Of a stretch of 51,712 nucleotides of DNA, positions 1-51,712 are shown piece after piece. The first letter of the stretch is position 1, and each line of letters starts with the position of its first letter. The position numbers and the translations under genes are program-made. A model generated the notes under the pieces. That model made no database searches, was not told the origin of the DNA, and saw nothing but the letters and a program-made list of their open reading frames with translations. This stretch comes from a virus (taxonomy: Duplodnaviria > Caudoviricetes). Location: the IMG/VR virus record IMGVR_UViG_3300012944_000010, positions 1 through 51,712 of that record; one strand, 5' to 3'.

Positions 1-123
1 CAAACGTAGCACGTTCACGATGAAACGCTACTGCCCAACCTTCTGTGCCTACTACTTGACAATAGGTAAACAGACCTGCTCCAACCCTACCTTGGAAAGC
101 AGGGTCTTGAGCGAGTTGATATG
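1..123. repeat. Terminal direct repeat, copy 1 (assembly circularisation overlap)
   Basis: Identical to 51590-51712; a minus-strand ORF reads in frame through the join. Confidence 0.95.
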
Positions 124-145
124 AATCGGAGAAAGTAGCAGCCAT
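1..145 (-). CDS. 5' part of a hypothetical late (probably virion) protein that continues at 51589..51354
   Basis: ATG at 145 overlaps the upstream stop (TAATG); reads MAATFSDSYQLAQDPAFQGRVGAGLFTYCQVVGTEGWAVAFHRERATF, in frame with ORF 51354..51581. Confidence 0.8.
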   Translation of the reverse strand, partial: MAATFSDSYQLAQDPAFQGRVGAGLFTYCQVVGTEGWAVAFHRERATF

Positions 146-681
146 TAAAAGGGTTCGTAGATAATATGCACGTTAGCAGTTGTAGATGCGCCAGTACCAG
201 CAGACATGTTCAGGAGCATAGCCTGACCGAAGGTAACAGGGGTACCAGCAGCAAAGATAGCATTACCAATCAGAGTCATCTGTTGAGTAGGAGCTGCATT
301 CCAACGTAAGATTCCACCGAAGGTGTTTAAACCAACGTTGATCTTAGGTGCTGTAATACCATTAGATGCTTGAGGCTGTGTAGTAACAGCAGCGATGAAC
401 GTAGTATTAATAACAGGAGTAGCATTCGACTGCATAGGTCCATCTGAATTAGGAGCAACTAGAGCAGATGCACCACCAGTCTGAGCAGTAGAGATTGGAA
501 TAAAAGCAAATGCACCAATAGTAGACGAAGATGCAGTACCAGTAATCAAGATTTCGTTGATATCTGTGACTTGTGTAGTAGACGAACCAACCATAGCCAT
601 ATAGCCACTGGTTGTTGCAGCGGTAGCTAAGGCAGTAGCTGGGAACGTAACACCGAATGTGTTAAAGTTTCGTTTGGCCAT
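145..681 (-). CDS. Hypothetical protein, probably structural (A/T/G-rich, beta-strand character)
   Basis: 178 aa ORF, TAATG-coupled at both ends within the late operon. Confidence 0.7.
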   Translation of the reverse strand: MAKRNFNTFGVTFPATALATAATTSGYMAMVGSSTTQVTDINEILITGTASSSTIGAFAFIPISTAQTGGASALVAPNSDGPMQSNATPVINTTFIAAVTTQPQASNGITAPKINVGLNTFGGILRWNAAPTQQMTLIGNAIFAAGTPVTFGQAMLLNMSAGTGASTTANVHIIYEPF

Positions 682-1037
682 TAAGTAGAGTTTCCTAGGT
701 TAGACAGAAGAGTTAACCCTTCTTCTTGTTGTTGAATATAAGTTTTATGTACATAGTCTGGTTGTTTCATCACTATTCCGCAATTATCACAAATATATTT
801 ATTACATGCTTGACAATGTGCTCTGTCTCTGGTACGATCCAGATTAATGATTACTACTGTACCACAGTGTGAGCAGTGATTTGTCTTGGTTTCGAACAAT
901 TGTCCTTCACCAACAGCTGATTTGCCGTATCCAAGCTTACGAGCCTCTTCTTCAGTGAAGCCTGGAGAAGCTCGGTGATCTAGCATTAAATAACCTTCGT
1001 GTAGTTGACGATTAGAAATAGGGAATATATTAACCAT
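681..1037 (-). CDS. Zn-finger protein, first gene of the late operon
   Basis: CSHC, CQAC and CDNC motifs; start probably ATG 1037 at the predicted +1 of the upstream promoter. Confidence 0.7.
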   Translation of the reverse strand: MVNIFPISNRQLHEGYLMLDHRASPGFTEEEARKLGYGKSAVGEGQLFETKTNHCSHCGTVVIINLDRTRDRAHCQACNKYICDNCGIVMKQPDYVHKTYIQQQEEGLTLLSNLGNST

Positions 1038-1043
1038 ATGCGT

Positions 1044-1072
1044 ATTATAACACAATTAAAAATACATGTCAA
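1044..1072 (-). promoter_or_regulatory. Consensus sigma70 promoter for the late/structural arm
   Basis: TTGACA-17 nt-TATAAT with extended -10 TG on the minus strand. Confidence 0.85.
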
Positions 1073-1099
1073 GAACTATTTTAAAGAAAACGAAAATAA

Positions 1100-1258
1100 A
1101 TGAAAAGTTTTTTAATTAAGACAGAGCAAATATCCTTTAGAGTCACCGAGGAGCATTTTACTAAAATACAAGAACTAGCTAATAAATCAAAGAAATCTAT
1201 AAGTTCTTTCGTTCGAGATGTGGTATTAGCGAGTGTATACTATACAGATGAGAAATAG
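1100..1258 (+). CDS. Ribbon-helix-helix (CopG/MobC-like) DNA-binding protein, 52 aa, not in the ORF track
   Basis: MKSFLIKTEQISFRVTEEHFTKIQELANKSKKSISSFVRDVVLASVYYTDEK fits the beta strand + helix + SISSFVR helix pattern. Confidence 0.65.
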   Translation: MKSFLIKTEQISFRVTEEHFTKIQELANKSKKSISSFVRDVVLASVYYTDEK

Positions 1259-1757
1259 CGTTTCTAAGCCTTCTACAGAACGTTTTTCATGGGAAGGTAC
1301 TACCCTAGCTCTAGGTACTAAAAAGCTTACGTACGAGCTTCCTAGGCACGTTTCCCACGTTTCTATGTATTACTGCTCCACTCCTACCGGAATGTCTATA
1401 GATTTTTATAATTTATCTAGAGCAAGACAACATTTATTATATTTATATAGAACAGATCACAAGGGTGATCAGAAAGATAACTCATGAGTATTTTAACCGA
1501 TATACAATTTTTAAGTAGAAGATATCTAAACAAAGCATTTGATTTTCAAACATGGAAGATATATATGATTATGAAGATTAATGCTATTGAAGATGATGAG
1601 AAGGCGGAAGAGGTAGCTAGACACTTTGCTACTAGACCAGAAGATGATTCTAATGTTTGAATATTGTACAGCAATAACAATAGTCATATTAGCTCTAGTA
1701 TACGTAACAATATGATCTCAATAAAAAATTCTGAGATATTTTTAGGGTGTAATTCGT

Positions 1758-1808
1758 TGCGCGCCTCGCGCACCCCCGACCCCCTTGGAGGGTCGCGCGA
1801 GCGATCGA
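1758..1808. other. GC-rich island in AT-rich DNA; candidate packaging/terminus signal
   Basis: GCGCGCCTCGCGCACCCCCGACCCCCTTGGAGGGTCGCGCGAGCG between the divergent arms. Confidence 0.35.
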
Positions 1809-1824
1809 CGATAGATGGGACCCA

Positions 1825-2040
1825 TTAATTTTATTGTATTATATCTTATAATATAATGACTCTTACTATTATTATATATGATCATACGATATGGTATTAT
1901 AATATACTCTGAGAGTATTACTATAATACTCTTATAATTCTAGTATTGTTCTTACAATACTATGTTCTAGTATATTCTAATATACTCTTATATATTCTAT
2001 AATATAATAACAATACTATAACTCTAACATCTATTATAAG
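1825..2040. repeat. AT-rich low-complexity tract with recurring TATAAT/ATACTCT/TTCTA motifs
   Basis: Seen directly; no ORF. Confidence 0.6.
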
Positions 2041-2046
2041 GACAAT

Positions 2047-2205
2047 ATGAATAGTTTTGATTTGGTGTCTAAACAAGAACTATATGATGCTCTAATTAAT
2101 ATACGAGATAATGCTTATTCTAATATTGATGATGATTGGATATGGATTGATAATCACACACCATTAGCATTATATATTGATAGTATTACTCAACGAATGG
2201 AATAA
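2047..2205 (+). CDS. Small hypothetical protein, 52 aa
   Basis: AAGGA SD before ATG; first of three tandem mini-ORFs. Confidence 0.45.
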   Translation: MNSFDLVSKQELYDALINIRDNAYSNIDDDWIWIDNHTPLALYIDSITQRME

Positions 2206-2211
2206 TATAAT

Positions 2212-2316
2212 ATGAATAGACGAAATAGAATACGATACATTATTAAACGATTGAAATACTTAAGACGATTAATGTTTATGATTAATATGTCTAAATACCA
2301 CATGGATGATTTATAA
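2212..2316 (+). CDS. Small basic hypothetical protein, 34 aa
   Basis: MNRRNRIRYIIKRLKYLRRLMFMINMSKYHMDDL; closely spaced after the previous ORF. Confidence 0.35.
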   Translation: MNRRNRIRYIIKRLKYLRRLMFMINMSKYHMDDL

Positions 2317-2317
2317 T

Positions 2318-2467
2318 ATGGATAAACAAATACTATTTAATACACTAATCAATAATAATGATTTGTATTTAGATGAGGACGAACAACAGTACTTAATTAG
2401 TTTAGTGCGCTCTGATATTATGATGGATGAGTTTATGAAACTACATCCGCATAACCTAAATAGATAA
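2318..2467 (+). CDS. Small hypothetical protein, 49 aa
   Basis: TAATATG junction with the previous ORF. Confidence 0.4.
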   Translation: MDKQILFNTLINNNDLYLDEDEQQYLISLVRSDIMMDEFMKLHPHNLNR

Positions 2468-2729
2468 TAGGATTATATTTACTACTGCTGCGTGAGTAGC
2501 AGGTTGTATCCTTCAACAACCAATTGATGTAGTGCAATGCACAATGTGAATGATATCAATTACTTATGTGTCTATTCATAACTCAACCAACTAGTAGATG
2601 GTTGAATAATACAACTCGACTACAACTACATCAGCAATTAGTGCTAAGTTATTGAAATGAATAAATAAATTATTATTTAGGATTTATAACTTATTGTTAT
2701 GAATACAATCATAATAGGCCTAGTCCTAC

Positions 2730-2758
2730 TTGACTCCTATGGTTTGACATGAGATAAT
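2730..2758 (+). promoter_or_regulatory. Early sigma70-type promoter
   Basis: TTGACT-17 nt-GATAAT with TG extension; same hexamers as the 4663 promoter. Confidence 0.7.
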
Positions 2759-2800
2759 GATTACAATGCTCAATCATGAGCAGAACAAGAGGAGTTAGTC

Positions 2801-4063
2801 ATGGTTGCTTTGAATAAGTCTAAGAGCAAGGGCAAGGATACGACTGCGCTTGTGACTGTGCCGGAGAGCGATCTATCTAAGGACGCACAAGCACGTATGT
2901 CCTCTGCTCTCTCGCAGGCCAACGTTCAGACCAACGACAAAGTACAGTCCGACAGATTGGACGAAGAAGAAGCGCAGACTAATCGGCTAATCGCCGCTGC
3001 AACTGAATGTGCCGAGGCATTGGCAGGACACGAGGAGTTCAATGCATTCACGCATGATGCGATCGAGCACAAGCGTGAAGAGGACTACAAATCAGTGCGT
3101 TGTTACAAGTACATGCAAGCGTACCTATCACACGATCAACGCGCATTGCTGCCGTGGCCCAAGAGCAAGCATGACGATGCGTTCGTCAAGACTTCGAACA
3201 CACCCAATGTGTATGACGTGATCAAGACTAAGCGTAAGAACGCTAAAGGCGAGATTGTTTCACACACCACGTCCTACTACCGGACTATGGCTGAGGCGTT
3301 GCCAGAAGGCGTTACAGCACGTGACACACTGCTTGCAATCGAGAAGGTTGAGGGCAACACGATCGACGCACCGCAAGAGTGGAAGACTGACAAGCAAGGC
3401 AATAGCATCGGCAAGCCTCGCCTTGAGGCAGCTAAAGGCGACTGCCGTCGGACACTAAACACACTAACCGACGCAATGCGCAAGGCTGGTCACATCATTC
3501 TTCAAGAGCACGCTATTAGTGCTTTACCACGCGTGCGAATGACGTGGACGACAGACGAACAAGGCTTGATCGTTCGTAGCACTAAGTCTCTGTCTCTTGT
3601 TTCACGTCGTCCTGACAAGGCGGGGACTGTAGATGAATACGACTTGAACTCAATCAAGTCGTTCTCAATCGGGCAGATGTTATCCTGGAAGGTGGATAAG
3701 GCAAAACGTGTCGCTCCTCACAATCAAATCACGCTCGACACTCTCGTTGCGTCGAGCAAGGGCGTGAGCAAAACAACAAGCAAGCCACCCGCAGGACAGA
3801 CAGCGGACAGTGTGTTTAAGGTGACTAACATCACGGATGCAGAGAAGCGTCTTAACGAGTTCCGTGCATACGCCCAAGGTGCCAATCCAATCGAGGCACA
3901 AGAGCGATACGCTTCGCTCATGTCCCGCGCTAAGGACGACGACGCTGCGCTTGATACCATGCGCTGGGTCTACGATGCACTCGCGCCACATGTGAATGCA
4001 CCCGCCAACGTCGAGCGCGTCACCAAGTACCGCGAAGGATTGGTCAAGGCCAAGGTGGCGTGA
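2801..4063 (+). CDS. Large early hypothetical protein, 420 aa
   Basis: Strong GAGGAG SD, own promoter and terminator, higher GC than flanks. Confidence 0.85.
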   Translation: MVALNKSKSKGKDTTALVTVPESDLSKDAQARMSSALSQANVQTNDKVQSDRLDEEEAQTNRLIAAATECAEALAGHEEFNAFTHDAIEHKREEDYKSVRCYKYMQAYLSHDQRALLPWPKSKHDDAFVKTSNTPNVYDVIKTKRKNAKGEIVSHTTSYYRTMAEALPEGVTARDTLLAIEKVEGNTIDAPQEWKTDKQGNSIGKPRLEAAKGDCRRTLNTLTDAMRKAGHIILQEHAISALPRVRMTWTTDEQGLIVRSTKSLSLVSRRPDKAGTVDEYDLNSIKSFSIGQMLSWKVDKAKRVAPHNQITLDTLVASSKGVSKTTSKPPAGQTADSVFKVTNITDAEKRLNEFRAYAQGANPIEAQERYASLMSRAKDDDAALDTMRWVYDALAPHVNAPANVERVTKYREGLVKAKVA

Positions 4064-4091
4064 CCTATCACGACGCACACCGCAACACAAC

Positions 4092-4118
4092 GCCTCGCGC
4101 ACGCGCGGGGCATTCTTG
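4092..4118 (+). terminator. Probable intrinsic terminator
   Basis: GCCTCGCGC/GCGCGGGGC hairpin followed by ATTCTT. Confidence 0.5.
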
Positions 4119-4342
4119 TATCAACTCAATAGGTGACGCATGTATCATTGCTATTCTGAAAGTCTGCACTGTCTGCATTCAGTGCATTGTATCAGTTACA
4201 TGAAAGGGGAATGTGAACCAAACTATCCCATGCCTACTACACTCGACAATGTAGACCAGTATTATCGTCAATATTGGCGAGTGAAAGATATGAACGAATA
4301 TCGAGCACAGTACGAATAACTCTAAATCATTTAACTAAACTC

Positions 4343-4370
4343 ACCCGCCTTAGACGGCGGGTTTCTTTTT
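4343..4370 (+). terminator. Intrinsic terminator
   Basis: ACCCGCC-TTAGAC-GGCGGGT then TTCTTTTT. Confidence 0.8.
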
Positions 4371-4662
4371 GTCTTGCGTTGTATACAATCACATATAACG
4401 CGTGTAGGAAGGTCCGTGGTGCGTTATTTTATTGAGAGCTACTAGGGTAGCCAACATACAAATAAACGCATCAGCGGGCTTCTATCGCAGACGTCAGCCA
4501 TTCTATGCATTATGATAGGTAAATCACCATGGACTGGTTGGTCACACGATATAATGTAAACAATAGAGTTTTAACAATTTAAGAGTTTAAAACTTTTTCC
4601 TGTAAATCCAAATGTTGAGAAACATTATTCTCCCAAACTATTCCATATAGACATGCAGAAAC

Positions 4663-4691
4663 TTGACTAAGGTAGTGTGGTATGGGATAAT
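4663..4691 (+). promoter_or_regulatory. Early sigma70-type promoter
   Basis: TTGACT-17 nt-GATAAT with TG extension. Confidence 0.7.
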
Positions 4692-4718
4692 AGGTATAAT
4701 GGAAAGGAGGATATGGTT

Positions 4719-4958
4719 ATGAACGAAGACGAGATCAGAGCGATGGCTAATGACGATGGCCAAATCTATATCCCTGTGTCCTCATCATTCATTGAGGCTA
4801 TCTCGTATGATCTAGAGGTTAACGTTCTTATTGTATCATTCCTTAGTGGGAACGATACTGCATATACACATTGTTCGTTCGAGAAGTTTGTTGATTTCGT
4901 TAATGGTAAAGGCACTGGCGGTAGCGTTGGTGCATACTATAATCTCTACATCAAATAG
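4719..4958 (+). CDS. KTSC domain protein
   Basis: PVSSSFIEAISYD...LIVSF.SG...Y...SVGAYYNLYIK matches the KTSC pattern; AAGGAGG SD. Confidence 0.85.
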   Translation: MNEDEIRAMANDDGQIYIPVSSSFIEAISYDLEVNVLIVSFLSGNDTAYTHCSFEKFVDFVNGKGTGGSVGAYYNLYIK

Positions 4959-4999
4959 TTCATTAGGTCATTGTGACCAAACTACCACGGAGGTGAAGT

Positions 5000-5263
5000 A
5001 TGGGTATCAAACATCCTAACGCGGACACAGGCGCAGAGTCTGACCAATACCGCGAAAGCATCAACGGTTACGGTACGTTGATTACCAAAGACGAACACGA
5101 TGCCGCGATCAATATGACGACGATCGAGTATATCGTCGGCGAGAGCGATGCTCCACACATCAAGTATCGCCTAACATTAGAGCCTATCTCCACTCACACG
5201 CCAGCCGAATACGCCGAGTTGAAAGACAAGGCGGAGACGGCGAGCGCACAGGCCGCAGAGTAG
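5000..5263 (+). CDS. Hypothetical protein, 87 aa
   Basis: GGAGGTG SD, followed by a terminator. Confidence 0.75.
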   Translation: MGIKHPNADTGAESDQYRESINGYGTLITKDEHDAAINMTTIEYIVGESDAPHIKYRLTLEPISTHTPAEYAELKDKAETASAQAAE

Positions 5264-5280
5264 TACAGCATATGCGGCTA

Positions 5281-5329
5281 GCACAGCCTCACGCCTACGG
5301 CAATTGGGTGGGGCTGTGCGTTTCTCTTA
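5281..5329 (+). terminator. Intrinsic terminator-like hairpin
   Basis: GCACAGCCTCAC...GTGGGGCTGTGC then GTTTCTCTT. Confidence 0.6.
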
Positions 5330-5375
5330 TGGAATACACGTGAAATAGTTCATGTGTAGATTATAGGAGAATAAC

Positions 5376-5630
5376 ATGTCTTTTTATGAACGTTGGATAG
5401 CGAAACGTGGACGTGGAGGCAGGATTACTCCACAACAAATGGTGGCTGCGAAATCTGTAGTTAATTTGGTTGTTCTAGAAGCGTTCAAAGGAATTAGTCT
5501 AGGACAACTTAACGTCGCTTCTGAATATTATTATGGAGCGCCGGAACCCGAAGACTACAACGATATGTTTACTTTATTATGTGAAGGCATTGAGGAAATG
5601 AAAAAGAATGGTGGACCGGGCGTAGCTTAG
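5376..5630 (+). CDS. Hypothetical protein, 84 aa
   Basis: AGGAGA SD. Confidence 0.75.
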   Translation: MSFYERWIAKRGRGGRITPQQMVAAKSVVNLVVLEAFKGISLGQLNVASEYYYGAPEPEDYNDMFTLLCEGIEEMKKNGGPGVA

Positions 5631-5668
5631 TGTCCATCGGGGCTGGGGGGCTTTGATGGAGGTGCAAC

Positions 5669-5845
5669 TTGGCAAAGAAAGTTGAATTATTCACGCTTGA
5701 AGAAGGCGCGTACTTCGAGTGGCGGAACACGAAGTACAAACTAATAAGCCATGGAGAGAATTACGATGGTGTAGCTGAAGAAATCTCTAATGGTCAGCAC
5801 CATCGTTTCAATACCTGTGCTTTCGTCACTCCTGTGAACGAATAA
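5669..5845 (+). CDS. Hypothetical protein, 58 aa (TTG start; not in the track)
   Basis: GGAGGTG SD; MAKKVELFTLEEGAYFEWRNTKYKL... Confidence 0.6.
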   Translation: MAKKVELFTLEEGAYFEWRNTKYKLISHGENYDGVAEEISNGQHHRFNTCAFVTPVNE

Positions 5846-5861
5846 TGTGATAGGTGCAAAC

Positions 5862-6248
5862 ATGACGGAGTACATCATGGTCACACTCAAACCACGACGC
5901 AAAGCATACGCAGTTTTAAACGAACGTGATTACTGTTGTATCGTTGGCGAGGTTAATACTCGCAAATATGGTGAATTGCCACGCTATGTGCCTGCTCCCA
6001 AAGATGAGCACATGGCACAGGCTAAGCCAGACACTGGCGAATGGGAACGTTACATCAAATCGGTGTTACGTGACCCCTTGAAAGAAGCAAGACTTGTACG
6101 CTCTACCGAATTAGCAGAGCGTAAGATACAAGCTCTGATTGATCATCCTGATACTCCAGATGCAGAGCGCCAAGCTGCCATTCGTGCAATAGCGAGGAAA
6201 CGACGTGCTAAAGGCAACGTATCCGGTGATCGTGAAACCCCATGGTGA
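5862..6248 (+). CDS. Hypothetical protein with a DUF2786-like C-terminal helix pair
   Basis: ERKIQALIDHPDTPDAERQAAIRAIARK resembles that pattern; start chosen from the AGGTG SD. Confidence 0.55.
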   Translation: MTEYIMVTLKPRRKAYAVLNERDYCCIVGEVNTRKYGELPRYVPAPKDEHMAQAKPDTGEWERYIKSVLRDPLKEARLVRSTELAERKIQALIDHPDTPDAERQAAIRAIARKRRAKGNVSGDRETPW

Positions 6249-6386
6249 AGTGATCAGTGTATGCCATCTGATCTACGACGTTGATACCTTGGTCGGAGAA
6301 TGCACTGTGATGTGTATCAATACGGCGGGTGAAGTTCCACCGTATGATTGGGCTCAACCACGTCCATCAAACATCAAGAGGGCAAC

Positions 6387-6530
6387 ATGAACAAGAGATT
6401 TTATAATTATTACAATGCTCCTGTTATAGAATACTACAGCAGGGGCTGGTGCGTATATAGTTATGTTCCATTTCCTTCGGGTATCTTCAATCCTGATGTT
6501 AAATATGTTGCTGTGCTGGGATATAATTAG
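6387..6530 (+). CDS. Small Tyr-rich hypothetical protein
   Basis: GAGGG SD, ATGA overlap with ORF 6205..6390. Confidence 0.45.
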   Translation: MNKRFYNYYNAPVIEYYSRGWCVYSYVPFPSGIFNPDVKYVAVLGYN

Positions 6531-7072
6531 TGAGTAAGAAACGATACGGCCGTAGCAAAGGCTCGAAGGCATCACAGATGAGGAGTTATTCCTCATCTAT
6601 GGTGCGTCCATCCGGTAAATCCATCGGTCACTCTGCGCGTATGACGCGCAAGCTGTTGAAGAGTGATGACGTTGAACAAAGGACATTGAGAACAACAGAT
6701 TGGGGATATGATGGTACTGTTGATACAATCCCCAAAACATTCAACGAACACATGGCTCGTAATGAGACCAGACGTAAAGAACAGATTGTTACATATGGTG
6801 GTAAGCCTTATTACGAATGGGCAGGTCAACGTTTCCAAGGTGCTGATAGTTTCCAAAAGATTAAAATAGTAGATATGCCATATCGTGAGAGGATATGGAT
6901 GTTCTTTAGTGGACATCGTGTGTTCTTCGTTAGATTGGATCACTTTGCTAAGACAGCAAAGATGTCCAATAACTGGTACACCACTGAGCGGGCGTTGGAA
7001 GCATTAGGTCTGAACTTAGTGTCGTGGCAGGAGGAAGTCGACTACGAAAAGGCTCTGAAAGGAGAATTCTAA
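6530..7072 (+). CDS. Hypothetical protein, 180 aa, basic N-terminus
   Basis: Coupled to neighbours at both ends. Confidence 0.7.
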   Translation: MSKKRYGRSKGSKASQMRSYSSSMVRPSGKSIGHSARMTRKLLKSDDVEQRTLRTTDWGYDGTVDTIPKTFNEHMARNETRRKEQIVTYGGKPYYEWAGQRFQGADSFQKIKIVDMPYRERIWMFFSGHRVFFVRLDHFAKTAKMSNNWYTTERALEALGLNLVSWQEEVDYEKALKGEF

Positions 7073-7248
7073 TGGCTGTTAAGATTTGTCGTGTTTGTTT
7101 CACACCGAAAACTGTTCAACCCTATTATGGTAGCGAGAAGTCTTATTGGACTTGTATGAAATGCTGCCAACTTGGTCATTATCACACTCCTACGGAAGAG
7201 CCGTTACTGTTGATGATTAAGTTAAACGAATACATGCGCGCAGCCTAA
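7072..7248 (+). CDS. Small Zn-ribbon protein
   Basis: CRVC and CMKC; AGGAG SD; TAATG coupling; ends MRAA. Confidence 0.6.
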   Translation: MAVKICRVCFTPKTVQPYYGSEKSYWTCMKCCQLGHYHTPTEEPLLLMIKLNEYMRAA

Positions 7249-7303
7249 CCCCCTGGCCCAGGACTGCGTGCATGTTACCAGAGATGTTAGCCCATCTCTG
7301 GGC

Positions 7304-7337
7304 CGGCGGGATGAGTGATTGCGTCCCGCCGGTTTTC
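7304..7337 (+). terminator. Intrinsic terminator
   Basis: CCGGCGGGA...TCCCGCCGG then TTTTC. Confidence 0.7.
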
Positions 7338-7349
7338 TATTTAATAAGC

Positions 7350-7431
7350 GGACTCTAGGAACTCTGCCTGTGTCTAGACCGGCATACGGAGAGACAACTC
7401 TAGGCTTGTCCTCTTCTCGAACCTAGAGTCC
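7350..7431 (+). ncRNA. Putative three-way-junction structured RNA
   Basis: GGACTCTAGG/CCTAGAGTCC 10-bp closing helix with two internal hairpins. Confidence 0.5.
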
Positions 7432-7443
7432 ACCTATTGAATA

Positions 7444-7527
7444 GCCCACATGGCGGAATGGTAGACGAGCCAGACTTAAAATCTGGTGCCTTCGGGCGTG
7501 CAGGTTCGAGTCCTGTTGTGGGCACCA
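7444..7527 (+). tRNA. tRNA-Leu(UAA)
   Basis: GCCCACA/TGTGGGC acceptor stem, CCAGA-CTTAAAA-TCTGG anticodon arm, long variable arm, GGTTCGAGTCC, encoded ACCA. Confidence 0.95.
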
Positions 7528-7529
7528 CT

Positions 7530-7642
7530 CTACATTCCAACTGTTCATATAGCCTCGGTATTTGTTTCGGGGTCGAGACTAGTCCTGCAGTTGGTTCGGT
7601 ACGAGAAGACACACAGACACAGAACTCGCCGGTAATATGTAG
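7530..7642 (+). ncRNA. Putative structured RNA between the two tRNAs
   Basis: CTACAT/ATGTAG outer helix; CCAACTG/CAGTTGG and CGAG/CTCG inner helices. Confidence 0.45.
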
Positions 7643-7651
7643 TACAAACTA

Positions 7652-7722
7652 CGACCTGTGGCCGAGTGGTTAGGCACACGACCGATAATCGTGCAACGGT
7701 GGTTCGAGTCCATCCGGGTCGA
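7652..7722 (+). tRNA. tRNA-Ile(GAU), atypical
   Basis: CGACCTG/CGGGTCG acceptor stem, CACGA-CCGATAA-TCGTG anticodon arm (C33), GGTTCGAGTCC; no encoded CCA. Confidence 0.8.
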
Positions 7723-7742
7723 CTTCAACATAGGAGGAACTC

Positions 7743-8210
7743 ATGATTGAGACGGGCATTCTAGTCGTTGGACTAGTTGCCTTATCTGCATTACTGGTAT
7801 TTGTTCAAGACAAGTGGATCACTACTCGCTTATGGCGAGCATACTTTTGGAAGGACGTTCCAAGAATGGATGTCCGGGCAGAAGAATACGTATGGGAAAA
7901 AGTAGCTGATGCAGCTCTAAATGTTATTGACACCAAGTATCTCGAAGGAGAGATATGCAGTGAACAACGTTTAGCTATGCTTCATAAGCTACGCAAATCA
8001 CCTGGACTAGGCTTTCAGTTTAGTCCACGTAACATTCAACTCAGATTAAAGGAGGTGATCCGTGAGCGGATAGGAACACATACTGCGCTTAAGTTCCCTG
8101 ATCCAGGGCCATATGCGCTAGCCTACTCATCCCAGCTTGGTGATAGGTGCACACCAGTAATCGTAACCTTACGCATGAGGACAGGCAAATGGGCCATGAA
8201 GCGGCCATAG
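7743..8210 (+). CDS. Membrane-anchored hypothetical protein
   Basis: AGGAGG SD; N-terminal hydrophobic helix. Confidence 0.75.
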   Translation: MIETGILVVGLVALSALLVFVQDKWITTRLWRAYFWKDVPRMDVRAEEYVWEKVADAALNVIDTKYLEGEICSEQRLAMLHKLRKSPGLGFQFSPRNIQLRLKEVIRERIGTHTALKFPDPGPYALAYSSQLGDRCTPVIVTLRMRTGKWAMKRP

Positions 8211-9562
8211 TACAACGAATCGAGGGAAAGACGATCGACGACAAGTACCTCGAACTTGTTGCTACTGAATATGGCGAATACATCGTCTATATTGATGTGA
8301 ATGCCGAGGGGATAAACGCCATTCACATGGACGGCGGCGAAGAACAGTCTCTGCAGAATATCAAAGATACAATGGCAGAAACTACTGCGCCATTCTTCTT
8401 GGCATTCGGCAAAGGTTGCGCCGAAGAAGACCGATTACCATTCTTAATCATGCAGTTGGACAACACAACTCCACTGTGTGCGATCCTGATCGAAGGTAAC
8501 TTCGCTGGCTTCGGCGAGATGGAGTCATCCCATCCGGATGAGTGGTATGTCAGCCAACAATACCTACTACCCAAGATCACTCGCTTAGCCAAGGACTACG
8601 ACGAAAACCAGGCTAAGATCGTTGAGTACCTGAGCGACTCGTTCAATCAGAACGAAATGCTGAAAAGCATCTGTCCTCTCCCAGGCGCTCGATGTGAAAT
8701 ACTGTTCATTTTCGGCAATGGACAGACTGTGAACATGGTTAAAGGTGATCTTCATAAACGATTTGACTGGGGGGAAGTTTCCAGCGCATTATCTTACAAC
8801 CCTGCCGGTCAGTCTACTGTTCTAAAGAAGATCACAGGGAGTTTGGCAAGGGGCACACGAACAGCTCCAATCATTACAGCCAAGCCCAACGAACCTGATG
8901 GCAAGAAACCAGATACAGCAATAGCGGCTGCCATCATAAAGGCTGATGCGAAGAGCGACGATGATCGTCCTTACATCTTGCCACCAGGCAGACGTTGTGA
9001 GTCAGCCAAAAACCTGGGCGAATTCTACGATCACAATTGTGGTTATCGTCCAGAAGGTTGGGAAGATGGCATCAGCGGAAAGGCTTTGAGCAACGCTAAA
9101 GCCAAGCCTGCCAGGGTGAAAAAAGCCCTGTGGGAAGACACAGTAAGATACGCTAATGCTGTGTCTAAGGGTACGTTCTTGGAAGTGAAGGACGACAAGG
9201 GCGGCAAAGCACCGTCCAAGGTCGATCCTCCGGCACAACCTAACCGCATGGTGCTGTTGGCTACGGAGCGTGAAGCCGTCGAGAAGGTGTTCAAGCCGAA
9301 GCTGATCAAGGCCACCATCGATGACGGCAGCAATCTCGTTGCTGACCCAGTGCAGTTGGCTGAGGATTTGAAAAACAATCCTCTGTTCACGCAGATGGTC
9401 GGCTTCAAAGAGGGGTTGGATGAGTTCGAGAAATACTCGTCCGAGGCGTTCTTGCTACTATGCAAAACAGAACCGAAGGCCGCGGCGTTGCTGTTATCGC
9501 AGTACCGCTTGGACCGCTGGGTTAATAAGAAATCCGGCGCTGTGGCCAAGGTTGCTATCTGA
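8189..9562 (+). CDS. Hypothetical protein; N-terminal half weakly resembles a degenerate class II glutamine amidotransferase fold
   Basis: Long ORF; GAGGA SD before ATG 8189; no N-terminal catalytic Cys; next to a GGCT-like gene. Confidence 0.6.
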   Translation: MGHEAAIVQRIEGKTIDDKYLELVATEYGEYIVYIDVNAEGINAIHMDGGEEQSLQNIKDTMAETTAPFFLAFGKGCAEEDRLPFLIMQLDNTTPLCAILIEGNFAGFGEMESSHPDEWYVSQQYLLPKITRLAKDYDENQAKIVEYLSDSFNQNEMLKSICPLPGARCEILFIFGNGQTVNMVKGDLHKRFDWGEVSSALSYNPAGQSTVLKKITGSLARGTRTAPIITAKPNEPDGKKPDTAIAAAIIKADAKSDDDRPYILPPGRRCESAKNLGEFYDHNCGYRPEGWEDGISGKALSNAKAKPARVKKALWEDTVRYANAVSKGTFLEVKDDKGGKAPSKVDPPAQPNRMVLLATEREAVEKVFKPKLIKATIDDGSNLVADPVQLAEDLKNNPLFTQMVGFKEGLDEFEKYSSEAFLLLCKTEPKAAALLLSQYRLDRWVNKKSGAVAKVAI

Positions 9563-9686
9563 TTCCCACCTCAGCATAGTCAGATAGCGCGTAACGGTTG
9601 TAAGACGTTACGCAAGCAGGGATATCGACGGAGACGTGCCGCGTCTGATCCTTGTCTATTTACTTAGACAATTTACGGAGAGTTAG

Positions 9687-10376
9687 ATGAAGAACTTGCT
9701 TTCAAATATCAGGGAGCAGTATAGCGTCTACAAAGCAAAAAGAATGCTCAATAAATTGAGCGTTAACTACAAACTGCCAGGGAGTGATGTGTATCACACA
9801 CCTGATGCTCCTGAAGTGGAAGCAAGAGAGTTTCATCTTGTCTTAATTTATGATGAGATGATGTTACATAGACCTGAGCATAGCAAGATCGAATACTATG
9901 TACAGGAACACGCAGGTAGAGGAACAACACGAGCTAATGTGGAAGCATGGATACATGAGCCGACTAATAAAGTCTTGGCTTTTCCTGCATTTCACAAACA
10001 AATCAAACCTGTGTGGATGGATCAGAATGGAGCTAATCCAGCTCCCATCAAAGGCGATCTGTTCAAAATTCGTTCAGATGCTCTTTTTATTCTTGACAAA
10101 CTGATGGAGAATACGGTATGGTATAACCGCTTTGAAGTGAATACAGTCTCCTGGTTAAGGAAGAACTATTACTCTCACTTACATAGCCGAACCCATACCA
10201 CACAAGAGAACCCTCAATATCGTAAGGCTTGGATTTATCTCGCTAATCCTCAGAAAGCGAATTTGATTTCAAGTTACGATGGTTGGCGTCCTTTACCTAT
10301 GTGGCCTCCTCGTAAACGCGAAAAGGGGAGTTGTGTATATTTTCATTCATATAGAGGTGAATCATCAGCCGCCTAA
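9687..10376 (+). CDS. Divergent gamma-glutamylcyclotransferase (AIG2/GGCT)-like protein
   Basis: LVLIYDEMM...IKGDLFKI...LFILDKLME...Y.R..V...AWIY follows the GGCT motif order. Confidence 0.6.
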   Translation: MKNLLSNIREQYSVYKAKRMLNKLSVNYKLPGSDVYHTPDAPEVEAREFHLVLIYDEMMLHRPEHSKIEYYVQEHAGRGTTRANVEAWIHEPTNKVLAFPAFHKQIKPVWMDQNGANPAPIKGDLFKIRSDALFILDKLMENTVWYNRFEVNTVSWLRKNYYSHLHSRTHTTQENPQYRKAWIYLANPQKANLISSYDGWRPLPMWPPRKREKGSCVYFHSYRGESSAA

Positions 10377-11935
10377 TAGAAGCACATCTTCCGTGTCCAT
10401 CATGTCCATCCTCCGACGCGTACTCCACGTGGGACGATGGGCACGGATTTTGTTTTAGTTGTAATACTTATTTTCCTGCTGATAATAAGATTTCATTAGA
10501 ATATACTTACGAGTATTTACCATGGCGAGGAGTACGAGATGAGAGCTTCAGATACTATAATGCTCGTACTCGTATCGGGCCTGATGGTTGTCCCGTTGAT
10601 ATTTTATACCCTTATTCTAATGGTGCAATTAAACACCGTAAAATCTTGGATAAAGAATTTTGGACGGAAGGTACTCCGTCTGGTCTGTTCGGTATGGACA
10701 AGTTTGATCCGGGGTCGTCGAAGACGATCACCATAACAGAAGGAGAGTTAGATGCTGTATCGCTTTGGCAGGTTAATCATACGCCTGTGGTTAGTGTCAG
10801 CTCAGCTGCTAGCAGTCTACGTGATTGCACAGTGGCTAGGGATTGGTTACTTAGCTTCGAGCGCATCATCCTTGCCTTCGACAGTGACCCAGCCGGTCGA
10901 GAAGCTGTCCGAAGGGTGGCACAGCTTTTTGAATTTGGTCGGGTGTACGACCTCAAACTAAACAAACACAAGGATGCCAATGCGTACGTCGAAGCTGGTG
11001 AGGAGAATGAACTTAAAACGGCATGGTATAACTGTAAGAAGTACGTGCCCGATAACTTCATTACTTCACTATCGGATTTCTCTGCGCTCCTTTCCGAGGA
11101 ACCCCACTTCGGCGTACCATATCCTTTCCCTACGTTAACGGAGATGACGTATGGAATTAGACCAGGAGAAATCGTCCTCATCACTGCTCAGGAAGGAGTA
11201 GGTAAAACTTCCTTACTCCACACCATCGAGCACAAACTTCTTAAGGAGACCACTGCCAATGTCGGATGTATCTACCCAGAGGAAACCCCTCGACGACATC
11301 TCGAAGCCATCCTTGGTATCGAGCTTGGAACGCCTATCCATCTTCCGGGACACAATATTACAGGGATTGAAAGATCTCTGGCATTGGAGAAACTTCTGGA
11401 GAAAGATGGCAGGTTACTCTTGTACCATTACAGCGGCGGAGGTGATCCGGATCTTTTTCTGGACGCAATCCGATTTATGGTGGCTGGCGCTCTGTGCAAG
11501 TTTGTCTGTTTTGACCTTGTCGGCATGGTCATCGGCGACAGTGGAACGGATGATCGGAAAGCCATAGATTACTTTATGACTCGGCTAGGGATGATGGCTG
11601 TTGAGCTAGATTTTGCAGCCATCATAACGAGCCATGTCAACGATCAAGGCCAAACACGAGGATCACGCTATGTCGGCAAGGCAGCCAGTACTCGCATTGA
11701 TCTTGAACGAAATCTGTCAGCTGGAGCTACTAGAACAATTCTCACCATCAATAAGAACCGATATGCTTCACGCACTGGATACGCTGGAACTATCGAGTTT
11801 GATCCGCTTACATACACATTTAAAGAGATACCGAAAACACAGCTCGACACAGAGTTTAACATTGAATTTTCTAAACTTGTTAAAGGACTTGTAGTTAATG
11901 GAGATAAAAGTAGTACATCGCAGATGGCGATATAG
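10364..11935 (+). CDS. T7 gp4-like primase-helicase (Zn ribbon + TOPRIM + SF4 helicase)
   Basis: In-frame extension upstream of the tracked ORF encodes HLPCPSCPSSDA...DGHGFCFSC; ITEGELDA, FDSDPAG and AQEGVGKT motifs. Confidence 0.92.
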   Translation: MSRLIEAHLPCPSCPSSDAYSTWDDGHGFCFSCNTYFPADNKISLEYTYEYLPWRGVRDESFRYYNARTRIGPDGCPVDILYPYSNGAIKHRKILDKEFWTEGTPSGLFGMDKFDPGSSKTITITEGELDAVSLWQVNHTPVVSVSSAASSLRDCTVARDWLLSFERIILAFDSDPAGREAVRRVAQLFEFGRVYDLKLNKHKDANAYVEAGEENELKTAWYNCKKYVPDNFITSLSDFSALLSEEPHFGVPYPFPTLTEMTYGIRPGEIVLITAQEGVGKTSLLHTIEHKLLKETTANVGCIYPEETPRRHLEAILGIELGTPIHLPGHNITGIERSLALEKLLEKDGRLLLYHYSGGGDPDLFLDAIRFMVAGALCKFVCFDLVGMVIGDSGTDDRKAIDYFMTRLGMMAVELDFAAIITSHVNDQGQTRGSRYVGKAASTRIDLERNLSAGATRTILTINKNRYASRTGYAGTIEFDPLTYTFKEIPKTQLDTEFNIEFSKLVKGLVVNGDKSSTSQMAI

Positions 11936-12092
11936 ATCACGTGAAGGATTAGTTTTGATAGTTACCCAAGAATACAAACGAGTAATTAAATTAATAACCG
12001 CAGCTAATCTAATTAAGTTTAAACATAAAATATGCAAATTATCTAGGAATGACGGCAGTCCCTATGATGAGGTGGAGATAAAAATAAAATGA
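11898..12092 (+). CDS. Small basic hypothetical protein
   Basis: AAGGA SD; ATGA overlap with ung. Confidence 0.45.
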   Translation: MEIKVVHRRWRYRSREGLVLIVTQEYKRVIKLITAANLIKFKHKICKLSRNDGSPYDEVEIKIK

Positions 12093-12772
12093 CTAAAGAT
12101 TTCACCTGGGATCAATTAAACTATTGGCAATCCGGTGAGTGGCAAGTAGTACAGGAGCGACTTGATGATAGGGATAAACGTGTTGAACTATATAATCCTA
12201 GTCGTGAGCTTATGTTTTCTGCACTGGATGCTACGCCCTACGCTACGACAAAAGTGGCCGTTATTGGACAAGATCCTTATCCCGATAGACATTGCGCTTG
12301 TGGTATTGCTTTTAGCGTACCTAATGGAACTATTCCAGCGGGAGTTATGATCCCACCCACGCTGGATAATATTTTTAAGGAATACGTTAATGACTTGCAC
12401 TACCCCTACCCAACACGAACCGATCTTCTCCCATGGGCAAGTAAGGGTGTGCTCTTGTGGAATGCTATACCGAGTTGCGGATGGCGAAAGTCCATGTCCC
12501 ATGATTGGCCAGAGTGGGAACCTCTTACCAGAGAAATCATTGCGAGACTCAGTCTCAAACGAGACATCGTCTTTGCGTTCATGGGTGGTGTTGCTAGGAG
12601 ACATACTGGGTTTGTCAACACCACACACAATACTGTTTTGGAGACTAGTCACCCTGTGCCTAGGGCTAATATTCGTAGTACTCAGCCTTTCGTTGGTTCT
12701 AGGATATTCACTAGGATCAATGATGCATTAGTTCAAACACATAGAAAGGAGCCAGTCGACTGGAGATTATAA
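12089..12772 (+). CDS. ung: Uracil-DNA glycosylase, family 1
   Basis: KVAVIGQDPYP, GIAFSV, PPTLDNIFKE, GVLLWN, SHP motifs. Confidence 0.93.
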   Translation: MTKDFTWDQLNYWQSGEWQVVQERLDDRDKRVELYNPSRELMFSALDATPYATTKVAVIGQDPYPDRHCACGIAFSVPNGTIPAGVMIPPTLDNIFKEYVNDLHYPYPTRTDLLPWASKGVLLWNAIPSCGWRKSMSHDWPEWEPLTREIIARLSLKRDIVFAFMGGVARRHTGFVNTTHNTVLETSHPVPRANIRSTQPFVGSRIFTRINDALVQTHRKEPVDWRL

Positions 12773-12978
12773 TGCCTAGAACCAATCCATATTATCTTTG
12801 GTCTAAATTAGGACGTTTAATTAATAGATTAGAATGTCTCGAAGATGATTTAGATACTAAATTCTCAAGAAAGAATTATGATACTGAACGTGTTCAGATA
12901 ATCTCAGCTATTCGTGTATTAAAAGCCGCAAGGCATTTGTTTAATTTAAAACGGAGCAATCCAGATGAAGGAGGGTAA
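12772..12978 (+). CDS. Hypothetical protein, 68 aa
   Basis: TAATG coupling, GGAG SD. Confidence 0.6.
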   Translation: MPRTNPYYLWSKLGRLINRLECLEDDLDTKFSRKNYDTERVQIISAIRVLKAARHLFNLKRSNPDEGG

Positions 12979-12980
12979 AC

Positions 12981-13322
12981 ATGAGGTCGTTTCTGTCCAC
13001 GTTTATGATTTGCATATCGGTCCTCGTGGTGGGGTGCTCTTCCTCCCACTCGGAAACACTATGCTTCTCTTCAAGAAAAGAAGCCGCGATCCAGAACCCA
13101 CAGAAGCAGATCTTTTACACTACTGTGGGAAAACATCAAGATCATCAGGATCTGAAGAAGGCTGGACCGATTGGGAGTAAATGCTGGCATGCACATAAAG
13201 ATTGGACTCCATTAAATCTTATGCCAACACATCTTCCTAAGAAAGATAACTATCTTTCTAGTCAAGAATATTTCTGGCCTCTTGGTCCAGAGGAGAAAAC
13301 TGATGTCCATCATAGATTTTGA
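12981..13322 (+). CDS. Putative exported or lipoprotein-like protein
   Basis: GGAGGG SD; signal-like N-terminus ending VVGC. Confidence 0.5.
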   Translation: MRSFLSTFMICISVLVVGCSSSHSETLCFSSRKEAAIQNPQKQIFYTTVGKHQDHQDLKKAGPIGSKCWHAHKDWTPLNLMPTHLPKKDNYLSSQEYFWPLGPEEKTDVHHRF

Positions 13323-13758
13323 GGATGAGGAGAGAAAAAGAAGAGCTGTGGAGTATCCTAAGCTTAGGTTATTACAAGGGGGCAAAGAGCCTCCTTCTTC
13401 GTATAAGGGCTATTGGTTAAAGGATCTGGAAGAACATGCAGTATTTATAGCTAGAGAGAAGAAGAGTCCTGCTCGTTGGATTGCCTCTGAATATCATATT
13501 ATATTCAAGGCAGGTGATGCTGTTAAGGTAGCACTCCGTCAATGGGATCCTGAGAAAGGAAGAGAACGAATTCATTATAGTTGGATTGCAGGTCCTGAGT
13601 TCTGTCAGGATTGGGAATGTATTGAAGTATTAGACGATGGGAAAAGTTATAGGACCGATAACGAGGATGGATTGGGAGCAGATGAAGTATCTGAAGGCGG
13701 TGACAGAGTGGACGAGCCGACAGGACCAGAGATTTTACGCGGAGACCTTGTCGATTGA
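13303..13758 (+). CDS. Hypothetical protein
   Basis: GAGGAG SD before ATG 13303. Confidence 0.7.
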   Translation: MSIIDFEDEERKRRAVEYPKLRLLQGGKEPPSSYKGYWLKDLEEHAVFIAREKKSPARWIASEYHIIFKAGDAVKVALRQWDPEKGRERIHYSWIAGPEFCQDWECIEVLDDGKSYRTDNEDGLGADEVSEGGDRVDEPTGPEILRGDLVD

Positions 13759-13800
13759 AAGGGCTCTATTAAAAAAGTTGAAGGCTAAGTACGATTTTAC

Positions 13801-13829
13801 TTGACAAATAGAAAAAAAGAGAGTATTTT
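13801..13829 (+). promoter_or_regulatory. sigma70-type promoter upstream of the AAA/vWA/polA block
   Basis: TTGACA-17 nt-TATTTT in an intergenic position. Confidence 0.55.
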
Positions 13830-14003
13830 AGTTAGACATCCACGAAGTGGTGTAGGAGATATATGTGTTTAAGAGTAAATACCTAGATAAAGATGTATTT
13901 GTTCAGCAATATCTGCTCAGCAGAACTTCCCATAAGAAGAGTGGATTAGAATTGCTTAAAGAAGCTTCTGAAATATGGGAAAGTATCAACACGAGAAGCT
14001 ACG

Positions 14004-15008
14004 ATGTCAAGAAAGACTAGAAACAGAACAGGAATAGTGCGTATGGGTTCCTTCGGAGAGTTAGAACAGAAGATCAAAGAGATGGAAGAACCAGTGCATA
14101 CACAGTTTGTAGAGACGTTGGAGGAAGCTAAGAATTCTTCTATAAGTGATGTTGTTAAGTCTCTTACAGAAGCATTAGCTTCGTTTCTCAACAGAGACCA
14201 AGTAAGAGACTTAGTACAGAAAGAGATATACGATTTCAAATGTACTCACACTATAGAGCTTAAGAAGGACGGAGATGTAGTAACCCTTCCAGACGAGATA
14301 AGACACTACCTCTTCCCAGAGGTACTCCAGACAGTAGACTTATCAATACCAGCAGCATTAATCGGACCAGCTGGTAGTGGTAAGTCCACTCTATGTGAAC
14401 AGATAGCTTCTGCTCTAAAGCTTAAGTTCCACTTACAGAATGGAGTAACAGGAACCCATGAACTCACTGGCTATGTTGATGCCCATGGACGGTATGTGGG
14501 TACACCTTTCCGTTCTGCTTTCGAGCATGGCGGCCTCATTCTTATCGATGAGGTGGATACTTCTGAGGCTGGGGCACTCAAGTGGGTCAACACCGCATTG
14601 GCCAACGGTCATGCTGCTTTCCCTGATAAATGCGATCCTGTGGTACGCCATAATGATTTTCGCATCATCATTGCTGCAAATACCTGGGGCTCAGGAGCTG
14701 ATCGACTCTATGTCGGAGCTAATCAAATCGATGCTTCCACCTTAGACCGTTTCGTATTCTTCAACTTCCTCTATGATGAGAAGTTAGAAGAACTCGTAGC
14801 AGGAGATCCTTCGTGGGTTAAGAAGGTACAGAAGTACCGTAGAGCAGCAGATCAAGAGAAAGTACGTATTGTTATCTCCCCTCGTGCATCTATCCACGGT
14901 GCTAAACTAATCAAGATTGGTTGGAAACCATCTGTAGTGGAAGATAGGATCATATGGAAGGGAATAGACAAAGACCTGAAGGAACGCATTCTGAAAAGAG
15001 CCGCGTAA
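14004..15008 (+). CDS. CobS/MoxR-like AAA+ ATPase
   Basis: Walker A GPAGSGKS, Walker B ILIDEVD, IIAANT, DASTLDRF, ISPRAS. Confidence 0.9.
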   Translation: MSRKTRNRTGIVRMGSFGELEQKIKEMEEPVHTQFVETLEEAKNSSISDVVKSLTEALASFLNRDQVRDLVQKEIYDFKCTHTIELKKDGDVVTLPDEIRHYLFPEVLQTVDLSIPAALIGPAGSGKSTLCEQIASALKLKFHLQNGVTGTHELTGYVDAHGRYVGTPFRSAFEHGGLILIDEVDTSEAGALKWVNTALANGHAAFPDKCDPVVRHNDFRIIIAANTWGSGADRLYVGANQIDASTLDRFVFFNFLYDEKLEELVAGDPSWVKKVQKYRRAADQEKVRIVISPRASIHGAKLIKIGWKPSVVEDRIIWKGIDKDLKERILKRAA

Positions 15009-15059
15009 GGTTTAATTGTATAGGTCCAACCCATTGCGCTGATATAGGATCAGATCAGT

Positions 15060-16070
15060 GTGAGTATTGTGAGTGGGTACATGAGCGAAAGAATTCTGAA
15101 AGTAGAAGGGGATGCAAGAGAGATAGAATTAATCCTCCCACCTCCTAAAGAAGAACACACTAAAGTCTTCAGAGGATACTGGTCTTCCCCAGAAGCTCTA
15201 TCCAGAGAGATACGTAAGTGGGATAAGAAAGAAGCATGGTCTGACTCAGGATGGGAAACAGGCAATAGAGCCTGGTATGGTACAACCAGTATGGATGGAG
15301 CTATTAGTTTAGCTTTAGAAGGATGGCCGGAAGGCGCTGAGAAAGCATCTCGTCTGCAGAATAGGATACGTGCGAATAATCCTATTATGCTGAAGAGAAA
15401 GCTGTTCTCGGTAGCAGGAGCATCACCAGATGTACCTCGTGCAATCAGTGGCAATCCTCTTAATATGCGTATACCTGACGTGTCTAAAGCGTCCAGGAGA
15501 GTTGTCATCACATTACTATCCGATATTAGTGCTCACTGTGGGCATGATGGTGATGAGTTTATCAATAGAGCTGCTGTCGTGGCTGCTGTGGTGGATGAGA
15601 TAGAAGCATCTGGCTATGCGTGTGATGTAATAACCTACTGCAATTCAGAAGGTGGAGGTTGGGGAGATGGTAGTAGTAGTTTCAACTACTGTACTTCCAT
15701 CCAAGTGAAGAACTCAAACCAACCTGTAGATATTTCCAGACTAGCATTCGGACTAGGACACACATCCTTCTTTCGTCGTATGATCTTCGCAGAGAAAGGA
15801 TATCACCAATATTGCAAAGATCTTGGAACAGGATTAGGACACAGTACCTATTTTGATCAGAAAGGTCTTGCAGAGAGGAACATCTTTGTGATACCATCAA
15901 TCAACAATGCTAAAGGAGCATTCTCTACAGAAGAGAAAGCGGAGACAGAAGGTGTCAAGTACATCATCGAAGATCTCAAGAAACAAGGTTTCCCATTATT
16001 TGAGGTTGATGAGTTCATCCCTCAAACAGTACCTCTTACGAAAGACAGAACTATTAGAAAGGCAGCGTAG
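15060..16070 (+). CDS. vWA-like partner of the AAA ATPase
   Basis: GASPDVPRAISGNP and VVITLLSDISAHC (degenerate MIDAS); directly downstream of the ATPase. Confidence 0.7.
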   Translation: MSIVSGYMSERILKVEGDAREIELILPPPKEEHTKVFRGYWSSPEALSREIRKWDKKEAWSDSGWETGNRAWYGTTSMDGAISLALEGWPEGAEKASRLQNRIRANNPIMLKRKLFSVAGASPDVPRAISGNPLNMRIPDVSKASRRVVITLLSDISAHCGHDGDEFINRAAVVAAVVDEIEASGYACDVITYCNSEGGGWGDGSSSFNYCTSIQVKNSNQPVDISRLAFGLGHTSFFRRMIFAEKGYHQYCKDLGTGLGHSTYFDQKGLAERNIFVIPSINNAKGAFSTEEKAETEGVKYIIEDLKKQGFPLFEVDEFIPQTVPLTKDRTIRKAA

Positions 16071-16071
16071 C

Positions 16072-16365
16072 ATGTTCATGAATTCAGAAACTTTAAAGAA
16101 GGCAGGGATTGAATTACAGCCTTCTCCTGCTGACGCAGTGTCAATTCTCTGTCATCCCGAGGATGGAACATTCTTCCTATTGGTTACTCGTAAAGGAAAG
16201 TTACCTACAGAAGCGAAGAAGGTTATGTGTGATGACATCGAAACTACTATTGAGTTTATACGAGGATTCTTTCCTCCTGCGACTGTGCCAACAGTCACCT
16301 TCAAAAATTCCCCGGAAAATTTTGAGGTTAGACAGGAAATTGGCTTTTTGAATAAAGCCGCATGA
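16072..16365 (+). CDS. Hypothetical protein, about 97 aa
   Basis: Starts just after the upstream stop; ends NKAA. Confidence 0.65.
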   Translation: MFMNSETLKKAGIELQPSPADAVSILCHPEDGTFFLLVTRKGKLPTEAKKVMCDDIETTIEFIRGFFPPATVPTVTFKNSPENFEVRQEIGFLNKAA

Positions 16366-16480
16366 TTAAGCTTTCTGTAGGAGACAAAATCTCTGTTTTA
16401 GGAAAAGAATACACAGTCACTCAAGACATGTGCTTCGCAGACATGTACTCACTTGAACAGTGGGTTAAACAAATGCGTGC

Positions 16481-18415
16481 TTGGAAGCTAATAGATTGAG
16501 AGTAGTATTCGACATAGAGGCTAATGGACTTATAAATCCTACGAAGATCTGGCTGATCGTATGTAGAGAGCTTGCTGAGCCCCTGGGTACAGTTGGTGCA
16601 CCCGGCTCTCTACATATCTTCAGAAAGGTATCGGATGATGAGTCAGAGAAGCAAAGGTTTCTGGAATTTAGTAGACAAGTTACTCAATGGATTGGTCATA
16701 ATTGTATTAGTTATGATTGTCCTGTTCTTAATGGATTATTGGGGCTGGTTATCCCCATTGAAAATGTGGTTGATACATTTATTATCTCCAAGTTAGTAGA
16801 TTATTCAAGAGATGGACATAGCATTGAAAGCTATGGGTTAGAGTTTAATATACCTAAGATTTCGTTTAATGATTTTAGTAAATATACATTAGAAATGGAG
16901 ACGTATTGTGTTAGAGATGTGGAAATCTGCCACAGAATATATAACAAGCATAGTGGGGTTATCAATGATCGAGCTTGGCGGACAGCTATTGACGTTGAGC
17001 AAAGCTTCCAGGTGGTTTGTGGGGAGTTGCATAATAATGGCTTTGCTTTCAATGTTAATGATGCAAATAAACTCCATAATAAAGTCACTAAAGAGTTAGC
17101 TGTCTTAGATAAAGCTATCTTAGAACAGTTTCCTCCCAGAGAAGTAATTCTCCGCTATTTCACGCCAAAGGCTACTAAGTTTGGTACCATAAATCGCACC
17201 TCCGTACCACGTAGCCTTTGGCATGAGATAGAGAATTACAAAGTAGGAGAGGAATATCCTGTCCATGGCATCCAGACGTTTAATCCTAGTAGTCATAAAC
17301 AAACTATTGATGTATTGTATGAAGCCGGGTGGAGTCCTATTGATAAAACTATTACTCACATTAAGGCTTTACGTACAAAGGATCAAGAAAAGCTTGACAA
17401 ACTAATTAAATACGGGTATAAAGTAAACGAGAATAACTTAAATACTTTACCTCCTAAAGCACCTGCCCCTGCTAGAACTCTAGCAAAGCGCATCCTGCTT
17501 GAGTCCCGACGAAGAACACTAACCGAATGGTTAGGTCTTGTCCAAGAAGACAATCGCATCCACGGGAAGTTCTACTCGATTGGAGCTTGGACTCACAGGA
17601 TGGCTCATCAAGAGCCTAATACCGCCAACATACTTAACGACACAGACACCCAAGGTAAGCCACGCCTATATGGCGGTGAGATGCGTAGCTTATGGTGTAC
17701 ACCGAAAGATAAGCTTCTAGTAGGTGTCGATGCAGAAGGCATCCAGTTACGCATCTTCGCTCATTACATTGATGATGAGGAGTTAACTAATGCCCTTGTC
17801 AACGGTAGAAAAGAAGATAAGACCGATCCGCATAGTGTCAACCAGAGGATCATTGGTGGTGTATGTCGATCTAGGGCTGCTGCAAAGCGGTTCTTATACG
17901 CGGTCTTTCTTGGAGCAGGATTGCGTAAGGTTGCTGAAATTCTGGACTGCTCAAAAGAAGAAGCAGAAGAGGCATTTGAACGTCTATTATCCCGTTATAC
18001 CGGCTTCGCCAAACTTAAACGTACAATTATACCGGCGGATGCGCGCCGTGGCTTTTTCATGGGGTTGGACGGTAGGCGGGTTCACATATACGGAGAGACA
18101 GTATCCGAACGACGACATCTGGCAATGTCGGGGTACCTCCAAAACGGTGAAGCGGTTGTAATGAAACACGCCACACTTCTCTGGCGTGATAGGTTGATTG
18201 AGAAGAAGATACCATTCAAGTTAGTGAACCTAGTTCACGATGAATGGCAAACGGAATGCCCAAATGATATGAGCATTGCGCTTGCCATTGCACAAGAACA
18301 GTGCACTGCACTGAGAGAGGTAGGTGAGAAACTGAAGTTACGATGCCCCCTAGCGGGGAGTTATGAGACAGACGGACATATTACTATAGGTGATAATTGG
18401 AAGGTGACACATTAG
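16481..18415 (+). CDS. polA: Family A DNA polymerase with 3'-5' exonuclease (T7 gp5-like)
   Basis: FDIEANG (ExoI), GHNCISYD, YCVRDV, THRMAHQEPN, VGVDAEGIQLR (motif A), RAAAKRFLYA (motif B), VHDEW (motif C). Confidence 0.96.
   Translation: MEANRLRVVFDIEANGLINPTKIWLIVCRELAEPLGTVGAPGSLHIFRKVSDDESEKQRFLEFSRQVTQWIGHNCISYDCPVLNGLLGLVIPIENVVDTFIISKLVDYSRDGHSIESYGLEFNIPKISFNDFSKYTLEMETYCVRDVEICHRIYNKHSGVINDRAWRTAIDVEQSFQVVCGELHNNGFAFNVNDANKLHNKVTKELAVLDKAILEQFPPREVILRYFTPKATKFGTINRTSVPRSLWHEIENYKVGEEYPVHGIQTFNPSSHKQTIDVLYEAGWSPIDKTITHIKALRTKDQEKLDKLIKYGYKVNENNLNTLPPKAPAPARTLAKRILLESRRRTLTEWLGLVQEDNRIHGKFYSIGAWTHRMAHQEPNTANILNDTDTQGKPRLYGGEMRSLWCTPKDKLLVGVDAEGIQLRIFAHYIDDEELTNALVNGRKEDKTDPHSVNQRIIGGVCRSRAAAKRFLYAVFLGAGLRKVAEILDCSKEEAEEAFERLLSRYTGFAKLKRTIIPADARRGFFMGLDGRRVHIYGETVSERRHLAMSGYLQNGEAVVMKHATLLWRDRLIEKKIPFKLVNLVHDEWQTECPNDMSIALAIAQEQCTALREVGEKLKLRCPLAGSYETDGHITIGDNWKVTH
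17394..17422 (+). promoter_or_regulatory. Possible internal sigma70 promoter within polA
   Basis: TTGACA-17 nt-TATAAA. Confidence 0.4.
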
Positions 18416-18482
18416 TTGGTTAGATAAATTATTTCCACCATTAATACCACGAAGAGAAGAGTTTATATGGGAGCCAAATGGC

Positions 18483-18665
18483 ATGAAGATTTATGCATTG
18501 AAGTTTAAAGATGAGATTATTAAATTAGGTACGAAAGAGTATGATGTTACATCGGATTACCGATGGGAACATAAAGGAGTTAGGGATCATCTAACAGTGG
18601 TATATGGTACTTTCACAGAGGAAGGTACAATTGAATTATTAAAAGTAGAAGAGGTGAAAGAGTAA
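18483..18665 (+). CDS. Hypothetical protein, 60 aa
   Basis: GGGAG SD. Confidence 0.5.
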   Translation: MKIYALKFKDEIIKLGTKEYDVTSDYRWEHKGVRDHLTVVYGTFTEEGTIELLKVEEVKE

Positions 18666-18842
18666 ATGTTTACGCAGCAAGTTAAAGTTAAGTATTGGGA
18701 GCCTAAGATGGCTACCATTGTATTAGAGACACCAAATAGGCTGACTAGTGTAGAGGCTGAGAATATGGCTCTTGAGGAATTCAAGGAGCAATATCCTGAG
18801 GCTCTAGATTATGTGGTTGAGGAAACAGTAGAACTCAACTGA
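18666..18842 (+). CDS. Acidic hypothetical protein, 58 aa (not in the track)
   Basis: GAGGTG SD; fills the gap before SSB exactly. Confidence 0.55.
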   Translation: MFTQQVKVKYWEPKMATIVLETPNRLTSVEAENMALEEFKEQYPEALDYVVEETVELN

Positions 18843-18843
18843 T

Positions 18844-19341
18844 ATGCCTAGAGAACAAGAAGTAGTTTACCTTAGTGGTAAGATTGCGTGGGGCAGAGGA
18901 CTCTTTGTCCCTTCGCAATTCAATAAATATTCATGTAGATTATATTTAGATCAAGAGTCTTTAAACATTGTACTAGATTTGAAGAAGAGAGGAATACAGA
19001 ATAACGTAACCAAAGATGAAAATGGATATTGGGTTAATCTGTCCCGTCCTTCTCAAATCAATGTACGTGGTGCTCTACGCACAATGGACCCACCTATTGT
19101 TATCGCTTCCGATGGACAACCTTGGGATAAGAACAAGGGAATTGGGGACGATAGTGATGTTACTTGTCAGGTAATCGTCCGTAATTGGAAAGCACCTATG
19201 GGCGGAAAGACAGGTGTTTCTATTAGGTTAGACTCTGTTAGAATTGATAACTTAGTTGAATTTACTAGTACAGATTGGCCTGAAGCAGTCGGTAAGAATG
19301 TTAAGGCTCTAGAAGAACATAAAGTAACTCCTTGGAATTAG
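18844..19341 (+). CDS. Single-stranded DNA-binding protein (T7 gp2.5-like)
   Basis: YLSGKIAW, KYSCRLY, PPIVIASDGQPW...IGDDSDV, RLDSVRIDNLVEF; position after polA. Confidence 0.75.
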   Translation: MPREQEVVYLSGKIAWGRGLFVPSQFNKYSCRLYLDQESLNIVLDLKKRGIQNNVTKDENGYWVNLSRPSQINVRGALRTMDPPIVIASDGQPWDKNKGIGDDSDVTCQVIVRNWKAPMGGKTGVSIRLDSVRIDNLVEFTSTDWPEAVGKNVKALEEHKVTPWN

Positions 19342-20720
19342 CCAGCCTAGTCCACTGATACAGACAGCCTACCCTACTCCCGTAGTGACTCCTGTATATC
19401 AGATGGTTGGCTCTTTTATTAGCAGCTCTGCTGCGCATGTTGCGGAGCAACATTTAATAGGGTGTTGCAGGTACGGTAACGTATTCTGTTCTGAGAGATG
19501 GTTTCGCCGTAAGGCTCTCACTCTAGGTTGCAGGCGAAGTAACAATCTAGCACCCTTTTATTAGCGTAGCTCAACAGCAAGAGCCCCACCTGTATGTGCT
19601 GGCGTGATCCAGTGGGAAACCGTGGGAGATGTAGGTTAAAGTCCTATCGCTATTTGTCCCTTTGTACAAATCTTTGTGCAGTAGTATAAAAGCGCAGGTA
19701 TAGACGGGTTAGAACTAGTAAACGGGTACTACAGGCCCGTGGGTTAGGTTCTCCAGGCCTAACTGTTCCGTCTCGATTACGCACGACGGCTGTCCGAACG
19801 TCGTTACCAGCCCTACGGGGCCAGAAATCCGGTGTTGCGCTCCGGCTGTGACTACACAGCTCCCAATAGGTGAGTTGTAAGGTGATGTGTACAGAGGGAC
19901 AAACTAAGGCTAGATCCTTACGCTGTAACCCCTCCATAAGGTGCAGCATGTGTCGGTAAGTAGGCCATTACTTGCAACCAGCCACATATGTGATCCTCTG
20001 CCCTCGGTGAACCGTCTTAACGGATCACTTAAGATGCTAAAAGACAATGTTAGCTAGTACCGGAAGGTATTCTAGCAGGTTGTGCAGGCAGATCATGGGA
20101 CGTTAAAAAACTCGATATGTTCCGTCTCTGTGGAAGCTAACGTATGTGGAAGTAGTTCCGTAAAGGTCCGCAATTCCTGGATTGTCTGTCCAGGATACGA
20201 CGATAGTCCTCGTGTATGATAAACTACAATCTCCACTCCCTCACTCATTCTTGCCGTGTAGGCATTGCTTTCAAACGCACAGAGCTGTAGAGTAGTAGGA
20301 GATTGAGGCGTCGTGTCAGATAGTGCCGCCGCTTCTCAAAGGTAGACACCAGAGAGATAGGGGAGCTACTGACACTGATTGACGATCAGTCCATAGGCGG
20401 GCAAGTAACGAGTCGTAGGACACAAAGCCCATGCTTTCAAGCTAAAGGGTGATTATAGGAATGAAAAGACTATGAGGCAGTCTAACGCCCTCTGAAGGCA
20501 GTCACTGTACCATCTGGGAAACTTTGTGGATAAACTCATAGTAGCGAATGCTCTGTTAGTTTGCTAACAGAGATACTATTCCCACTGCTTGCATAGTCGA
20601 GGTGGTGCTACAGGCCGTCAACAGATATGCAGCAGCAACCGCAGGAGGTGACAATGTTTCCTATGTGGTATGGGAATAAGCCTCCTTAAGTATTACCGGG
20701 GGGCTAGGTTGTCGTTGCTA
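19340..20720 (+). ncRNA. Large multi-domain structured non-coding RNA region (unclassified)
   Basis: No credible long ORF; about 15 abutting helical domains with G-U pairs and GNRA loops on the + strand. Confidence 0.7.
19560..19654 (+). ncRNA. tRNA-like element with a ~32-nt anticodon loop
   Basis: TAGCG/CGCTA acceptor, GCTC/GAGC D arm, CCCAC/GTGGG stem, GTAGG-TTAAAGT-CCTAT T arm. Confidence 0.6.
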
Positions 20721-20801
20721 TTATAATGAATTCATTTCTTAACAAATTTAGCACCTCTGGTGCGCGCGGCGTAGCCGCTTAACAACAATGGAGATTAAAT
20801 C

Positions 20802-21095
20802 ATGGGTAGCGGCATCTTAGACATGCTTCTACTACAGAGCTTACTCAAACCATCAGGAGGCACTGAGTCATTAGATCAGGCACTTAAATGGATTGAGGAA
20901 TTCAGGAAGACAGAGAAGGAGAAATCTGATAAAGCTAAAGCTAAAGGACCACAACCAGCACCTAAGATATTCTCATTCCCTGATGTTTGTTTCATATTAT
21001 TAGGACTGGGACTACCAGCTGGTTTATTATGGATGTGGGGTGTCTTAGAACTAATTGATATTGTGCAACACAGAGCAGCAGGTATATTTCACTAA
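20802..21095 (+). CDS. Membrane protein with C-terminal TM helix
   Basis: GGAG SD; FILLGLGLPAGLLWMWGVL. Confidence 0.7.
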   Translation: MGSGILDMLLLQSLLKPSGGTESLDQALKWIEEFRKTEKEKSDKAKAKGPQPAPKIFSFPDVCFILLGLGLPAGLLWMWGVLELIDIVQHRAAGIFH

Positions 21096-21098
21096 TTT

Positions 21099-21971
21099 AT
21101 GACTACTTCTATTCACACATTGATAACTGATGTTCGTGATCTACTCAAAACTAAAGGGTGGCTCACAGAGGTATTGGCGAAGGAACTGGGCGATGCAACA
21201 TCAAGATCTATTGGAGAACAGTTCTCCGAAAAACAAAAGGCTCCTTCGCTCCGCCTTTCAGGAATGGGACCGAGATGCCCTAAGGCATTATGGCATAGTA
21301 TACACACGCCGGGAGAGGCTGAACCTCTTCCACATTGGGCTGAAGCAAAATTCTCTTTGGGTCATTTCCAAGAGGCTTATGGCATAACACTTGCCAAGGC
21401 TGCTGGGCATAAAGTTGAAGGAGAGCAACATGAGTGCCACCTTGACGGCGTCAAAGGTCATGTGGATGCTATTGTTGACGGTTGTGTGGTTGATTTCAAG
21501 TCCTGTAGCGGCCGCCAATATCAGAAGTATAAATCCGGGGATATTGGGTTGGAGGGTAATGATTCGTTTGGGTTTCTTTGCCAGCTGGACGGGTACGTTA
21601 CTGCTTGTGGGCAGGATGATCTTGTTCATGTAAAAGACAAAGGCTATATTTTTGCAATGCATAAGGAACTAGGACATGTCTGCCTCTACGAGCACAGAAC
21701 TAGACCGGCTAGCATTCGAGAGCGCATTACTCAATACCGTAGCGTGGTTGAGCGAAAGCATCCGCCTGAGTGCACCTGTAAAACCGTACAACATGGAGCA
21801 AGTGGAAATATTGGTCTTGATACACGAGCTAGCTATGAAGCTTACAAATGGTGTTGTTTCCCCAAACTTCGTTGTTTCATCTACGCCAACGGACCCGCCT
21901 ATCTAACACGTGTAGTGAGGTTGCCAGATGTCCCAGAAGTCGGAAGAGATGGAAAGCTCATGCACACTTAA
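21099..21971 (+). CDS. PD-(D/E)xK exonuclease (Cas4/ExoVIII-like)
   Basis: LRLSGMG..CPKALW, GHFQE, KGHVDAIVDGCVVDFKS, QLDGY. Confidence 0.85.
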   Translation: MTTSIHTLITDVRDLLKTKGWLTEVLAKELGDATSRSIGEQFSEKQKAPSLRLSGMGPRCPKALWHSIHTPGEAEPLPHWAEAKFSLGHFQEAYGITLAKAAGHKVEGEQHECHLDGVKGHVDAIVDGCVVDFKSCSGRQYQKYKSGDIGLEGNDSFGFLCQLDGYVTACGQDDLVHVKDKGYIFAMHKELGHVCLYEHRTRPASIRERITQYRSVVERKHPPECTCKTVQHGASGNIGLDTRASYEAYKWCCFPKLRCFIYANGPAYLTRVVRLPDVPEVGRDGKLMHT

Positions 21972-22090
21972 TCTTAGAGTAACTATAAAAGGAAAGAAAC
22001 AAAGGTTGTGTGATATCTCTTCATCTTTCCTTGAATTAATTAGATCTTATGAAGATCTACATATTTCAATATTAGGAATAGATTTTAACA

Positions 22091-22450
22091 ATCCCAAAGA
22101 TCAGAAATAAGTTCGAACAGAAGATCTCGAACCAGCTTAAGAAAGCTAAGGTGGAGTTTGGCTATGAGAAAGTTCGTATCCCTTACGTTATTCACGGTTG
22201 GTATATTCCTGATTTCATCGTGGATTTACATCTATTTCCTTCCGAAGATAAACGCTTGTATATCGAAACAAAAGGATACTTACGGCCAGAGCATAAACGA
22301 AAGATGGTTGCCGTTCGACGGTGTAATCCCACCCTAGACATAAGGCTGGTGTTCTATGCTCATAACAAGAAATACATAAAGTGGGCAGAGAAGAATGGCT
22401 TTCCGTGGGCTGTAGGCGAAATACCGAAGGAGTGGTTAAAATGTTACTAG
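22091..22450 (+). CDS. T7 endonuclease I-like Holliday junction resolvase
   Basis: In-frame N-terminus RNKFEQKISNQL upstream of the tracked GTG; YE, YIPDF, IETKGY, LDIRLVF, KWAEKNGFPW. Confidence 0.88.
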   Translation: MPKIRNKFEQKISNQLKKAKVEFGYEKVRIPYVIHGWYIPDFIVDLHLFPSEDKRLYIETKGYLRPEHKRKMVAVRRCNPTLDIRLVFYAHNKKYIKWAEKNGFPWAVGEIPKEWLKCY

Positions 22451-22654
22451 GGATGGCAATAGTAGGTTATATCATCTATCTAATATACCGAGAACTAAGG
22501 AGGTAGTAATGGAATACGTAGGCATCGGAGTTCTAATCCTAATAGGGTTTATCTTATTAGGAATGTTGACAGGAAGAGTTAAGTTAGGAGTGGAGTTTAG
22601 ACGACGTGATGATTACTAAACATCCAAAGAACAGACAAGAGCGTAGGAAGCTCG

Positions 22655-22900
22655 ATGAAATTAAAAAGAAAAAGAATAAACCTGCCGGCAAGGCAGATGA
22701 AGCAAGTGACGAAGGAGATATCCTCCGGTAATCTACAAGATCTGATTAGTCCTTTCTTGTACCAAATTGGAGTGCTTAAGCATTCTGAAGAAGCAACTAA
22801 CTTTGTCATCCAGTATAAATCTGGAAGACATTATCTAACATTCGATGTAAAGGGGGTGGAAAAAGTAATTGAGAAATTACAAGAAGGAGACACGATATGA
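22655..22900 (+). CDS. Hypothetical protein, 81 aa
   Basis: AGGAAG SD. Confidence 0.55.
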   Translation: MKLKRKRINLPARQMKQVTKEISSGNLQDLISPFLYQIGVLKHSEEATNFVIQYKSGRHYLTFDVKGVEKVIEKLQEGDTI

Positions 22901-23111
22901 GGACACCAGAGCACAAGTCTTACGACGTGAAGCTAGAAACATGGCCCGGAGGAAGGCACGCAAAGCCGGGCGTATCGGACCTGTTGGTACTGATACTCGG
23001 GAGCTCGATCATACTGGGTCTCATCGCTTTGGTAGCTTATTTAATGTATCTACTCGTGTCGTAACCAGACATGCAAACCGTATCCGACAACCTAAACGCG
23101 GAGTACGTTAA
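22869..23111 (+). CDS. Small basic degenerate HNH-like protein
   Basis: RNYKKE...RELDH...TRVVTRHANR. Confidence 0.55.
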   Translation: MRNYKKETRYEDTRAQVLRREARNMARRKARKAGRIGPVGTDTRELDHTGSHRFGSLFNVSTRVVTRHANRIRQPKRGVR

Positions 23112-23557
23112 TGGCTAGTCTCTCAGGTGGTGGAAGTAGCAACAAATCTATCATAGGTAAATTCTCGGAAGAGTTGAAGAAGATCATCACCTCCGAGTCT
23201 GTCGAGAAAGCCTTGATCGACGAGTTGGCGGAGCGTGAGGCAGATAAGAGAGTTAAGGCTCTCGTCATTGTCTATGACAATCTTCTCAAACTCAACAGTG
23301 ATCTGAACAAGATCAACCGTCCAGACGACATAAAGTATGGAGCAGATCACAAACCTGTTCAAGAATACTTTACCAAATCTAGGATAGAAGAGATCGACAA
23401 AATCAAACAACGGATCGATAAACACGAGAAGGCCATCGCCAAGGGGCTTGACGGAGAGATGAAAGATGTCTACGATCTTGCCCAACAGTCTTCTGGAAAG
23501 AATAAGGACGGCAGTGGAAGCAAAGGTTCAGATCCTCCTGATCCCGAAGCTTCTTGA
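23111..23557 (+). CDS. Coiled-coil hypothetical protein
   Basis: GGAG SD, TAATG coupling. Confidence 0.75.
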   Translation: MASLSGGGSSNKSIIGKFSEELKKIITSESVEKALIDELAEREADKRVKALVIVYDNLLKLNSDLNKINRPDDIKYGADHKPVQEYFTKSRIEEIDKIKQRIDKHEKAIAKGLDGEMKDVYDLAQQSSGKNKDGSGSKGSDPPDPEAS

Positions 23558-23825
23558 TACTCATATAAAGTGGCACACCCGACCTCAAATGAGGCACGGG
23601 TGTGACTGCGATTGGTGTATAGAGAAAGCTGTAGGTACGGCTTACATAGGACGTACCTTCACACCATGGAGAAAATGGGATGAAGCTAAACAAGAATTAG
23701 CACCCTGGGTAGCAAAGGAAGCTCACCCTGATGACATAGGACATTATCTGATCCTATGGGAGAGAGAACGTAAGCGTAAGATTGTGAGAGAAAGATTAAA
23801 ATGGACGAAAGAGCATGCATTATGA
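23466..23825 (+). CDS. Hypothetical protein with CDCDWC motif (start uncertain)
   Basis: ORF bridges its neighbours; ATGA overlap downstream. Confidence 0.5.
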   Translation: MSTILPNSLLERIRTAVEAKVQILLIPKLLDTHIKWHTRPQMRHGCDCDWCIEKAVGTAYIGRTFTPWRKWDEAKQELAPWVAKEAHPDDIGHYLILWERERKRKIVRERLKWTKEHAL

Positions 23826-24364
23826 GTAAGAAATATGATCAGATGAAGAAAAGGATCTATGATTTGGAGTTGTTAGTTGGTTTACAGCCTACGCCTGTAT
23901 CAACATTAAACCCATGCAATTCCGCATGTGAGGAGATTACCATGAATACCGCGAATGCCACCGTTACCGTTGAGAAGAAGACCTACGAGACCGAGCGTCG
24001 CAGTCTACGTGACGCCGTGTTCACCGCCAGAACGACAAAGGATAGCGAACTCCGGAAACACTACAACATCGACTGCATCGACTCTGAGGATCTATCTCCC
24101 AAGGAGTTGGTCGACGCGATCAAGTCGGACAAGTTCAAATACAAGGAAGATGGCGAGTACTCCGAAAAGAAGAACTGGTACTGCTCTCCCCTGAGCGGAA
24201 TCTGCTTCTGTGATCCGGACAAGAAGCCCAACCACGAAGACTACTACAAGGCTCGTGACAAGATGACCGAGGATGCCAATAAGGTGAACCTCGACATCTC
24301 CGTTCTGGAGCCGTCTGAAAGCCTCAAGTCTTACCGCAAATTCGAGGAGAGGAAGTATCACTAA
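23822..24364 (+). CDS. Hypothetical protein, last gene of the + arm (alternative start ATG 23942 with GAGGAG SD)
   Basis: Host-like codon bias from 23942 onward. Confidence 0.7.
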   Translation: MSKKYDQMKKRIYDLELLVGLQPTPVSTLNPCNSACEEITMNTANATVTVEKKTYETERRSLRDAVFTARTTKDSELRKHYNIDCIDSEDLSPKELVDAIKSDKFKYKEDGEYSEKKNWYCSPLSGICFCDPDKKPNHEDYYKARDKMTEDANKVNLDISVLEPSESLKSYRKFEERKYH

Positions 24365-24475
24365 TTAGCACCCATGAAGACTGACCGGCATCCATAAGTC
24401 CGGCACACAAATAGTCTTCATAATAATTGTTTGTGTATGGGGATGACTGCACGCTAGCTAGATCGCTCACAAACG

Positions 24476-24515
24476 AAAGAACCCCCAGCGGCCTTTTGGC
24501 TACTGGGGGTTTTTT
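24476..24515. terminator. Bidirectional intrinsic terminator where the arms converge
   Basis: AAAGA-ACCCCCAGCGGCC-TTTT-GGCTACTGGGGGT-TTTTT. Confidence 0.9.
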
Positions 24516-24537
24516 AGTGTCTGGATTCTGCTATAGA

Positions 24538-26469
24538 CTATTCGTCTTTTGGAAAGCCTGGTAAATCTCTAAGGAGCTTCTGAAGTTCTGGGGATAATTT
24601 AGCAGCATTCTTTAGAACGATTCCATTAAGACGTTCCTCAAGCTCTGCTTTCTCAGCATGAGCTTGTCTGAATTCCAATTTAAACATATCTGGCTCAAAC
24701 CCTTCCTTCTTCCAATTCACGTTCTCAGCTTCTAAAAATCTATTTAAATGATCTAACCGAGCTTCAAGTTTATTATCTTTCATGTTATAAGTAATAGGAT
24801 ATTGGTTTCTATCTGCTTCTGCTACAAAACCTTTACCTTTACGTCCTTGCTTTGCTGCAGCTTTTTCATAAGCTTCTTGCCCAGGAGATTTCTTAGGAGG
24901 GTTGACCCAATGTTCAAATAAATTCATCAAAGGATGTTCTATAGTATCTTTATCTTTAACATTCTCATTAGCAGGTCTTTGTAACTGAGTTACATCACGA
25001 TTAGCAGTATTAAAATCTTCTGGACTTTTCTTCTCAAATTCTTCCATCATCTTTTTATAGACCTCAGGATACTGATTCTTTAAATTCTCAGGTTCTATAG
25101 GTCCACCTTCGAATTGATTCTTATACCAATCAGATAAACCTTCTTCAGGATCAGTGTGTTTCATTTCTTCTTTAAACCAATCCGGAACATCTTTGAGTCC
25201 TTGAGGTCCGAACTTATTCTTAGATTTCAATCCCAAGTTATCAGCTTGTCTCTTAACAGTAGTAGGGTCAACTCCTAATTCTCTACCAAGTTGTGGAAAA
25301 GATTTACCTGCGGCTAAACCTTCTTTTATGATTTTATCAATTCCAGGAATCTTTCTAAATATTCCTAATTCACCAGGACCAACTATTTGTGAAGGGTCTT
25401 TAAGAACGGATAAGATTTGATCTGCTAGAGTATCTCCCATACCTTGTATGTATCTACTAGCTTCACCTTCAGGTCTAGAAGGGATAAACTGTTTAGGCGA
25501 GAACTGTGCAGGTTCTTCGTTAGATGTATAATTAAGTAGACTATTTCTATCAGTATCAGGGTTGAAGAGAGGATTAATAAAATCTTGAGGAGCGTTATAC
25601 CTCTCTTCAGGGAAGGCTGTAGGACTTCTTAAACTGGGATGGTATAAACTAGGGGTACCTTCGAAACTCTCACCAGGGACCTTCTGTGGCAGTCCTAGAG
25701 GCATTCCTTGGAACCTGTCTCCAAAACTAGATTGAATATTAAATATCTTATGTTTACCAGGTTCAATACCTTTTTCGTGATATGCATCTTGATCTATGGA
25801 GTTGGAATCTGGTTGCCCAGCAGCATCCCAAGCATGAAGAGCACGCTCAGGAGAGTTATGAGAAACAATAAGTACTCTGTGTTCATCAGGATGTTCATTA
25901 GCTATCTGTTTAGTTGTATCTATAATTCTATTAGTAAATTCATTGAAAGATTCAGAGCTACCAGGTGGACGTTCGTCTTTAGCATCTTGACAATAATGAT
26001 CTACTTGATCGTGAGCTTCTTTACCTTTACTCTCAGTAAGATCCCCTAAATCCCAGGTTCTTAATCCTGGATGAAAGTCTGGAGTTATTCCGATCTCTTT
26101 ACCAATAATCCTAGCAGTCTCTTTGGCCCTAGGAAGATCACTAGAAACAATATGTGTAATATCAAGATCCTTGACAGACTTAGAAGCTTTCTTAGCTTCT
26201 TTACGCCCATCAGCATTAAGGCTAACATCGGACCATCCACGAATAGGCTGATCATGTGATTTTTCTCCTGATTCTTCATTTAGATCTGTGTCACCGTGAC
26301 GTACGAAGTAGAGTTCTTTATTAGGATTAGCTTCATATACATCGGTCTTGGGATTATAAGTACCTTCACCAGATTTAACTCTAGATGTTAAATCATCATT
26401 CATAGGATGATCAAGAAGATAATCTGTCTGATCTTCATACACTTGTCCATCATGAGTAGATACAACCAT
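24538..26469 (-). CDS. Multidomain protein: histidine phosphatase (PGM family) + HTH, at the end of the internal virion block
   Basis: YFVRHGDT, SSDLPRAKETA, LIVSHN; KSFPQLGRELGVDPTTVKRQA. Confidence 0.8.
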   Translation of the reverse strand: MVVSTHDGQVYEDQTDYLLDHPMNDDLTSRVKSGEGTYNPKTDVYEANPNKELYFVRHGDTDLNEESGEKSHDQPIRGWSDVSLNADGRKEAKKASKSVKDLDITHIVSSDLPRAKETARIIGKEIGITPDFHPGLRTWDLGDLTESKGKEAHDQVDHYCQDAKDERPPGSSESFNEFTNRIIDTTKQIANEHPDEHRVLIVSHNSPERALHAWDAAGQPDSNSIDQDAYHEKGIEPGKHKIFNIQSSFGDRFQGMPLGLPQKVPGESFEGTPSLYHPSLRSPTAFPEERYNAPQDFINPLFNPDTDRNSLLNYTSNEEPAQFSPKQFIPSRPEGEASRYIQGMGDTLADQILSVLKDPSQIVGPGELGIFRKIPGIDKIIKEGLAAGKSFPQLGRELGVDPTTVKRQADNLGLKSKNKFGPQGLKDVPDWFKEEMKHTDPEEGLSDWYKNQFEGGPIEPENLKNQYPEVYKKMMEEFEKKSPEDFNTANRDVTQLQRPANENVKDKDTIEHPLMNLFEHWVNPPKKSPGQEAYEKAAAKQGRKGKGFVAEADRNQYPITYNMKDNKLEARLDHLNRFLEAENVNWKKEGFEPDMFKLEFRQAHAEKAELEERLNGIVLKNAAKLSPELQKLLRDLPGFPKDE

Positions 26470-28613
26470 TATGGGTTAGTCTTTTCTTTGTTCTGTTCTT
26501 TAAGTTTTTTAGCTAATACTTGATTACCTAAAGCTCTTACAGCAGCTGATTCTGTCTCTGCCGGAACACCAGACATATCTTTACCTACATTAGGATTACC
26601 TGCCGTAATTAATTCAACTGCATAAGCATTAGGATCTTTACCTAGATGAGAACCTAAGTTTCTAACTACTCTCATAACATTATTAAGTTGTTTAATAGTT
26701 TGAGTAGCTTGAGCATAATTAGACGTACCATGAGGAAAAGAAAACGGTCCTTGTTCACGCATCTGTTCTTTAGGATTTCTAATAACAAACTCTTGAGTCT
26801 TGTTATCGTAAGCTAAACCAAATTTAGATGTTCCCTCTAAATCTTTCATTAGACTTGGAAAGACACGGTTAGAAACAGCATCCTCTAAGAAATTCTGAAC
26901 TTGATTGTTCAATTTAGGATCTCCTAATGACCAGATTTTATCTAAGGTTTCTTTATCCCCCATCTTCTCAAGAATAGTACCCTGTCCTTCAGCTGTTTTA
27001 CCTGTTCGATAATCGTAAGCATCTTTAGCCCATTTGCCTAACATACCTAAATTCTCAGAACCATAATACATATAAGCCATATTGCGAGCTTGAGTCTTGG
27101 GCATAGTTTTGATATTATCAATGAAGTTAATATATCCTTGTAATGTCGCAGGACTAGCTCCTATGGTATGAGCTTGGTCAATACGTTCACTCATATTAAT
27201 AGGTTTATTATTCTTATCTCCTCCTGGAGGAGTGGACATACCTTTAGCCATAGTTTCTTGGAAATGGTTTCCAATAATTGGACCTGCATTCTTAACTACA
27301 CTTTGAAATGTATCTAGATATGTTTTAGCTACTTCAGGAGCTATACTATTTAATGCTTCATAATCAGCTAAAGCACCTCCAAATCCTGGTACTTTCAACC
27401 AACCTAGTTTAGCATTCTGTTGAATGGCTGCCGCAGCATTGCCAGCAGAAGAAACAATATTACCTAATTTACTTACGTCTCCACCTACCGCATCGTGAGC
27501 TAATCTATCGAAATAGGTTCCAGCTTCATTAAGAGATTTATCTAAATCTCCTCCCATTGTTCGAGCAGCAAATCTAGTATTCTTATACATATCTGCTTTT
27601 AGTTTACTTATAGATTGTGCAATGTCATTTGCAAGTTTCTGACCTTCAACAGAATCTGGGTTAGCTTGAACCTTTCTAACTTTATCTTGTAATTCATCCC
27701 AAGTATTTGCACCATTATTTATCATAAGGTTCTGTTTCCAGTTTTCTACTGTATCTGATATTGTAGAATTAACATTCCGCCCAACTTTAATCTTATCTAC
27801 AGTATTTTGTTTCTCATCTATAGTTAAATCAGTCTCTCGTCTCTTCTGATCTATATCTCTTGACTGAGCATTTAGAACATGATGAAGAGAAGTAAATTCA
27901 TCTACATATCCTGGATCACCTGGCTGTTTACCAAAATGATTATTAACAATAGAATCTCTTAATTCAGGATCTGCTACATCTTTTAATCCACTTAAAATAT
28001 GTGAATCAATCTTACCTCTCTGTTCGTTAAGTTTGGACACAATACTGTTATAATCAGAAATACGTGCGCGTATTAAAGCATCTGCGCTTCCTTCTCCAGT
28101 AGCGCGACTAGCACCTGCCGTTATCTGCGCCCTCCACATAGGAAACTGAGCATTTAAATCCTTAAGAATTCTAGCTCTGTCAGATAAATAATCTGTTTCA
28201 GATATTTTACCATGATCATAACGTTCTTTTAAAGATGCGATAGATTTAGTTCCATTTGTAACTGGAGTTGGAACATCTTGACCGGTGACTAGACTCCCTG
28301 TGGGATCTGTTTTAGATGGTTGTAATTGAGTGTTTTCATCAGGATTTTGTGGTGTGCCTAATAAAGAAGCTTCTTTAACATCTAAATTTCTTCCTTCTTT
28401 TTCAGCAGCTTCATTTAATTGTTCATATGTTTTATTTTCAGCATATGCGCCAACTACTTTACTAACACCACCTATAGCTTCTTCAGCAGCATCTCCAATT
28501 CCTTTACCAAGTATAGCACCAGATTTATCACCTTCTGGCTGTGGTATAGCTCTAGAATATCTAAGATATTCAGGATCACCTGGTGTTTGTATTTGAGGTG
28601 CAAAAGTAACCAT
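26469..28613 (-). CDS. Internal virion (ejection) protein
   Basis: 714 aa, helical character, position in the podovirus core block. Confidence 0.65.
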   Translation of the reverse strand: MVTFAPQIQTPGDPEYLRYSRAIPQPEGDKSGAILGKGIGDAAEEAIGGVSKVVGAYAENKTYEQLNEAAEKEGRNLDVKEASLLGTPQNPDENTQLQPSKTDPTGSLVTGQDVPTPVTNGTKSIASLKERYDHGKISETDYLSDRARILKDLNAQFPMWRAQITAGASRATGEGSADALIRARISDYNSIVSKLNEQRGKIDSHILSGLKDVADPELRDSIVNNHFGKQPGDPGYVDEFTSLHHVLNAQSRDIDQKRRETDLTIDEKQNTVDKIKVGRNVNSTISDTVENWKQNLMINNGANTWDELQDKVRKVQANPDSVEGQKLANDIAQSISKLKADMYKNTRFAARTMGGDLDKSLNEAGTYFDRLAHDAVGGDVSKLGNIVSSAGNAAAAIQQNAKLGWLKVPGFGGALADYEALNSIAPEVAKTYLDTFQSVVKNAGPIIGNHFQETMAKGMSTPPGGDKNNKPINMSERIDQAHTIGASPATLQGYINFIDNIKTMPKTQARNMAYMYYGSENLGMLGKWAKDAYDYRTGKTAEGQGTILEKMGDKETLDKIWSLGDPKLNNQVQNFLEDAVSNRVFPSLMKDLEGTSKFGLAYDNKTQEFVIRNPKEQMREQGPFSFPHGTSNYAQATQTIKQLNNVMRVVRNLGSHLGKDPNAYAVELITAGNPNVGKDMSGVPAETESAAVRALGNQVLAKKLKEQNKEKTNP

Positions 28614-31600
28614 TATATGTTTCCTCCTAGTTCACGACTTCTTATTTGCCGTTGTCTTAATTCTTCTTCTTGACCAGCAGGAACATGCTTAAGATTGTAT
28701 TCTCTTGGTATGCTCTTAACTAATGATTCATGTCTATCTAATGCTTTAGCTTTAAGAGATGGTATATCAAGCATAGGAAAATCTCTCATGCGTAATAAAT
28801 TAGCAGCATCTTGGAAATAACTATCTGCTTGATCTGGATTGTAGCCTACTCCAGCTTGAGCTGCCATAATACCTTTTCTAAACCTTTCAATAAATAGTTC
28901 TTCAGTGTGTTTGTTATACTCTTCTCGATTTTTGGTTTGATTTCCCATCAGATAACCATCCGATACTTGTTGATGATCTAATCCTGTTAAGAGCATTGTT
29001 ATGGCATCCATTGGACGTATATCAGTATCTAATAAAGTTCCTTTACGAGAATACCAATTACCAGTTTGTAAAGCCATTCTGGTTTGATCTCCCCTATTAA
29101 CAGATGTTATTGCCTTAAAGGATTGAACTACATCTTCCCAATTAGTTTTATAACCATCGGTATACATATTCATAGCCCATCGACGGATAGAATCAGTATT
29201 AGCCCAAGTATCTGCAAATACACTACCTGTTGGTCCCGTAGCTGCTCCTAATATAATAGACCACATAGTTGCATCACTATGTAGATTATCAAATAAATTA
29301 CTAGCTATTCCAGTAGGGCCATAAGTTTGACCTATATTATAGGTATGGTTAGTAGCCATATTAATTAAAGCAGCAGGTACACCATTCATCACGGTATCTT
29401 TAATATAACCATCTCCTACTTGATAACCTTGCTCTGTAGCTAACTTACGAATATGATCTGCGATAGGGAATCCCCACAGAGTAGTTCCAATAGGTAAACC
29501 ATAGAGAGTAGACATAGTCGCAAATAGTCTAGTCTTCTCCATAGTTGTTAGTCTCTTACTAAACATCATCTCTGCCAACCGCATATAGTATGATTGAAAT
29601 TGCAGAGGAATAGAAGCTAATCCATGTTGAAATAATGAATTAGAACCTCGATCCATATTAACATTAAGCAAGCGAGCGCGTTGAAATATTTCCTCTTTAT
29701 TAGCTGCTGATAAGGCTCCGGTAGGATTAACATCTCTAAATCTTCTATAAGCGGTAGCCATGGCTCCGTATCTTACATTACGATCCCCTTCTGTAAAGAA
29801 GCTAGCTCCTAAAGATAAGAATCTCTGACCACCATTAGAATAAACACTACCAGACCATATATTATCTCTGGAAGCATGTTCTCCAGCAACAGTACCGAAT
29901 CCGCTGTTTTCTACTAAACTAGCCCACTCTTCGTATTCTCCAGGTCTCCATCCAAAATTTTCTAACAGTCTGCCCATAGATTTCATAACTTCTGGGCTTC
30001 TGTTAATTGCTGTTAAATGATACATATAAGCAGCAGCAGCGCCTGAACCTGCTCTACCAGGACCTTCAACACCCATAATGACAGCCCAGGTATTCATTTG
30101 TTTTAGAAACTCTGAAGGATTAAACATTCCTAATTTGAAATGAAATGCTATCTGCCTTAAAAATCCTGGACCATCTCTAGTCATAGATAAGAAAGATAAA
30201 GGTTTAATGACATAATCTGGACCTAAGTTCTTATACATCGCATCAGATAATTTTTGAGCAGCGGAAGTAAGATAGGATTCTTGTTGGCTAGGTCTAGTTA
30301 CCAATGCAAGGTGTTGCTGTCTAGTTAATTCTAATTGTCTAATTCTATCAAGTTGATCTGCATTTCTACCTGCTTCATTAAAATCAGGATCATGAAATAT
30401 AGAAAAACCAGCTCTATCTATTATCTTTTGTTGCTTGGGAGCAAGGTAAGGCTTGGCTTCTTGCAACCAATGTTGCATAAAAGTAAGTTTTAAATCATCG
30501 AAATAAAATGAATTAGATATATTATTTAATGATCTATTCATTGTAGTCATGGGATCGAGTAACTGAGCAGGCTCCACATTAAAAATAGGATTACCTTTGC
30601 CACCTCTATCCATGATAGTCATAAGCTCTCTTACATCTCTTTCACCTGTGAAAGCTATTTGATATTGAGACGCTGGGTTACCTGTTGTATAACTATTAGA
30701 AAAATCTTTACCATACTTAGCTTTATATTCACTTCCGAAAGCATCTCCTATATTCTTATTGTTATCCATAAGACGGATAGGTTCATCAGGATCTATTCGA
30801 GGTTTAATATTCTTATCAGGTTTGAACATCTCATAAACATCTTGATAATCATAACCTACAGGATTAGCCCTGAGAAAAGCTTTAGCTTCTGCAAATTTAC
30901 TATCTCTAATTAGTTCTCTGAAACCATTTAAACGTTTCTCTAACTCTCTGCCTTCAGCTCTAGTGCGAATAGCCCAGAGAGTATTATCACCTTCATAATT
31001 AACCTTAGTGCCATCCCTGCCAAGAATAGCTTGCTTAAGATAGAAAGGATATTCATATATGAAATGCCCACCGCCTGTTTCAGGAAGTTGTTTAAAATCT
31101 AGATTCTTTCTCTCAAAATTACCAACCACATACCGAATGCGTTCATCTTTAACTGGACCAAATCCTTTTAAAGGTCTAGACAAATCATCATATAATTGAA
31201 CTATTTGAGGCTTAGAAGTAAATTGACCTCCTTTAGTTTTACCTGTACGAAGAATGGTGCCCATCTCAGTATCTTTTCCTAAAGCTCTGAGAGATAGTAT
31301 TTGAGATTCTCCTGCTGTATTACCCATAATCAAGACTTTATGATCTCCACTAGGTATTTGATCACCCAAATGAATACCTGGAAAATGGTCTGATCTAACT
31401 TCATTTCCTTCTGCATCTTTAGAAAGAATAATAGTTTTCATAGCTCCTTGTCTATACATATTACGTAAGACAGAAAGATTACGAAGAGTATAATCTAATT
31501 CGTTAAGTCCTTTCCATGCAAAATAAGCTCTTATTTCCTGTTCATCAGGAAGACGTTGTAATACTTTCTGATACTGGTATTCTAATTCACCTGGATTTTT

Positions 31601-33598
31601 AAAAGTATATCCTAATTTACCTGTATCCCGATCAGTTATTTTACGACCACTATCTACGATACGTTTAAACTCATTCCACTTCTGTCTTTGCGCAGTAAAA
31701 GGAAATGCACCTTTAGTTAAATTCTGAAGATCTTGGCCTGCTGCAATAACTACTTTATTTAAAACATTAGGGCCGAATGTGGCTATACCTCTATTAATAC
31801 TAGCCATTTGAGCCATAGTATCTTCCGGGGTACGTAAACCACCTATGAAACGATTAAGTAAACTAGTAGGAGTTTTAGCTCCATAAGAATTAGTTTCTAT
31901 TGCTTTCTGTATCATCTGATAAGCAAATTTACTATTCTCATTCCAAGGAACAATTATTTTAATATAGTAGCCAGAACCTGAGTCAACAGCTGAAGCAGGA
32001 ACAATAGGTCCTCTGTCTCCCACAGCTGCATATGTCATTGGAGTCTTAGTTTTTTGTGCAGGAGCAGTTACAGGCTCATCCAGACGAGCAACTATATCTT
32101 CAAATGTAGCAGGATTACCTTCAATAGTGAAGTCTTTTAAAGTATGTATTTTATTAGCGTAGTATTTAGCAGCCTCTGCGTCTTGAAAATATACACCTTT
32201 TTGATTGACTAAATGTAATTCAAGATGTGCAGTATTAGTTAAAGGTTCGTCAATTAATTTAACATCTGCTATTTTATTATCTAAACTAGGAAAATAAGTT
32301 TCAATATAGGTTTGAAAATGTTCTTTTAAAACTCCCTCTAACGTTCTCAAATAAGGAGTTCTTGAAATCCTCATCCTATTAGCTAATACATCTTGAGTAA
32401 CAGTTCCAAGATTCTCGACATTCTCTTTTAATTGATTAGATAATTCTGCTCCGAAGTTTCCCGGGTTTTCTCCTATCTTCTCAACTTTTCCTTGTAGGAA
32501 AGAATTCATACCTCTAATTACTTGATCACGAGGATCATTACCCATACTGTCAGAAGCAATGTCGCCAGCAGCTCTACGTATTGCAGCTGTCTCTAAATCA
32601 CCTGCTGCTGCTGGTGCAGCAATCTCTGCTGCTTCTTTACCAATAGATTTAGCCAATCCAGCTATAGTATTTTTCATAGCTAATTGAGGAAAAACTGCTC
32701 TGGCTGCACCTTTAATAGCAGTAGTACCAAAAGGAACAGTAGCAATATCCACAGGAAGCATAAAATTATTAATGAACTTATCGTTAGTCGATTGGCCTAC
32801 TAATGCAGTTAAATATGCTGCCTCTAAATGAGGATTATCTTTCAACTGTTCGTGAATACGATCTAGTGTGCTGGCTTGGTCTTGTCTAGACATCCCATAG
32901 AATTTCTGAGATTGATCTTCAAGATTATTTCCTAAAGCTAATGATGTTCCTACTTGATCTACCAGATTACTTAATTGATAATTCTGGTAACCAGGAACCA
33001 TCATTTTACCCACATCTTTAATAGTTTGCCACCAAGACTCATCATGAACATTCTGAGCTACATTTTGTAATCTATTATTAACTAATTCTCTAGTAGCTAT
33101 TAAATTCTCACCTACTCGTTGATAAGCATTAAACTCTTCAGGATGCTCTGTTTGGGCAGTTTTAAGCCAAGTAGTATTATCCGGTTTACTTTGAGGCCAG
33201 TTAAGATAGCTCATATACTGTTTAGCAAAATGATCTTCAAAAACAGAAGAAGGACTATCTGGTTCTCCTGCTAACTTTCTATCAATAGTGTTTAAATCAT
33301 CTGGAACTAAAGGTCTACCAATTCTAGATGCTACATAAGAAATAGCTTGATTTCTCTTCCTAACATTTTCATATCCTATTTGAGCTGCAACACTATCTCT
33401 TAATTGATCTTCTTTACCGTTTAACATACTTTGATAGTAATCAGGATACGTTTCCTTAACTTTACCTTGCAGTCCAAAATTAGCTCTCTTCGCTCTATCC
33501 TCTGCAACAGCAGGAGACGAAGCTATAGGAGTATCAACAGGTACAGCCGGAATAAATTCTTGATCTTGATCTGGATTATATGCGTCAATAGTAGCCAT
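28613..33598 (-). CDS. Large internal virion (ejection) protein
   Basis: 1661 aa; position; C-terminal QFQSY-type motif as in gp16-like proteins. Confidence 0.7.
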   Translation of the reverse strand: MATIDAYNPDQDQEFIPAVPVDTPIASSPAVAEDRAKRANFGLQGKVKETYPDYYQSMLNGKEDQLRDSVAAQIGYENVRKRNQAISYVASRIGRPLVPDDLNTIDRKLAGEPDSPSSVFEDHFAKQYMSYLNWPQSKPDNTTWLKTAQTEHPEEFNAYQRVGENLIATRELVNNRLQNVAQNVHDESWWQTIKDVGKMMVPGYQNYQLSNLVDQVGTSLALGNNLEDQSQKFYGMSRQDQASTLDRIHEQLKDNPHLEAAYLTALVGQSTNDKFINNFMLPVDIATVPFGTTAIKGAARAVFPQLAMKNTIAGLAKSIGKEAAEIAAPAAAGDLETAAIRRAAGDIASDSMGNDPRDQVIRGMNSFLQGKVEKIGENPGNFGAELSNQLKENVENLGTVTQDVLANRMRISRTPYLRTLEGVLKEHFQTYIETYFPSLDNKIADVKLIDEPLTNTAHLELHLVNQKGVYFQDAEAAKYYANKIHTLKDFTIEGNPATFEDIVARLDEPVTAPAQKTKTPMTYAAVGDRGPIVPASAVDSGSGYYIKIIVPWNENSKFAYQMIQKAIETNSYGAKTPTSLLNRFIGGLRTPEDTMAQMASINRGIATFGPNVLNKVVIAAGQDLQNLTKGAFPFTAQRQKWNEFKRIVDSGRKITDRDTGKLGYTFKNPGELEYQYQKVLQRLPDEQEIRAYFAWKGLNELDYTLRNLSVLRNMYRQGAMKTIILSKDAEGNEVRSDHFPGIHLGDQIPSGDHKVLIMGNTAGESQILSLRALGKDTEMGTILRTGKTKGGQFTSKPQIVQLYDDLSRPLKGFGPVKDERIRYVVGNFERKNLDFKQLPETGGGHFIYEYPFYLKQAILGRDGTKVNYEGDNTLWAIRTRAEGRELEKRLNGFRELIRDSKFAEAKAFLRANPVGYDYQDVYEMFKPDKNIKPRIDPDEPIRLMDNNKNIGDAFGSEYKAKYGKDFSNSYTTGNPASQYQIAFTGERDVRELMTIMDRGGKGNPIFNVEPAQLLDPMTTMNRSLNNISNSFYFDDLKLTFMQHWLQEAKPYLAPKQQKIIDRAGFSIFHDPDFNEAGRNADQLDRIRQLELTRQQHLALVTRPSQQESYLTSAAQKLSDAMYKNLGPDYVIKPLSFLSMTRDGPGFLRQIAFHFKLGMFNPSEFLKQMNTWAVIMGVEGPGRAGSGAAAAYMYHLTAINRSPEVMKSMGRLLENFGWRPGEYEEWASLVENSGFGTVAGEHASRDNIWSGSVYSNGGQRFLSLGASFFTEGDRNVRYGAMATAYRRFRDVNPTGALSAANKEEIFQRARLLNVNMDRGSNSLFQHGLASIPLQFQSYYMRLAEMMFSKRLTTMEKTRLFATMSTLYGLPIGTTLWGFPIADHIRKLATEQGYQVGDGYIKDTVMNGVPAALINMATNHTYNIGQTYGPTGIASNLFDNLHSDATMWSIILGAATGPTGSVFADTWANTDSIRRWAMNMYTDGYKTNWEDVVQSFKAITSVNRGDQTRMALQTGNWYSRKGTLLDTDIRPMDAITMLLTGLDHQQVSDGYLMGNQTKNREEYNKHTEELFIERFRKGIMAAQAGVGYNPDQADSYFQDAANLLRMRDFPMLDIPSLKAKALDRHESLVKSIPREYNLKHVPAGQEEELRQRQIRSRELGGNI

Positions 33599-34083
33599 TA
33601 AAACGACATTAAACCTTTTCCAATACCAGTCATTGCAGAACTAATACCTTGAGCTTGAGAAGATTTAGACTCAATATCTGCTATACTTAACTTATTAATA
33701 TCAATCTGAGAATTGATATCAAATAACTTCTCACCAATCTGTAAGTTCTGAGATATGCCTAATTCACTCGTAGCAGCTTCACCAGATACGGTAGCTCTAC
33801 CACCAGCTAAACCTGAACTGAATTGTCCACCTTGATTAACTGAAGCAGCTAGAGCTGATGATTGTGCTTGTTGCGCAGTACGTACAGTCTGTAACATTCT
33901 ACGTCTAGCATCAATTTCCATGGCTTGTCTACGTTGCTGATCTGCCTGCATCTCCAGCATAGCATTAGCTTTTTCAGCTTCAGCTTTCTGCTTTGCATAT
34001 TTAGAACCTTCTACAGCTCCGTATACTGAACCTGCAACTTCCAGTGTCATTCCTGCAGCTGCGGTATATGGATTACTAGGCAT
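33598..34083 (-). CDS. Internal virion protein (gp14-like)
   Basis: Ala/Gln-rich with hydrophobic glycine-rich termini; follows the nozzle gene. Confidence 0.7.
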   Translation of the reverse strand: MPSNPYTAAAGMTLEVAGSVYGAVEGSKYAKQKAEAEKANAMLEMQADQQRRQAMEIDARRRMLQTVRTAQQAQSSALAASVNQGGQFSSGLAGGRATVSGEAATSELGISQNLQIGEKLFDINSQIDINKLSIADIESKSSQAQGISSAMTGIGKGLMSF

Positions 34084-36498
34084 TTATACCACCTGATTTA
34101 TCTGATCTAATATGGACCAACCCATTAGATCGAAGGGTTTTCCTTGAACGGATGATATTTTTATTTGAACTGCCATACCTCTACCTCTAAGTCTTATCTT
34201 ACGATATAGACTGTTAGGACCCATAGTCACTACTTGCCTGGTGGATTGTTTGCCTGATGCAGTACCTCCTGCATAATCCCAAATTGCTTGTATTGTACAT
34301 TCACTACCTAAAGGATTTCTAGAGAACATATAGACATAAGGGATCTGTGTCTTACGTAAAGCTTGACCTTCTAGCAAATATCCAGTTAAAAAGAAACTTA
34401 TATAATTATAACCTATATTGTTTTCAGATACAAAATCTAAGAAATTAGTAAAGTCATTCTCTTCAGAGAATGTATAATTAGAACCTACGGCTGTTATGTA
34501 TTTAAGTACTGGACCTGGAGCCCCACTTCCTCCTGGGTTCTGTATATATTTAATATCAGTAATAATACTTAGACTGTTAGTAGGCAATGTAAATGGGTAG
34601 AATGCTTTAGTAACTGTATTATAATTTATAATAGTGTCATAAGTATAACGGTTACCTATTCCAGTTTCATTTGTACTTCTAAAACACCATTGAATTATAT
34701 AATCTAATTGATGATAATCTCCTCTAGCATAAGGTTTACTTATTAGAGGAATGTTAGCATAATAAGTTAGAATGGTTCCTAAACATATATTGTGTACATC
34801 TAATTGAATATCAGGACTATGAGCTGAACCAGGTTGTGAAGATGGAATGACTTCGTATATACCTTCTTGATTCCAGAAGAACGGGTATCCTTGAACTTCA
34901 ATGAATGAAGAACCAGAAATAGATTGAATACTAGATATTTTAGTTACTGTGAAATCACTTGCAATGAAACCAAGTCCAGAAGAACCACTTATGAACCATA
35001 TACCATTAGCAGCAAAGACAAGTAAACCAAATCTTAAAGCGAAGAGTTTGTAGATAGCTCCACAACCAGGGATAGTTAATACCCCACCATCAGTAGGCAA
35101 TATGGCAAATAAAGTTTGAGATGTAGAATCGTTAGTTTGATAACATCTCCCAAAATTAATAGGACTCTCTACTATCTGGGAGAAATAAATATTCTCAGTC
35201 CAAGTAACATTAGGAGCATCTCCAACAGCTGAATCAAAAGCATTAATACCTGAATACCAAACTCTCCCTTGATAGAAAGCTCCTGTGCTAGGTCTGGATA
35301 CAGTTGATACAGATGTTAAATTAGGAATACTAGATATTAGAGATCTGTCTTGATTGAAGACACTTAATACGAAAGAACCTTTAGGAGCTGGAGACTGTAA
35401 TGATTGAACATTAGCAAATGTTGTTAAAGGTGAAAAAACATTAGTAGGATCTTTATAGAGCCACCAGATATCTGAATTAGATGGATAGTTTCCAACTGCA
35501 CTGAACCAAGTATTGATAAATCCTACATTAATCAGAGACAAGTTAACACTAGCTGCGGTATCAAAGAAATTACCACCAGACCAATATCCTGTTTGATTTA
35601 GAGTGTGGTTATTATTACTATTAATACCAATGGTTATAGAAGTGAAAGGAGTCACATAATTCGTAACAATACCTGTTAAAGTTACAGGTCCTGTTAAATT
35701 ATTATTATTAGCTCCAGTCCTTGCACAAGGATTAAGAACTAATTGAACACTACTTCCATTCGTTACTGCTGTAGTATTAGATTGAGAAGATATAGTTAAA
35801 ACCAGAGAAGTAGGACCTGTATTCTGATCATTCAAAGGAATCTGTCCATGATAACTAGAAGTACCTGTCCAACCTGATCCTTGAGTCCATCCTTGATTAA
35901 TTAAATTATATTTGTGTTCATTATTTAATACATTAGGTCTAAAGTTATCTGCTACTCCAGGTTCAGGAATTCCTACAAAATCTCTCATCTGCAAAGTTAT
36001 TACACTTGCAGTAACAAGGTTATTATTGAAGATACAATAGAAAGGATCACAATTAGGATGAAAAATAAATAAGTATCCATTTCCTATTGCATACTGACAT
36101 TCTTGCTGAGACGGATCAGCTGTATTGCCTGTAGCTAAGAATGCAGAAAAATTGACTACAGAAGAGAGTAAAGTTGTAGAAAGAGGATTAGCTGAAGTTG
36201 CAGCACTAGATTTCCAGAAATATAGATTAGATCCAATCTGTTGTACTAATATTTGACTGGTACCATCTCCACCAGCATTTAACCATCTAAAAGAAGATCT
36301 AGCTATATTAGCAGCATTTATAGGAACGTCTATATTGTTATTCTCATAATCAATACCGCCTCTACGTTGTACATCTCCAATTAAAGTATAGACACAATTA
36401 GCAGTATCTGTAGCTGCATTCGGTGGAAAATTCAATCCAGTGAATTCAGTCTTAAGACCTTCTTTAAAATTGTTCTGTACTGTTTGACCTTGAGGCAT
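34084..36498 (-). CDS. Tail nozzle / tail tubular protein B
   Basis: NNFKEGL, QRRGG, FYQGRVWY, IYFSQ, RLRGRG; 804 aa. Confidence 0.85.
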   Translation of the reverse strand: MPQGQTVQNNFKEGLKTEFTGLNFPPNAATDTANCVYTLIGDVQRRGGIDYENNNIDVPINAANIARSSFRWLNAGGDGTSQILVQQIGSNLYFWKSSAATSANPLSTTLLSSVVNFSAFLATGNTADPSQQECQYAIGNGYLFIFHPNCDPFYCIFNNNLVTASVITLQMRDFVGIPEPGVADNFRPNVLNNEHKYNLINQGWTQGSGWTGTSSYHGQIPLNDQNTGPTSLVLTISSQSNTTAVTNGSSVQLVLNPCARTGANNNNLTGPVTLTGIVTNYVTPFTSITIGINSNNNHTLNQTGYWSGGNFFDTAASVNLSLINVGFINTWFSAVGNYPSNSDIWWLYKDPTNVFSPLTTFANVQSLQSPAPKGSFVLSVFNQDRSLISSIPNLTSVSTVSRPSTGAFYQGRVWYSGINAFDSAVGDAPNVTWTENIYFSQIVESPINFGRCYQTNDSTSQTLFAILPTDGGVLTIPGCGAIYKLFALRFGLLVFAANGIWFISGSSGLGFIASDFTVTKISSIQSISGSSFIEVQGYPFFWNQEGIYEVIPSSQPGSAHSPDIQLDVHNICLGTILTYYANIPLISKPYARGDYHQLDYIIQWCFRSTNETGIGNRYTYDTIINYNTVTKAFYPFTLPTNSLSIITDIKYIQNPGGSGAPGPVLKYITAVGSNYTFSEENDFTNFLDFVSENNIGYNYISFFLTGYLLEGQALRKTQIPYVYMFSRNPLGSECTIQAIWDYAGGTASGKQSTRQVVTMGPNSLYRKIRLRGRGMAVQIKISSVQGKPFDLMGWSILDQINQVV

Positions 36499-36806
36499 TA
36501 GGCTTCTTTAACTTCTACATTTCTCTTTGAATAATAATCTTCAACAGCTTTACGTAATGTACTAAACTTAGTCCACTTCTGTCTTAAAGCCATAGGTATT
36601 TCACCTTTATCCATATAGCAATGCCAGAGATGTCCTTCTGTTTTAGCATGCATTTTATTATCACCTGTGAATAACTTCTTAGCAGGTAAACCAGCAGTAT
36701 CCTTAGCTACTGTTCCTTCTATAGGAGATAGCAGTAAGACCCTATCTGAAGAAGGGGCCTCTAAGTTTTCCTGCCAATGTATTTTAGCGAATGGCGTTCC
36801 TACCAT
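36498..36806 (-). CDS. Hypothetical protein, 102 aa
   Basis: AAGGT SD, TAATG coupling. Confidence 0.7.
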   Translation of the reverse strand: MVGTPFAKIHWQENLEAPSSDRVLLLSPIEGTVAKDTAGLPAKKLFTGDNKMHAKTEGHLWHCYMDKGEIPMALRQKWTKFSTLRKAVEDYYSKRNVEVKEA

Positions 36807-36861
36807 TGTTTTACCTTTCTATTATTTAACTGAAAACAATGGGCATGTTGCTTCGCAACAT

Positions 36862-38004
36862 TTACCATGGAGATGCTCCTGATCTAGTCCAACGTGTTCC
36901 ATATCTATAGTTAAGCCAAGGCCCTATTGCGAATCTACCATAGTTTGGTAGTTGATCAAAATAAGATGGTTTATTGTCTATCGACTTCATCTTCTGCGTA
37001 ACCGCCCACTGACGTTTCAATTCTCTATCGGCAAGAGAGTGTGGCATTTGCTTTAATTCAAAGAATGCAAGAGCCTTGGACTCATTGAGTAATAGAGGAA
37101 ATGATTGATCATTAAGTGCAGGAACAAAGTTATCTTGTAACTTAAACGGAGGAACTATCTGTCCTTTAACTAGAGTTTTAGATGCTTGTAAAGTATCATC
37201 CTGTGTTCGGTCGTAAGTATCAAACAACACAAAGAAATTACTAATCACAGTGCCATAACTAGGCTGTCTATCAGTCATATATCTGAAGATAAAGTGATTG
37301 CCTCCTTGAGTGAAGTTATAACTCTGAACATTAGGCTGAGTAATATCAAACTTATTCACCATATCCAGGAATTCATCATTGGCTAACAAAGTAACATAAC
37401 GATAACCAGGTGGAGTATTAGGAGTTTGAACGCTAGTAATAGTCCAGAAAGCAAACGTACCTTGACCTGTGGTCTGAGTAACGTTAATATTTAACGTTGT
37501 ACCTGAATAAGTTGTAACGGTTCCAAACATTGTATTTGCACCGTTGGTTGCTTGCGCAGTTTGTCCCACAGTAATCGGAAGCGTGGAAGAGCCCACCGTA
37601 AAGGTGCGACTGCCAAGTCCAACAATATTGCTAGTAGAAGAAGTGGTAGTCCAATTAATAGTAGAAGCGAGATCAAGATTGAGGTCATGACTATACGCTC
37701 CAAATTGAGACTTTTGGAAGGTTGAGTCCAATGGATTGGTATCGTAATACTGCATCCACGAGATCCTCGACACACCTGCCGGCAAGAACATCTGTGTTGG
37801 TAATAATGCATTGTCTGATGGATTTAATTGAAAGATCTGTTCATCTAATTGTAAATCACCTCTAGCTACAATATCATAATATTTATTCTGTACAATCTGT
37901 GCAACCTGCATACTTTCCACTGTATCTGAAATAGAGTTAACTTCATCAGAAGACATAGCAGATAGAATATTCTGCACAATGTTAAGTAGAGTTTGAGTGG
38001 CCAT
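36862..38004 (-). CDS. Tail adaptor / tail tubular protein A
   Basis: TLLNIVQNILSAMSSDEVNSISDT.ES.QVA N-terminus; PNYGR C-terminus. Confidence 0.85.
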   Translation of the reverse strand: MATQTLLNIVQNILSAMSSDEVNSISDTVESMQVAQIVQNKYYDIVARGDLQLDEQIFQLNPSDNALLPTQMFLPAGVSRISWMQYYDTNPLDSTFQKSQFGAYSHDLNLDLASTINWTTTSSTSNIVGLGSRTFTVGSSTLPITVGQTAQATNGANTMFGTVTTYSGTTLNINVTQTTGQGTFAFWTITSVQTPNTPPGYRYVTLLANDEFLDMVNKFDITQPNVQSYNFTQGGNHFIFRYMTDRQPSYGTVISNFFVLFDTYDRTQDDTLQASKTLVKGQIVPPFKLQDNFVPALNDQSFPLLLNESKALAFFELKQMPHSLADRELKRQWAVTQKMKSIDNKPSYFDQLPNYGRFAIGPWLNYRYGTRWTRSGASPW

Positions 38005-38395
38005 TCTTCATAAATTCTTTAGCTGTTCCAACGATTGTATTATGTAAGAAATAGAAACCAATAGTAACCATAATTACATTCCACAATTCTGGACTTAGAG
38101 TTGTACTTGCATCATACCAAGCTAAACCTTTATCCCAAATAAATACTTTAGCTAAAACAAATGCAGGACCTGCTGCAAGAATAGTACGCATAGTAAGATC
38201 TAAATTACTATGTGTGCTATCTGCAATTAAGACATCACGTTGAGATTCAAGAGTTTTAATCCTCTCTTCAATCTCAACCTTCTCTTGATCGGTAGTGGCA
38301 TTAATATGAGCTATTCTCTCATTGGAGATAGCTGTAGTAATGCCGTTAACCGTACTCAATAAGCCAGGGATAAGGCTTAATAGTAGACTCCACAT
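37982..38395 (-). CDS. Holin-like membrane protein (3TM type)
   Basis: Hydrophobic segments, LWNVIMVTIGFYF; near the endolysin. Confidence 0.65.
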   Translation of the reverse strand: MWSLLLSLIPGLLSTVNGITTAISNERIAHINATTDQEKVEIEERIKTLESQRDVLIADSTHSNLDLTMRTILAAGPAFVLAKVFIWDKGLAWYDASTTLSPELWNVIMVTIGFYFLHNTIVGTAKEFMKNGHSNST

Positions 38396-38586
38396 TAGGG
38401 TAATTTAGCTTGCAATGCAGCCACGTTAGCTTTCAACACATTGACATCAGCAGTCACCGTAGTAGGAAGACTCGACACAGCAGCAACAGCTGCTTTAAAG
38501 CCATGATGTCCAACATACCAACCAACAAGAGTCGCTAAGATGTGAGAGCCACCAAGGCCGAGCATAAGAAATTCAGTTCCAGTCAT
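38395..38586 (-). CDS. Small membrane protein of the lysis cassette
   Basis: TM helix plus short coiled coil; AAGGA SD. Confidence 0.55.
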   Translation of the reverse strand: MTGTEFLMLGLGGSHILATLVGWYVGHHGFKAAVAAVSSLPTTVTADVNVLKANVAALQAKLP

Positions 38587-38588
38587 AT

Positions 38589-39170
38589 TTAATTCCTTTT
38601 AAATAGTTTTGAGATTAAGTTTATAGACGAATCGACAATAATATTCCAGGATGTCGGTACTGGTTGTGATGTAGTAGAAGCAGAAGTAATAGGTTTTAAG
38701 AATAGAGTACGTTCTGCTTGTCTACGTCTAACTAGACCAGCTACAACATGAGCTACACCATGAATAGTCTGTTTATCATAAAGTAAAAGTCTATCTGCAG
38801 CAGTATCATAATCTTTCTCATTTAGAACAGTTAAGATAGAAGAGTGTCCTAATGCACCTGTATTGTATTGAAACGATATCAAAGCATCATATTGATTTTG
38901 GTTTAGCGGGGCCTTAACCAAAGACTCCACCTGACTTTCGACCTTATGTAGATCATTCGACAACGTTTCATCAGCTTGCGTCTGTGTAAATACATCCCCA
39001 ATATTAATATGGGGAGGCCCAGCAGCATTAGTGTGCCCATAACCGATAGTAAGCGTTCCATGAACTGTGTCTCCTGAATGTACTATATGATCGTTATAAT
39101 CATCATACGATTGAAGGATTAAACCTTCAAAAGATTCAATTAGATTCCGACCGTTTTGACTTGTTTTCAT
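38589..39170 (-). CDS. Endolysin, GH24 lysozyme
   Basis: IESFEG, YDD, TIGYGHT, QNQYDALISFQYNTG, GLVRRRQAE. Confidence 0.93.
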   Translation of the reverse strand: MKTSQNGRNLIESFEGLILQSYDDYNDHIVHSGDTVHGTLTIGYGHTNAAGPPHINIGDVFTQTQADETLSNDLHKVESQVESLVKAPLNQNQYDALISFQYNTGALGHSSILTVLNEKDYDTAADRLLLYDKQTIHGVAHVVAGLVRRRQAERTLFLKPITSASTTSQPVPTSWNIIVDSSINLISKLFKRN

Positions 39171-39312
39171 CATCTAAACCTTGAAGAACATAACATGCAT
39201 CTATTTCCTTATTAGCTTCTTCTAATTCTTTTTGAAGCTTTTCAATCTGAACTTGAAGAGCAGCGACGGTGAATGCATATTCACCAAGCAAAGCTTTGAC
39301 TTTCTGTTCCAT
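39136..39312 (-). CDS. Small coiled-coil protein, possible tail-fibre chaperone (not in the track)
   Basis: MEQKVKALLGEYAFTVAALQVQIEKLQKELEE...; TAATG-coupled to the fibre gene. Confidence 0.55.
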   Translation of the reverse strand: MEQKVKALLGEYAFTVAALQVQIEKLQKELEEANKEIDACYVLQGLDDENKSKRSESN

Positions 39313-40847
39313 TATGCAGCACTCGTAAAGTTAGTCCAAGTAGTAGAGCCAGTTGTATTAACATACAATCTAGTTGAAGTAGAAGAACCTGTAGTATTAA
39401 GATAAATAGATCCTTGAGCAGCAGTTATAGTAGGAGCACCTGCACCAAAGTAAATACCAAAATTTGAACCACTTCCATATAAATAAGCATTGGTTGAGTC
39501 TCCCCCAGCAACTGGAGCTGTAGTACTACCGACTTTAGATTTACCTGCAGTAATTAGATTACCACTAGCATCAATAGTAAGATTACCAGCACCTAATTGA
39601 AGAGTACCGCCAGTTGAAGAACAACTTAGGGTAGATGAACCACTGGTAAGACCTGCAAGACTTAAAGTACCTGCTGTAGCACCAATAACTCCGACTTGAA
39701 CAGGCTGAGTAACAGTTAATAGATTTGATGTAGCACTAGTTTGTAATTGAATATTACCACTGGTTGTTCCCGATAATTGAACAATACCACTAGCTATACC
39801 TGCACCACCTGAAATAATTAGTCCTGTAGCTCCTACTGAGAATCCATTAGCTAGGAATGAACCTGTACTAAACGTAGTAGCAGTAAAATCAATACCACTT
39901 ACAACTGTAGCACCACCTACTGTTTTAATAAGTGTACCTGCAGTTTTTACAGGGAATTGATTAGTAGTATCCCCAAATTGAATGCCATTTTTCCATCCAA
40001 CAGAACCTGCTTGATTAGCTAGAAAAAGACCTGCATCACTCCTGGAACCTGAAACAGCATCATTATTTAATTGAACAATAGCCCAACCATATTTGTCTAA
40101 TACTGTAGATCCTGCAACTAACGACGTATTAACTTCCCCTCCTGCAGCACCAGCCATATTAGTAGCAGCAGCATTTAGTATTGCTATTGGGTTTATACCA
40201 AATATAGTACCCTTTTCAGATCCAACACCACCTCCATCACTGGAGACAGCCTGAGAAACAAACGAAGCACCTACATAGTTTCTATTAGTATTAGTTGCTG
40301 AAGTTGCGCTAGTAAGTTGAGTTGTTACTGTTAAACCTTGTCTAGCTCCTTTTGTAGAAGAACCTCCAAAGCCTAAGTAAATATTAAAAGCATTAGCTAC
40401 ATTACCTACACCACTAGCATCTAAATTATCTGTGCCAATTGCAAAAGAATTAAAGTTGTTAGTTACGGTAAAACCAGCAGGATTTGTAATAGTTCCTACT
40501 ACACCTGCATTAAAGTTTTGTACTGCAGACCAAGTATTAGCTCCATCTAAGAATGGGACTGCATGGCCAGATGTACCGGTTGTAGCATTAGTAACTGTTA
40601 GAGAACCAGGACTAACCACATCTATTAATCTAGCTGGAGAATTAGCTGTAGATGGAAAGGGTAGATTTATAATTTGATTGTTATTCATATCCAGAGTAGA
40701 GGTCATCTGATTAGGACTAACTCCACTTCTAGATAAAACATCAGTGAAAGCAGTAGAAATGGCTGTGAAATTATTATTCACAGTATTAGCTGCTGTAGTG
40801 TCATTAACAAATGTAGTGACAGGATTAGGTGTATAATTTTCAGCCAT
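39312..40847 (-). CDS. Tail fibre/spike
   Basis: N-terminal anchor NNNF...LSRSG.SPNQM...LDMNNNQIINLP; G/S/T-rich body; GAGAP...GSIYLN..G C-terminus. Confidence 0.85.
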   Translation of the reverse strand: MAENYTPNPVTTFVNDTTAANTVNNNFTAISTAFTDVLSRSGVSPNQMTSTLDMNNNQIINLPFPSTANSPARLIDVVSPGSLTVTNATTGTSGHAVPFLDGANTWSAVQNFNAGVVGTITNPAGFTVTNNFNSFAIGTDNLDASGVGNVANAFNIYLGFGGSSTKGARQGLTVTTQLTSATSATNTNRNYVGASFVSQAVSSDGGGVGSEKGTIFGINPIAILNAAATNMAGAAGGEVNTSLVAGSTVLDKYGWAIVQLNNDAVSGSRSDAGLFLANQAGSVGWKNGIQFGDTTNQFPVKTAGTLIKTVGGATVVSGIDFTATTFSTGSFLANGFSVGATGLIISGGAGIASGIVQLSGTTSGNIQLQTSATSNLLTVTQPVQVGVIGATAGTLSLAGLTSGSSTLSCSSTGGTLQLGAGNLTIDASGNLITAGKSKVGSTTAPVAGGDSTNAYLYGSGSNFGIYFGAGAPTITAAQGSIYLNTTGSSTSTRLYVNTTGSTTWTNFTSAA

Positions 40848-40861
40848 AAATTACTTTCTGA

Positions 40862-41350
40862 TTAAAGATAAACGATGTAAGCCGGAGTCGTAACATTCGT
40901 AATACGAATATTCAGAGTCCTGGACGTGTTAGTAGGCATAGCCCCACTTCCATTAGCATCTAAAGCTCCACCTGATCCAGCTATGATTGTAAGTGTAGCC
41001 GATCCTGTATTAGCGACAAAACATTGCATAATGTCACCGACTGCAATACCACCACTATTAGCATTCATATAATTGACGATATTAGTAGCTGTATCTAATG
41101 TACCATTCGCAGCACCAGCATTAGCATGAATTATGATACCTCCGCCTAGCTGTGCAGCTGTATAAGTTTGACTGCCTGAAGCAAAACTAGTGGGAACACC
41201 AGTTCCAGCCATCCACAGAGTACCAAATGAACCAGTTCCACCTAATGAAGTAGCACCAGGAGTACCAGGAACGTAGGCACGTGTACGCTGATTTGAAACG
41301 ACTTCGTCCTGGCCGCGATCGTCGTTAATGTATTGTGTATTAATTGCCAT
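40862..41350 (-). CDS. Virion decoration / minor structural protein
   Basis: G/A/T-rich beta protein downstream of the capsid genes. Confidence 0.6.
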   Translation of the reverse strand: MAINTQYINDDRGQDEVVSNQRTRAYVPGTPGATSLGGTGSFGTLWMAGTGVPTSFASGSQTYTAAQLGGGIIIHANAGAANGTLDTATNIVNYMNANSGGIAVGDIMQCFVANTGSATLTIIAGSGGALDANGSGAMPTNTSRTLNIRITNVTTPAYIVYL

Positions 41351-41376
41351 TTGTTTTCCATTTTTGTTTTAGTATT

Positions 41377-41391
41377 GGGGGCCGAAGCCCC
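41377..41391 (-). terminator. UUCG hairpin after the capsid cassette (stabiliser or attenuator)
   Basis: GGGGC-TTCG-GCCCC on the minus strand; no U-tract. Confidence 0.45.
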
Positions 41392-41400
41392 CGTTACTAA

Positions 41401-42120
41401 TTAGACATTGATATTACCGTAGAGGGTATATCGAACACGAACTTTGATAAGTCCGTTTGTGTATGTGCCACTAGCAATTGCGCTAAGCCACGCTGCTGTT
41501 GGCAGCGGAGTAAGAGCATTTGTCACCAAAGGCATGTTAATTCCAACCCAGTCACCACCACCAGCAACAAGTGTGCCGGGAGCGCTGCCCCAGTTGAAAC
41601 CAGATGTACCTGGTCTAGTGTACGTGACTCGGGCTCCCACAGGAGTCTGCTGCGCAATAAGCTGTGCATTCAGAATATGTGTGTTAGGACCGTTGGGAGT
41701 AACCGCAACAAACGAGGAACTCGGGCTACCTGGAGAGGTAGTCACGAGACCGATTGAAAGGCTAGTTCCACCCGTAGCCGCAATCAACACTTCAGTGGTG
41801 ACTTCTTCGATGAACATCTGCGTAGCAGTGAACGTAATCGTAGTGCCACCCGTATTAACTGCAGTTTGCTGCAACGGGATCAACGTAGTTAAAGATTGGA
41901 TACCAGCTGCGATTGGCGAGCCAGTACCAGAAAATGAAGTAGGTGCCGCCGGGATCGCAATGCTACCAGTGCCAAACTGAGTCGGAACTAATGCAACATA
42001 CGTCTCGATTTCGCGAGTATCTCCATAAATGAGAAAATCACCACCAACTTCGGGGATTGCCTTCTGAGTACCATACTGTAAAGGAAGCCCGTCTTGATTG
42101 TACCAAAAGCCTTGTACCAT
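41401..42120 (-). CDS. Capsid decoration/cement protein
   Basis: WYNQDGL...YG N-terminus and GLIKVRVRY C-terminus; GGAGGA SD directly after the capsid gene. Confidence 0.65.
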   Translation of the reverse strand: MVQGFWYNQDGLPLQYGTQKAIPEVGGDFLIYGDTREIETYVALVPTQFGTGSIAIPAAPTSFSGTGSPIAAGIQSLTTLIPLQQTAVNTGGTTITFTATQMFIEEVTTEVLIAATGGTSLSIGLVTTSPGSPSSSFVAVTPNGPNTHILNAQLIAQQTPVGARVTYTRPGTSGFNWGSAPGTLVAGGGDWVGINMPLVTNALTPLPTAAWLSAIASGTYTNGLIKVRVRYTLYGNINV

Positions 42121-42135
42121 GATATTAGTCCTCCA

Positions 42136-43128
42136 TTAGCTCGGAACAACAGTTATGTTCGTTAAGATGGTGACCAAATTTTCAGGTCGATAAAGCTTGA
42201 AACCCCATTCCGAAATGGTCAGATATTCCTCTTGCTGTAAATCCTTATTGAATTCAGAATAGACAGTAGGCATCTGACGGAACGCTCCAACCCATGGCAA
42301 CGTATCGCCAGGAGTAGCCGAGAAGAAGTAGTTAGCAACACCAATGTTGCCGGCACCTGAAGCGGTACCAACACTGCCAGCGACGCCGCCGGTAGTGATC
42401 GTCTCGGTTGTAATCTGAGGCAGATAATTCGACTCGTAAACGTCGAAGCCAAAGATATTGAAGCGGAACTTGAAACCAGAAACGAGGCCTTCCAACGGAA
42501 GCTCCTGCCAACGAACGGCGGGAGTTAACAGGTTGACAACGTTAGCCTGAGTCTCAAGAGAATAGGCAACGGACGGATCGACAATGGCACAAAGATTGTT
42601 CAGTGGAACGTTAGCCTTGGTTAAGGCATATCGTGCACGAGCAAAGTCTGGGAAAGTAATACCAGAACCAGGACCAGTCGCAACGAAGCGGTGATCTGCT
42701 GTATTGATGATATTTGCATTACTTGCCGTCTGTCCGGAGTTAGCTTTAGCGAGAATATTAGTCTCGACAGCCTCCATAAGAGCACGATGTTGACGAGGCA
42801 CAAAGGCCGCGATCACATCTGCGCTATAGTAGCTATCTCGCTTGAACTTCTCCGAGATTGCATTTGCAGAGTACTTATAGTTATCAAACTGGAACTGAAA
42901 GTTACCAGTGTCCATACTATTATACTTGATTGCCTGACCTTCTGTGAAGTCGGCAGTCTCTGCCTCGCCAATCGAGGGGATGTTAAGCGTAAACCCATCT
43001 GGGAAATCGCTAATCATACGGACGAACTTCATGGCAACCAGGTCATCTAATAAGAGCTGTTTGATCTGATTAGACCAAATCTGAGTTCTAATTAGATTAG
43101 GGGTATTGGCTACATTAAAGCCAGCCAT
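42136..43128 (-). CDS. Major capsid protein
   Basis: LIRTQIWSNQI, FPDG.TLNIPSIG, IFGFDVYESN, WGFKLYRPENLV; follows the scaffold; strong SD and codon bias. Confidence 0.92.
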   Translation of the reverse strand: MAGFNVANTPNLIRTQIWSNQIKQLLLDDLVAMKFVRMISDFPDGFTLNIPSIGEAETADFTEGQAIKYNSMDTGNFQFQFDNYKYSANAISEKFKRDSYYSADVIAAFVPRQHRALMEAVETNILAKANSGQTASNANIINTADHRFVATGPGSGITFPDFARARYALTKANVPLNNLCAIVDPSVAYSLETQANVVNLLTPAVRWQELPLEGLVSGFKFRFNIFGFDVYESNYLPQITTETITTGGVAGSVGTASGAGNIGVANYFFSATPGDTLPWVGAFRQMPTVYSEFNKDLQQEEYLTISEWGFKLYRPENLVTILTNITVVPS

Positions 43129-43147
43129 TTAATTCTCCTAAAATAAT

Positions 43148-43930
43148 TTATCGTGTACCACCAGCATATACATCAAAACCAGCATCATTAAACGATTCGC
43201 CTAATTCCATGCGGTCTTGTAACATCTGGACCTGTGTTTTACTATCCAGATAGGCATTCTTATTTGTCTTACGTAAATTCTCATACCAAGCCCAGGTACG
43301 CTTTTCAGGGGGTAATGGCATAGGATTCTGAGGATTCTGCGTTTGGTTGCGTGGAGGTGCCTGAAACTGCTGCTGAGGTGCTCGGGGTTGGTCTATCCCT
43401 AACATCTTCAGGAAAGTAATTGGTTTCCTGCGTGCCAAATCGTCTGCTTCCTCTCTAGTCAAATCTAATTGTTCTATCTGTTGTTTGTACGTATCGGAGT
43501 AATTAGCACCAAAACGTTCAACGAGTTTGTTTCTAACAGTATCTAAATTCTGATTGTACGTTTGAGTCAATCGTTCGGTCTTGAACTTGCTCTCAATCAA
43601 AGATTCGATCTGTTTGTAGTCTATAGGCTTGTCTCCTTGAACGATGGGTATTTGTTCTTTAGGAGGCTGTTGGCGATTTCCTTGTATTTGGTCTAACAAG
43701 TCTTCTAACTTTGCCTTTGCTATATTTTCATCCCTAGCTCTGGAATAGTCTTCACGAAGTTTAGCATTTTCTGCTTCTACCTGTTTAATATGTGCATCTT
43801 GGAAGATTTTAGCTCGCGCTACTGCCTCTGGAGAGTCATAGCGTTTACCTTCTCCCACGAGCTCATTAAGGTAGCTCCGAGTAAGATCCAGGTTCTGGGG
43901 GTCCTGTGATGATTGGTTTGTTGGGGTCAT
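43148..43930 (-). CDS. Capsid scaffolding protein
   Basis: LVGEGKRY, DAHIKQVEAEN coiled coil; directly upstream of the capsid gene; start uncertain. Confidence 0.8.
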   Translation of the reverse strand: MTPTNQSSQDPQNLDLTRSYLNELVGEGKRYDSPEAVARAKIFQDAHIKQVEAENAKLREDYSRARDENIAKAKLEDLLDQIQGNRQQPPKEQIPIVQGDKPIDYKQIESLIESKFKTERLTQTYNQNLDTVRNKLVERFGANYSDTYKQQIEQLDLTREEADDLARRKPITFLKMLGIDQPRAPQQQFQAPPRNQTQNPQNPMPLPPEKRTWAWYENLRKTNKNAYLDSKTQVQMLQDRMELGESFNDAGFDVYAGGTR

Positions 43931-44213
43931 CAACGAGTCGGTCACTCTTTTCAATCACTTTCTGCTTGTCTAAATCAACAAGCGTTAATAAATTTGTTAA
44001 TGCTTTCTTATATCCATTGGTATGTGCTTGACGATAAGCCCAATTAAGATTATCGTAAGCTTTAAAGCTTATTTCAGCTTTACCAGTAGCTTCTAAATCT
44101 TGTTCTATTAACTGTTTAAGTCTATTAAGAACATGTTTAGATCTGTTAACGGATATTGCAAAGCTCTTCTTATCTTCATCAGTCTTGAGATGATTAGTCC
44201 AAGCTGTATACAT
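43866..44213 (-). CDS. Hypothetical protein between portal and scaffold
   Basis: YDNLNWAYRQAHTNGYKKAL motif; position. Confidence 0.7.
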   Translation of the reverse strand: MYTAWTNHLKTDEDKKSFAISVNRSKHVLNRLKQLIEQDLEATGKAEISFKAYDNLNWAYRQAHTNGYKKALTNLLTLVDLDKQKVIEKSDRLVDDPNKPIITGPPEPGSYSELP

Positions 44214-44277
44214 AAATTTACTTTACTCTTTTGGTTTAATTGAAATTTATGTTATGTTTGCTACGCAAACAATACAC

Positions 44278-46101
44278 TTATTGTCCTTGTGCTATTTGAG
44301 GCATCTGGGTAGCTTGTTGTCTAGGCACACCAGATAAGTGGTAATCTTCTCCCATACCAGTAGCTGTACCAGCAGCCATATGCACTTGCTCTTGTAAAGC
44401 ATTTTGTTTCTTTTGAGCATCTGCTTGTTCTGCTAAAGCAACATTAGGTCTGACTACATCATAATCATCAATATTGAAATATGAAGATAAAATCTGTGCT
44501 AACTTAATCCCGGAGAAATGTGGCTGTACTGTAGGCCATAATCCAGATGAAGTAAGCTGAGTGAGGTTTTGAACCAAATCTGCTTGTTCAGAGAAATGTC
44601 TAGCACCTACAGGTTTAATACGTCCGATACCTGTAATATCTTCCACAGTTAAGTCTTGGAAAGAAATATCGTTGTATGTATTATCAAATACTTTGATAGT
44701 AGTAACACCTTCCATATTACGTCGAGATAACTCTAACATGGCATTAAGTAATGGTTCTACCATCTGTTCTTCGAATTGTTTAATCTTATTTTGAAAGACA
44801 CGGGCTGCAGCATTCTCTAAGCGCTGCACTTCATATTTAGTTTTCTCGCCGGGTGTTCTGAAGCCCATGGCTTCTTTAGGTGCACCAGCCATTTCTTCCA
44901 TTAGCGCTTCTATACGCTCTATCTTCATATCTGCTTGTAATACATTAGTCTGAGGAGTAACTAATTCTACTTTACCTTCATCACCAGCAAAGATCTTAGC
45001 TCCTGGTTCCCAGACATAATCTTCAACAAATCCAGTAATTAATTGAACCGGATATGTAACTAAGTCCCATACGTCTGCCCCCATGTTCTCAATGTGGTCC
45101 ATGCGATACTGCATACCAACGAGATTATCCAGAGGACCCATGCCCCATAAATTATCAGTTTTCTTTCTCCAAGGAACGTGATATATCGGGGGAGTACCGA
45201 AATAGCTAGGATTAGGCTTGTTACCAATAAGCTTGTGTCTATCCACAACGGTGATAACACGATTCTTTTGAAATTCGTCAGTATGGATGTCATGCCAATC
45301 TCCGTAGTAAGTGAAGAACTCTACCCAATTGGACATCAAGTAATTACGGAAAGATGTAAACCCTTCCATTGCATATAAGCGATCACGCTGTATCCAATCA
45401 CCTTGCCAAGAACGTGCTGTGTAACGAATATCCTTAAGATAGTCATATAATTTCAAATATTCATCGGTATTCTCATCTTGAGACATACGAGATAGTAAAG
45501 ACTTCAATTCTCCCATAGAGACAAGAGAACGTACTATTTTAGGAGACTCTTGAAAATTCTCAGCTGTAGGGTTCATGACCATATCAAGAGGTGAGATACG
45601 TCTAATTGCTGGTCCTATATAACCAGCTTGAACTTTATTATCTAATTCTACTCGTTGATCTTTCCATTCAACAGTAGCAAAGCAATTGCCAAAGTGGATG
45701 TAATCAAGGATAACTTTATCCATTTCGTGCTTAAAGGAAGGCTGAGATATAACCCACTGCATGTAATTAGCAATCGCGTCTCTCTTTTCGCGTGAGTTTG
45801 CATCCCGTTCATTAGCTTCCCAAATAAGCCACTTGCGTTGTGGGAACAAGGTAGCGGTGTAGTTAGAGTATAAGTTGTCACTGATATGACATAATTTCGG
45901 AACAGTTGTTTTATTTTTCCAAGGAAGCTGTGCATTAGTTGTTTTAGTCGTATCAGTAGCATAGACATATCTACGTATCTCTTCTTTCTCGACTTTCCAT
46001 GGATTGCGTAACAGATCCCACTGAGTCCAATACTCAGTAATCTGTGTAGCCATCATATCAGGCTTAATTACATTTTGTAGTTCTAGTACTTTACCCGTCA
46101 T
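44278..46101 (-). CDS. Portal protein
   Basis: 607 aa; DYIHFGNCF, RISPLD, WGMGPLDNL, MGFRTPGEKTKYEV. Confidence 0.92.
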   Translation of the reverse strand: MTGKVLELQNVIKPDMMATQITEYWTQWDLLRNPWKVEKEEIRRYVYATDTTKTTNAQLPWKNKTTVPKLCHISDNLYSNYTATLFPQRKWLIWEANERDANSREKRDAIANYMQWVISQPSFKHEMDKVILDYIHFGNCFATVEWKDQRVELDNKVQAGYIGPAIRRISPLDMVMNPTAENFQESPKIVRSLVSMGELKSLLSRMSQDENTDEYLKLYDYLKDIRYTARSWQGDWIQRDRLYAMEGFTSFRNYLMSNWVEFFTYYGDWHDIHTDEFQKNRVITVVDRHKLIGNKPNPSYFGTPPIYHVPWRKKTDNLWGMGPLDNLVGMQYRMDHIENMGADVWDLVTYPVQLITGFVEDYVWEPGAKIFAGDEGKVELVTPQTNVLQADMKIERIEALMEEMAGAPKEAMGFRTPGEKTKYEVQRLENAAARVFQNKIKQFEEQMVEPLLNAMLELSRRNMEGVTTIKVFDNTYNDISFQDLTVEDITGIGRIKPVGARHFSEQADLVQNLTQLTSSGLWPTVQPHFSGIKLAQILSSYFNIDDYDVVRPNVALAEQADAQKKQNALQEQVHMAAGTATGMGEDYHLSGVPRQQATQMPQIAQGQ

Positions 46102-46255
46102 CTTTTAACTTTAATATCTCTTCTACAGTTTCAGTCACTAAGTATCTATGTCCATTAACTTTAATAAATGATCCACCACCTATATGAGGACCGAATTCAG
46201 TCATCTTTTTACGATCTATAGTAAGCACTATTCCATTTTGAGCGGTTAAATTCAT
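46091..46255 (-). CDS. Small protein resembling the FlbD/SwrD family, 54 aa (not in the track)
   Basis: LTAQNG...SFIKVNGHRYLVTETVEEIL; AAGGA SD. Confidence 0.45.
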   Translation of the reverse strand: MNLTAQNGIVLTIDRKKMTEFGPHIGGGSFIKVNGHRYLVTETVEEILKLKDDG

Positions 46256-46428
46256 TCAGATTTCCTTGAAAAAGACGGACATCTAAATCTAGAATCTGTT
46301 GTTGTGCCGTATTCAAGAGAATCACTTTTCTCACATAAACCTACATAATCTGAAATCTTTTTCCAAGGACCTGTACATGTTTCACAACAATTTGGAGGCC
46401 ATTTATTCCAAGAAGGTATTTTATTCAC
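46252..46428 (-). CDS. Small Cys-rich protein
   Basis: CCETC...C...C; bridges terL and the next ORF. Confidence 0.45.
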   Translation of the reverse strand: MNKIPSWNKWPPNCCETCTGPWKKISDYVGLCEKSDSLEYGTTTDSRFRCPSFSRKSE

Positions 46429-48008
46429 GCTACACCTCCCCAACGAGAGTTAAATTGCAGAGGTTTCTCTTGTTCTTTCCTGAATCGCATAATATTGACA
46501 GGCTGTAACACTAAATCTACTGCAGATGCTAGCGCATCTTTAACGTCGTCGTGTGGAGGATTAGCAAATATAAGTTCTTCTTCTAAGGTTTGACAATGCC
46601 CACCCATATAGTGCCACATCTGTCGATTCGCGTACTTGGGTTCTAAAGTGGCGAGTATCCGCTCTTCTTTTGACCCTTGCCATCTGGTAGGCCTATGTTC
46701 GTCTATAACTAAAGATAAACCCATAGGTCGTATATAATTCTCTTTTAAATCTTGAACAATAACTACTTGAGCTGCTGTCACTTCGGCTCTTACCTTCCTA
46801 AATCCCCATTTCTCATACATCTTGAGGATCTTGTTGAAATAATCAGATACACGTTTAGTTTTAAACCTATCTATGTCTAAAACATAGTAGTTCCCCTCGC
46901 CATCGGCACCAACAACGACAATTGAGCTCCAGTCACCCTTTTCGGAGAGCGAGTACGCGAAGTCGATACTGGACACGATATTGAGAGGTTTTCCTGAGAA
47001 CCACCATCGTCCACCTTTGTGGAAGAGTTTTTCTCTGTCGTAATACTGGAACTGGTCTCTTTTGATTGGTGCGGAACTGATGTCGTGTGGATCGTTATAG
47101 TATTGGGCCCTGAATTGTACTGAAGTACCGTATGCCTGTTTCTTTTCCGCCAAGACTTTAGCATCAAATCCGAACCATTTCCCATCTGATCTCTGTTGTT
47201 TAGGCCATAAGAATTGACCAGTGCCATCACCCACAGATTCCACCGGATATTGTTTAACATTGAAAAATGATGCTGTTTTAGTAATGTTTCCCAAATCATC
47301 AAACTCTTGTTCCTCTTTTCCTATTAAGTCGGCATATAGATCATTCGGGTGATACCTAGTACCGACTACGACTTCCTTTGCTCCTACACCCATAACAGAA
47401 GACAGAGCAGCGTATTGTTCAGCTGCTTTCTCTCTAGCTTCTGCAATATAAGCGTTCTTAGATACAACAATATCGTCCATAATTGCTAGATCGCAATGCA
47501 TACCAACGATATTGGTAGTCAATCCTGCTGTAAAAAGAGTAGGATCCCTAATAAATTCTTTCTTACGAAGTGGATGATCTACCGAGATTTCTCGTTCTGT
47601 CCACTTCTCTCTCTTAGCTTCTTCTTGATGAACCATCTCAGGCCAATACAGTCTATAGTTATCAGAAGTAAGAATATCCTTAATAAACTTATTCTGTTTA
47701 ACAGCCAAACTAGATGTGCTGGATATATACAGAATTCTAATAGCTGGGTTACGTGTTATCTCCCAGGCAGCATACATTCCCGCTGCCCACGACTTTCCAT
47801 GGTCACGTGGTAACAGCAGTAGTAAATGACTACCTGATTTTTCAGAAGACATCCACGAAGTTATCTCTCTATGGATATTGCCTAGAACACGATGAGGCTG
47901 TGTTAACTCTATGAACGCTTCAAATGAAGCTTCACATAATTGCCTACGATCATCTCTGGCTAGACTTATAAGACTAGCTGATTTCTTCCTTGGTCTGCCG
48001 CGAGGCAT
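46425..48008 (-). CDS. terL: Terminase large subunit
   Basis: LLPRDHGKS (Walker A), LAIMDD (Walker B), GTRY, SIDFA, HDDVKDA. Confidence 0.95.
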   Translation of the reverse strand: MPRGRPRKKSASLISLARDDRRQLCEASFEAFIELTQPHRVLGNIHREITSWMSSEKSGSHLLLLLPRDHGKSWAAGMYAAWEITRNPAIRILYISSTSSLAVKQNKFIKDILTSDNYRLYWPEMVHQEEAKREKWTEREISVDHPLRKKEFIRDPTLFTAGLTTNIVGMHCDLAIMDDIVVSKNAYIAEAREKAAEQYAALSSVMGVGAKEVVVGTRYHPNDLYADLIGKEEQEFDDLGNITKTASFFNVKQYPVESVGDGTGQFLWPKQQRSDGKWFGFDAKVLAEKKQAYGTSVQFRAQYYNDPHDISSAPIKRDQFQYYDREKLFHKGGRWWFSGKPLNIVSSIDFAYSLSEKGDWSSIVVVGADGEGNYYVLDIDRFKTKRVSDYFNKILKMYEKWGFRKVRAEVTAAQVVIVQDLKENYIRPMGLSLVIDEHRPTRWQGSKEERILATLEPKYANRQMWHYMGGHCQTLEEELIFANPPHDDVKDALASAVDLVLQPVNIMRFRKEQEKPLQFNSRWGGVA

Positions 48009-48286
48009 TAGTCTAAACCATGTCCTTGTTTACGCATATATTCCAAAACCTTATCAAATCTACGTTCAAAGAGATCGATACGATCTTTTAAATATATTAC
48101 ATCTTTTGTCAAAATAGCAGACTCAATAATCAATTTATTCAATATCTTGATATCTTCTTTGATATCTTTGATATCACTCTTTATTTCTTTAGCGTCGTAA
48201 TTCTGTTTCCAATAGAAACCAGCAGCTGCAAACAATACTGTTAGTAAAGTTATTACCGCTCCTAAACTTATTTCCCATACGATCAT
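48008..48286 (-). CDS. Membrane protein with coiled coil
   Basis: N-terminal TM helix then heptad repeats. Confidence 0.65.
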   Translation of the reverse strand: MIVWEISLGAVITLLTVLFAAAGFYWKQNYDAKEIKSDIKDIKEDIKILNKLIIESAILTKDVIYLKDRIDLFERRFDKVLEYMRKQGHGLD

Positions 48287-48292
48287 TAGTCA

Positions 48293-48568
48293 CTAACTAT
48301 ATGAAATAGTAAGATCACATGTAGCTGATGGATTTACAATTAGACTAGTTCCATAACCAATATCATAACAATATTCCGTAGGTATTGTTCCTGCAGCCAT
48401 CACTGCTACAGTATTTGTACCATCAGATATTGTAATTGTATTTGTTGTTCCTGGATTATTAACAACCATAGTATGCAAAACTCCCACACCAGTTTTAAGC
48501 GTGGTTGCCCCACTTGCAGTTATATGCGCATATTTGAAAGGGGGTTCATTATACCCTGCCATTGTCAT
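48293..48568 (-). CDS. Small beta-rich putative virion protein
   Basis: T/G-rich; TAATG coupling. Confidence 0.6.
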   Translation of the reverse strand: MTMAGYNEPPFKYAHITASGATTLKTGVGVLHTMVVNNPGTTNTITISDGTNTVAVMAAGTIPTEYCYDIGYGTSLIVNPSATCDLTISYS

Positions 48569-48681
48569 TATGATCTTCCTTTACCGACTGTTTTACCAGT
48601 GCCTTTCATTTTTGAATTCCAAATCTTGGCAGCTTTAACAGTGCCGTATTTACGTTTTAATTTAATGTACCCAGCAGGCAT
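48568..48681 (-). CDS. Very basic 37-aa protein (not in the track)
   Basis: MPAGYIKLKRKYGTVKAAKIWNSKMKGTGKTVGKGRS; TAATG-coupled at both ends. Confidence 0.6.
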   Translation of the reverse strand: MPAGYIKLKRKYGTVKAAKIWNSKMKGTGKTVGKGRS

Positions 48682-48932
48682 TACGAAGTAGCAGTGCCAC
48701 GAGCAATCAGTTTTCCACTAACACTAGAAGATGCTTTGGCTTTCTTCCCTTTACCTTGATGTGGTACTGCATGAGCCTGGCCCCTAATAGCATGTAATTT
48801 AGCATGTGTATCGCTGGAATGCGAGTCGTTGAAGTCAGTTCTTGCATCTTGAGGATGTCCTGAGAAACGGAATGCATTACCTGGTGCTCCGCTCTTCATT
48901 ACACCTGATGGTAAAAATCCTGCTACCATCAT
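48681..48932 (-). CDS. Basic, likely disordered small protein
   Basis: Coupled; H/K/S/G-rich. Confidence 0.6.
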   Translation of the reverse strand: MMVAGFLPSGVMKSGAPGNAFRFSGHPQDARTDFNDSHSSDTHAKLHAIRGQAHAVPHQGKGKKAKASSSVSGKLIARGTATS

Positions 48933-49114
48933 AAATCATCCTGATATGCACCTGAATTAGGTGTGTTAAGAGCTGGAAACATAGACAGAGTAGAATCTTC
49001 TAATCCTCTATTACCAGAAGGATGCACAACATTATTAGCTGGATGATCTTGTGGGGCCATAGCCTTACCCATCATAGAATCATAATTCTGTCTGACTGAT
49101 TGTTTACGTTTCAT
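48929..49114 (-). CDS. Small, likely disordered protein
   Basis: Overlapping start/stop codons at both ends. Confidence 0.55.
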   Translation of the reverse strand: MKRKQSVRQNYDSMMGKAMAPQDHPANNVVHPSGNRGLEDSTLSMFPALNTPNSGAYQDDL

Positions 49115-49293
49115 CACATACCCAGATTATGGACGCCACCTTCCATGGTCGTCGATCCAAGACTGGCGTTCTCGCCCTTCTCAGACATAGGCGAACTAGA
49201 CTGAGAGCCTTCATGTGCACGTCGAGGAGTGCCCATATGATTCTGGTAGGAGCTAACTCCTTTATTGTGCATTTGTGCGCTTGGTGTTTTCAT
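49114..49293 (-). CDS. Small, likely disordered protein, 59 aa (not in the track)
   Basis: MKTPSAQMHNKGVSSYQNHMGTP...; TGATG overlap with the next gene. Confidence 0.5.
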   Translation of the reverse strand: MKTPSAQMHNKGVSSYQNHMGTPRRAHEGSQSSSPMSEKGENASLGSTTMEGGVHNLGM

Positions 49294-49374
49294 ATTTATT
49301 TAATCTTTCTTTCTTAGGTCTGCCTCCCAGTTTACCTAGGGCAGAAGCTTGTTTACTTATTATGCTTGCCGCTT

Positions 49375-51345
49375 TTACTTTGATTGCCATCGTATGCTTG
49401 CCGCTTTTAATGCTATACTAGAACGTTGTTGTGGAGTTAAGGAAGCAGCTCTAGCATGTCCTCCCTTAGTGCTCATCTCTGTTAAAATTAAAGGTTGAGC
49501 TTTTCTAACATATTCTGTTAGTTTTTGAGTCCATTCTTCTCTAGTCCATGTCTTACCACCTAAATCCTGTTGTACAGGAGGTGGAGGTACTGGTAAATTG
49601 AGAACTAAAGCCTGATACCAATATTGATCTATTGGTGATGTTGTACCTGATAAAGGCCAATCAGATTGATTGAAAGGTTTAATACCAACGGGTAAATAAA
49701 TTACTAAATTCTGATTATAATCTTGGTACCAATAGATAGGATAAGGATTGGGATAATCTGACTGAACAAATGGAAATATACTCGATTGTATGAATTCAGA
49801 TAGATTACCAATCCATGTCGGATCTATTGGCTGACTAACCACTGGAAGTGGAAAGTCTACATTCTGGAAAAATGGTGTTGGTCTGGGTAGAAGTTGTAAA
49901 TTATTCTGCCAGAATTGATCTATAGGTGCGTATGTGCGCGATAAAGGCCAGTCAAACTGATTAAATGGTGCCTGAAAGGCAGGTTTTAAAGTACTTTGTA
50001 ATAGACTCTGAAACCAATCTTGATACCAAATTACTCTCTGTGGATTGGGATAATCAGATTGTACAAATGGAAAAGTCTCAGATTGATAAAATAGATTTAG
50101 ACTTTGAGACCAAAATTGATCAATAGGATTATAAGTTTTCGATACTGGCCAATCTAACTGACTGAATGGATTAGTTAGATTGAAGCTTTCAGTCCAGCTT
50201 TGATACCAGATAATTCTCTGAGGATTAGGCCAATCATCCTGATTAAAAGGATTCTGAGTAATTGTTCTTAAAGATAACCCGGATACTTCTAAACTTCTAT
50301 ACCAATAGACAGGATAAGGATTAGGTTGATCTACAGGTATGAATGGAGTAGGACGTGGTAATCTAGTAGATTTTTCCCAGCTTTGATACCAAGTAACTGG
50401 ATTAGGATTAGGAGCTGTAACCTGCGTACGTAGAGTTTGAGTTAAAATTCTAGGTTGTGGTACTATAGAATTTCCAGGTTCTAACCAACTATAATCTGGT
50501 AATCTTTGGTAGTCTATAGGATTAGGGAAATCTCTTTGAACACGTAAAGTCTGAGTTAATATTGTAGGAACAGGAATAGTAGTTAAAGCTTGTTCTGTCC
50601 ACTTTTGCCATTCAGAATAAGCGAACCTACTTGGAGGAAGATCTGTAAACTGTTTACCAGCAGTACCTGAAGCTGTAGAAGCTACTAGATCTAGAGCTAC
50701 TATGGCCCATTGAGCAGAGCTTACAGTGTAAGTCCATGTATGAGTTTGAGTAGACGCTCCACCTGTTTCAAATTGAGCTGTACTGCTAGGTGAATTACCA
50801 TTATTTAGATATAATTGAGTCTTATTAGGACCTGCAATTACATCGACTGAATCACTTAGAGCAGATACTGTAGCATCAGCAGATGCGTTCTTAGTGATTG
50901 CTCCACTAGATGGGTTGTTTGTCGTACCTTGAGCAGTAACTAAATGTGCGAAACTCGTTGCGCCACCAGTCTGGTTAACACCTGTCCAGGAGACAGCCCA
51001 AGTCTGGATTTGTGTGTTTACGCTCCAACTTGCATTGGAAGCTACTACGATTGTTTGGGCACCTGTAGAATTAGCTACCTTACCCCATATTTCAGTTCTA
51101 ACCCAACTAGAACTAGCTGTAGCTGAGCTTATAGCTCCTATGAGCGTATAACCAGTTACAGAGGCTAAGGCTGCACCAGTAGCAGGAGAGGCTGTTGTAT
51201 CGCATATGTGTGCAAAGAATAAGATTGCACCGTTGGTATTTGAAACAACCGTTAAACCAGTATAATTCGGTGAAAGTGTATGTGCACCTGCCGTATTATC
51301 CGTTTGATTAGTTATTGTACCTGTAGCATCACGAGCAACGGCCAT
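49375..51345 (-). CDS. Repeat-containing late protein (beta domain + P/W/Q repeats + basic C-terminal motif)
   Basis: Repeated PF(N/V)QxD(W/Y)P(NP/LS) and WYQ/PIDQxW units. Confidence 0.75.
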   Translation of the reverse strand: MAVARDATGTITNQTDNTAGAHTLSPNYTGLTVVSNTNGAILFFAHICDTTASPATGAALASVTGYTLIGAISSATASSSWVRTEIWGKVANSTGAQTIVVASNASWSVNTQIQTWAVSWTGVNQTGGATSFAHLVTAQGTTNNPSSGAITKNASADATVSALSDSVDVIAGPNKTQLYLNNGNSPSSTAQFETGGASTQTHTWTYTVSSAQWAIVALDLVASTASGTAGKQFTDLPPSRFAYSEWQKWTEQALTTIPVPTILTQTLRVQRDFPNPIDYQRLPDYSWLEPGNSIVPQPRILTQTLRTQVTAPNPNPVTWYQSWEKSTRLPRPTPFIPVDQPNPYPVYWYRSLEVSGLSLRTITQNPFNQDDWPNPQRIIWYQSWTESFNLTNPFSQLDWPVSKTYNPIDQFWSQSLNLFYQSETFPFVQSDYPNPQRVIWYQDWFQSLLQSTLKPAFQAPFNQFDWPLSRTYAPIDQFWQNNLQLLPRPTPFFQNVDFPLPVVSQPIDPTWIGNLSEFIQSSIFPFVQSDYPNPYPIYWYQDYNQNLVIYLPVGIKPFNQSDWPLSGTTSPIDQYWYQALVLNLPVPPPPVQQDLGGKTWTREEWTQKLTEYVRKAQPLILTEMSTKGGHARAASLTPQQRSSIALKAASIRWQSK

Positions 51346-51353
51346 CTAACCTA

Positions 51354-51712
51354 TTAACCGTTAGGCACCCTTATATAGCTATTAAATTGAGCTGCAATTG
51401 CATTAGAAATATGAGCATCTGTTACTAGAGCCGCTCCAGTTAAAGCTAGAGCAGAAGTTGTAATGGGGACTGTCCCACCAACTGTAGCATCAGATAAGAC
51501 AGCAGTATCAGCTGCAACTGAATGGGCGAATTGAACCTGGTAGGGGTTAATTCCTTGAGCATTTAAAGTGGCATTAAACACTTGTAATGCAAACGTAGCA
51601 CGTTCACGATGAAACGCTACTGCCCAACCTTCTGTGCCTACTACTTGACAATAGGTAAACAGACCTGCTCCAACCCTACCTTGGAAAGCAGGGTCTTGAG
51701 CGAGTTGATATG
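51354..51712 (-). CDS. 3' part of the join-spanning hypothetical protein that starts at 145
   Basis: Frame is open from the join to the stop at 51354. Confidence 0.8.
   Translation of the reverse strand, partial: YQLAQDPAFQGRVGAGLFTYCQVVGTEGWAVAFHRERATFALQVFNATLNAQGINPYQVQFAHSVAADTAVLSDATVGGTVPITTSALALTGAALVTDAHISNAIAAQFNSYIRVPNG
51590..51712. repeat. Terminal direct repeat, copy 2
   Basis: Identical to 1-123. Confidence 0.95.

Follow-up and report, generated by a model that had tools for sequence, protein, structure and literature searches.

The window, i.e. the whole analysed stretch of 51,712 nt, is the complete genome of a soil phage and carries a gap at positions 19342-20801 of its replication module. 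The gap is bordered by an upstream gene for a 165-aa protein and, behind a small gene, by a gene for an exonuclease with a Cas4 domain (Table 1). The upstream protein, for which the name SSB is putative, has no sequence match in PHROG, Pfam or PDB. Its homologues (28-48% identity) are located immediately 5' of the corresponding interval in 58 related loci, and homologues of the exonuclease (36-57% identity) border the interval in these 58 loci as well.

No ORF in the gap exceeds 59 aa on the + strand or 99 aa on the - strand. Each of the six frames contains 20-36 stop codons and, since all three stop types occur in every frame, recoding opens no frame. A tblastn search with the 58 stop-to-stop peptides of the gap (at least 20 aa) gave only 8 matches, all of them on nucleotide-conserved islands of two related loci (L005 and L032) and spread over several frames and both strands. 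A hidden gene or an altered genetic code is ruled out by the stop counts together with this tblastn pattern. Hence, an earlier interpretation of the DNA (the sequence-only reading) was right in finding no credible protein gene here. A consensus scan of 18300-21300 for promoters and terminators was not above shuffles, and blastn returned nothing that resembles the gap among 50,697 phage records. A non-coding gap that acts at the RNA level on the + strand is supported by the sequence analysis; we infer the strand, the ends and the processing of this putative RNA throughout.

Table 1. Features of the gap and its flanks, in window positions.
Feature	Position	Strand	Basis or remark
Upstream flanking gene, 165 aa (putative SSB)	18844..19341	+	ORF
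Long hairpin directly after the upstream stop codon, then CUUUUAUUAGC	19340..19412	+	MFE -22.4, z -2.52
Three-branch domain, AGGGUG/CACCCU closing, then second CUUUUAUUAGC	19459..19556	+	MFE -32.7, z -1.96
tRNA-like element	19560..19655	+	ARAGORN and Rfam tRNA model
Domain with 16-20 bp closing helix	19653..19903	+	seen in the window only
Part conserved with L005	19883..20745	+	nhmmer E 2.7e-38
10-bp helix, absent from the sequence-only reading	19982-19991 with 20140-20149	+	kept in L005
Helix CAAUCUCC/GGAGAUUG, from the sequence-only reading	20227..20305	+	kept in L005 as GCAUCAU/AUGAUGU
Helix GUGUCAG/CUGACAC, from the sequence-only reading	20313..20375	+	kept in L005 as 10-bp helix, different letters
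Shine-Dalgarno AGGAGG (20643-20648), 5-nt spacer, mini-ORF (20654-20689)	20643..20689	+	sequence
Pro-Pro-stop codons, spacer, ribosome-binding site of the next gene	20681..20801	+	local fold, partition function
Downstream gene, 97 aa, K/E-rich middle, C-terminal hydrophobic helix	20802..21095	+	ORF
Downstream flanking gene, Cas4-domain exonuclease	21099..21971	+	phrog_1990, E 6.7e-15

Folding and conservation of the gap

The gap folds better on the + strand (MFE -482.3 kcal/mol) than on the - strand (-430.9 kcal/mol), in line with the strand preference of the sequence-only reading. That reading had also proposed a chain of abutting closed RNA domains. In sliding windows of 150 nt, the mean folding z is -1.03 in the gap (17 windows) and -0.82 in the coding flanks (112 windows), which is no difference in a one-sided Mann-Whitney test (p 0.16). 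Thus, when folded as a single sequence, the gap is not distinguishable from the coding DNA on either side. The 14 proposed domains have z values between +0.05 and -4.55 (mean about -1.8; -2 or lower in 6 of 14), and these values are biased since the domain borders were picked to close helices. The named helices do exist, with a best contiguous pairing of 5-16 bp at each site. When 12 of them were compared with L005, the sole homologue of the window's body, two were kept, with different letters, and 10 were not, so that the chain of closed domains was not borne out. Its last member (20629-20718) consists of the ribosome-binding site and the mini-ORF and is no RNA domain.

The two kept helices are 20227-20234/20298-20305 (P 0.06 in L005; domain z -2.33) and 20313-20319/20369-20375 (P 0.04; domain z -4.55, lowest among the 14). 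The additional 10-bp helix of Table 1 shows one compensatory change in L005, with a reported P of 0.00, meaning that no null placement reached the observed length. The longest of the named pairings, between 19653-19672 and 19884-19903, spans 20 nt with 90% complementarity and 16 contiguous pairs; its 5' arm falls outside the L005-aligned part and it has no counterpart in L005 (6 bp, no better than null). Further upstream, the 11-nt tail CUUUUAUUAGC of the hairpin at 19340-19412 is repeated exactly at 19555-19565, and the consensus scan made no terminator call at this hairpin. No homologue was found for the domain at 19459-19556.

Over the body shared with L005, 455 of 800 aligned columns are identical (57%), compared with 59% in the exonuclease gene, and invariant blocks are located at 20148-20168 and 20257-20274. 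Folded as a consensus, the pair has a z of -4.4 (+ strand) and -2.7 (- strand), while the exonuclease gene of the two loci gives -0.8. Compensatory pairs amount to 41, against 30.7 ± 5.4 in shuffles, and to 17 against 20.1 in the exonuclease control. About 860 nt of the window copy equal the neighbouring exonuclease gene in conservation and carry a consensus-fold signal that is absent from this gene. A homologue alignable to the window body was present in one of the 58 intervals, that of L005. Exact-pattern scans of IMG/VR with the two invariant blocks returned the L005 contig only. A metagenome scan with the back-translated mini-ORF yielded 19 stretches; only L097 and L101 among them are related. 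Both repeat the L005 match with an identical nhmmer score, and the L097 contig equals that of L005 in length. As judged by sequence similarity, there is only one distinct homologue of the window body in the searches made.

The tRNA-like domain of the sequence-only reading was recovered by ARAGORN and by the Rfam tRNA model (RF00005), which scores 34.1 bits (gathering score 29) with 1.7 kb searched; the match is unlisted in a whole-window Rfam search with fast filters. ARAGORN calls it tRNA-??? with a 4-letter anticodon at default settings, where no tmRNA was found; with relaxed thresholds and introns allowed it makes many calls on both strands, which we treated as noise. Acceptor stem, D arm, anticodon-like stem and T arm follow in the order of an ordinary tRNA, not of a permuted one. 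The anticodon-like stem carries an insert of 29-32 nt with its own hairpin and there is no 7-nt anticodon loop. The T loop reads UUAAAGU, not UUCRANN, in the window and in L054 and L062. In L032 the element is placed differently and a longer hairpin replaces the T arm. In an alignment of these four sequences, 94.2% of cells pair, both partners differ in 13 of the 29 pairs and none of 500 shuffles reaches the observed values, with the structure being derived from those very four sequences. A decoding role is not likely.

The interval in related phages and its mini-ORF

Related loci were collected with the DNA polymerase as query, which gave 79; the upstream protein as query found no relative in IMG/VR or the phage records. 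Both flanking genes are present in 58 of the 79, with 314-4243 nt between them, and the 21 loci without one of them were left out. L004, L015 and L025 were dropped from all counts as near-duplicates. The related contigs have about 50 kb, and most show ORF-free stretches of 1-2.2 kb on the + strand between the flanking genes. An ORF-poor interval between the same two genes is thus supported, at the sequence level, as a conserved feature of an uncultured clade of ~50-kb phages. The isolated relative CRP-5 has no such gap; hence, the interval was gained and then kept.

T-arm hairpins with the loop UUCRANN occur 74 times on the + strand and never on the - strand inside 55 intervals (143 kb), compared with 13 and 6 outside (718 kb). 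At least one is present in 44 of the 55 intervals, and an interval may have one to four, at times 70-110 nt apart, with perfect loop consensus and intact 5-bp stems. A search for acceptor stems beside each T arm was no better than chance matches. A covariance model, R1, was built for the permuted, YrlA-like order of T arm, acceptor-like hairpin and D arm. It matches inside the interval in 25 of 55 relatives at E <= 0.01, and all of its 61 matches at E <= 1 lie on the + strand. The best score in the window is 15.7 bits (E 0.49), i.e. the permuted module was not found there.

Four loop motifs, M1-M4, were met 18-21 times each on the + strand of the intervals and 0-1 times on the - strand. M2 is flanked by at least 3 pairs in 17 of 19 cases (18 distinct stems) and M4 by at least 2 extra pairs in 18 of 18 (12 distinct stems), and one pair of M3 alternates between A-U (10 sequences) and G-C (7 sequences). 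These motifs are thus specific to interval and strand, and the stems of M2-M4 co-vary. Across many relatives the order over about 1-1.5 kb is roughly collinear: M1, M3, one or more T-arm modules, M2/M4 and the mini-ORF. MAFFT and RNAalifold on the M1-M3 region of 19 loci aligned the M3 hairpin alone. The M3 pattern was also found in 24 stretches among 185,579 genomes; since these belong to unrelated taxa and none has an R1 module nearby, they were taken as chance or unrelated. Two further motifs, TTTTATTAGC and GYCWSATYAGC, show no enrichment in the window. In a cluster of four relatives (C1) the consensus fold has a z of -6.8, with 41 compensatory pairs against 18.9 ± 5.1, compared with +0.3 and 6 against 9.3 in the exonuclease control. 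For a second cluster, C2, the energy z was dropped as evidence because the coding control was equally negative (-6.2 and -8.8).

Neither M1-M4 nor the permuted tRNA module is present in the window and L005. Consequently, position, the tRNA-like element and the mini-ORF, not alignment, would link the window body to the RNA of the family. The co-varying stems and the strict strand bias show that the predicted tRNA mimics of the locus are kept by selection. A hairpin followed by a T run is found inside 16 of 56 intervals and not in the window; so few canonical terminators fit co-transcription with the neighbouring genes.

The mini-ORF of the window encodes MFPMWYGNKPP in 11 codons, the last codons being CCU CCU UAA. 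Of 56 intervals, 55 contain a frame of this type. Its pattern matches 56 times on the + strand inside the intervals, compared with 2 times on the - strand and 8 times in 768 kb outside. Gln and Arg precede Pro-Pro in 22 mini-ORFs each. Arg at position -3 is encoded by six codons, the first Pro by all four, and the stop codon is UAA in 54 of 55. This codon use shows that the last three residues of the putative peptide, [Q/R]-P-P-stop, are under selection at the amino-acid level; the mini-ORF is judged to be a translated frame. According to PMC3985003, termination is slow after a C-terminal Pro-Pro, an ending that is uncommon among bacterial proteins.

Predicted partners of the Pro-Pro-stop codons are a G run at 20699-20704 and, alternatively, the Shine-Dalgarno region of the next gene. 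For the window, a partition-function calculation has the Pro-Pro-stop 8-mer form an expected 4.03 pairs with the region from -18 to -3 relative to the next start. At least 3 such pairs are expected in 27 of 55 intervals, the window included, with the CCUCC/GGAGG complementarity being intrinsic to the letters. From the mini-ORF stop to the next start there are 112 nt in the window and a median of 69 nt over 55 intervals. A gene of like architecture to the downstream gene of Table 1 follows the mini-ORF in most of the 55 intervals, and 42 of 55 pass a hydrophobic-window test. The mini-ORF probably gates the next gene, which encodes a predicted small membrane protein.

Interpretation and comparison with known systems

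We propose that the gap is a modular, non-coding RNA locus of the + strand that forms part of the replication-gene transcript and serves as a leader gating the downstream gene, and we put the probability of this reading at about one half. The composite locus is unmatched in Rfam or in the searches made. The sequence-only reading, an undescribed large RNA, thus stands in part: the non-coding nature, the action at the RNA level on the + strand, the conservation and the lack of a large-RNA match in Rfam are retained, while the chain of domains, the 3' domain and the distinctive folding are not. In the proposed mechanism, the tRNA-like element would be recognised by host RNase P and RNase Z as a cleavage site in the polycistronic RNA; for RNase P this is a guess, since a 7-nt anticodon loop is missing from the element and its T loop is unusual. 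The long leader released in this way would be a structured RNA of ~1 kb, at whose 3' end ribosomes would translate the mini-ORF, with slow release at Pro-Pro-UAA. A ribosome paused there may disrupt the pairs that CCUCCU forms with the G-rich or Shine-Dalgarno sequence further downstream and thereby open the start of the membrane-protein gene, a logic like that of secM-secA or ermCL-ermC.

A far more tentative extension would be a class of modular RNAs of at least 1 kb in uncultured soil and freshwater podophages. These would contain tRNA mimics, both ordinary and permuted YrlA-like ones, be processed by host tRNA enzymes, act on host translation or tRNA surveillance and be wired in cis to a Pro-Pro-stop arrest peptide. 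If so, the RNA could, for example, serve as a decoy against defences that target tRNAs or offer a docking site to ribosomes or to factors that bind tRNA, and the arrest peptide could report the termination state or proline translation and time the small membrane protein.

Alternatively, the interval might be a single autonomous giant RNA of at least 1 kb with its own job, like GOLLD or ROOL, and the mini-ORF a separate neighbour. Such an RNA would agree with the collinear motif order over ~1-1.5 kb in many relatives, the conserved loop sequences on co-varying stems, the consensus-fold signals of C1 and of the window with L005, the lack of a matching Rfam family and the 16-bp long-range helix of the window. 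We nevertheless regard it as rather unlikely: length and content vary widely between the flanking genes (314-4243 nt), lineage L065 has a tRNA-like element only, the family motifs are missing from the window and the window's folding is unexceptional. It is a little less likely still that the locus gives rise to an array of small RNAs, mostly tRNA mimics, each of which is processed separately and would be a decoy or sponge for host proteins that bind tRNA, for example anticodon nucleases, modification enzymes or Ro60-type proteins. The one to four T arms per interval, at times closely spaced, the YrlA-like module of the relatives with its sub-threshold Rfam YrlA match (29.4 bits) and the shifted place of the tRNA-like element in L032, as expected of a mobile module, speak for an array, as does the finding of PMC4201824 that tRNA enzymes accept YrlA RNAs as substrates. 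Against it, the 1.4 kb of the window hold one tRNA-like element, the complete genome has no Ro60/TROVE gene and much of the conserved sequence lies beyond the tRNA-like parts.

A decaying tRNA gene cluster or a neutral spacer, with no function besides the mini-ORF, appears improbable. The fast sequence turnover, with a window body that aligns with one of 58 intervals, the real tRNA genes elsewhere in the genomes of the clade and the unremarkable folding of single sequences would suit it. It does not explain why nearly all of 58 compact genomes keep an ORF-poor interval of 1-2 kb that CRP-5 lacks, why the T arms are intact and confined to one strand (74 against 0) or why the window body is conserved like the exonuclease gene (57% and 59%), and a permuted order of T arm, hairpin and D arm is unlike a decayed tRNA. 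Least probable is an element acting as DNA, i.e. a replication origin, packaging site or recombination site, as the position inside the replication module and the inverted repeats in the gap might suggest. The motifs are strictly one-stranded, the G+C content is 0.47-0.52 in the gap compared with ~0.40 in the flanks, and the direct terminal repeats that form the genome ends are placed elsewhere. A replication origin or iterons were rejected because the GC skew shows no turn and the gap contains no iterons or tandem repeats.

Few large structured RNAs are known from phages. In the present clade, 55 or more contigs maintain 1-2 kb of putative non-coding RNA in the replication module, which compact phage genomes rarely tolerate. 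The locus would combine tRNA mimicry within a long RNA with an arrest-type leader. The permuted YrlA-type fold occurs in relatives, yet the complete genome of the window has no Ro60 gene. [Q/R]-P-P-UAA would be a very simple leader of the arrest type and a natural sensor of termination or of proline translation; a word search of open-access texts found no paper on such a phage leader. Either the tRNA mimicry or the leader could show how phages read or disturb the host translation apparatus. Even if the body turns out to be a leader or spacer only, the mini-ORF remains a regulatory frame that is both new and conserved.

GOLLD and ROOL are large non-coding stretches of phages and prophages that are tRNA-associated and of unknown role (cf. 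bioRxiv 10.1101/2024.12.08.627333). Our locus is likewise large, non-coding, phage-borne and tRNA-associated. In Rfam, however, no large-RNA family was matched, and the tRNA-like element was the only match in the gap. The models for GOLLD, ROOL, HEARO, OLE, group I/II introns and tmRNA, most of them suggested as a check by the sequence-only reading, had no match in the window or in 10 + 5 relatives; for GOLLD and ROOL, this result covers the window and 10 relatives at the gathering score, and the gap and 5 relatives at E <= 10. In addition, the phage locus is more variable in length, has tRNA mimics inside and ends in a mini-ORF that is probably translated.

The permuted module in L009, L019, L059 and L069 resembles YrlA (RF02553) as described by Chen et al. 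2014 (PMC4201824). Its predicted order is variable arm, T arm, acceptor-like hairpin and D arm, closed by an anticodon-like stem. The Rfam YrlA model reached at best 29.4 bits in 5 relatives, compared with a gathering score of 69, and matched at positions 23-89 only; positions 1-22 and 90-114 were unmatched in L045. The model match does not extend to the Ro60-binding helix, whose motif GNCGAAN0-1G is very short. The gap of the window gave no YrlA match at E <= 10. Unlike YrlA, the window's element has the ordinary tRNA order and lies in a phage genome without a Ro60 gene: PF05731, run against all six frames of the complete 51.7-kb genome, found nothing there and was positive in control genomes, and Pfam on 22 ORFs found no Ro60/TROVE. 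With tRNA (RF00005) the element shares a cloverleaf with acceptor, D and T arms and differs by the insert that replaces the anticodon loop and by the variant T loop. mascRNA is a tRNA-like processing signal. Like mascRNA and mitochondrial tRNA punctuation, the element lies at the junction of an mRNA and a long RNA, which RNase P or RNase Z would part by cutting there.

SecM-secA, ErmCL-ermC, TnaC and MgtP are regulatory leader or arrest peptides. The phage mini-ORF shares with them a short, Shine-Dalgarno-led frame just 5' of a putatively regulated gene, and resembles arrest peptides in its conserved, stall-prone C-terminus; the pairing to the downstream start region that is predicted in about half of the intervals may be a further likeness. 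In contrast to the SecM/ErmCL type, it keeps the last three residues only, the stall is predicted at termination on UAA, and the frame is located 3' of a putative structured RNA of at least 1 kb.

A non-coding locus of the replication arm

The gap between the 165-aa ORF and the Cas4-domain exonuclease (19342-20801) is a non-coding, plus-strand locus that operates at the RNA level and is conserved by position across a phage clade. Across this clade, the tRNA mimics of the locus are under selection and its small hairpins co-vary. At 51,712 bp, the window is the record of a complete virus and has direct terminal repeats; the structural genes form the right arm, on the minus strand. The closest isolated phages are marine Zobellviridae, e.g. 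Roseobacter phage CRP-5 (41% polymerase identity); CRP-5 has no comparable gap between polymerase and exonuclease. Since sequence comparison of the 165-aa ORF with PHROG, Pfam and PDB returned 0 matches, the name "SSB" given to it in the sequence-only reading is putative only.

Features of the left arm and of the 3' end of the locus
Feature	Position	Strand	Remark
Primase-helicase	10646-11935	+	left arm, replication genes
Family A DNA polymerase	16481-18415	+	left arm, replication genes
165-aa ORF ("SSB")	18844-19341	+	putative name
Shine-Dalgarno AGGAGG	20643-20648	+	5-nt spacer before mini-ORF
Mini-ORF	20654-20689	+	ATG UUU CCU AUG UGG UAU GGG AAU AAG CCU CCU UAA
Cas4-domain exonuclease	21099-21971	+	left arm, replication genes
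Endonuclease I homologue	22151-22450	+	left arm, replication genes

As proposed from the sequence alone, the gap holds no credible gene: the longest ORFs comprise 59 aa (plus) and 99 aa (minus), and each of the six frames contains 20-36 stops, with all three stop codons. Its stop-to-stop peptides gave few tblastn matches; these coincide with islands conserved at the nucleotide level and involve several frames and either strand. The helices that had been named are present in the sequence, and folding favours the plus strand as claimed (-482.3 vs -430.9 kcal/mol for the minus strand). Stability is not distinctive, however, and the folding z-score check does not support the proposed chain of RNA domains: 150-nt windows of the gap (mean z -1.03, n=17) are on par with the coding flanks (-0.82, n=112; p 0.16). 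The 14 proposed domains, whose borders were picked to close helices, range from z +0.05 to -4.55, with six at -2 or below.

The body of the locus, about 1 kb, was folded by RNAalifold together with its sole homologue, L005. The consensus energies are -93.9 kcal/mol (plus) and -83.7 kcal/mol (minus), compared with -67.3 ± 6.1 in 40 column shuffles (z -4.4 and -2.7), and the 41 compensatory pairs compare with 30.7 ± 5.4 after shuffling. As control, the exonuclease genes of the two genomes give z -0.8 and 17 pairs vs 20.1. In a cluster of four relatives (C1), the 700 nt preceding the mini-ORFs yield z -6.8 and 41 pairs vs 18.9 ± 5.1, the exonuclease control z +0.3 and 6 pairs vs 9.3. The z of -9.2 in cluster C2 was discounted because its coding control is equally negative; only the pair count carries weight there (19 vs 9.6; control 4 vs 6.6). 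Of the 12 closing helices of the sequence-only reading that were compared with L005, two (20227/20305 and 20313/20375) persist there although their letters differ, and the other 10 do not. A 10-bp helix missing from that list (19982-19991/20140-20149) is kept with one compensatory change.

Relatives were gathered by a polymerase query, which gave 79 IMG/VR loci, mostly genomes of ~50 kb. Homologues of both flanking genes occur in 58 of these, spaced by 314-4243 nt, and in most loci the interval between them contains plus-strand stretches of 1-2.2 kb free of ORFs. The interval is evolving fast. The body of the window (19883-20745) can be aligned with L005 only (nhmmer E 2.7e-38), and pattern scans of IMG/VR and a metagenome collection revealed no further relatives. 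Identity in this pair amounts to 455/800 aligned columns, about equal to the exonuclease gene (59% of columns invariant). The window is an atypical member of the family, sharing with most relatives only position, a tRNA-like element and the mini-ORF. Few terminators were found in the intervals; hence, the locus is presumably co-transcribed with its flanking genes.

Further observations concern other parts of the genomes. On either strand, 150-nt windows within 17101-17250, 18151-18375, 23476-23700 and 24376-24600 are far more stable than their shuffles (z from -3.4 to -6.8). The DNA polymerase gene contains two of them, and a further one falls at the junction of the two convergent arms, a fitting place for a bidirectional terminator. 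At 14004-16070 in the replication arm, an AAA_5 (MoxR/CobS-like) ATPase, labelled 'porphyrin biosynthesis' in PHROGs, adjoins a DUF7192 protein. Plus-strand stretches without ORFs of at least 70 aa also occur near the left genome end (1488-2800 and 4064-4676); they contain neither T-arm hairpins nor Rfam matches and may harbour further non-coding elements or else early genes of small size. In L069, L072 and L073 the polymerase match (8001 to ~10300) is in pieces and spans ~2.3 kb vs 1.9 kb, which suggests an insertion in the gene, possibly an intron, intein or homing element.

A Pro-Pro-stop frame before a small-protein gene

The last domain of the sequence-only reading has to be reinterpreted, since it contains the Shine-Dalgarno-led mini-ORF. 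Such a frame, 11-32 codons long and ending in Pro-Pro-stop, is located near the 3' end of 55/56 intervals. Inside the intervals there are 56 Pro-Pro-stop frames on the plus strand (one probably spurious) and 2 on the minus strand, and 8 were counted in 768 kb outside. The stop is UAA in 54/55 frames. The first Pro codon varies (CCU 20, CCA 17, CCC 10, CCG 8), and the preceding residue is mostly Gln (22) or Arg (22), six codons being in use for Arg. This codon use argues for selection on the peptide. Judged from these comparisons, the leader is evidently translated. No phage leader frame of this type came up when open-access papers were searched by words.

The next gene starts a median of 69 nt downstream of the mini-ORF stop and mostly encodes 85-130 aa; often the N-terminus is Pro-rich and the middle K/E-rich, and the protein ends in a hydrophobic helix. 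A hydrophobic-window test was passed by 42/55 products. Together with the product of 20802-21095 in the window, those of the 55 loci form one small-protein family: the N-terminus is rich in Pro, Tyr and Gly, the middle in lysine and glutamate, and a membrane helix is predicted at the C-terminus. As many of them contain proline runs, proline translation would matter for the leader as well as for the gene that it may control. A G+C-rich hairpin follows the Pro-Pro-stop, and in many loci CCUCCUU of the Pro codons is predicted to pair with the Shine-Dalgarno of the next gene (at least 3 expected pairs by partition function in 27/55 intervals; 4.03 in the window). PMC3985003 describes slower termination at C-terminal Pro-Pro, which is avoided at bacterial C-termini. 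Ribosome pausing at Pro-Pro-UAA may gate the downstream start.

tRNA mimics and other hairpins of the interval

At gathering scores, Rfam detects only two true tRNAs in the window, at 7444 and 7652. GOLLD, ROOL, HEARO, OLE, introns and tmRNA are without match in the window and were likewise not found in 10 relatives at gathering score and in five at E <= 10. A sensitive search of 19200-20900 gave three weak matches far under their thresholds, besides the tRNA model at 19560-19655 (34.1 bits), where a tRNA-like domain had been noticed and a cloverleaf fold is found. Its anticodon loop is replaced by a 32-nt insert with its own hairpin, and its T loop reads UUAAAGU. L054 and L062 have related elements within their intervals, and L032 has one at another place in its genome. 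When the four sequences are aligned, 94.2% of cells pair, compared with 30-46% in slid controls. Both-side changes affect 13/29 pairs vs 6.4 ± 1.6 in shuffles (0/500 as high), a result somewhat favoured by drawing the structure from the same four sequences. tRNA-processing enzymes might cleave at this element.

The L032 copy (L032:16705-16827) is found past the exonuclease gene, at a distance of ~2.7 kb, and has a longer hairpin in place of the T arm; thus, the module moves and remodels. In the most distant relative (L065, polymerase 42% identical), the 314 nt between the flanking genes (L065:10625-10938) contain one tRNA-like element and no mini-ORF. In the window, the 11-nt CTTTTATTAGC is exactly duplicated at 19413-19423 and 19555-19565, in each case following one of the first two hairpins. 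The copy at 19555-19565 extends into the 5' acceptor strand of the tRNA-like element; next to the copy at 19413-19423 stands AGCTC, which would fit a vestigial 5' half of another tRNA-like element.

T-arm hairpins, defined by a 5-bp stem and the loop UUCRANN, number 74 (plus) and 0 (minus) inside 55 non-redundant intervals, at least one being present in 44; the remainder, five times larger, has 13 and 6. Since ARAGORN called two items in or near the intervals of 60 loci and the Rfam tRNA model none in those intervals that were searched with it, these T arms are not ordinary tRNA genes. Four loop motifs are specific to interval and strand (M1-M4; each 18-21 copies on the plus and 0-1 on the minus strand) and absent from the window and L005. 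M2 is a hairpin with loop GUCUCAUUAGC, 17/19 copies having at least 3 flanking pairs in 18 different stems (slid controls 6%). M4 is a hairpin with loop CAGAUUA and at least 2 extra pairs in 18/18 copies (12 different stems), and in M3 one pair alternates between A-U (10 sequences) and G-C (7). The rough order is M1, M3, T-arm module(s), M2/M4, mini-ORF.

Downstream of many T arms lie a hairpin and then a D-arm-like UGGYGNAA...ACRC. Folded under constraints, those of L009, L010, L019, L059, L069 and others form clean four-way junctions. Fifteen such modules were used to build a covariance model, which matches inside the interval of 25/55 relatives at E <= 0.01. At E <= 1 it gives 61 matches, every one of them on the plus strand and a few at junctions of true tRNA genes. 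In the gap of the window it reaches 15.7 bits only (E 0.49). A Ro60/TROVE gene was not found in the phage genome. The Rfam YrlA model matches one module with 29.4 bits (gathering score 69). The T arm, hairpin and D arm of the relatives make up the permuted tRNA-like module known from bacterial Y RNAs (PMC4201824).

Follow-up and report, generated by a model that had tools for sequence, protein, structure and literature searches.

A 251-nt multibranched element in a soil podophage genome as a candidate 5′ domain of a kilobase-sized structured RNA

In mitochondrial transcripts and in the MALAT1-mascRNA pair, tRNA-like elements define the ends of neighbouring RNAs (tRNA-punctuated processing), and leader-peptide attenuators such as TnaC operate through stalling at a stop codon. 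Beyond ribosomal RNA, RNase P and introns, few large structured RNAs of bacteria and phages are known to us. GOLLD and ROOL were reportedly shown in recent work to build RNA-only cages. GOLLD is described as a large RNA of elaborate fold that occurs in phages and prophages, frequently encoded beside tRNAs, whose 3′ region is conserved and whose 5′ region is less so (bioRxiv 10.1101/2024.12.08.627333), and ROOL as a large ornate phage-borne RNA near tRNA islands (bioRxiv 10.1101/2024.12.08.627333). A set of 8,495 candidate RNAs predicted from IMG/VR (PMC10690425) may already include some of the hairpins presented below.

We analyzed a window (W) of 51,712 nt, the complete 51.7-kb genome of a T7-like podophage from soil; all coordinates refer to it unless stated otherwise. 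Within the replication module, the + strand carries a candidate RNA unit (19653 to about 20745) between an SSB-like gene upstream and a small ORF followed by a Cas4-like exonuclease gene downstream (Table 1). Like GOLLD, this RNA lies in a phage genome, has a tRNA-like element directly upstream, and combines 860 conserved nucleotides on its 3′ side with a variable 5′ domain; unlike GOLLD, it lacks a covariance-model match (RF02032 against the whole phage, 0 matches at E up to 10), and its host range and habitat are different. With ROOL it shares the setting of a large phage RNA near a tRNA or tRNA-like element but again no model match: RF03087 is absent from a scan of 19000-21200, and a second search was weak, control genomes also being without a match.

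Rfam searches of the whole window at gathering score returned two true tRNAs, both elsewhere in the genome, and the same searches of nine relatives returned nothing. At a permissive threshold (E up to 10), the interval 19000-21200 gave five matches, consisting of the tRNA-like element and chance-level matches, and four relatives likewise gave only the tRNA-like element and chance-level matches. The Rfam models of RNase P RNA and tmRNA have no match here and ARAGORN makes no tmRNA call, in agreement with the initial annotation, which had reported no RNase P, tmRNA or intron consensus. A full-text literature search found no paper on this RNA. Judged from its sequence, the RNA matches no described RNA family.

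Relatives were collected with a polymerase search, which yielded 79 loci; locus searches with a single protein, the exonuclease or p165, yielded none. Against the 79 loci, blastn and nhmmer of the region found one IMG/VR relative, L005 (polymerase 60% identical), together with tRNA-like matches, and five iterated nhmmer rounds added none. Exact words from two conserved blocks occur in IMG/VR in the L005 contig only, a word from the domain has no IMG/VR occurrence, and exact 22-23-mers of the P1 arm and of the domain interior have none in 185,579 species' genomes (0 and 0). No match was obtained by blastn of the region against phages or of the domain against plasmids. A degenerate block pattern recovered seven loci from metagenome contigs: two (L083 and L084) that stem from one contig, which holds this same phage apart from indel noise, two of L005 type, and three by chance. 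Small shares of two DNA sequencing runs, X1 (a soil run) and X2, also match; among the runs listed, none that carries the sequence is an RNA sequencing run.

The protein encoded upstream, p165, is conserved across the phage family, has a faint likeness to the T7 gp2.5-type ssDNA-binding protein (PHROG 112 at E 0.041 only) and falls in no Pfam family. The hairpin directly after its stop codon has a counterpart at the equivalent position in L005 and may mark the end of a transcript or serve as a processing site of RNase III type, the RNase III role being one that we assume from T7-like phages. Downstream of it the domain region is non-coding: the longest + strand ORFs within the 1460-nt ORF-free stretch are 59 and 45 aa, and a 99-aa reverse-strand ORF across the domain belongs to no Pfam or PHROG family and does not resemble the reverse ORF in L005. 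No repeated promoter-like words were found in 1-25000.

Table 1. Features of the locus, with the evidence used to place each (window coordinates)
Feature	Position	Strand	Basis
p165 gene, 165 aa	18844..19341	+	ORF; tblastn match in 67/79 loci
Long imperfect hairpin right after p165 stop codon	19343..19412	+	Fold of 19342-19559, z only -1.67
tRNA-like element	19560..19657	+	Rfam tRNA, ARAGORN, covariation in relatives
Multibranch 5′ domain closed by P1	19653..19903	+	Fold in isolation and in context, L005 counterpart, X1 contigs
Hairpin H1 (UUUGUGC-AGUA-GUAUAAA)	19673..19690	+	Minimum-energy fold; 5 basal pairs retained in L005
Three-way junction	19692..19782	+	Minimum-energy fold; comparison with L005 and X1
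Variable 3′ half of domain	19783..19883	+	Minimum-energy fold; differs in X1 relative and L005
Conserved 3′ body of RNA	19904..20745	+	nhmmer to L005; partial cover by X1 and X2 contigs
SD AGGAGGT (20643-49) and 11-codon mini-ORF (20654-20689, MFPMWYGNKPP-stop)	20643..20700	+	Pattern analysis; L005 alike
p97 gene	20802-21095	+	ORF
Cas4-domain exonuclease gene	21099-21971	+	PHROG 1990, E 6.7e-15

The domain-closing helix, P1, is formed by TTTGTCCCTTTGTACA (19653-19668) and TGTACAGAGGGACAAA (19888-19903) in 16 contiguous pairs, 15 Watson-Crick and one G-U (19662/19894), and the minimum-energy fold extends it past a one-base gap by three more pairs (19670-72 with 19884-86). When the 1460-nt ORF-free stretch is folded whole, the outermost pair has a probability of 0.66 and the remaining 15 have probabilities of 0.92-1.0; P1 is present in the minimum-energy and centroid structures of both the 1460-nt and a 1242-nt context. 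The 16-bp closing helix with one G-U proposed in the initial annotation therefore holds in the sequence, in the minimum-energy fold and in the ensemble. In isolation the 251-nt domain folds to -99.0 kcal/mol (z -4.46; 0/200 dinucleotide shuffles as stable), a z-score that is flattered by boundaries which the initial annotation had set at the helix. The reverse strand reaches -88.2 kcal/mol (z -3.71), so that the + strand is better by 10.8 kcal/mol, and G-U pairs make up 13 of the 84 pairs of the minimum-energy fold.

The P1 arms are also the top long-range inverted repeat of the whole window (20 nt, 90% complementary, 211 nt apart). Runs of at least 16 Watson-Crick or G-U pairs at spans of 100-400 arose in 6/200 first-order Markov sequences of 1460 nt, and with at most one G-U the expectation by our own arithmetic estimate is ~1e-3 per region and ~0.03 per window. 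Helix length by itself is thus modest evidence, not overwhelming against chance. Sliding 200-nt windows over the region have a mean z of only -0.94, and the corresponding means for ORF-free stretches of 13 loci (-1.95 to +0.34) are uninformative.

Inside P1, hairpin H1 is followed by a three-way junction, in which helices P2 (19697-99 with 19776-78) and P3 (19702-08 with 19767-73) lead to two hairpins (19722-40 and 19742-64). The 3′ half consists of four hairpins: 19783-19804, with a 10-nt loop (GCUGUCCGAA), 19810-19821, with a C(UACG)G tetraloop, 19822-19848 and 19851-19883. Most of the inner helices listed in the initial annotation (AGACGG/CCGTCT, ACGGG/CCCGT, GTTAGG/CCTAAC, ACGACG/CGTCGT, GCCC-TACG-GGGC and CCGG/CCGG) appear in the minimum-energy fold. 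The remaining one, GCTGTG-ACTA-CACAGC (19845-50/19855-60), exists in the sequence yet is absent from the minimum-energy and centroid structures, which use CAG/CUG and ACAGCUC/GAGUUGU pairings instead. The same annotation had called the element a ribozyme-like multibranch RNA; the multibranch fold is real and lies on the + strand, but it is not a self-contained 250-nt unit, being part of a conserved region of ~1.1 kb. Further domains closed by long-range helices follow in the 3′ body, for example at 19982-19991 with 20140-20149.

The element immediately upstream scores 34.1 bits against RF00005 (gathering score 29) and has acceptor, D and T arms. ARAGORN and Rfam place it at 19560-19655 and our own model R1 at 19561-19657, placements that all support the earlier claim that the domain begins where the tRNA-like element ends. 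Its anticodon arm is enlarged by ~29 nt (CCCAC, a hairpin with a CGTGAT loop, GGAAAC and GTGGG, in that order), and this enlargement is conserved in relatives. ARAGORN labels it 'tRNA-???' with a four-base anticodon; a seven-base anticodon loop with a readable anticodon was not found in it, and no CCA is encoded. Compensatory changes give covariation in its acceptor and T stems across four sequences. Model R1 matched 8 of the 80 sources searched, with two weaker tRNA-type matches, and in seven other loci the element is followed by no closing helix of comparable length. As in tRNA-punctuated processing, this cloverleaf-like element abuts the first P1 pairs, and cleavage at the element's 3′ end would generate the domain's 5′ terminus; unlike in the known cases, it lies upstream instead of downstream, and it is missing at this place in L005 and in the X1 relative.

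L005 shares the 3′ 860 nt of the RNA (nhmmer E 3.6e-37 over W 19883-20745), with identical blocks of 18-30 nt and indels whose lengths are not divisible by three; the 10-bp helix 19982-19991/20140-20149 is retained there with one A-U to U-A swap. Its counterpart of the 5′ domain (9164-9402 of L005) is about 237 nt long, against 251 nt in W. MAFFT did not align the two 5′ domains, so that helices were compared by coordinates and a covariance model of the domain could not be built. Failure of P1 to covary in homologs had been named beforehand as grounds for rejecting the helix; in this one full homolog a shorter P1 is kept at 9 of the 10 compared positions, three of them through double changes. 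P3 is kept at all seven positions (four identical, one with a one-sided change, two with double changes), P2 is identical, and the basal pairs of H1 comprise four that are the same and one changed on one side. A descriptor of P3 and its flanks matched W and L005 only in 1.07 Mb searched. In L005 the 3′ half of the domain has different hairpins, and the domain counterpart as a whole is no more stable than shuffled sequence (z +0.38), with a P1 probability of about zero when 1.16 kb is folded.

The X1 contigs add a third variant, in whose 3′ half whole hairpins have been exchanged or lost. One contig record covers 19652-19766 and the other 19732-19853 and 19895-20001. The 5′ half of the domain differs at 1 position in 115 nt, and both stem substitutions in the well-aligned part keep their pairs (A19762G as U-G, C19782T as G-U). 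In the 3′ half the first stem is replaced, a reconstruction that hinges on the reading of the deletion coordinates, the second hairpin is lost (12 letters gone), and 84 other letters stand in place of 19854-19894, which excludes the inner 7 pairs of P1 from the comparison. Similarity to the window stops exactly at 19652. Since W, L005 and X1 differ in their upstream context and each continue without a break on the 3′ side, the 5′ strand of P1 marks the edge of the unit. The five double changes in P1 and P3 lie between two sequences and are joined by the pair-preserving changes in X1; with two sequenced lineages and the difference tables of a single run, the data are too few for a statistical covariation test. 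Comparative support is limited to two to three lineages.

On balance we lean towards reading the 251-nt element as a 5′ domain that folds on its own and belongs to a structured non-coding RNA of ~1.1 kb, encoded on the + strand of the phage. The RNA would be transcribed rightward together with the replication-module genes, and its 5′ edge would coincide with the 5′ strand of P1. In this phage, cuts of RNase P/Z type near 19655 could free it from the tRNA-like element, after which P1 would hold both domain ends together. The domain, made up of its conserved 5′ half (H1 plus the three-way junction of P2 and P3) and of peripheral hairpins that can be exchanged, would next fold separately from the later domains, each presumably closed by a long-range helix in the same way. 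By analogy with GOLLD and ROOL, the whole may be produced during infection as a stable structural RNA with little dependence on protein.

It is possible, if rather doubtful, that no separate RNA is made and that the domain belongs to a long structured 5′ leader or intercistronic region, which with a mini-ORF and a hairpin sets p97/exonuclease expression by translation-coupled attenuation or antitermination. From the RNA to p97 the + strand holds no terminator-like or promoter-like site, and an RNA without such delimitation may never exist as a separate molecule. The RNA runs directly into the SD and mini-ORF, whose Pro-Pro-stop end (CCTCCTTAA), able to pair with the SD, lies 112 nt before p97, and L005 has the same arrangement. 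Across the family, 32 of the 34 CC[TA]CCTTAA sites, which occur in 33 of the 63 intervals, end an ORF of 10-32 codons with an SD-like sequence and a start codon, always downstream of an ORF-poor stretch and followed by a GC-rich hairpin; a search with the full mini-ORF pattern found L005 and one chance match (L090). A short ORF with a strong SD, Pro-Pro-stop, a GC-rich hairpin next and further genes downstream resembles TnaC-type attenuators, but the resemblance concerns the 3′ end of the region and not the 250-nt domain, and the peptide has no sequence likeness to known arrest peptides. The 5′ domain is 750 nt distant from the mini-ORF, any link between the two is putative, and the leaders we know of are far shorter than a kilobase. 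From relative to relative, moreover, the RNA bodies upstream change completely but the end of the mini-ORF persists, pointing to two units that can be separated.

We rate the other explanations as less probable still. Decaying or DNA-level sequence, such as a replication origin, a protein-binding region or tRNA-island debris, with a helix that is fortuitous or acts in ssDNA, would suit the replication module, the tRNA-type T-arm hairpins found there in relatives, the helix-length statistic and the weak L005 fold. We consider it improbable given the G-U content and strand asymmetry, which favour RNA, the compensatory changes in P1 and P3, the near-identity of the 5′ half in a relative whose flank differs, and the strong covariation in one hairpin of the relatives' RNA at this locus. 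A ribozyme that cleaves or splices itself, or a degenerate intron, comprising the domain or the whole RNA, has a slim chance at best: size, multibranch architecture and long-range closing helices would fit, and the neighbourhood includes nuclease genes, one of them for a homing-type endonuclease I, but the sequence matches no catalytic motif, and families of group I or II introns, RNase P and small self-cleaving ribozymes have no match in 19000-21200 at E up to 10 or in the whole window at gathering score. RF01998 (group-II-D1D4-1) has no match either, and the flanking ORFs are two separate genes in all relatives, leaving no exons to join. We give still less credence to a miniature inverted-repeat element with 16-bp terminal repeats, or a recombination cassette, whose fold is a by-product of its DNA. 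The arms are complementary at 15/16 positions as DNA, CTA stands on both sides (19650-52 and 19904-06), and the X1 similarity ends exactly at the repeat; yet the phage has no second copy (a third match has 3 mismatches, and 3/100 shuffles reach 3 matches), the searches of species' genomes, IMG/VR (for the interior), plasmids and phages described above were empty, and the breakpoint exists at the 5′ side only, the 3′ side continuing into conserved RNA in L005 and X1. L005 also has a shorter form of the same helix and shares inner stems, and the interior is multibranched with its C(UACG)G tetraloop.

If the element is the 5′ domain of a large RNA, W and L005 could represent a new class of ornate phage RNA of ~1.1 kb, with serial domains clamped by long-range helices, a non-decoding tRNA mimic leading in this phage and a Pro-Pro-stop mini-ORF module at the end. 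We put this forward tentatively; W and L005 would then carry one form of a rapidly evolving large-RNA locus that lies between the SSB-like and exonuclease genes throughout a family of ~50-kb soil podophages, and the RNAs of this locus might act on the host translation or tRNA machinery or assemble into RNA-only particles like GOLLD and ROOL. Hints of the former action come from the tRNA mimic, the T-arm hairpins and conserved loops that are SD-like or anti-SD-like. The small known set would gain one more large RNA, unrelated to the others and carried by a lytic-type podophage, and the short genome, defined locus and natural hairpin-swapped variants would offer a tractable case for asking what such RNAs do. 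The pattern across the locus in 63 relatives suggests a phenomenon general for the phage family and not a one-genome curiosity.

In relatives, other unannotated structured RNA occupies the same locus and is followed by the conserved mini-ORF ending in Pro-Pro-stop. Its motifs GTCTCATTAGC, GGAGGCTAAAA and GGTGACAGACG are absent from W and L005 when up to 3 mismatches are allowed and the flanking stem is required, and iterated nhmmer from one of these relatives (L076) produced no link between their RNAs and that of W and L005. In the relatives' RNA, GTCTCATTAGC and GGAGGCTAAAA form loops.

The record is that of a complete phage genome of 51,712 bases, bounded by direct terminal repeats, and by gene content the phage is a T7-like podophage. 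The domain lies in a 1460-nt stretch that contains no + strand ORF longer than 59 aa, between the conserved gene p165 and the small ORF p97, which precedes an exonuclease gene (see table).

Coordinates of the domain, its helices and neighbouring features. Helix counts compare the window with its relative L005.
Feature	Location	Strand	Remarks
Primase-helicase, UDG-like protein, AAA ATPase, family A DNA polymerase	up to ~24 kb	+	
Terminase, portal-type adaptor, 1661-aa internal virion protein		-	
p165	18844-19341		165 aa; faint T7 gp2.5 SSB likeness (E 0.041)
ORF-poor stretch	19342-20801		
tRNA-like element, window	19560-19657		
tRNA-like element, L058	12797-12892		
tRNA-like element, L032	15709-15826		
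tRNA-like element, L054	10077-10196		
tRNA-like element, L062, L050, L077, L069			
Domain	19653-19903	+	
P1, closing helix	19653-19668/19888-19903		10 positions: 5 same pair, 1 one-sided change, 3 double changes, 1 unpaired in L005 (C.A)
H1, hairpin	19673-19690		5 positions: 4 same, 1 one-sided, 0 double, 0 unpaired
Three-way junction	19692-19782		hairpins 19722-19740 and 19742-19764
P2	19697-19699/19776-19778		3 positions: 3 same, 0 one-sided, 0 double, 0 unpaired
P3	19702-19708/19767-19773		7 positions: 4 same, 1 one-sided, 2 double, 0 unpaired; AGACGGG/UCCGUCU in window, AGACUCA/UGAGUCU in L005
Mini-ORF, window	20654-20689		with surroundings 20643-20700
Mini-ORF, L005	10140-10175		with surroundings 10129-10190
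p97	20802-21095		97 aa
Exonuclease	21099-21971		Cas4 domain; with endonuclease I gene

The 16-bp long-range helix of the initial annotation (P1) is present as 16 contiguous pairs with one G-U, and 3 further pairs extend it beyond a one-base gap. The inner helices described there all exist, one of them (GCTGTG-ACTA-CACAGC) as an alternative unused in the predicted fold. The 251-nt sequence folds at -99.0 kcal/mol, equalled by 0 of 200 shuffles, with a z-score (-4.46) that is flattered because the boundaries were picked at the helix. Its reverse complement reaches -88.2 (z -3.71), and this difference, together with the 13 G-U pairs among 84, speaks for an RNA of + strand sense, in the same orientation as the genes on either side. 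P1 is the window's best long-range inverted repeat and is retained in the minimum free energy and centroid structures of longer folds (1242 and 1460 nt), where the outermost pair has a probability of 0.66 and the remaining 15 have 0.92-1.0. As a caution, a 16-pair WC/GU run at a span of 100-400 arises in 6 of 200 random 1460-nt sequences. The domain is non-coding: a 99-aa reverse-strand ORF across it belongs to no family found and is unlike the L005 reverse ORF at the equivalent place. The loop CUCCA (19751-19755) of a junction hairpin is complementary to UGGAG (20786-20790) in the p97 ribosome-binding site ~1 kb downstream, which may be chance.

A polymerase search yielded 79 loci of ~50-kb phages (polymerases 40-67% identical), among which only L005, an IMG/VR relative, shows DNA likeness across the region. 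Window positions 19883-20745 align with L005 9390-10235 by nhmmer (E 3.6e-37), with identical blocks of 18-30 bases between diverged stretches and indels that are not multiples of three. A 10-bp long-range helix (19982-19991/20140-20149) is preserved in L005 through an A-U to U-A exchange; we rely on this single clear case because RNAalifold tends to favour covarying pairs when given just two sequences, and its count of 44 is set aside. Conserved-word scans of IMG/VR, metagenome contigs and species genomes found no further lineage, returning only L005 copies and a noisy copy of the window's phage. The latter, a 4451-base metagenome contig carrying the window region twice and inverted at 97% identity with many single-base indels, looks like the same phage doubled by a long-read foldback artefact rather than a relative.

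Sequence search did not align the domain with its L005 counterpart, and the helices were compared by coordinates (see table). The non-coding span in L005 from the gene end (9163) to the conserved ACTAAGG is ~237 bases, versus 251 in the window. P1 is longer in the window, with matching extra bases on both strands, and in 1.07 Mb the window and L005 alone satisfy a descriptor made of P3 and the words flanking it. Three observations count against this counterpart: the L005 fragment (z +0.38) is no more stable than shuffled sequence, its P1 has a probability of about zero in a 1.16-kb fold, and the 3′-half hairpins differ between the two.

A third lineage, from soil sequencing run X1, is known only through its differences, from contigs mapped onto the window region. 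One record (19652-19766) carries the single change A19762G, turning a U-A pair into U-G, and its likeness to the window ends exactly upstream of 19652. A second record (19732-19853 and 19895-20001) carries C19782T (G-C to G-U) and two more changes, both in an internal loop; hairpin 19783-19804 is heavily altered, the 12 letters of the GCCC-UACG-GGGC hairpin are absent, and 84 letters stand in place of 19854-19894. The variant rebuilt by script has a new stem where ACGACG/CGUCGU stood, around a nearly unchanged 10-nt loop; this stem has 6 bp when the listed place is taken to be that of the first omitted letter and is otherwise a different 5-bp stem, so that replacement around a retained loop is suggestive rather than firm. 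For P1 the comparison is limited to the outer 9 pairs, since the inner 7 fall within the replaced segment, and these 9 are unchanged. Freshwater run X2 covers 20070-20168 only, with a 39-letter insertion.

Upstream context differs by lineage (tRNA-like element in the window, gene end in L005, unlike letters in X1), and on the 3′ side the window, L005 and X1 all continue without a break. A conserved unit reaching ~20745 thus has its 5′ boundary at the 5′ strand of P1. The conserved core of the domain is its 5′ half (P1, H1, P2, P3 and the two junction hairpins) and the 3′-half hairpins are exchangeable, as in structured RNAs whose peripheral elements vary.

The tRNA-like element is a separable module that abuts P1 in the window. 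It is the sole real Rfam match within 19000-21200 (tRNA model, 19560-19655, 34.1 bits) and represents a conserved family, with covariation in the acceptor stem and the T stem across four sequences. A conserved internal loop and a hairpin with a CGTGAT loop enlarge the anticodon arm, which therefore lacks an ordinary anticodon loop. When 80 sources were searched with a model of these four sequences, four further members were found, along with two hits of tRNA type. Of the 8 phages that carry the element, 6 have it a short distance downstream of p165, and L058 and L032 have it at other places. It may mimic a tRNA, serve as a decoy or signal processing; cleavage at its 3′ end would yield the 5′ end of the RNA.

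Across the family, + strand ORFs of at least 60 aa cover a median of 0.34 of 63 p165-exonuclease intervals (at most 0.50 in 55), leaving an ORF-poor stretch of 1.5-4.2 kb in L002-L077 (e.g. L076 9542-11646, L071 9935-12917) that is probably an undescribed large RNA. The intervals are enriched in T-arm-type hairpins (GGTTCGA[GC]TCC), which ARAGORN did not call as tRNAs, in conserved-loop hairpins and in CC[TA]CCTTAA. Hairpins with covarying stems carry the loops GTCTCATTAGC and GGAGGCTAAAA, and the word CGGTG[AG]CAGACG..GATCAG[TC]C contains an A/G to U/C covarying pair. In 21 sequences with the GTCTCATTAGC loop (23 hits minus two duplicates), the three loop-adjacent pairs form in 20, 20 and 21 and show 4-5 pair types; they reach a covariation score of 0.80, versus 0.19 in shuffles (0 of 500 reach 0.80) and at most 0.21 when slid. 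No Rfam model matched at gathering score in 13 relatives (9 searched at the gathering threshold, 4 in permissive mode). Apart from CC[TA]CCTTAA these motifs are absent from the window and L005, which makes their RNA either a divergent occupant of a large-RNA locus common to the family or a different one.

We lean modestly towards a stable structural phage RNA of the same kind as GOLLD and ROOL, of which the domain would be the self-contained 5′ part. It would, like them, be a large ornate phage RNA adjoining a tRNA-type element. No RNA sequencing run was found to contain the sequence, which says nothing for or against expression. The GOLLD, ROOL and group-II-D1D4-1 models have no match in the window phage, Rfam 15 holds no family covering the RNA, and a full-text literature search found no description of it. 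A 2023 IMG/VR survey (PMC10690425) predicted thousands of candidate RNAs, among which parts of the locus may already be listed. The main rival, unlikely but to be taken seriously, makes the entire kilobase a leader that would act together with a mini-ORF ending in Pro-Pro-stop in controlling p97 and the exonuclease. CC[TA]CCTTAA ends such a mini-ORF, with an SD-like sequence and start codon, at 32 of 34 sites; the 10-32 codons always terminate in Pro-Pro-stop, and the mini-ORF occurs in 33 of the 63 intervals, with a GC-rich hairpin after it and the exonuclease gene 350-640 nt downstream. It looks like a stalling-type leader peptide.

We doubt that the domain lacks an RNA function, a reading that the modest helix-length statistic and the weak L005 fold would fit. 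Slightly less credible again is a ribozyme, as the size and complexity had suggested, or an intron; the Rfam scan matched nothing in the domain at any threshold. Least probable, and very much so, is a mobile DNA element: CTA flanks both sides, but a conserved core with exchangeable peripheral hairpins speaks against a two-ended element and no second copy was found anywhere searched.

A second ORF-poor stretch of ~1.7 kb (1055-2801) lies near the left end of the window, with a low G+C content (0.32-0.33) and AT-rich inverted repeats; it is perhaps an early region, an origin or a promoter.
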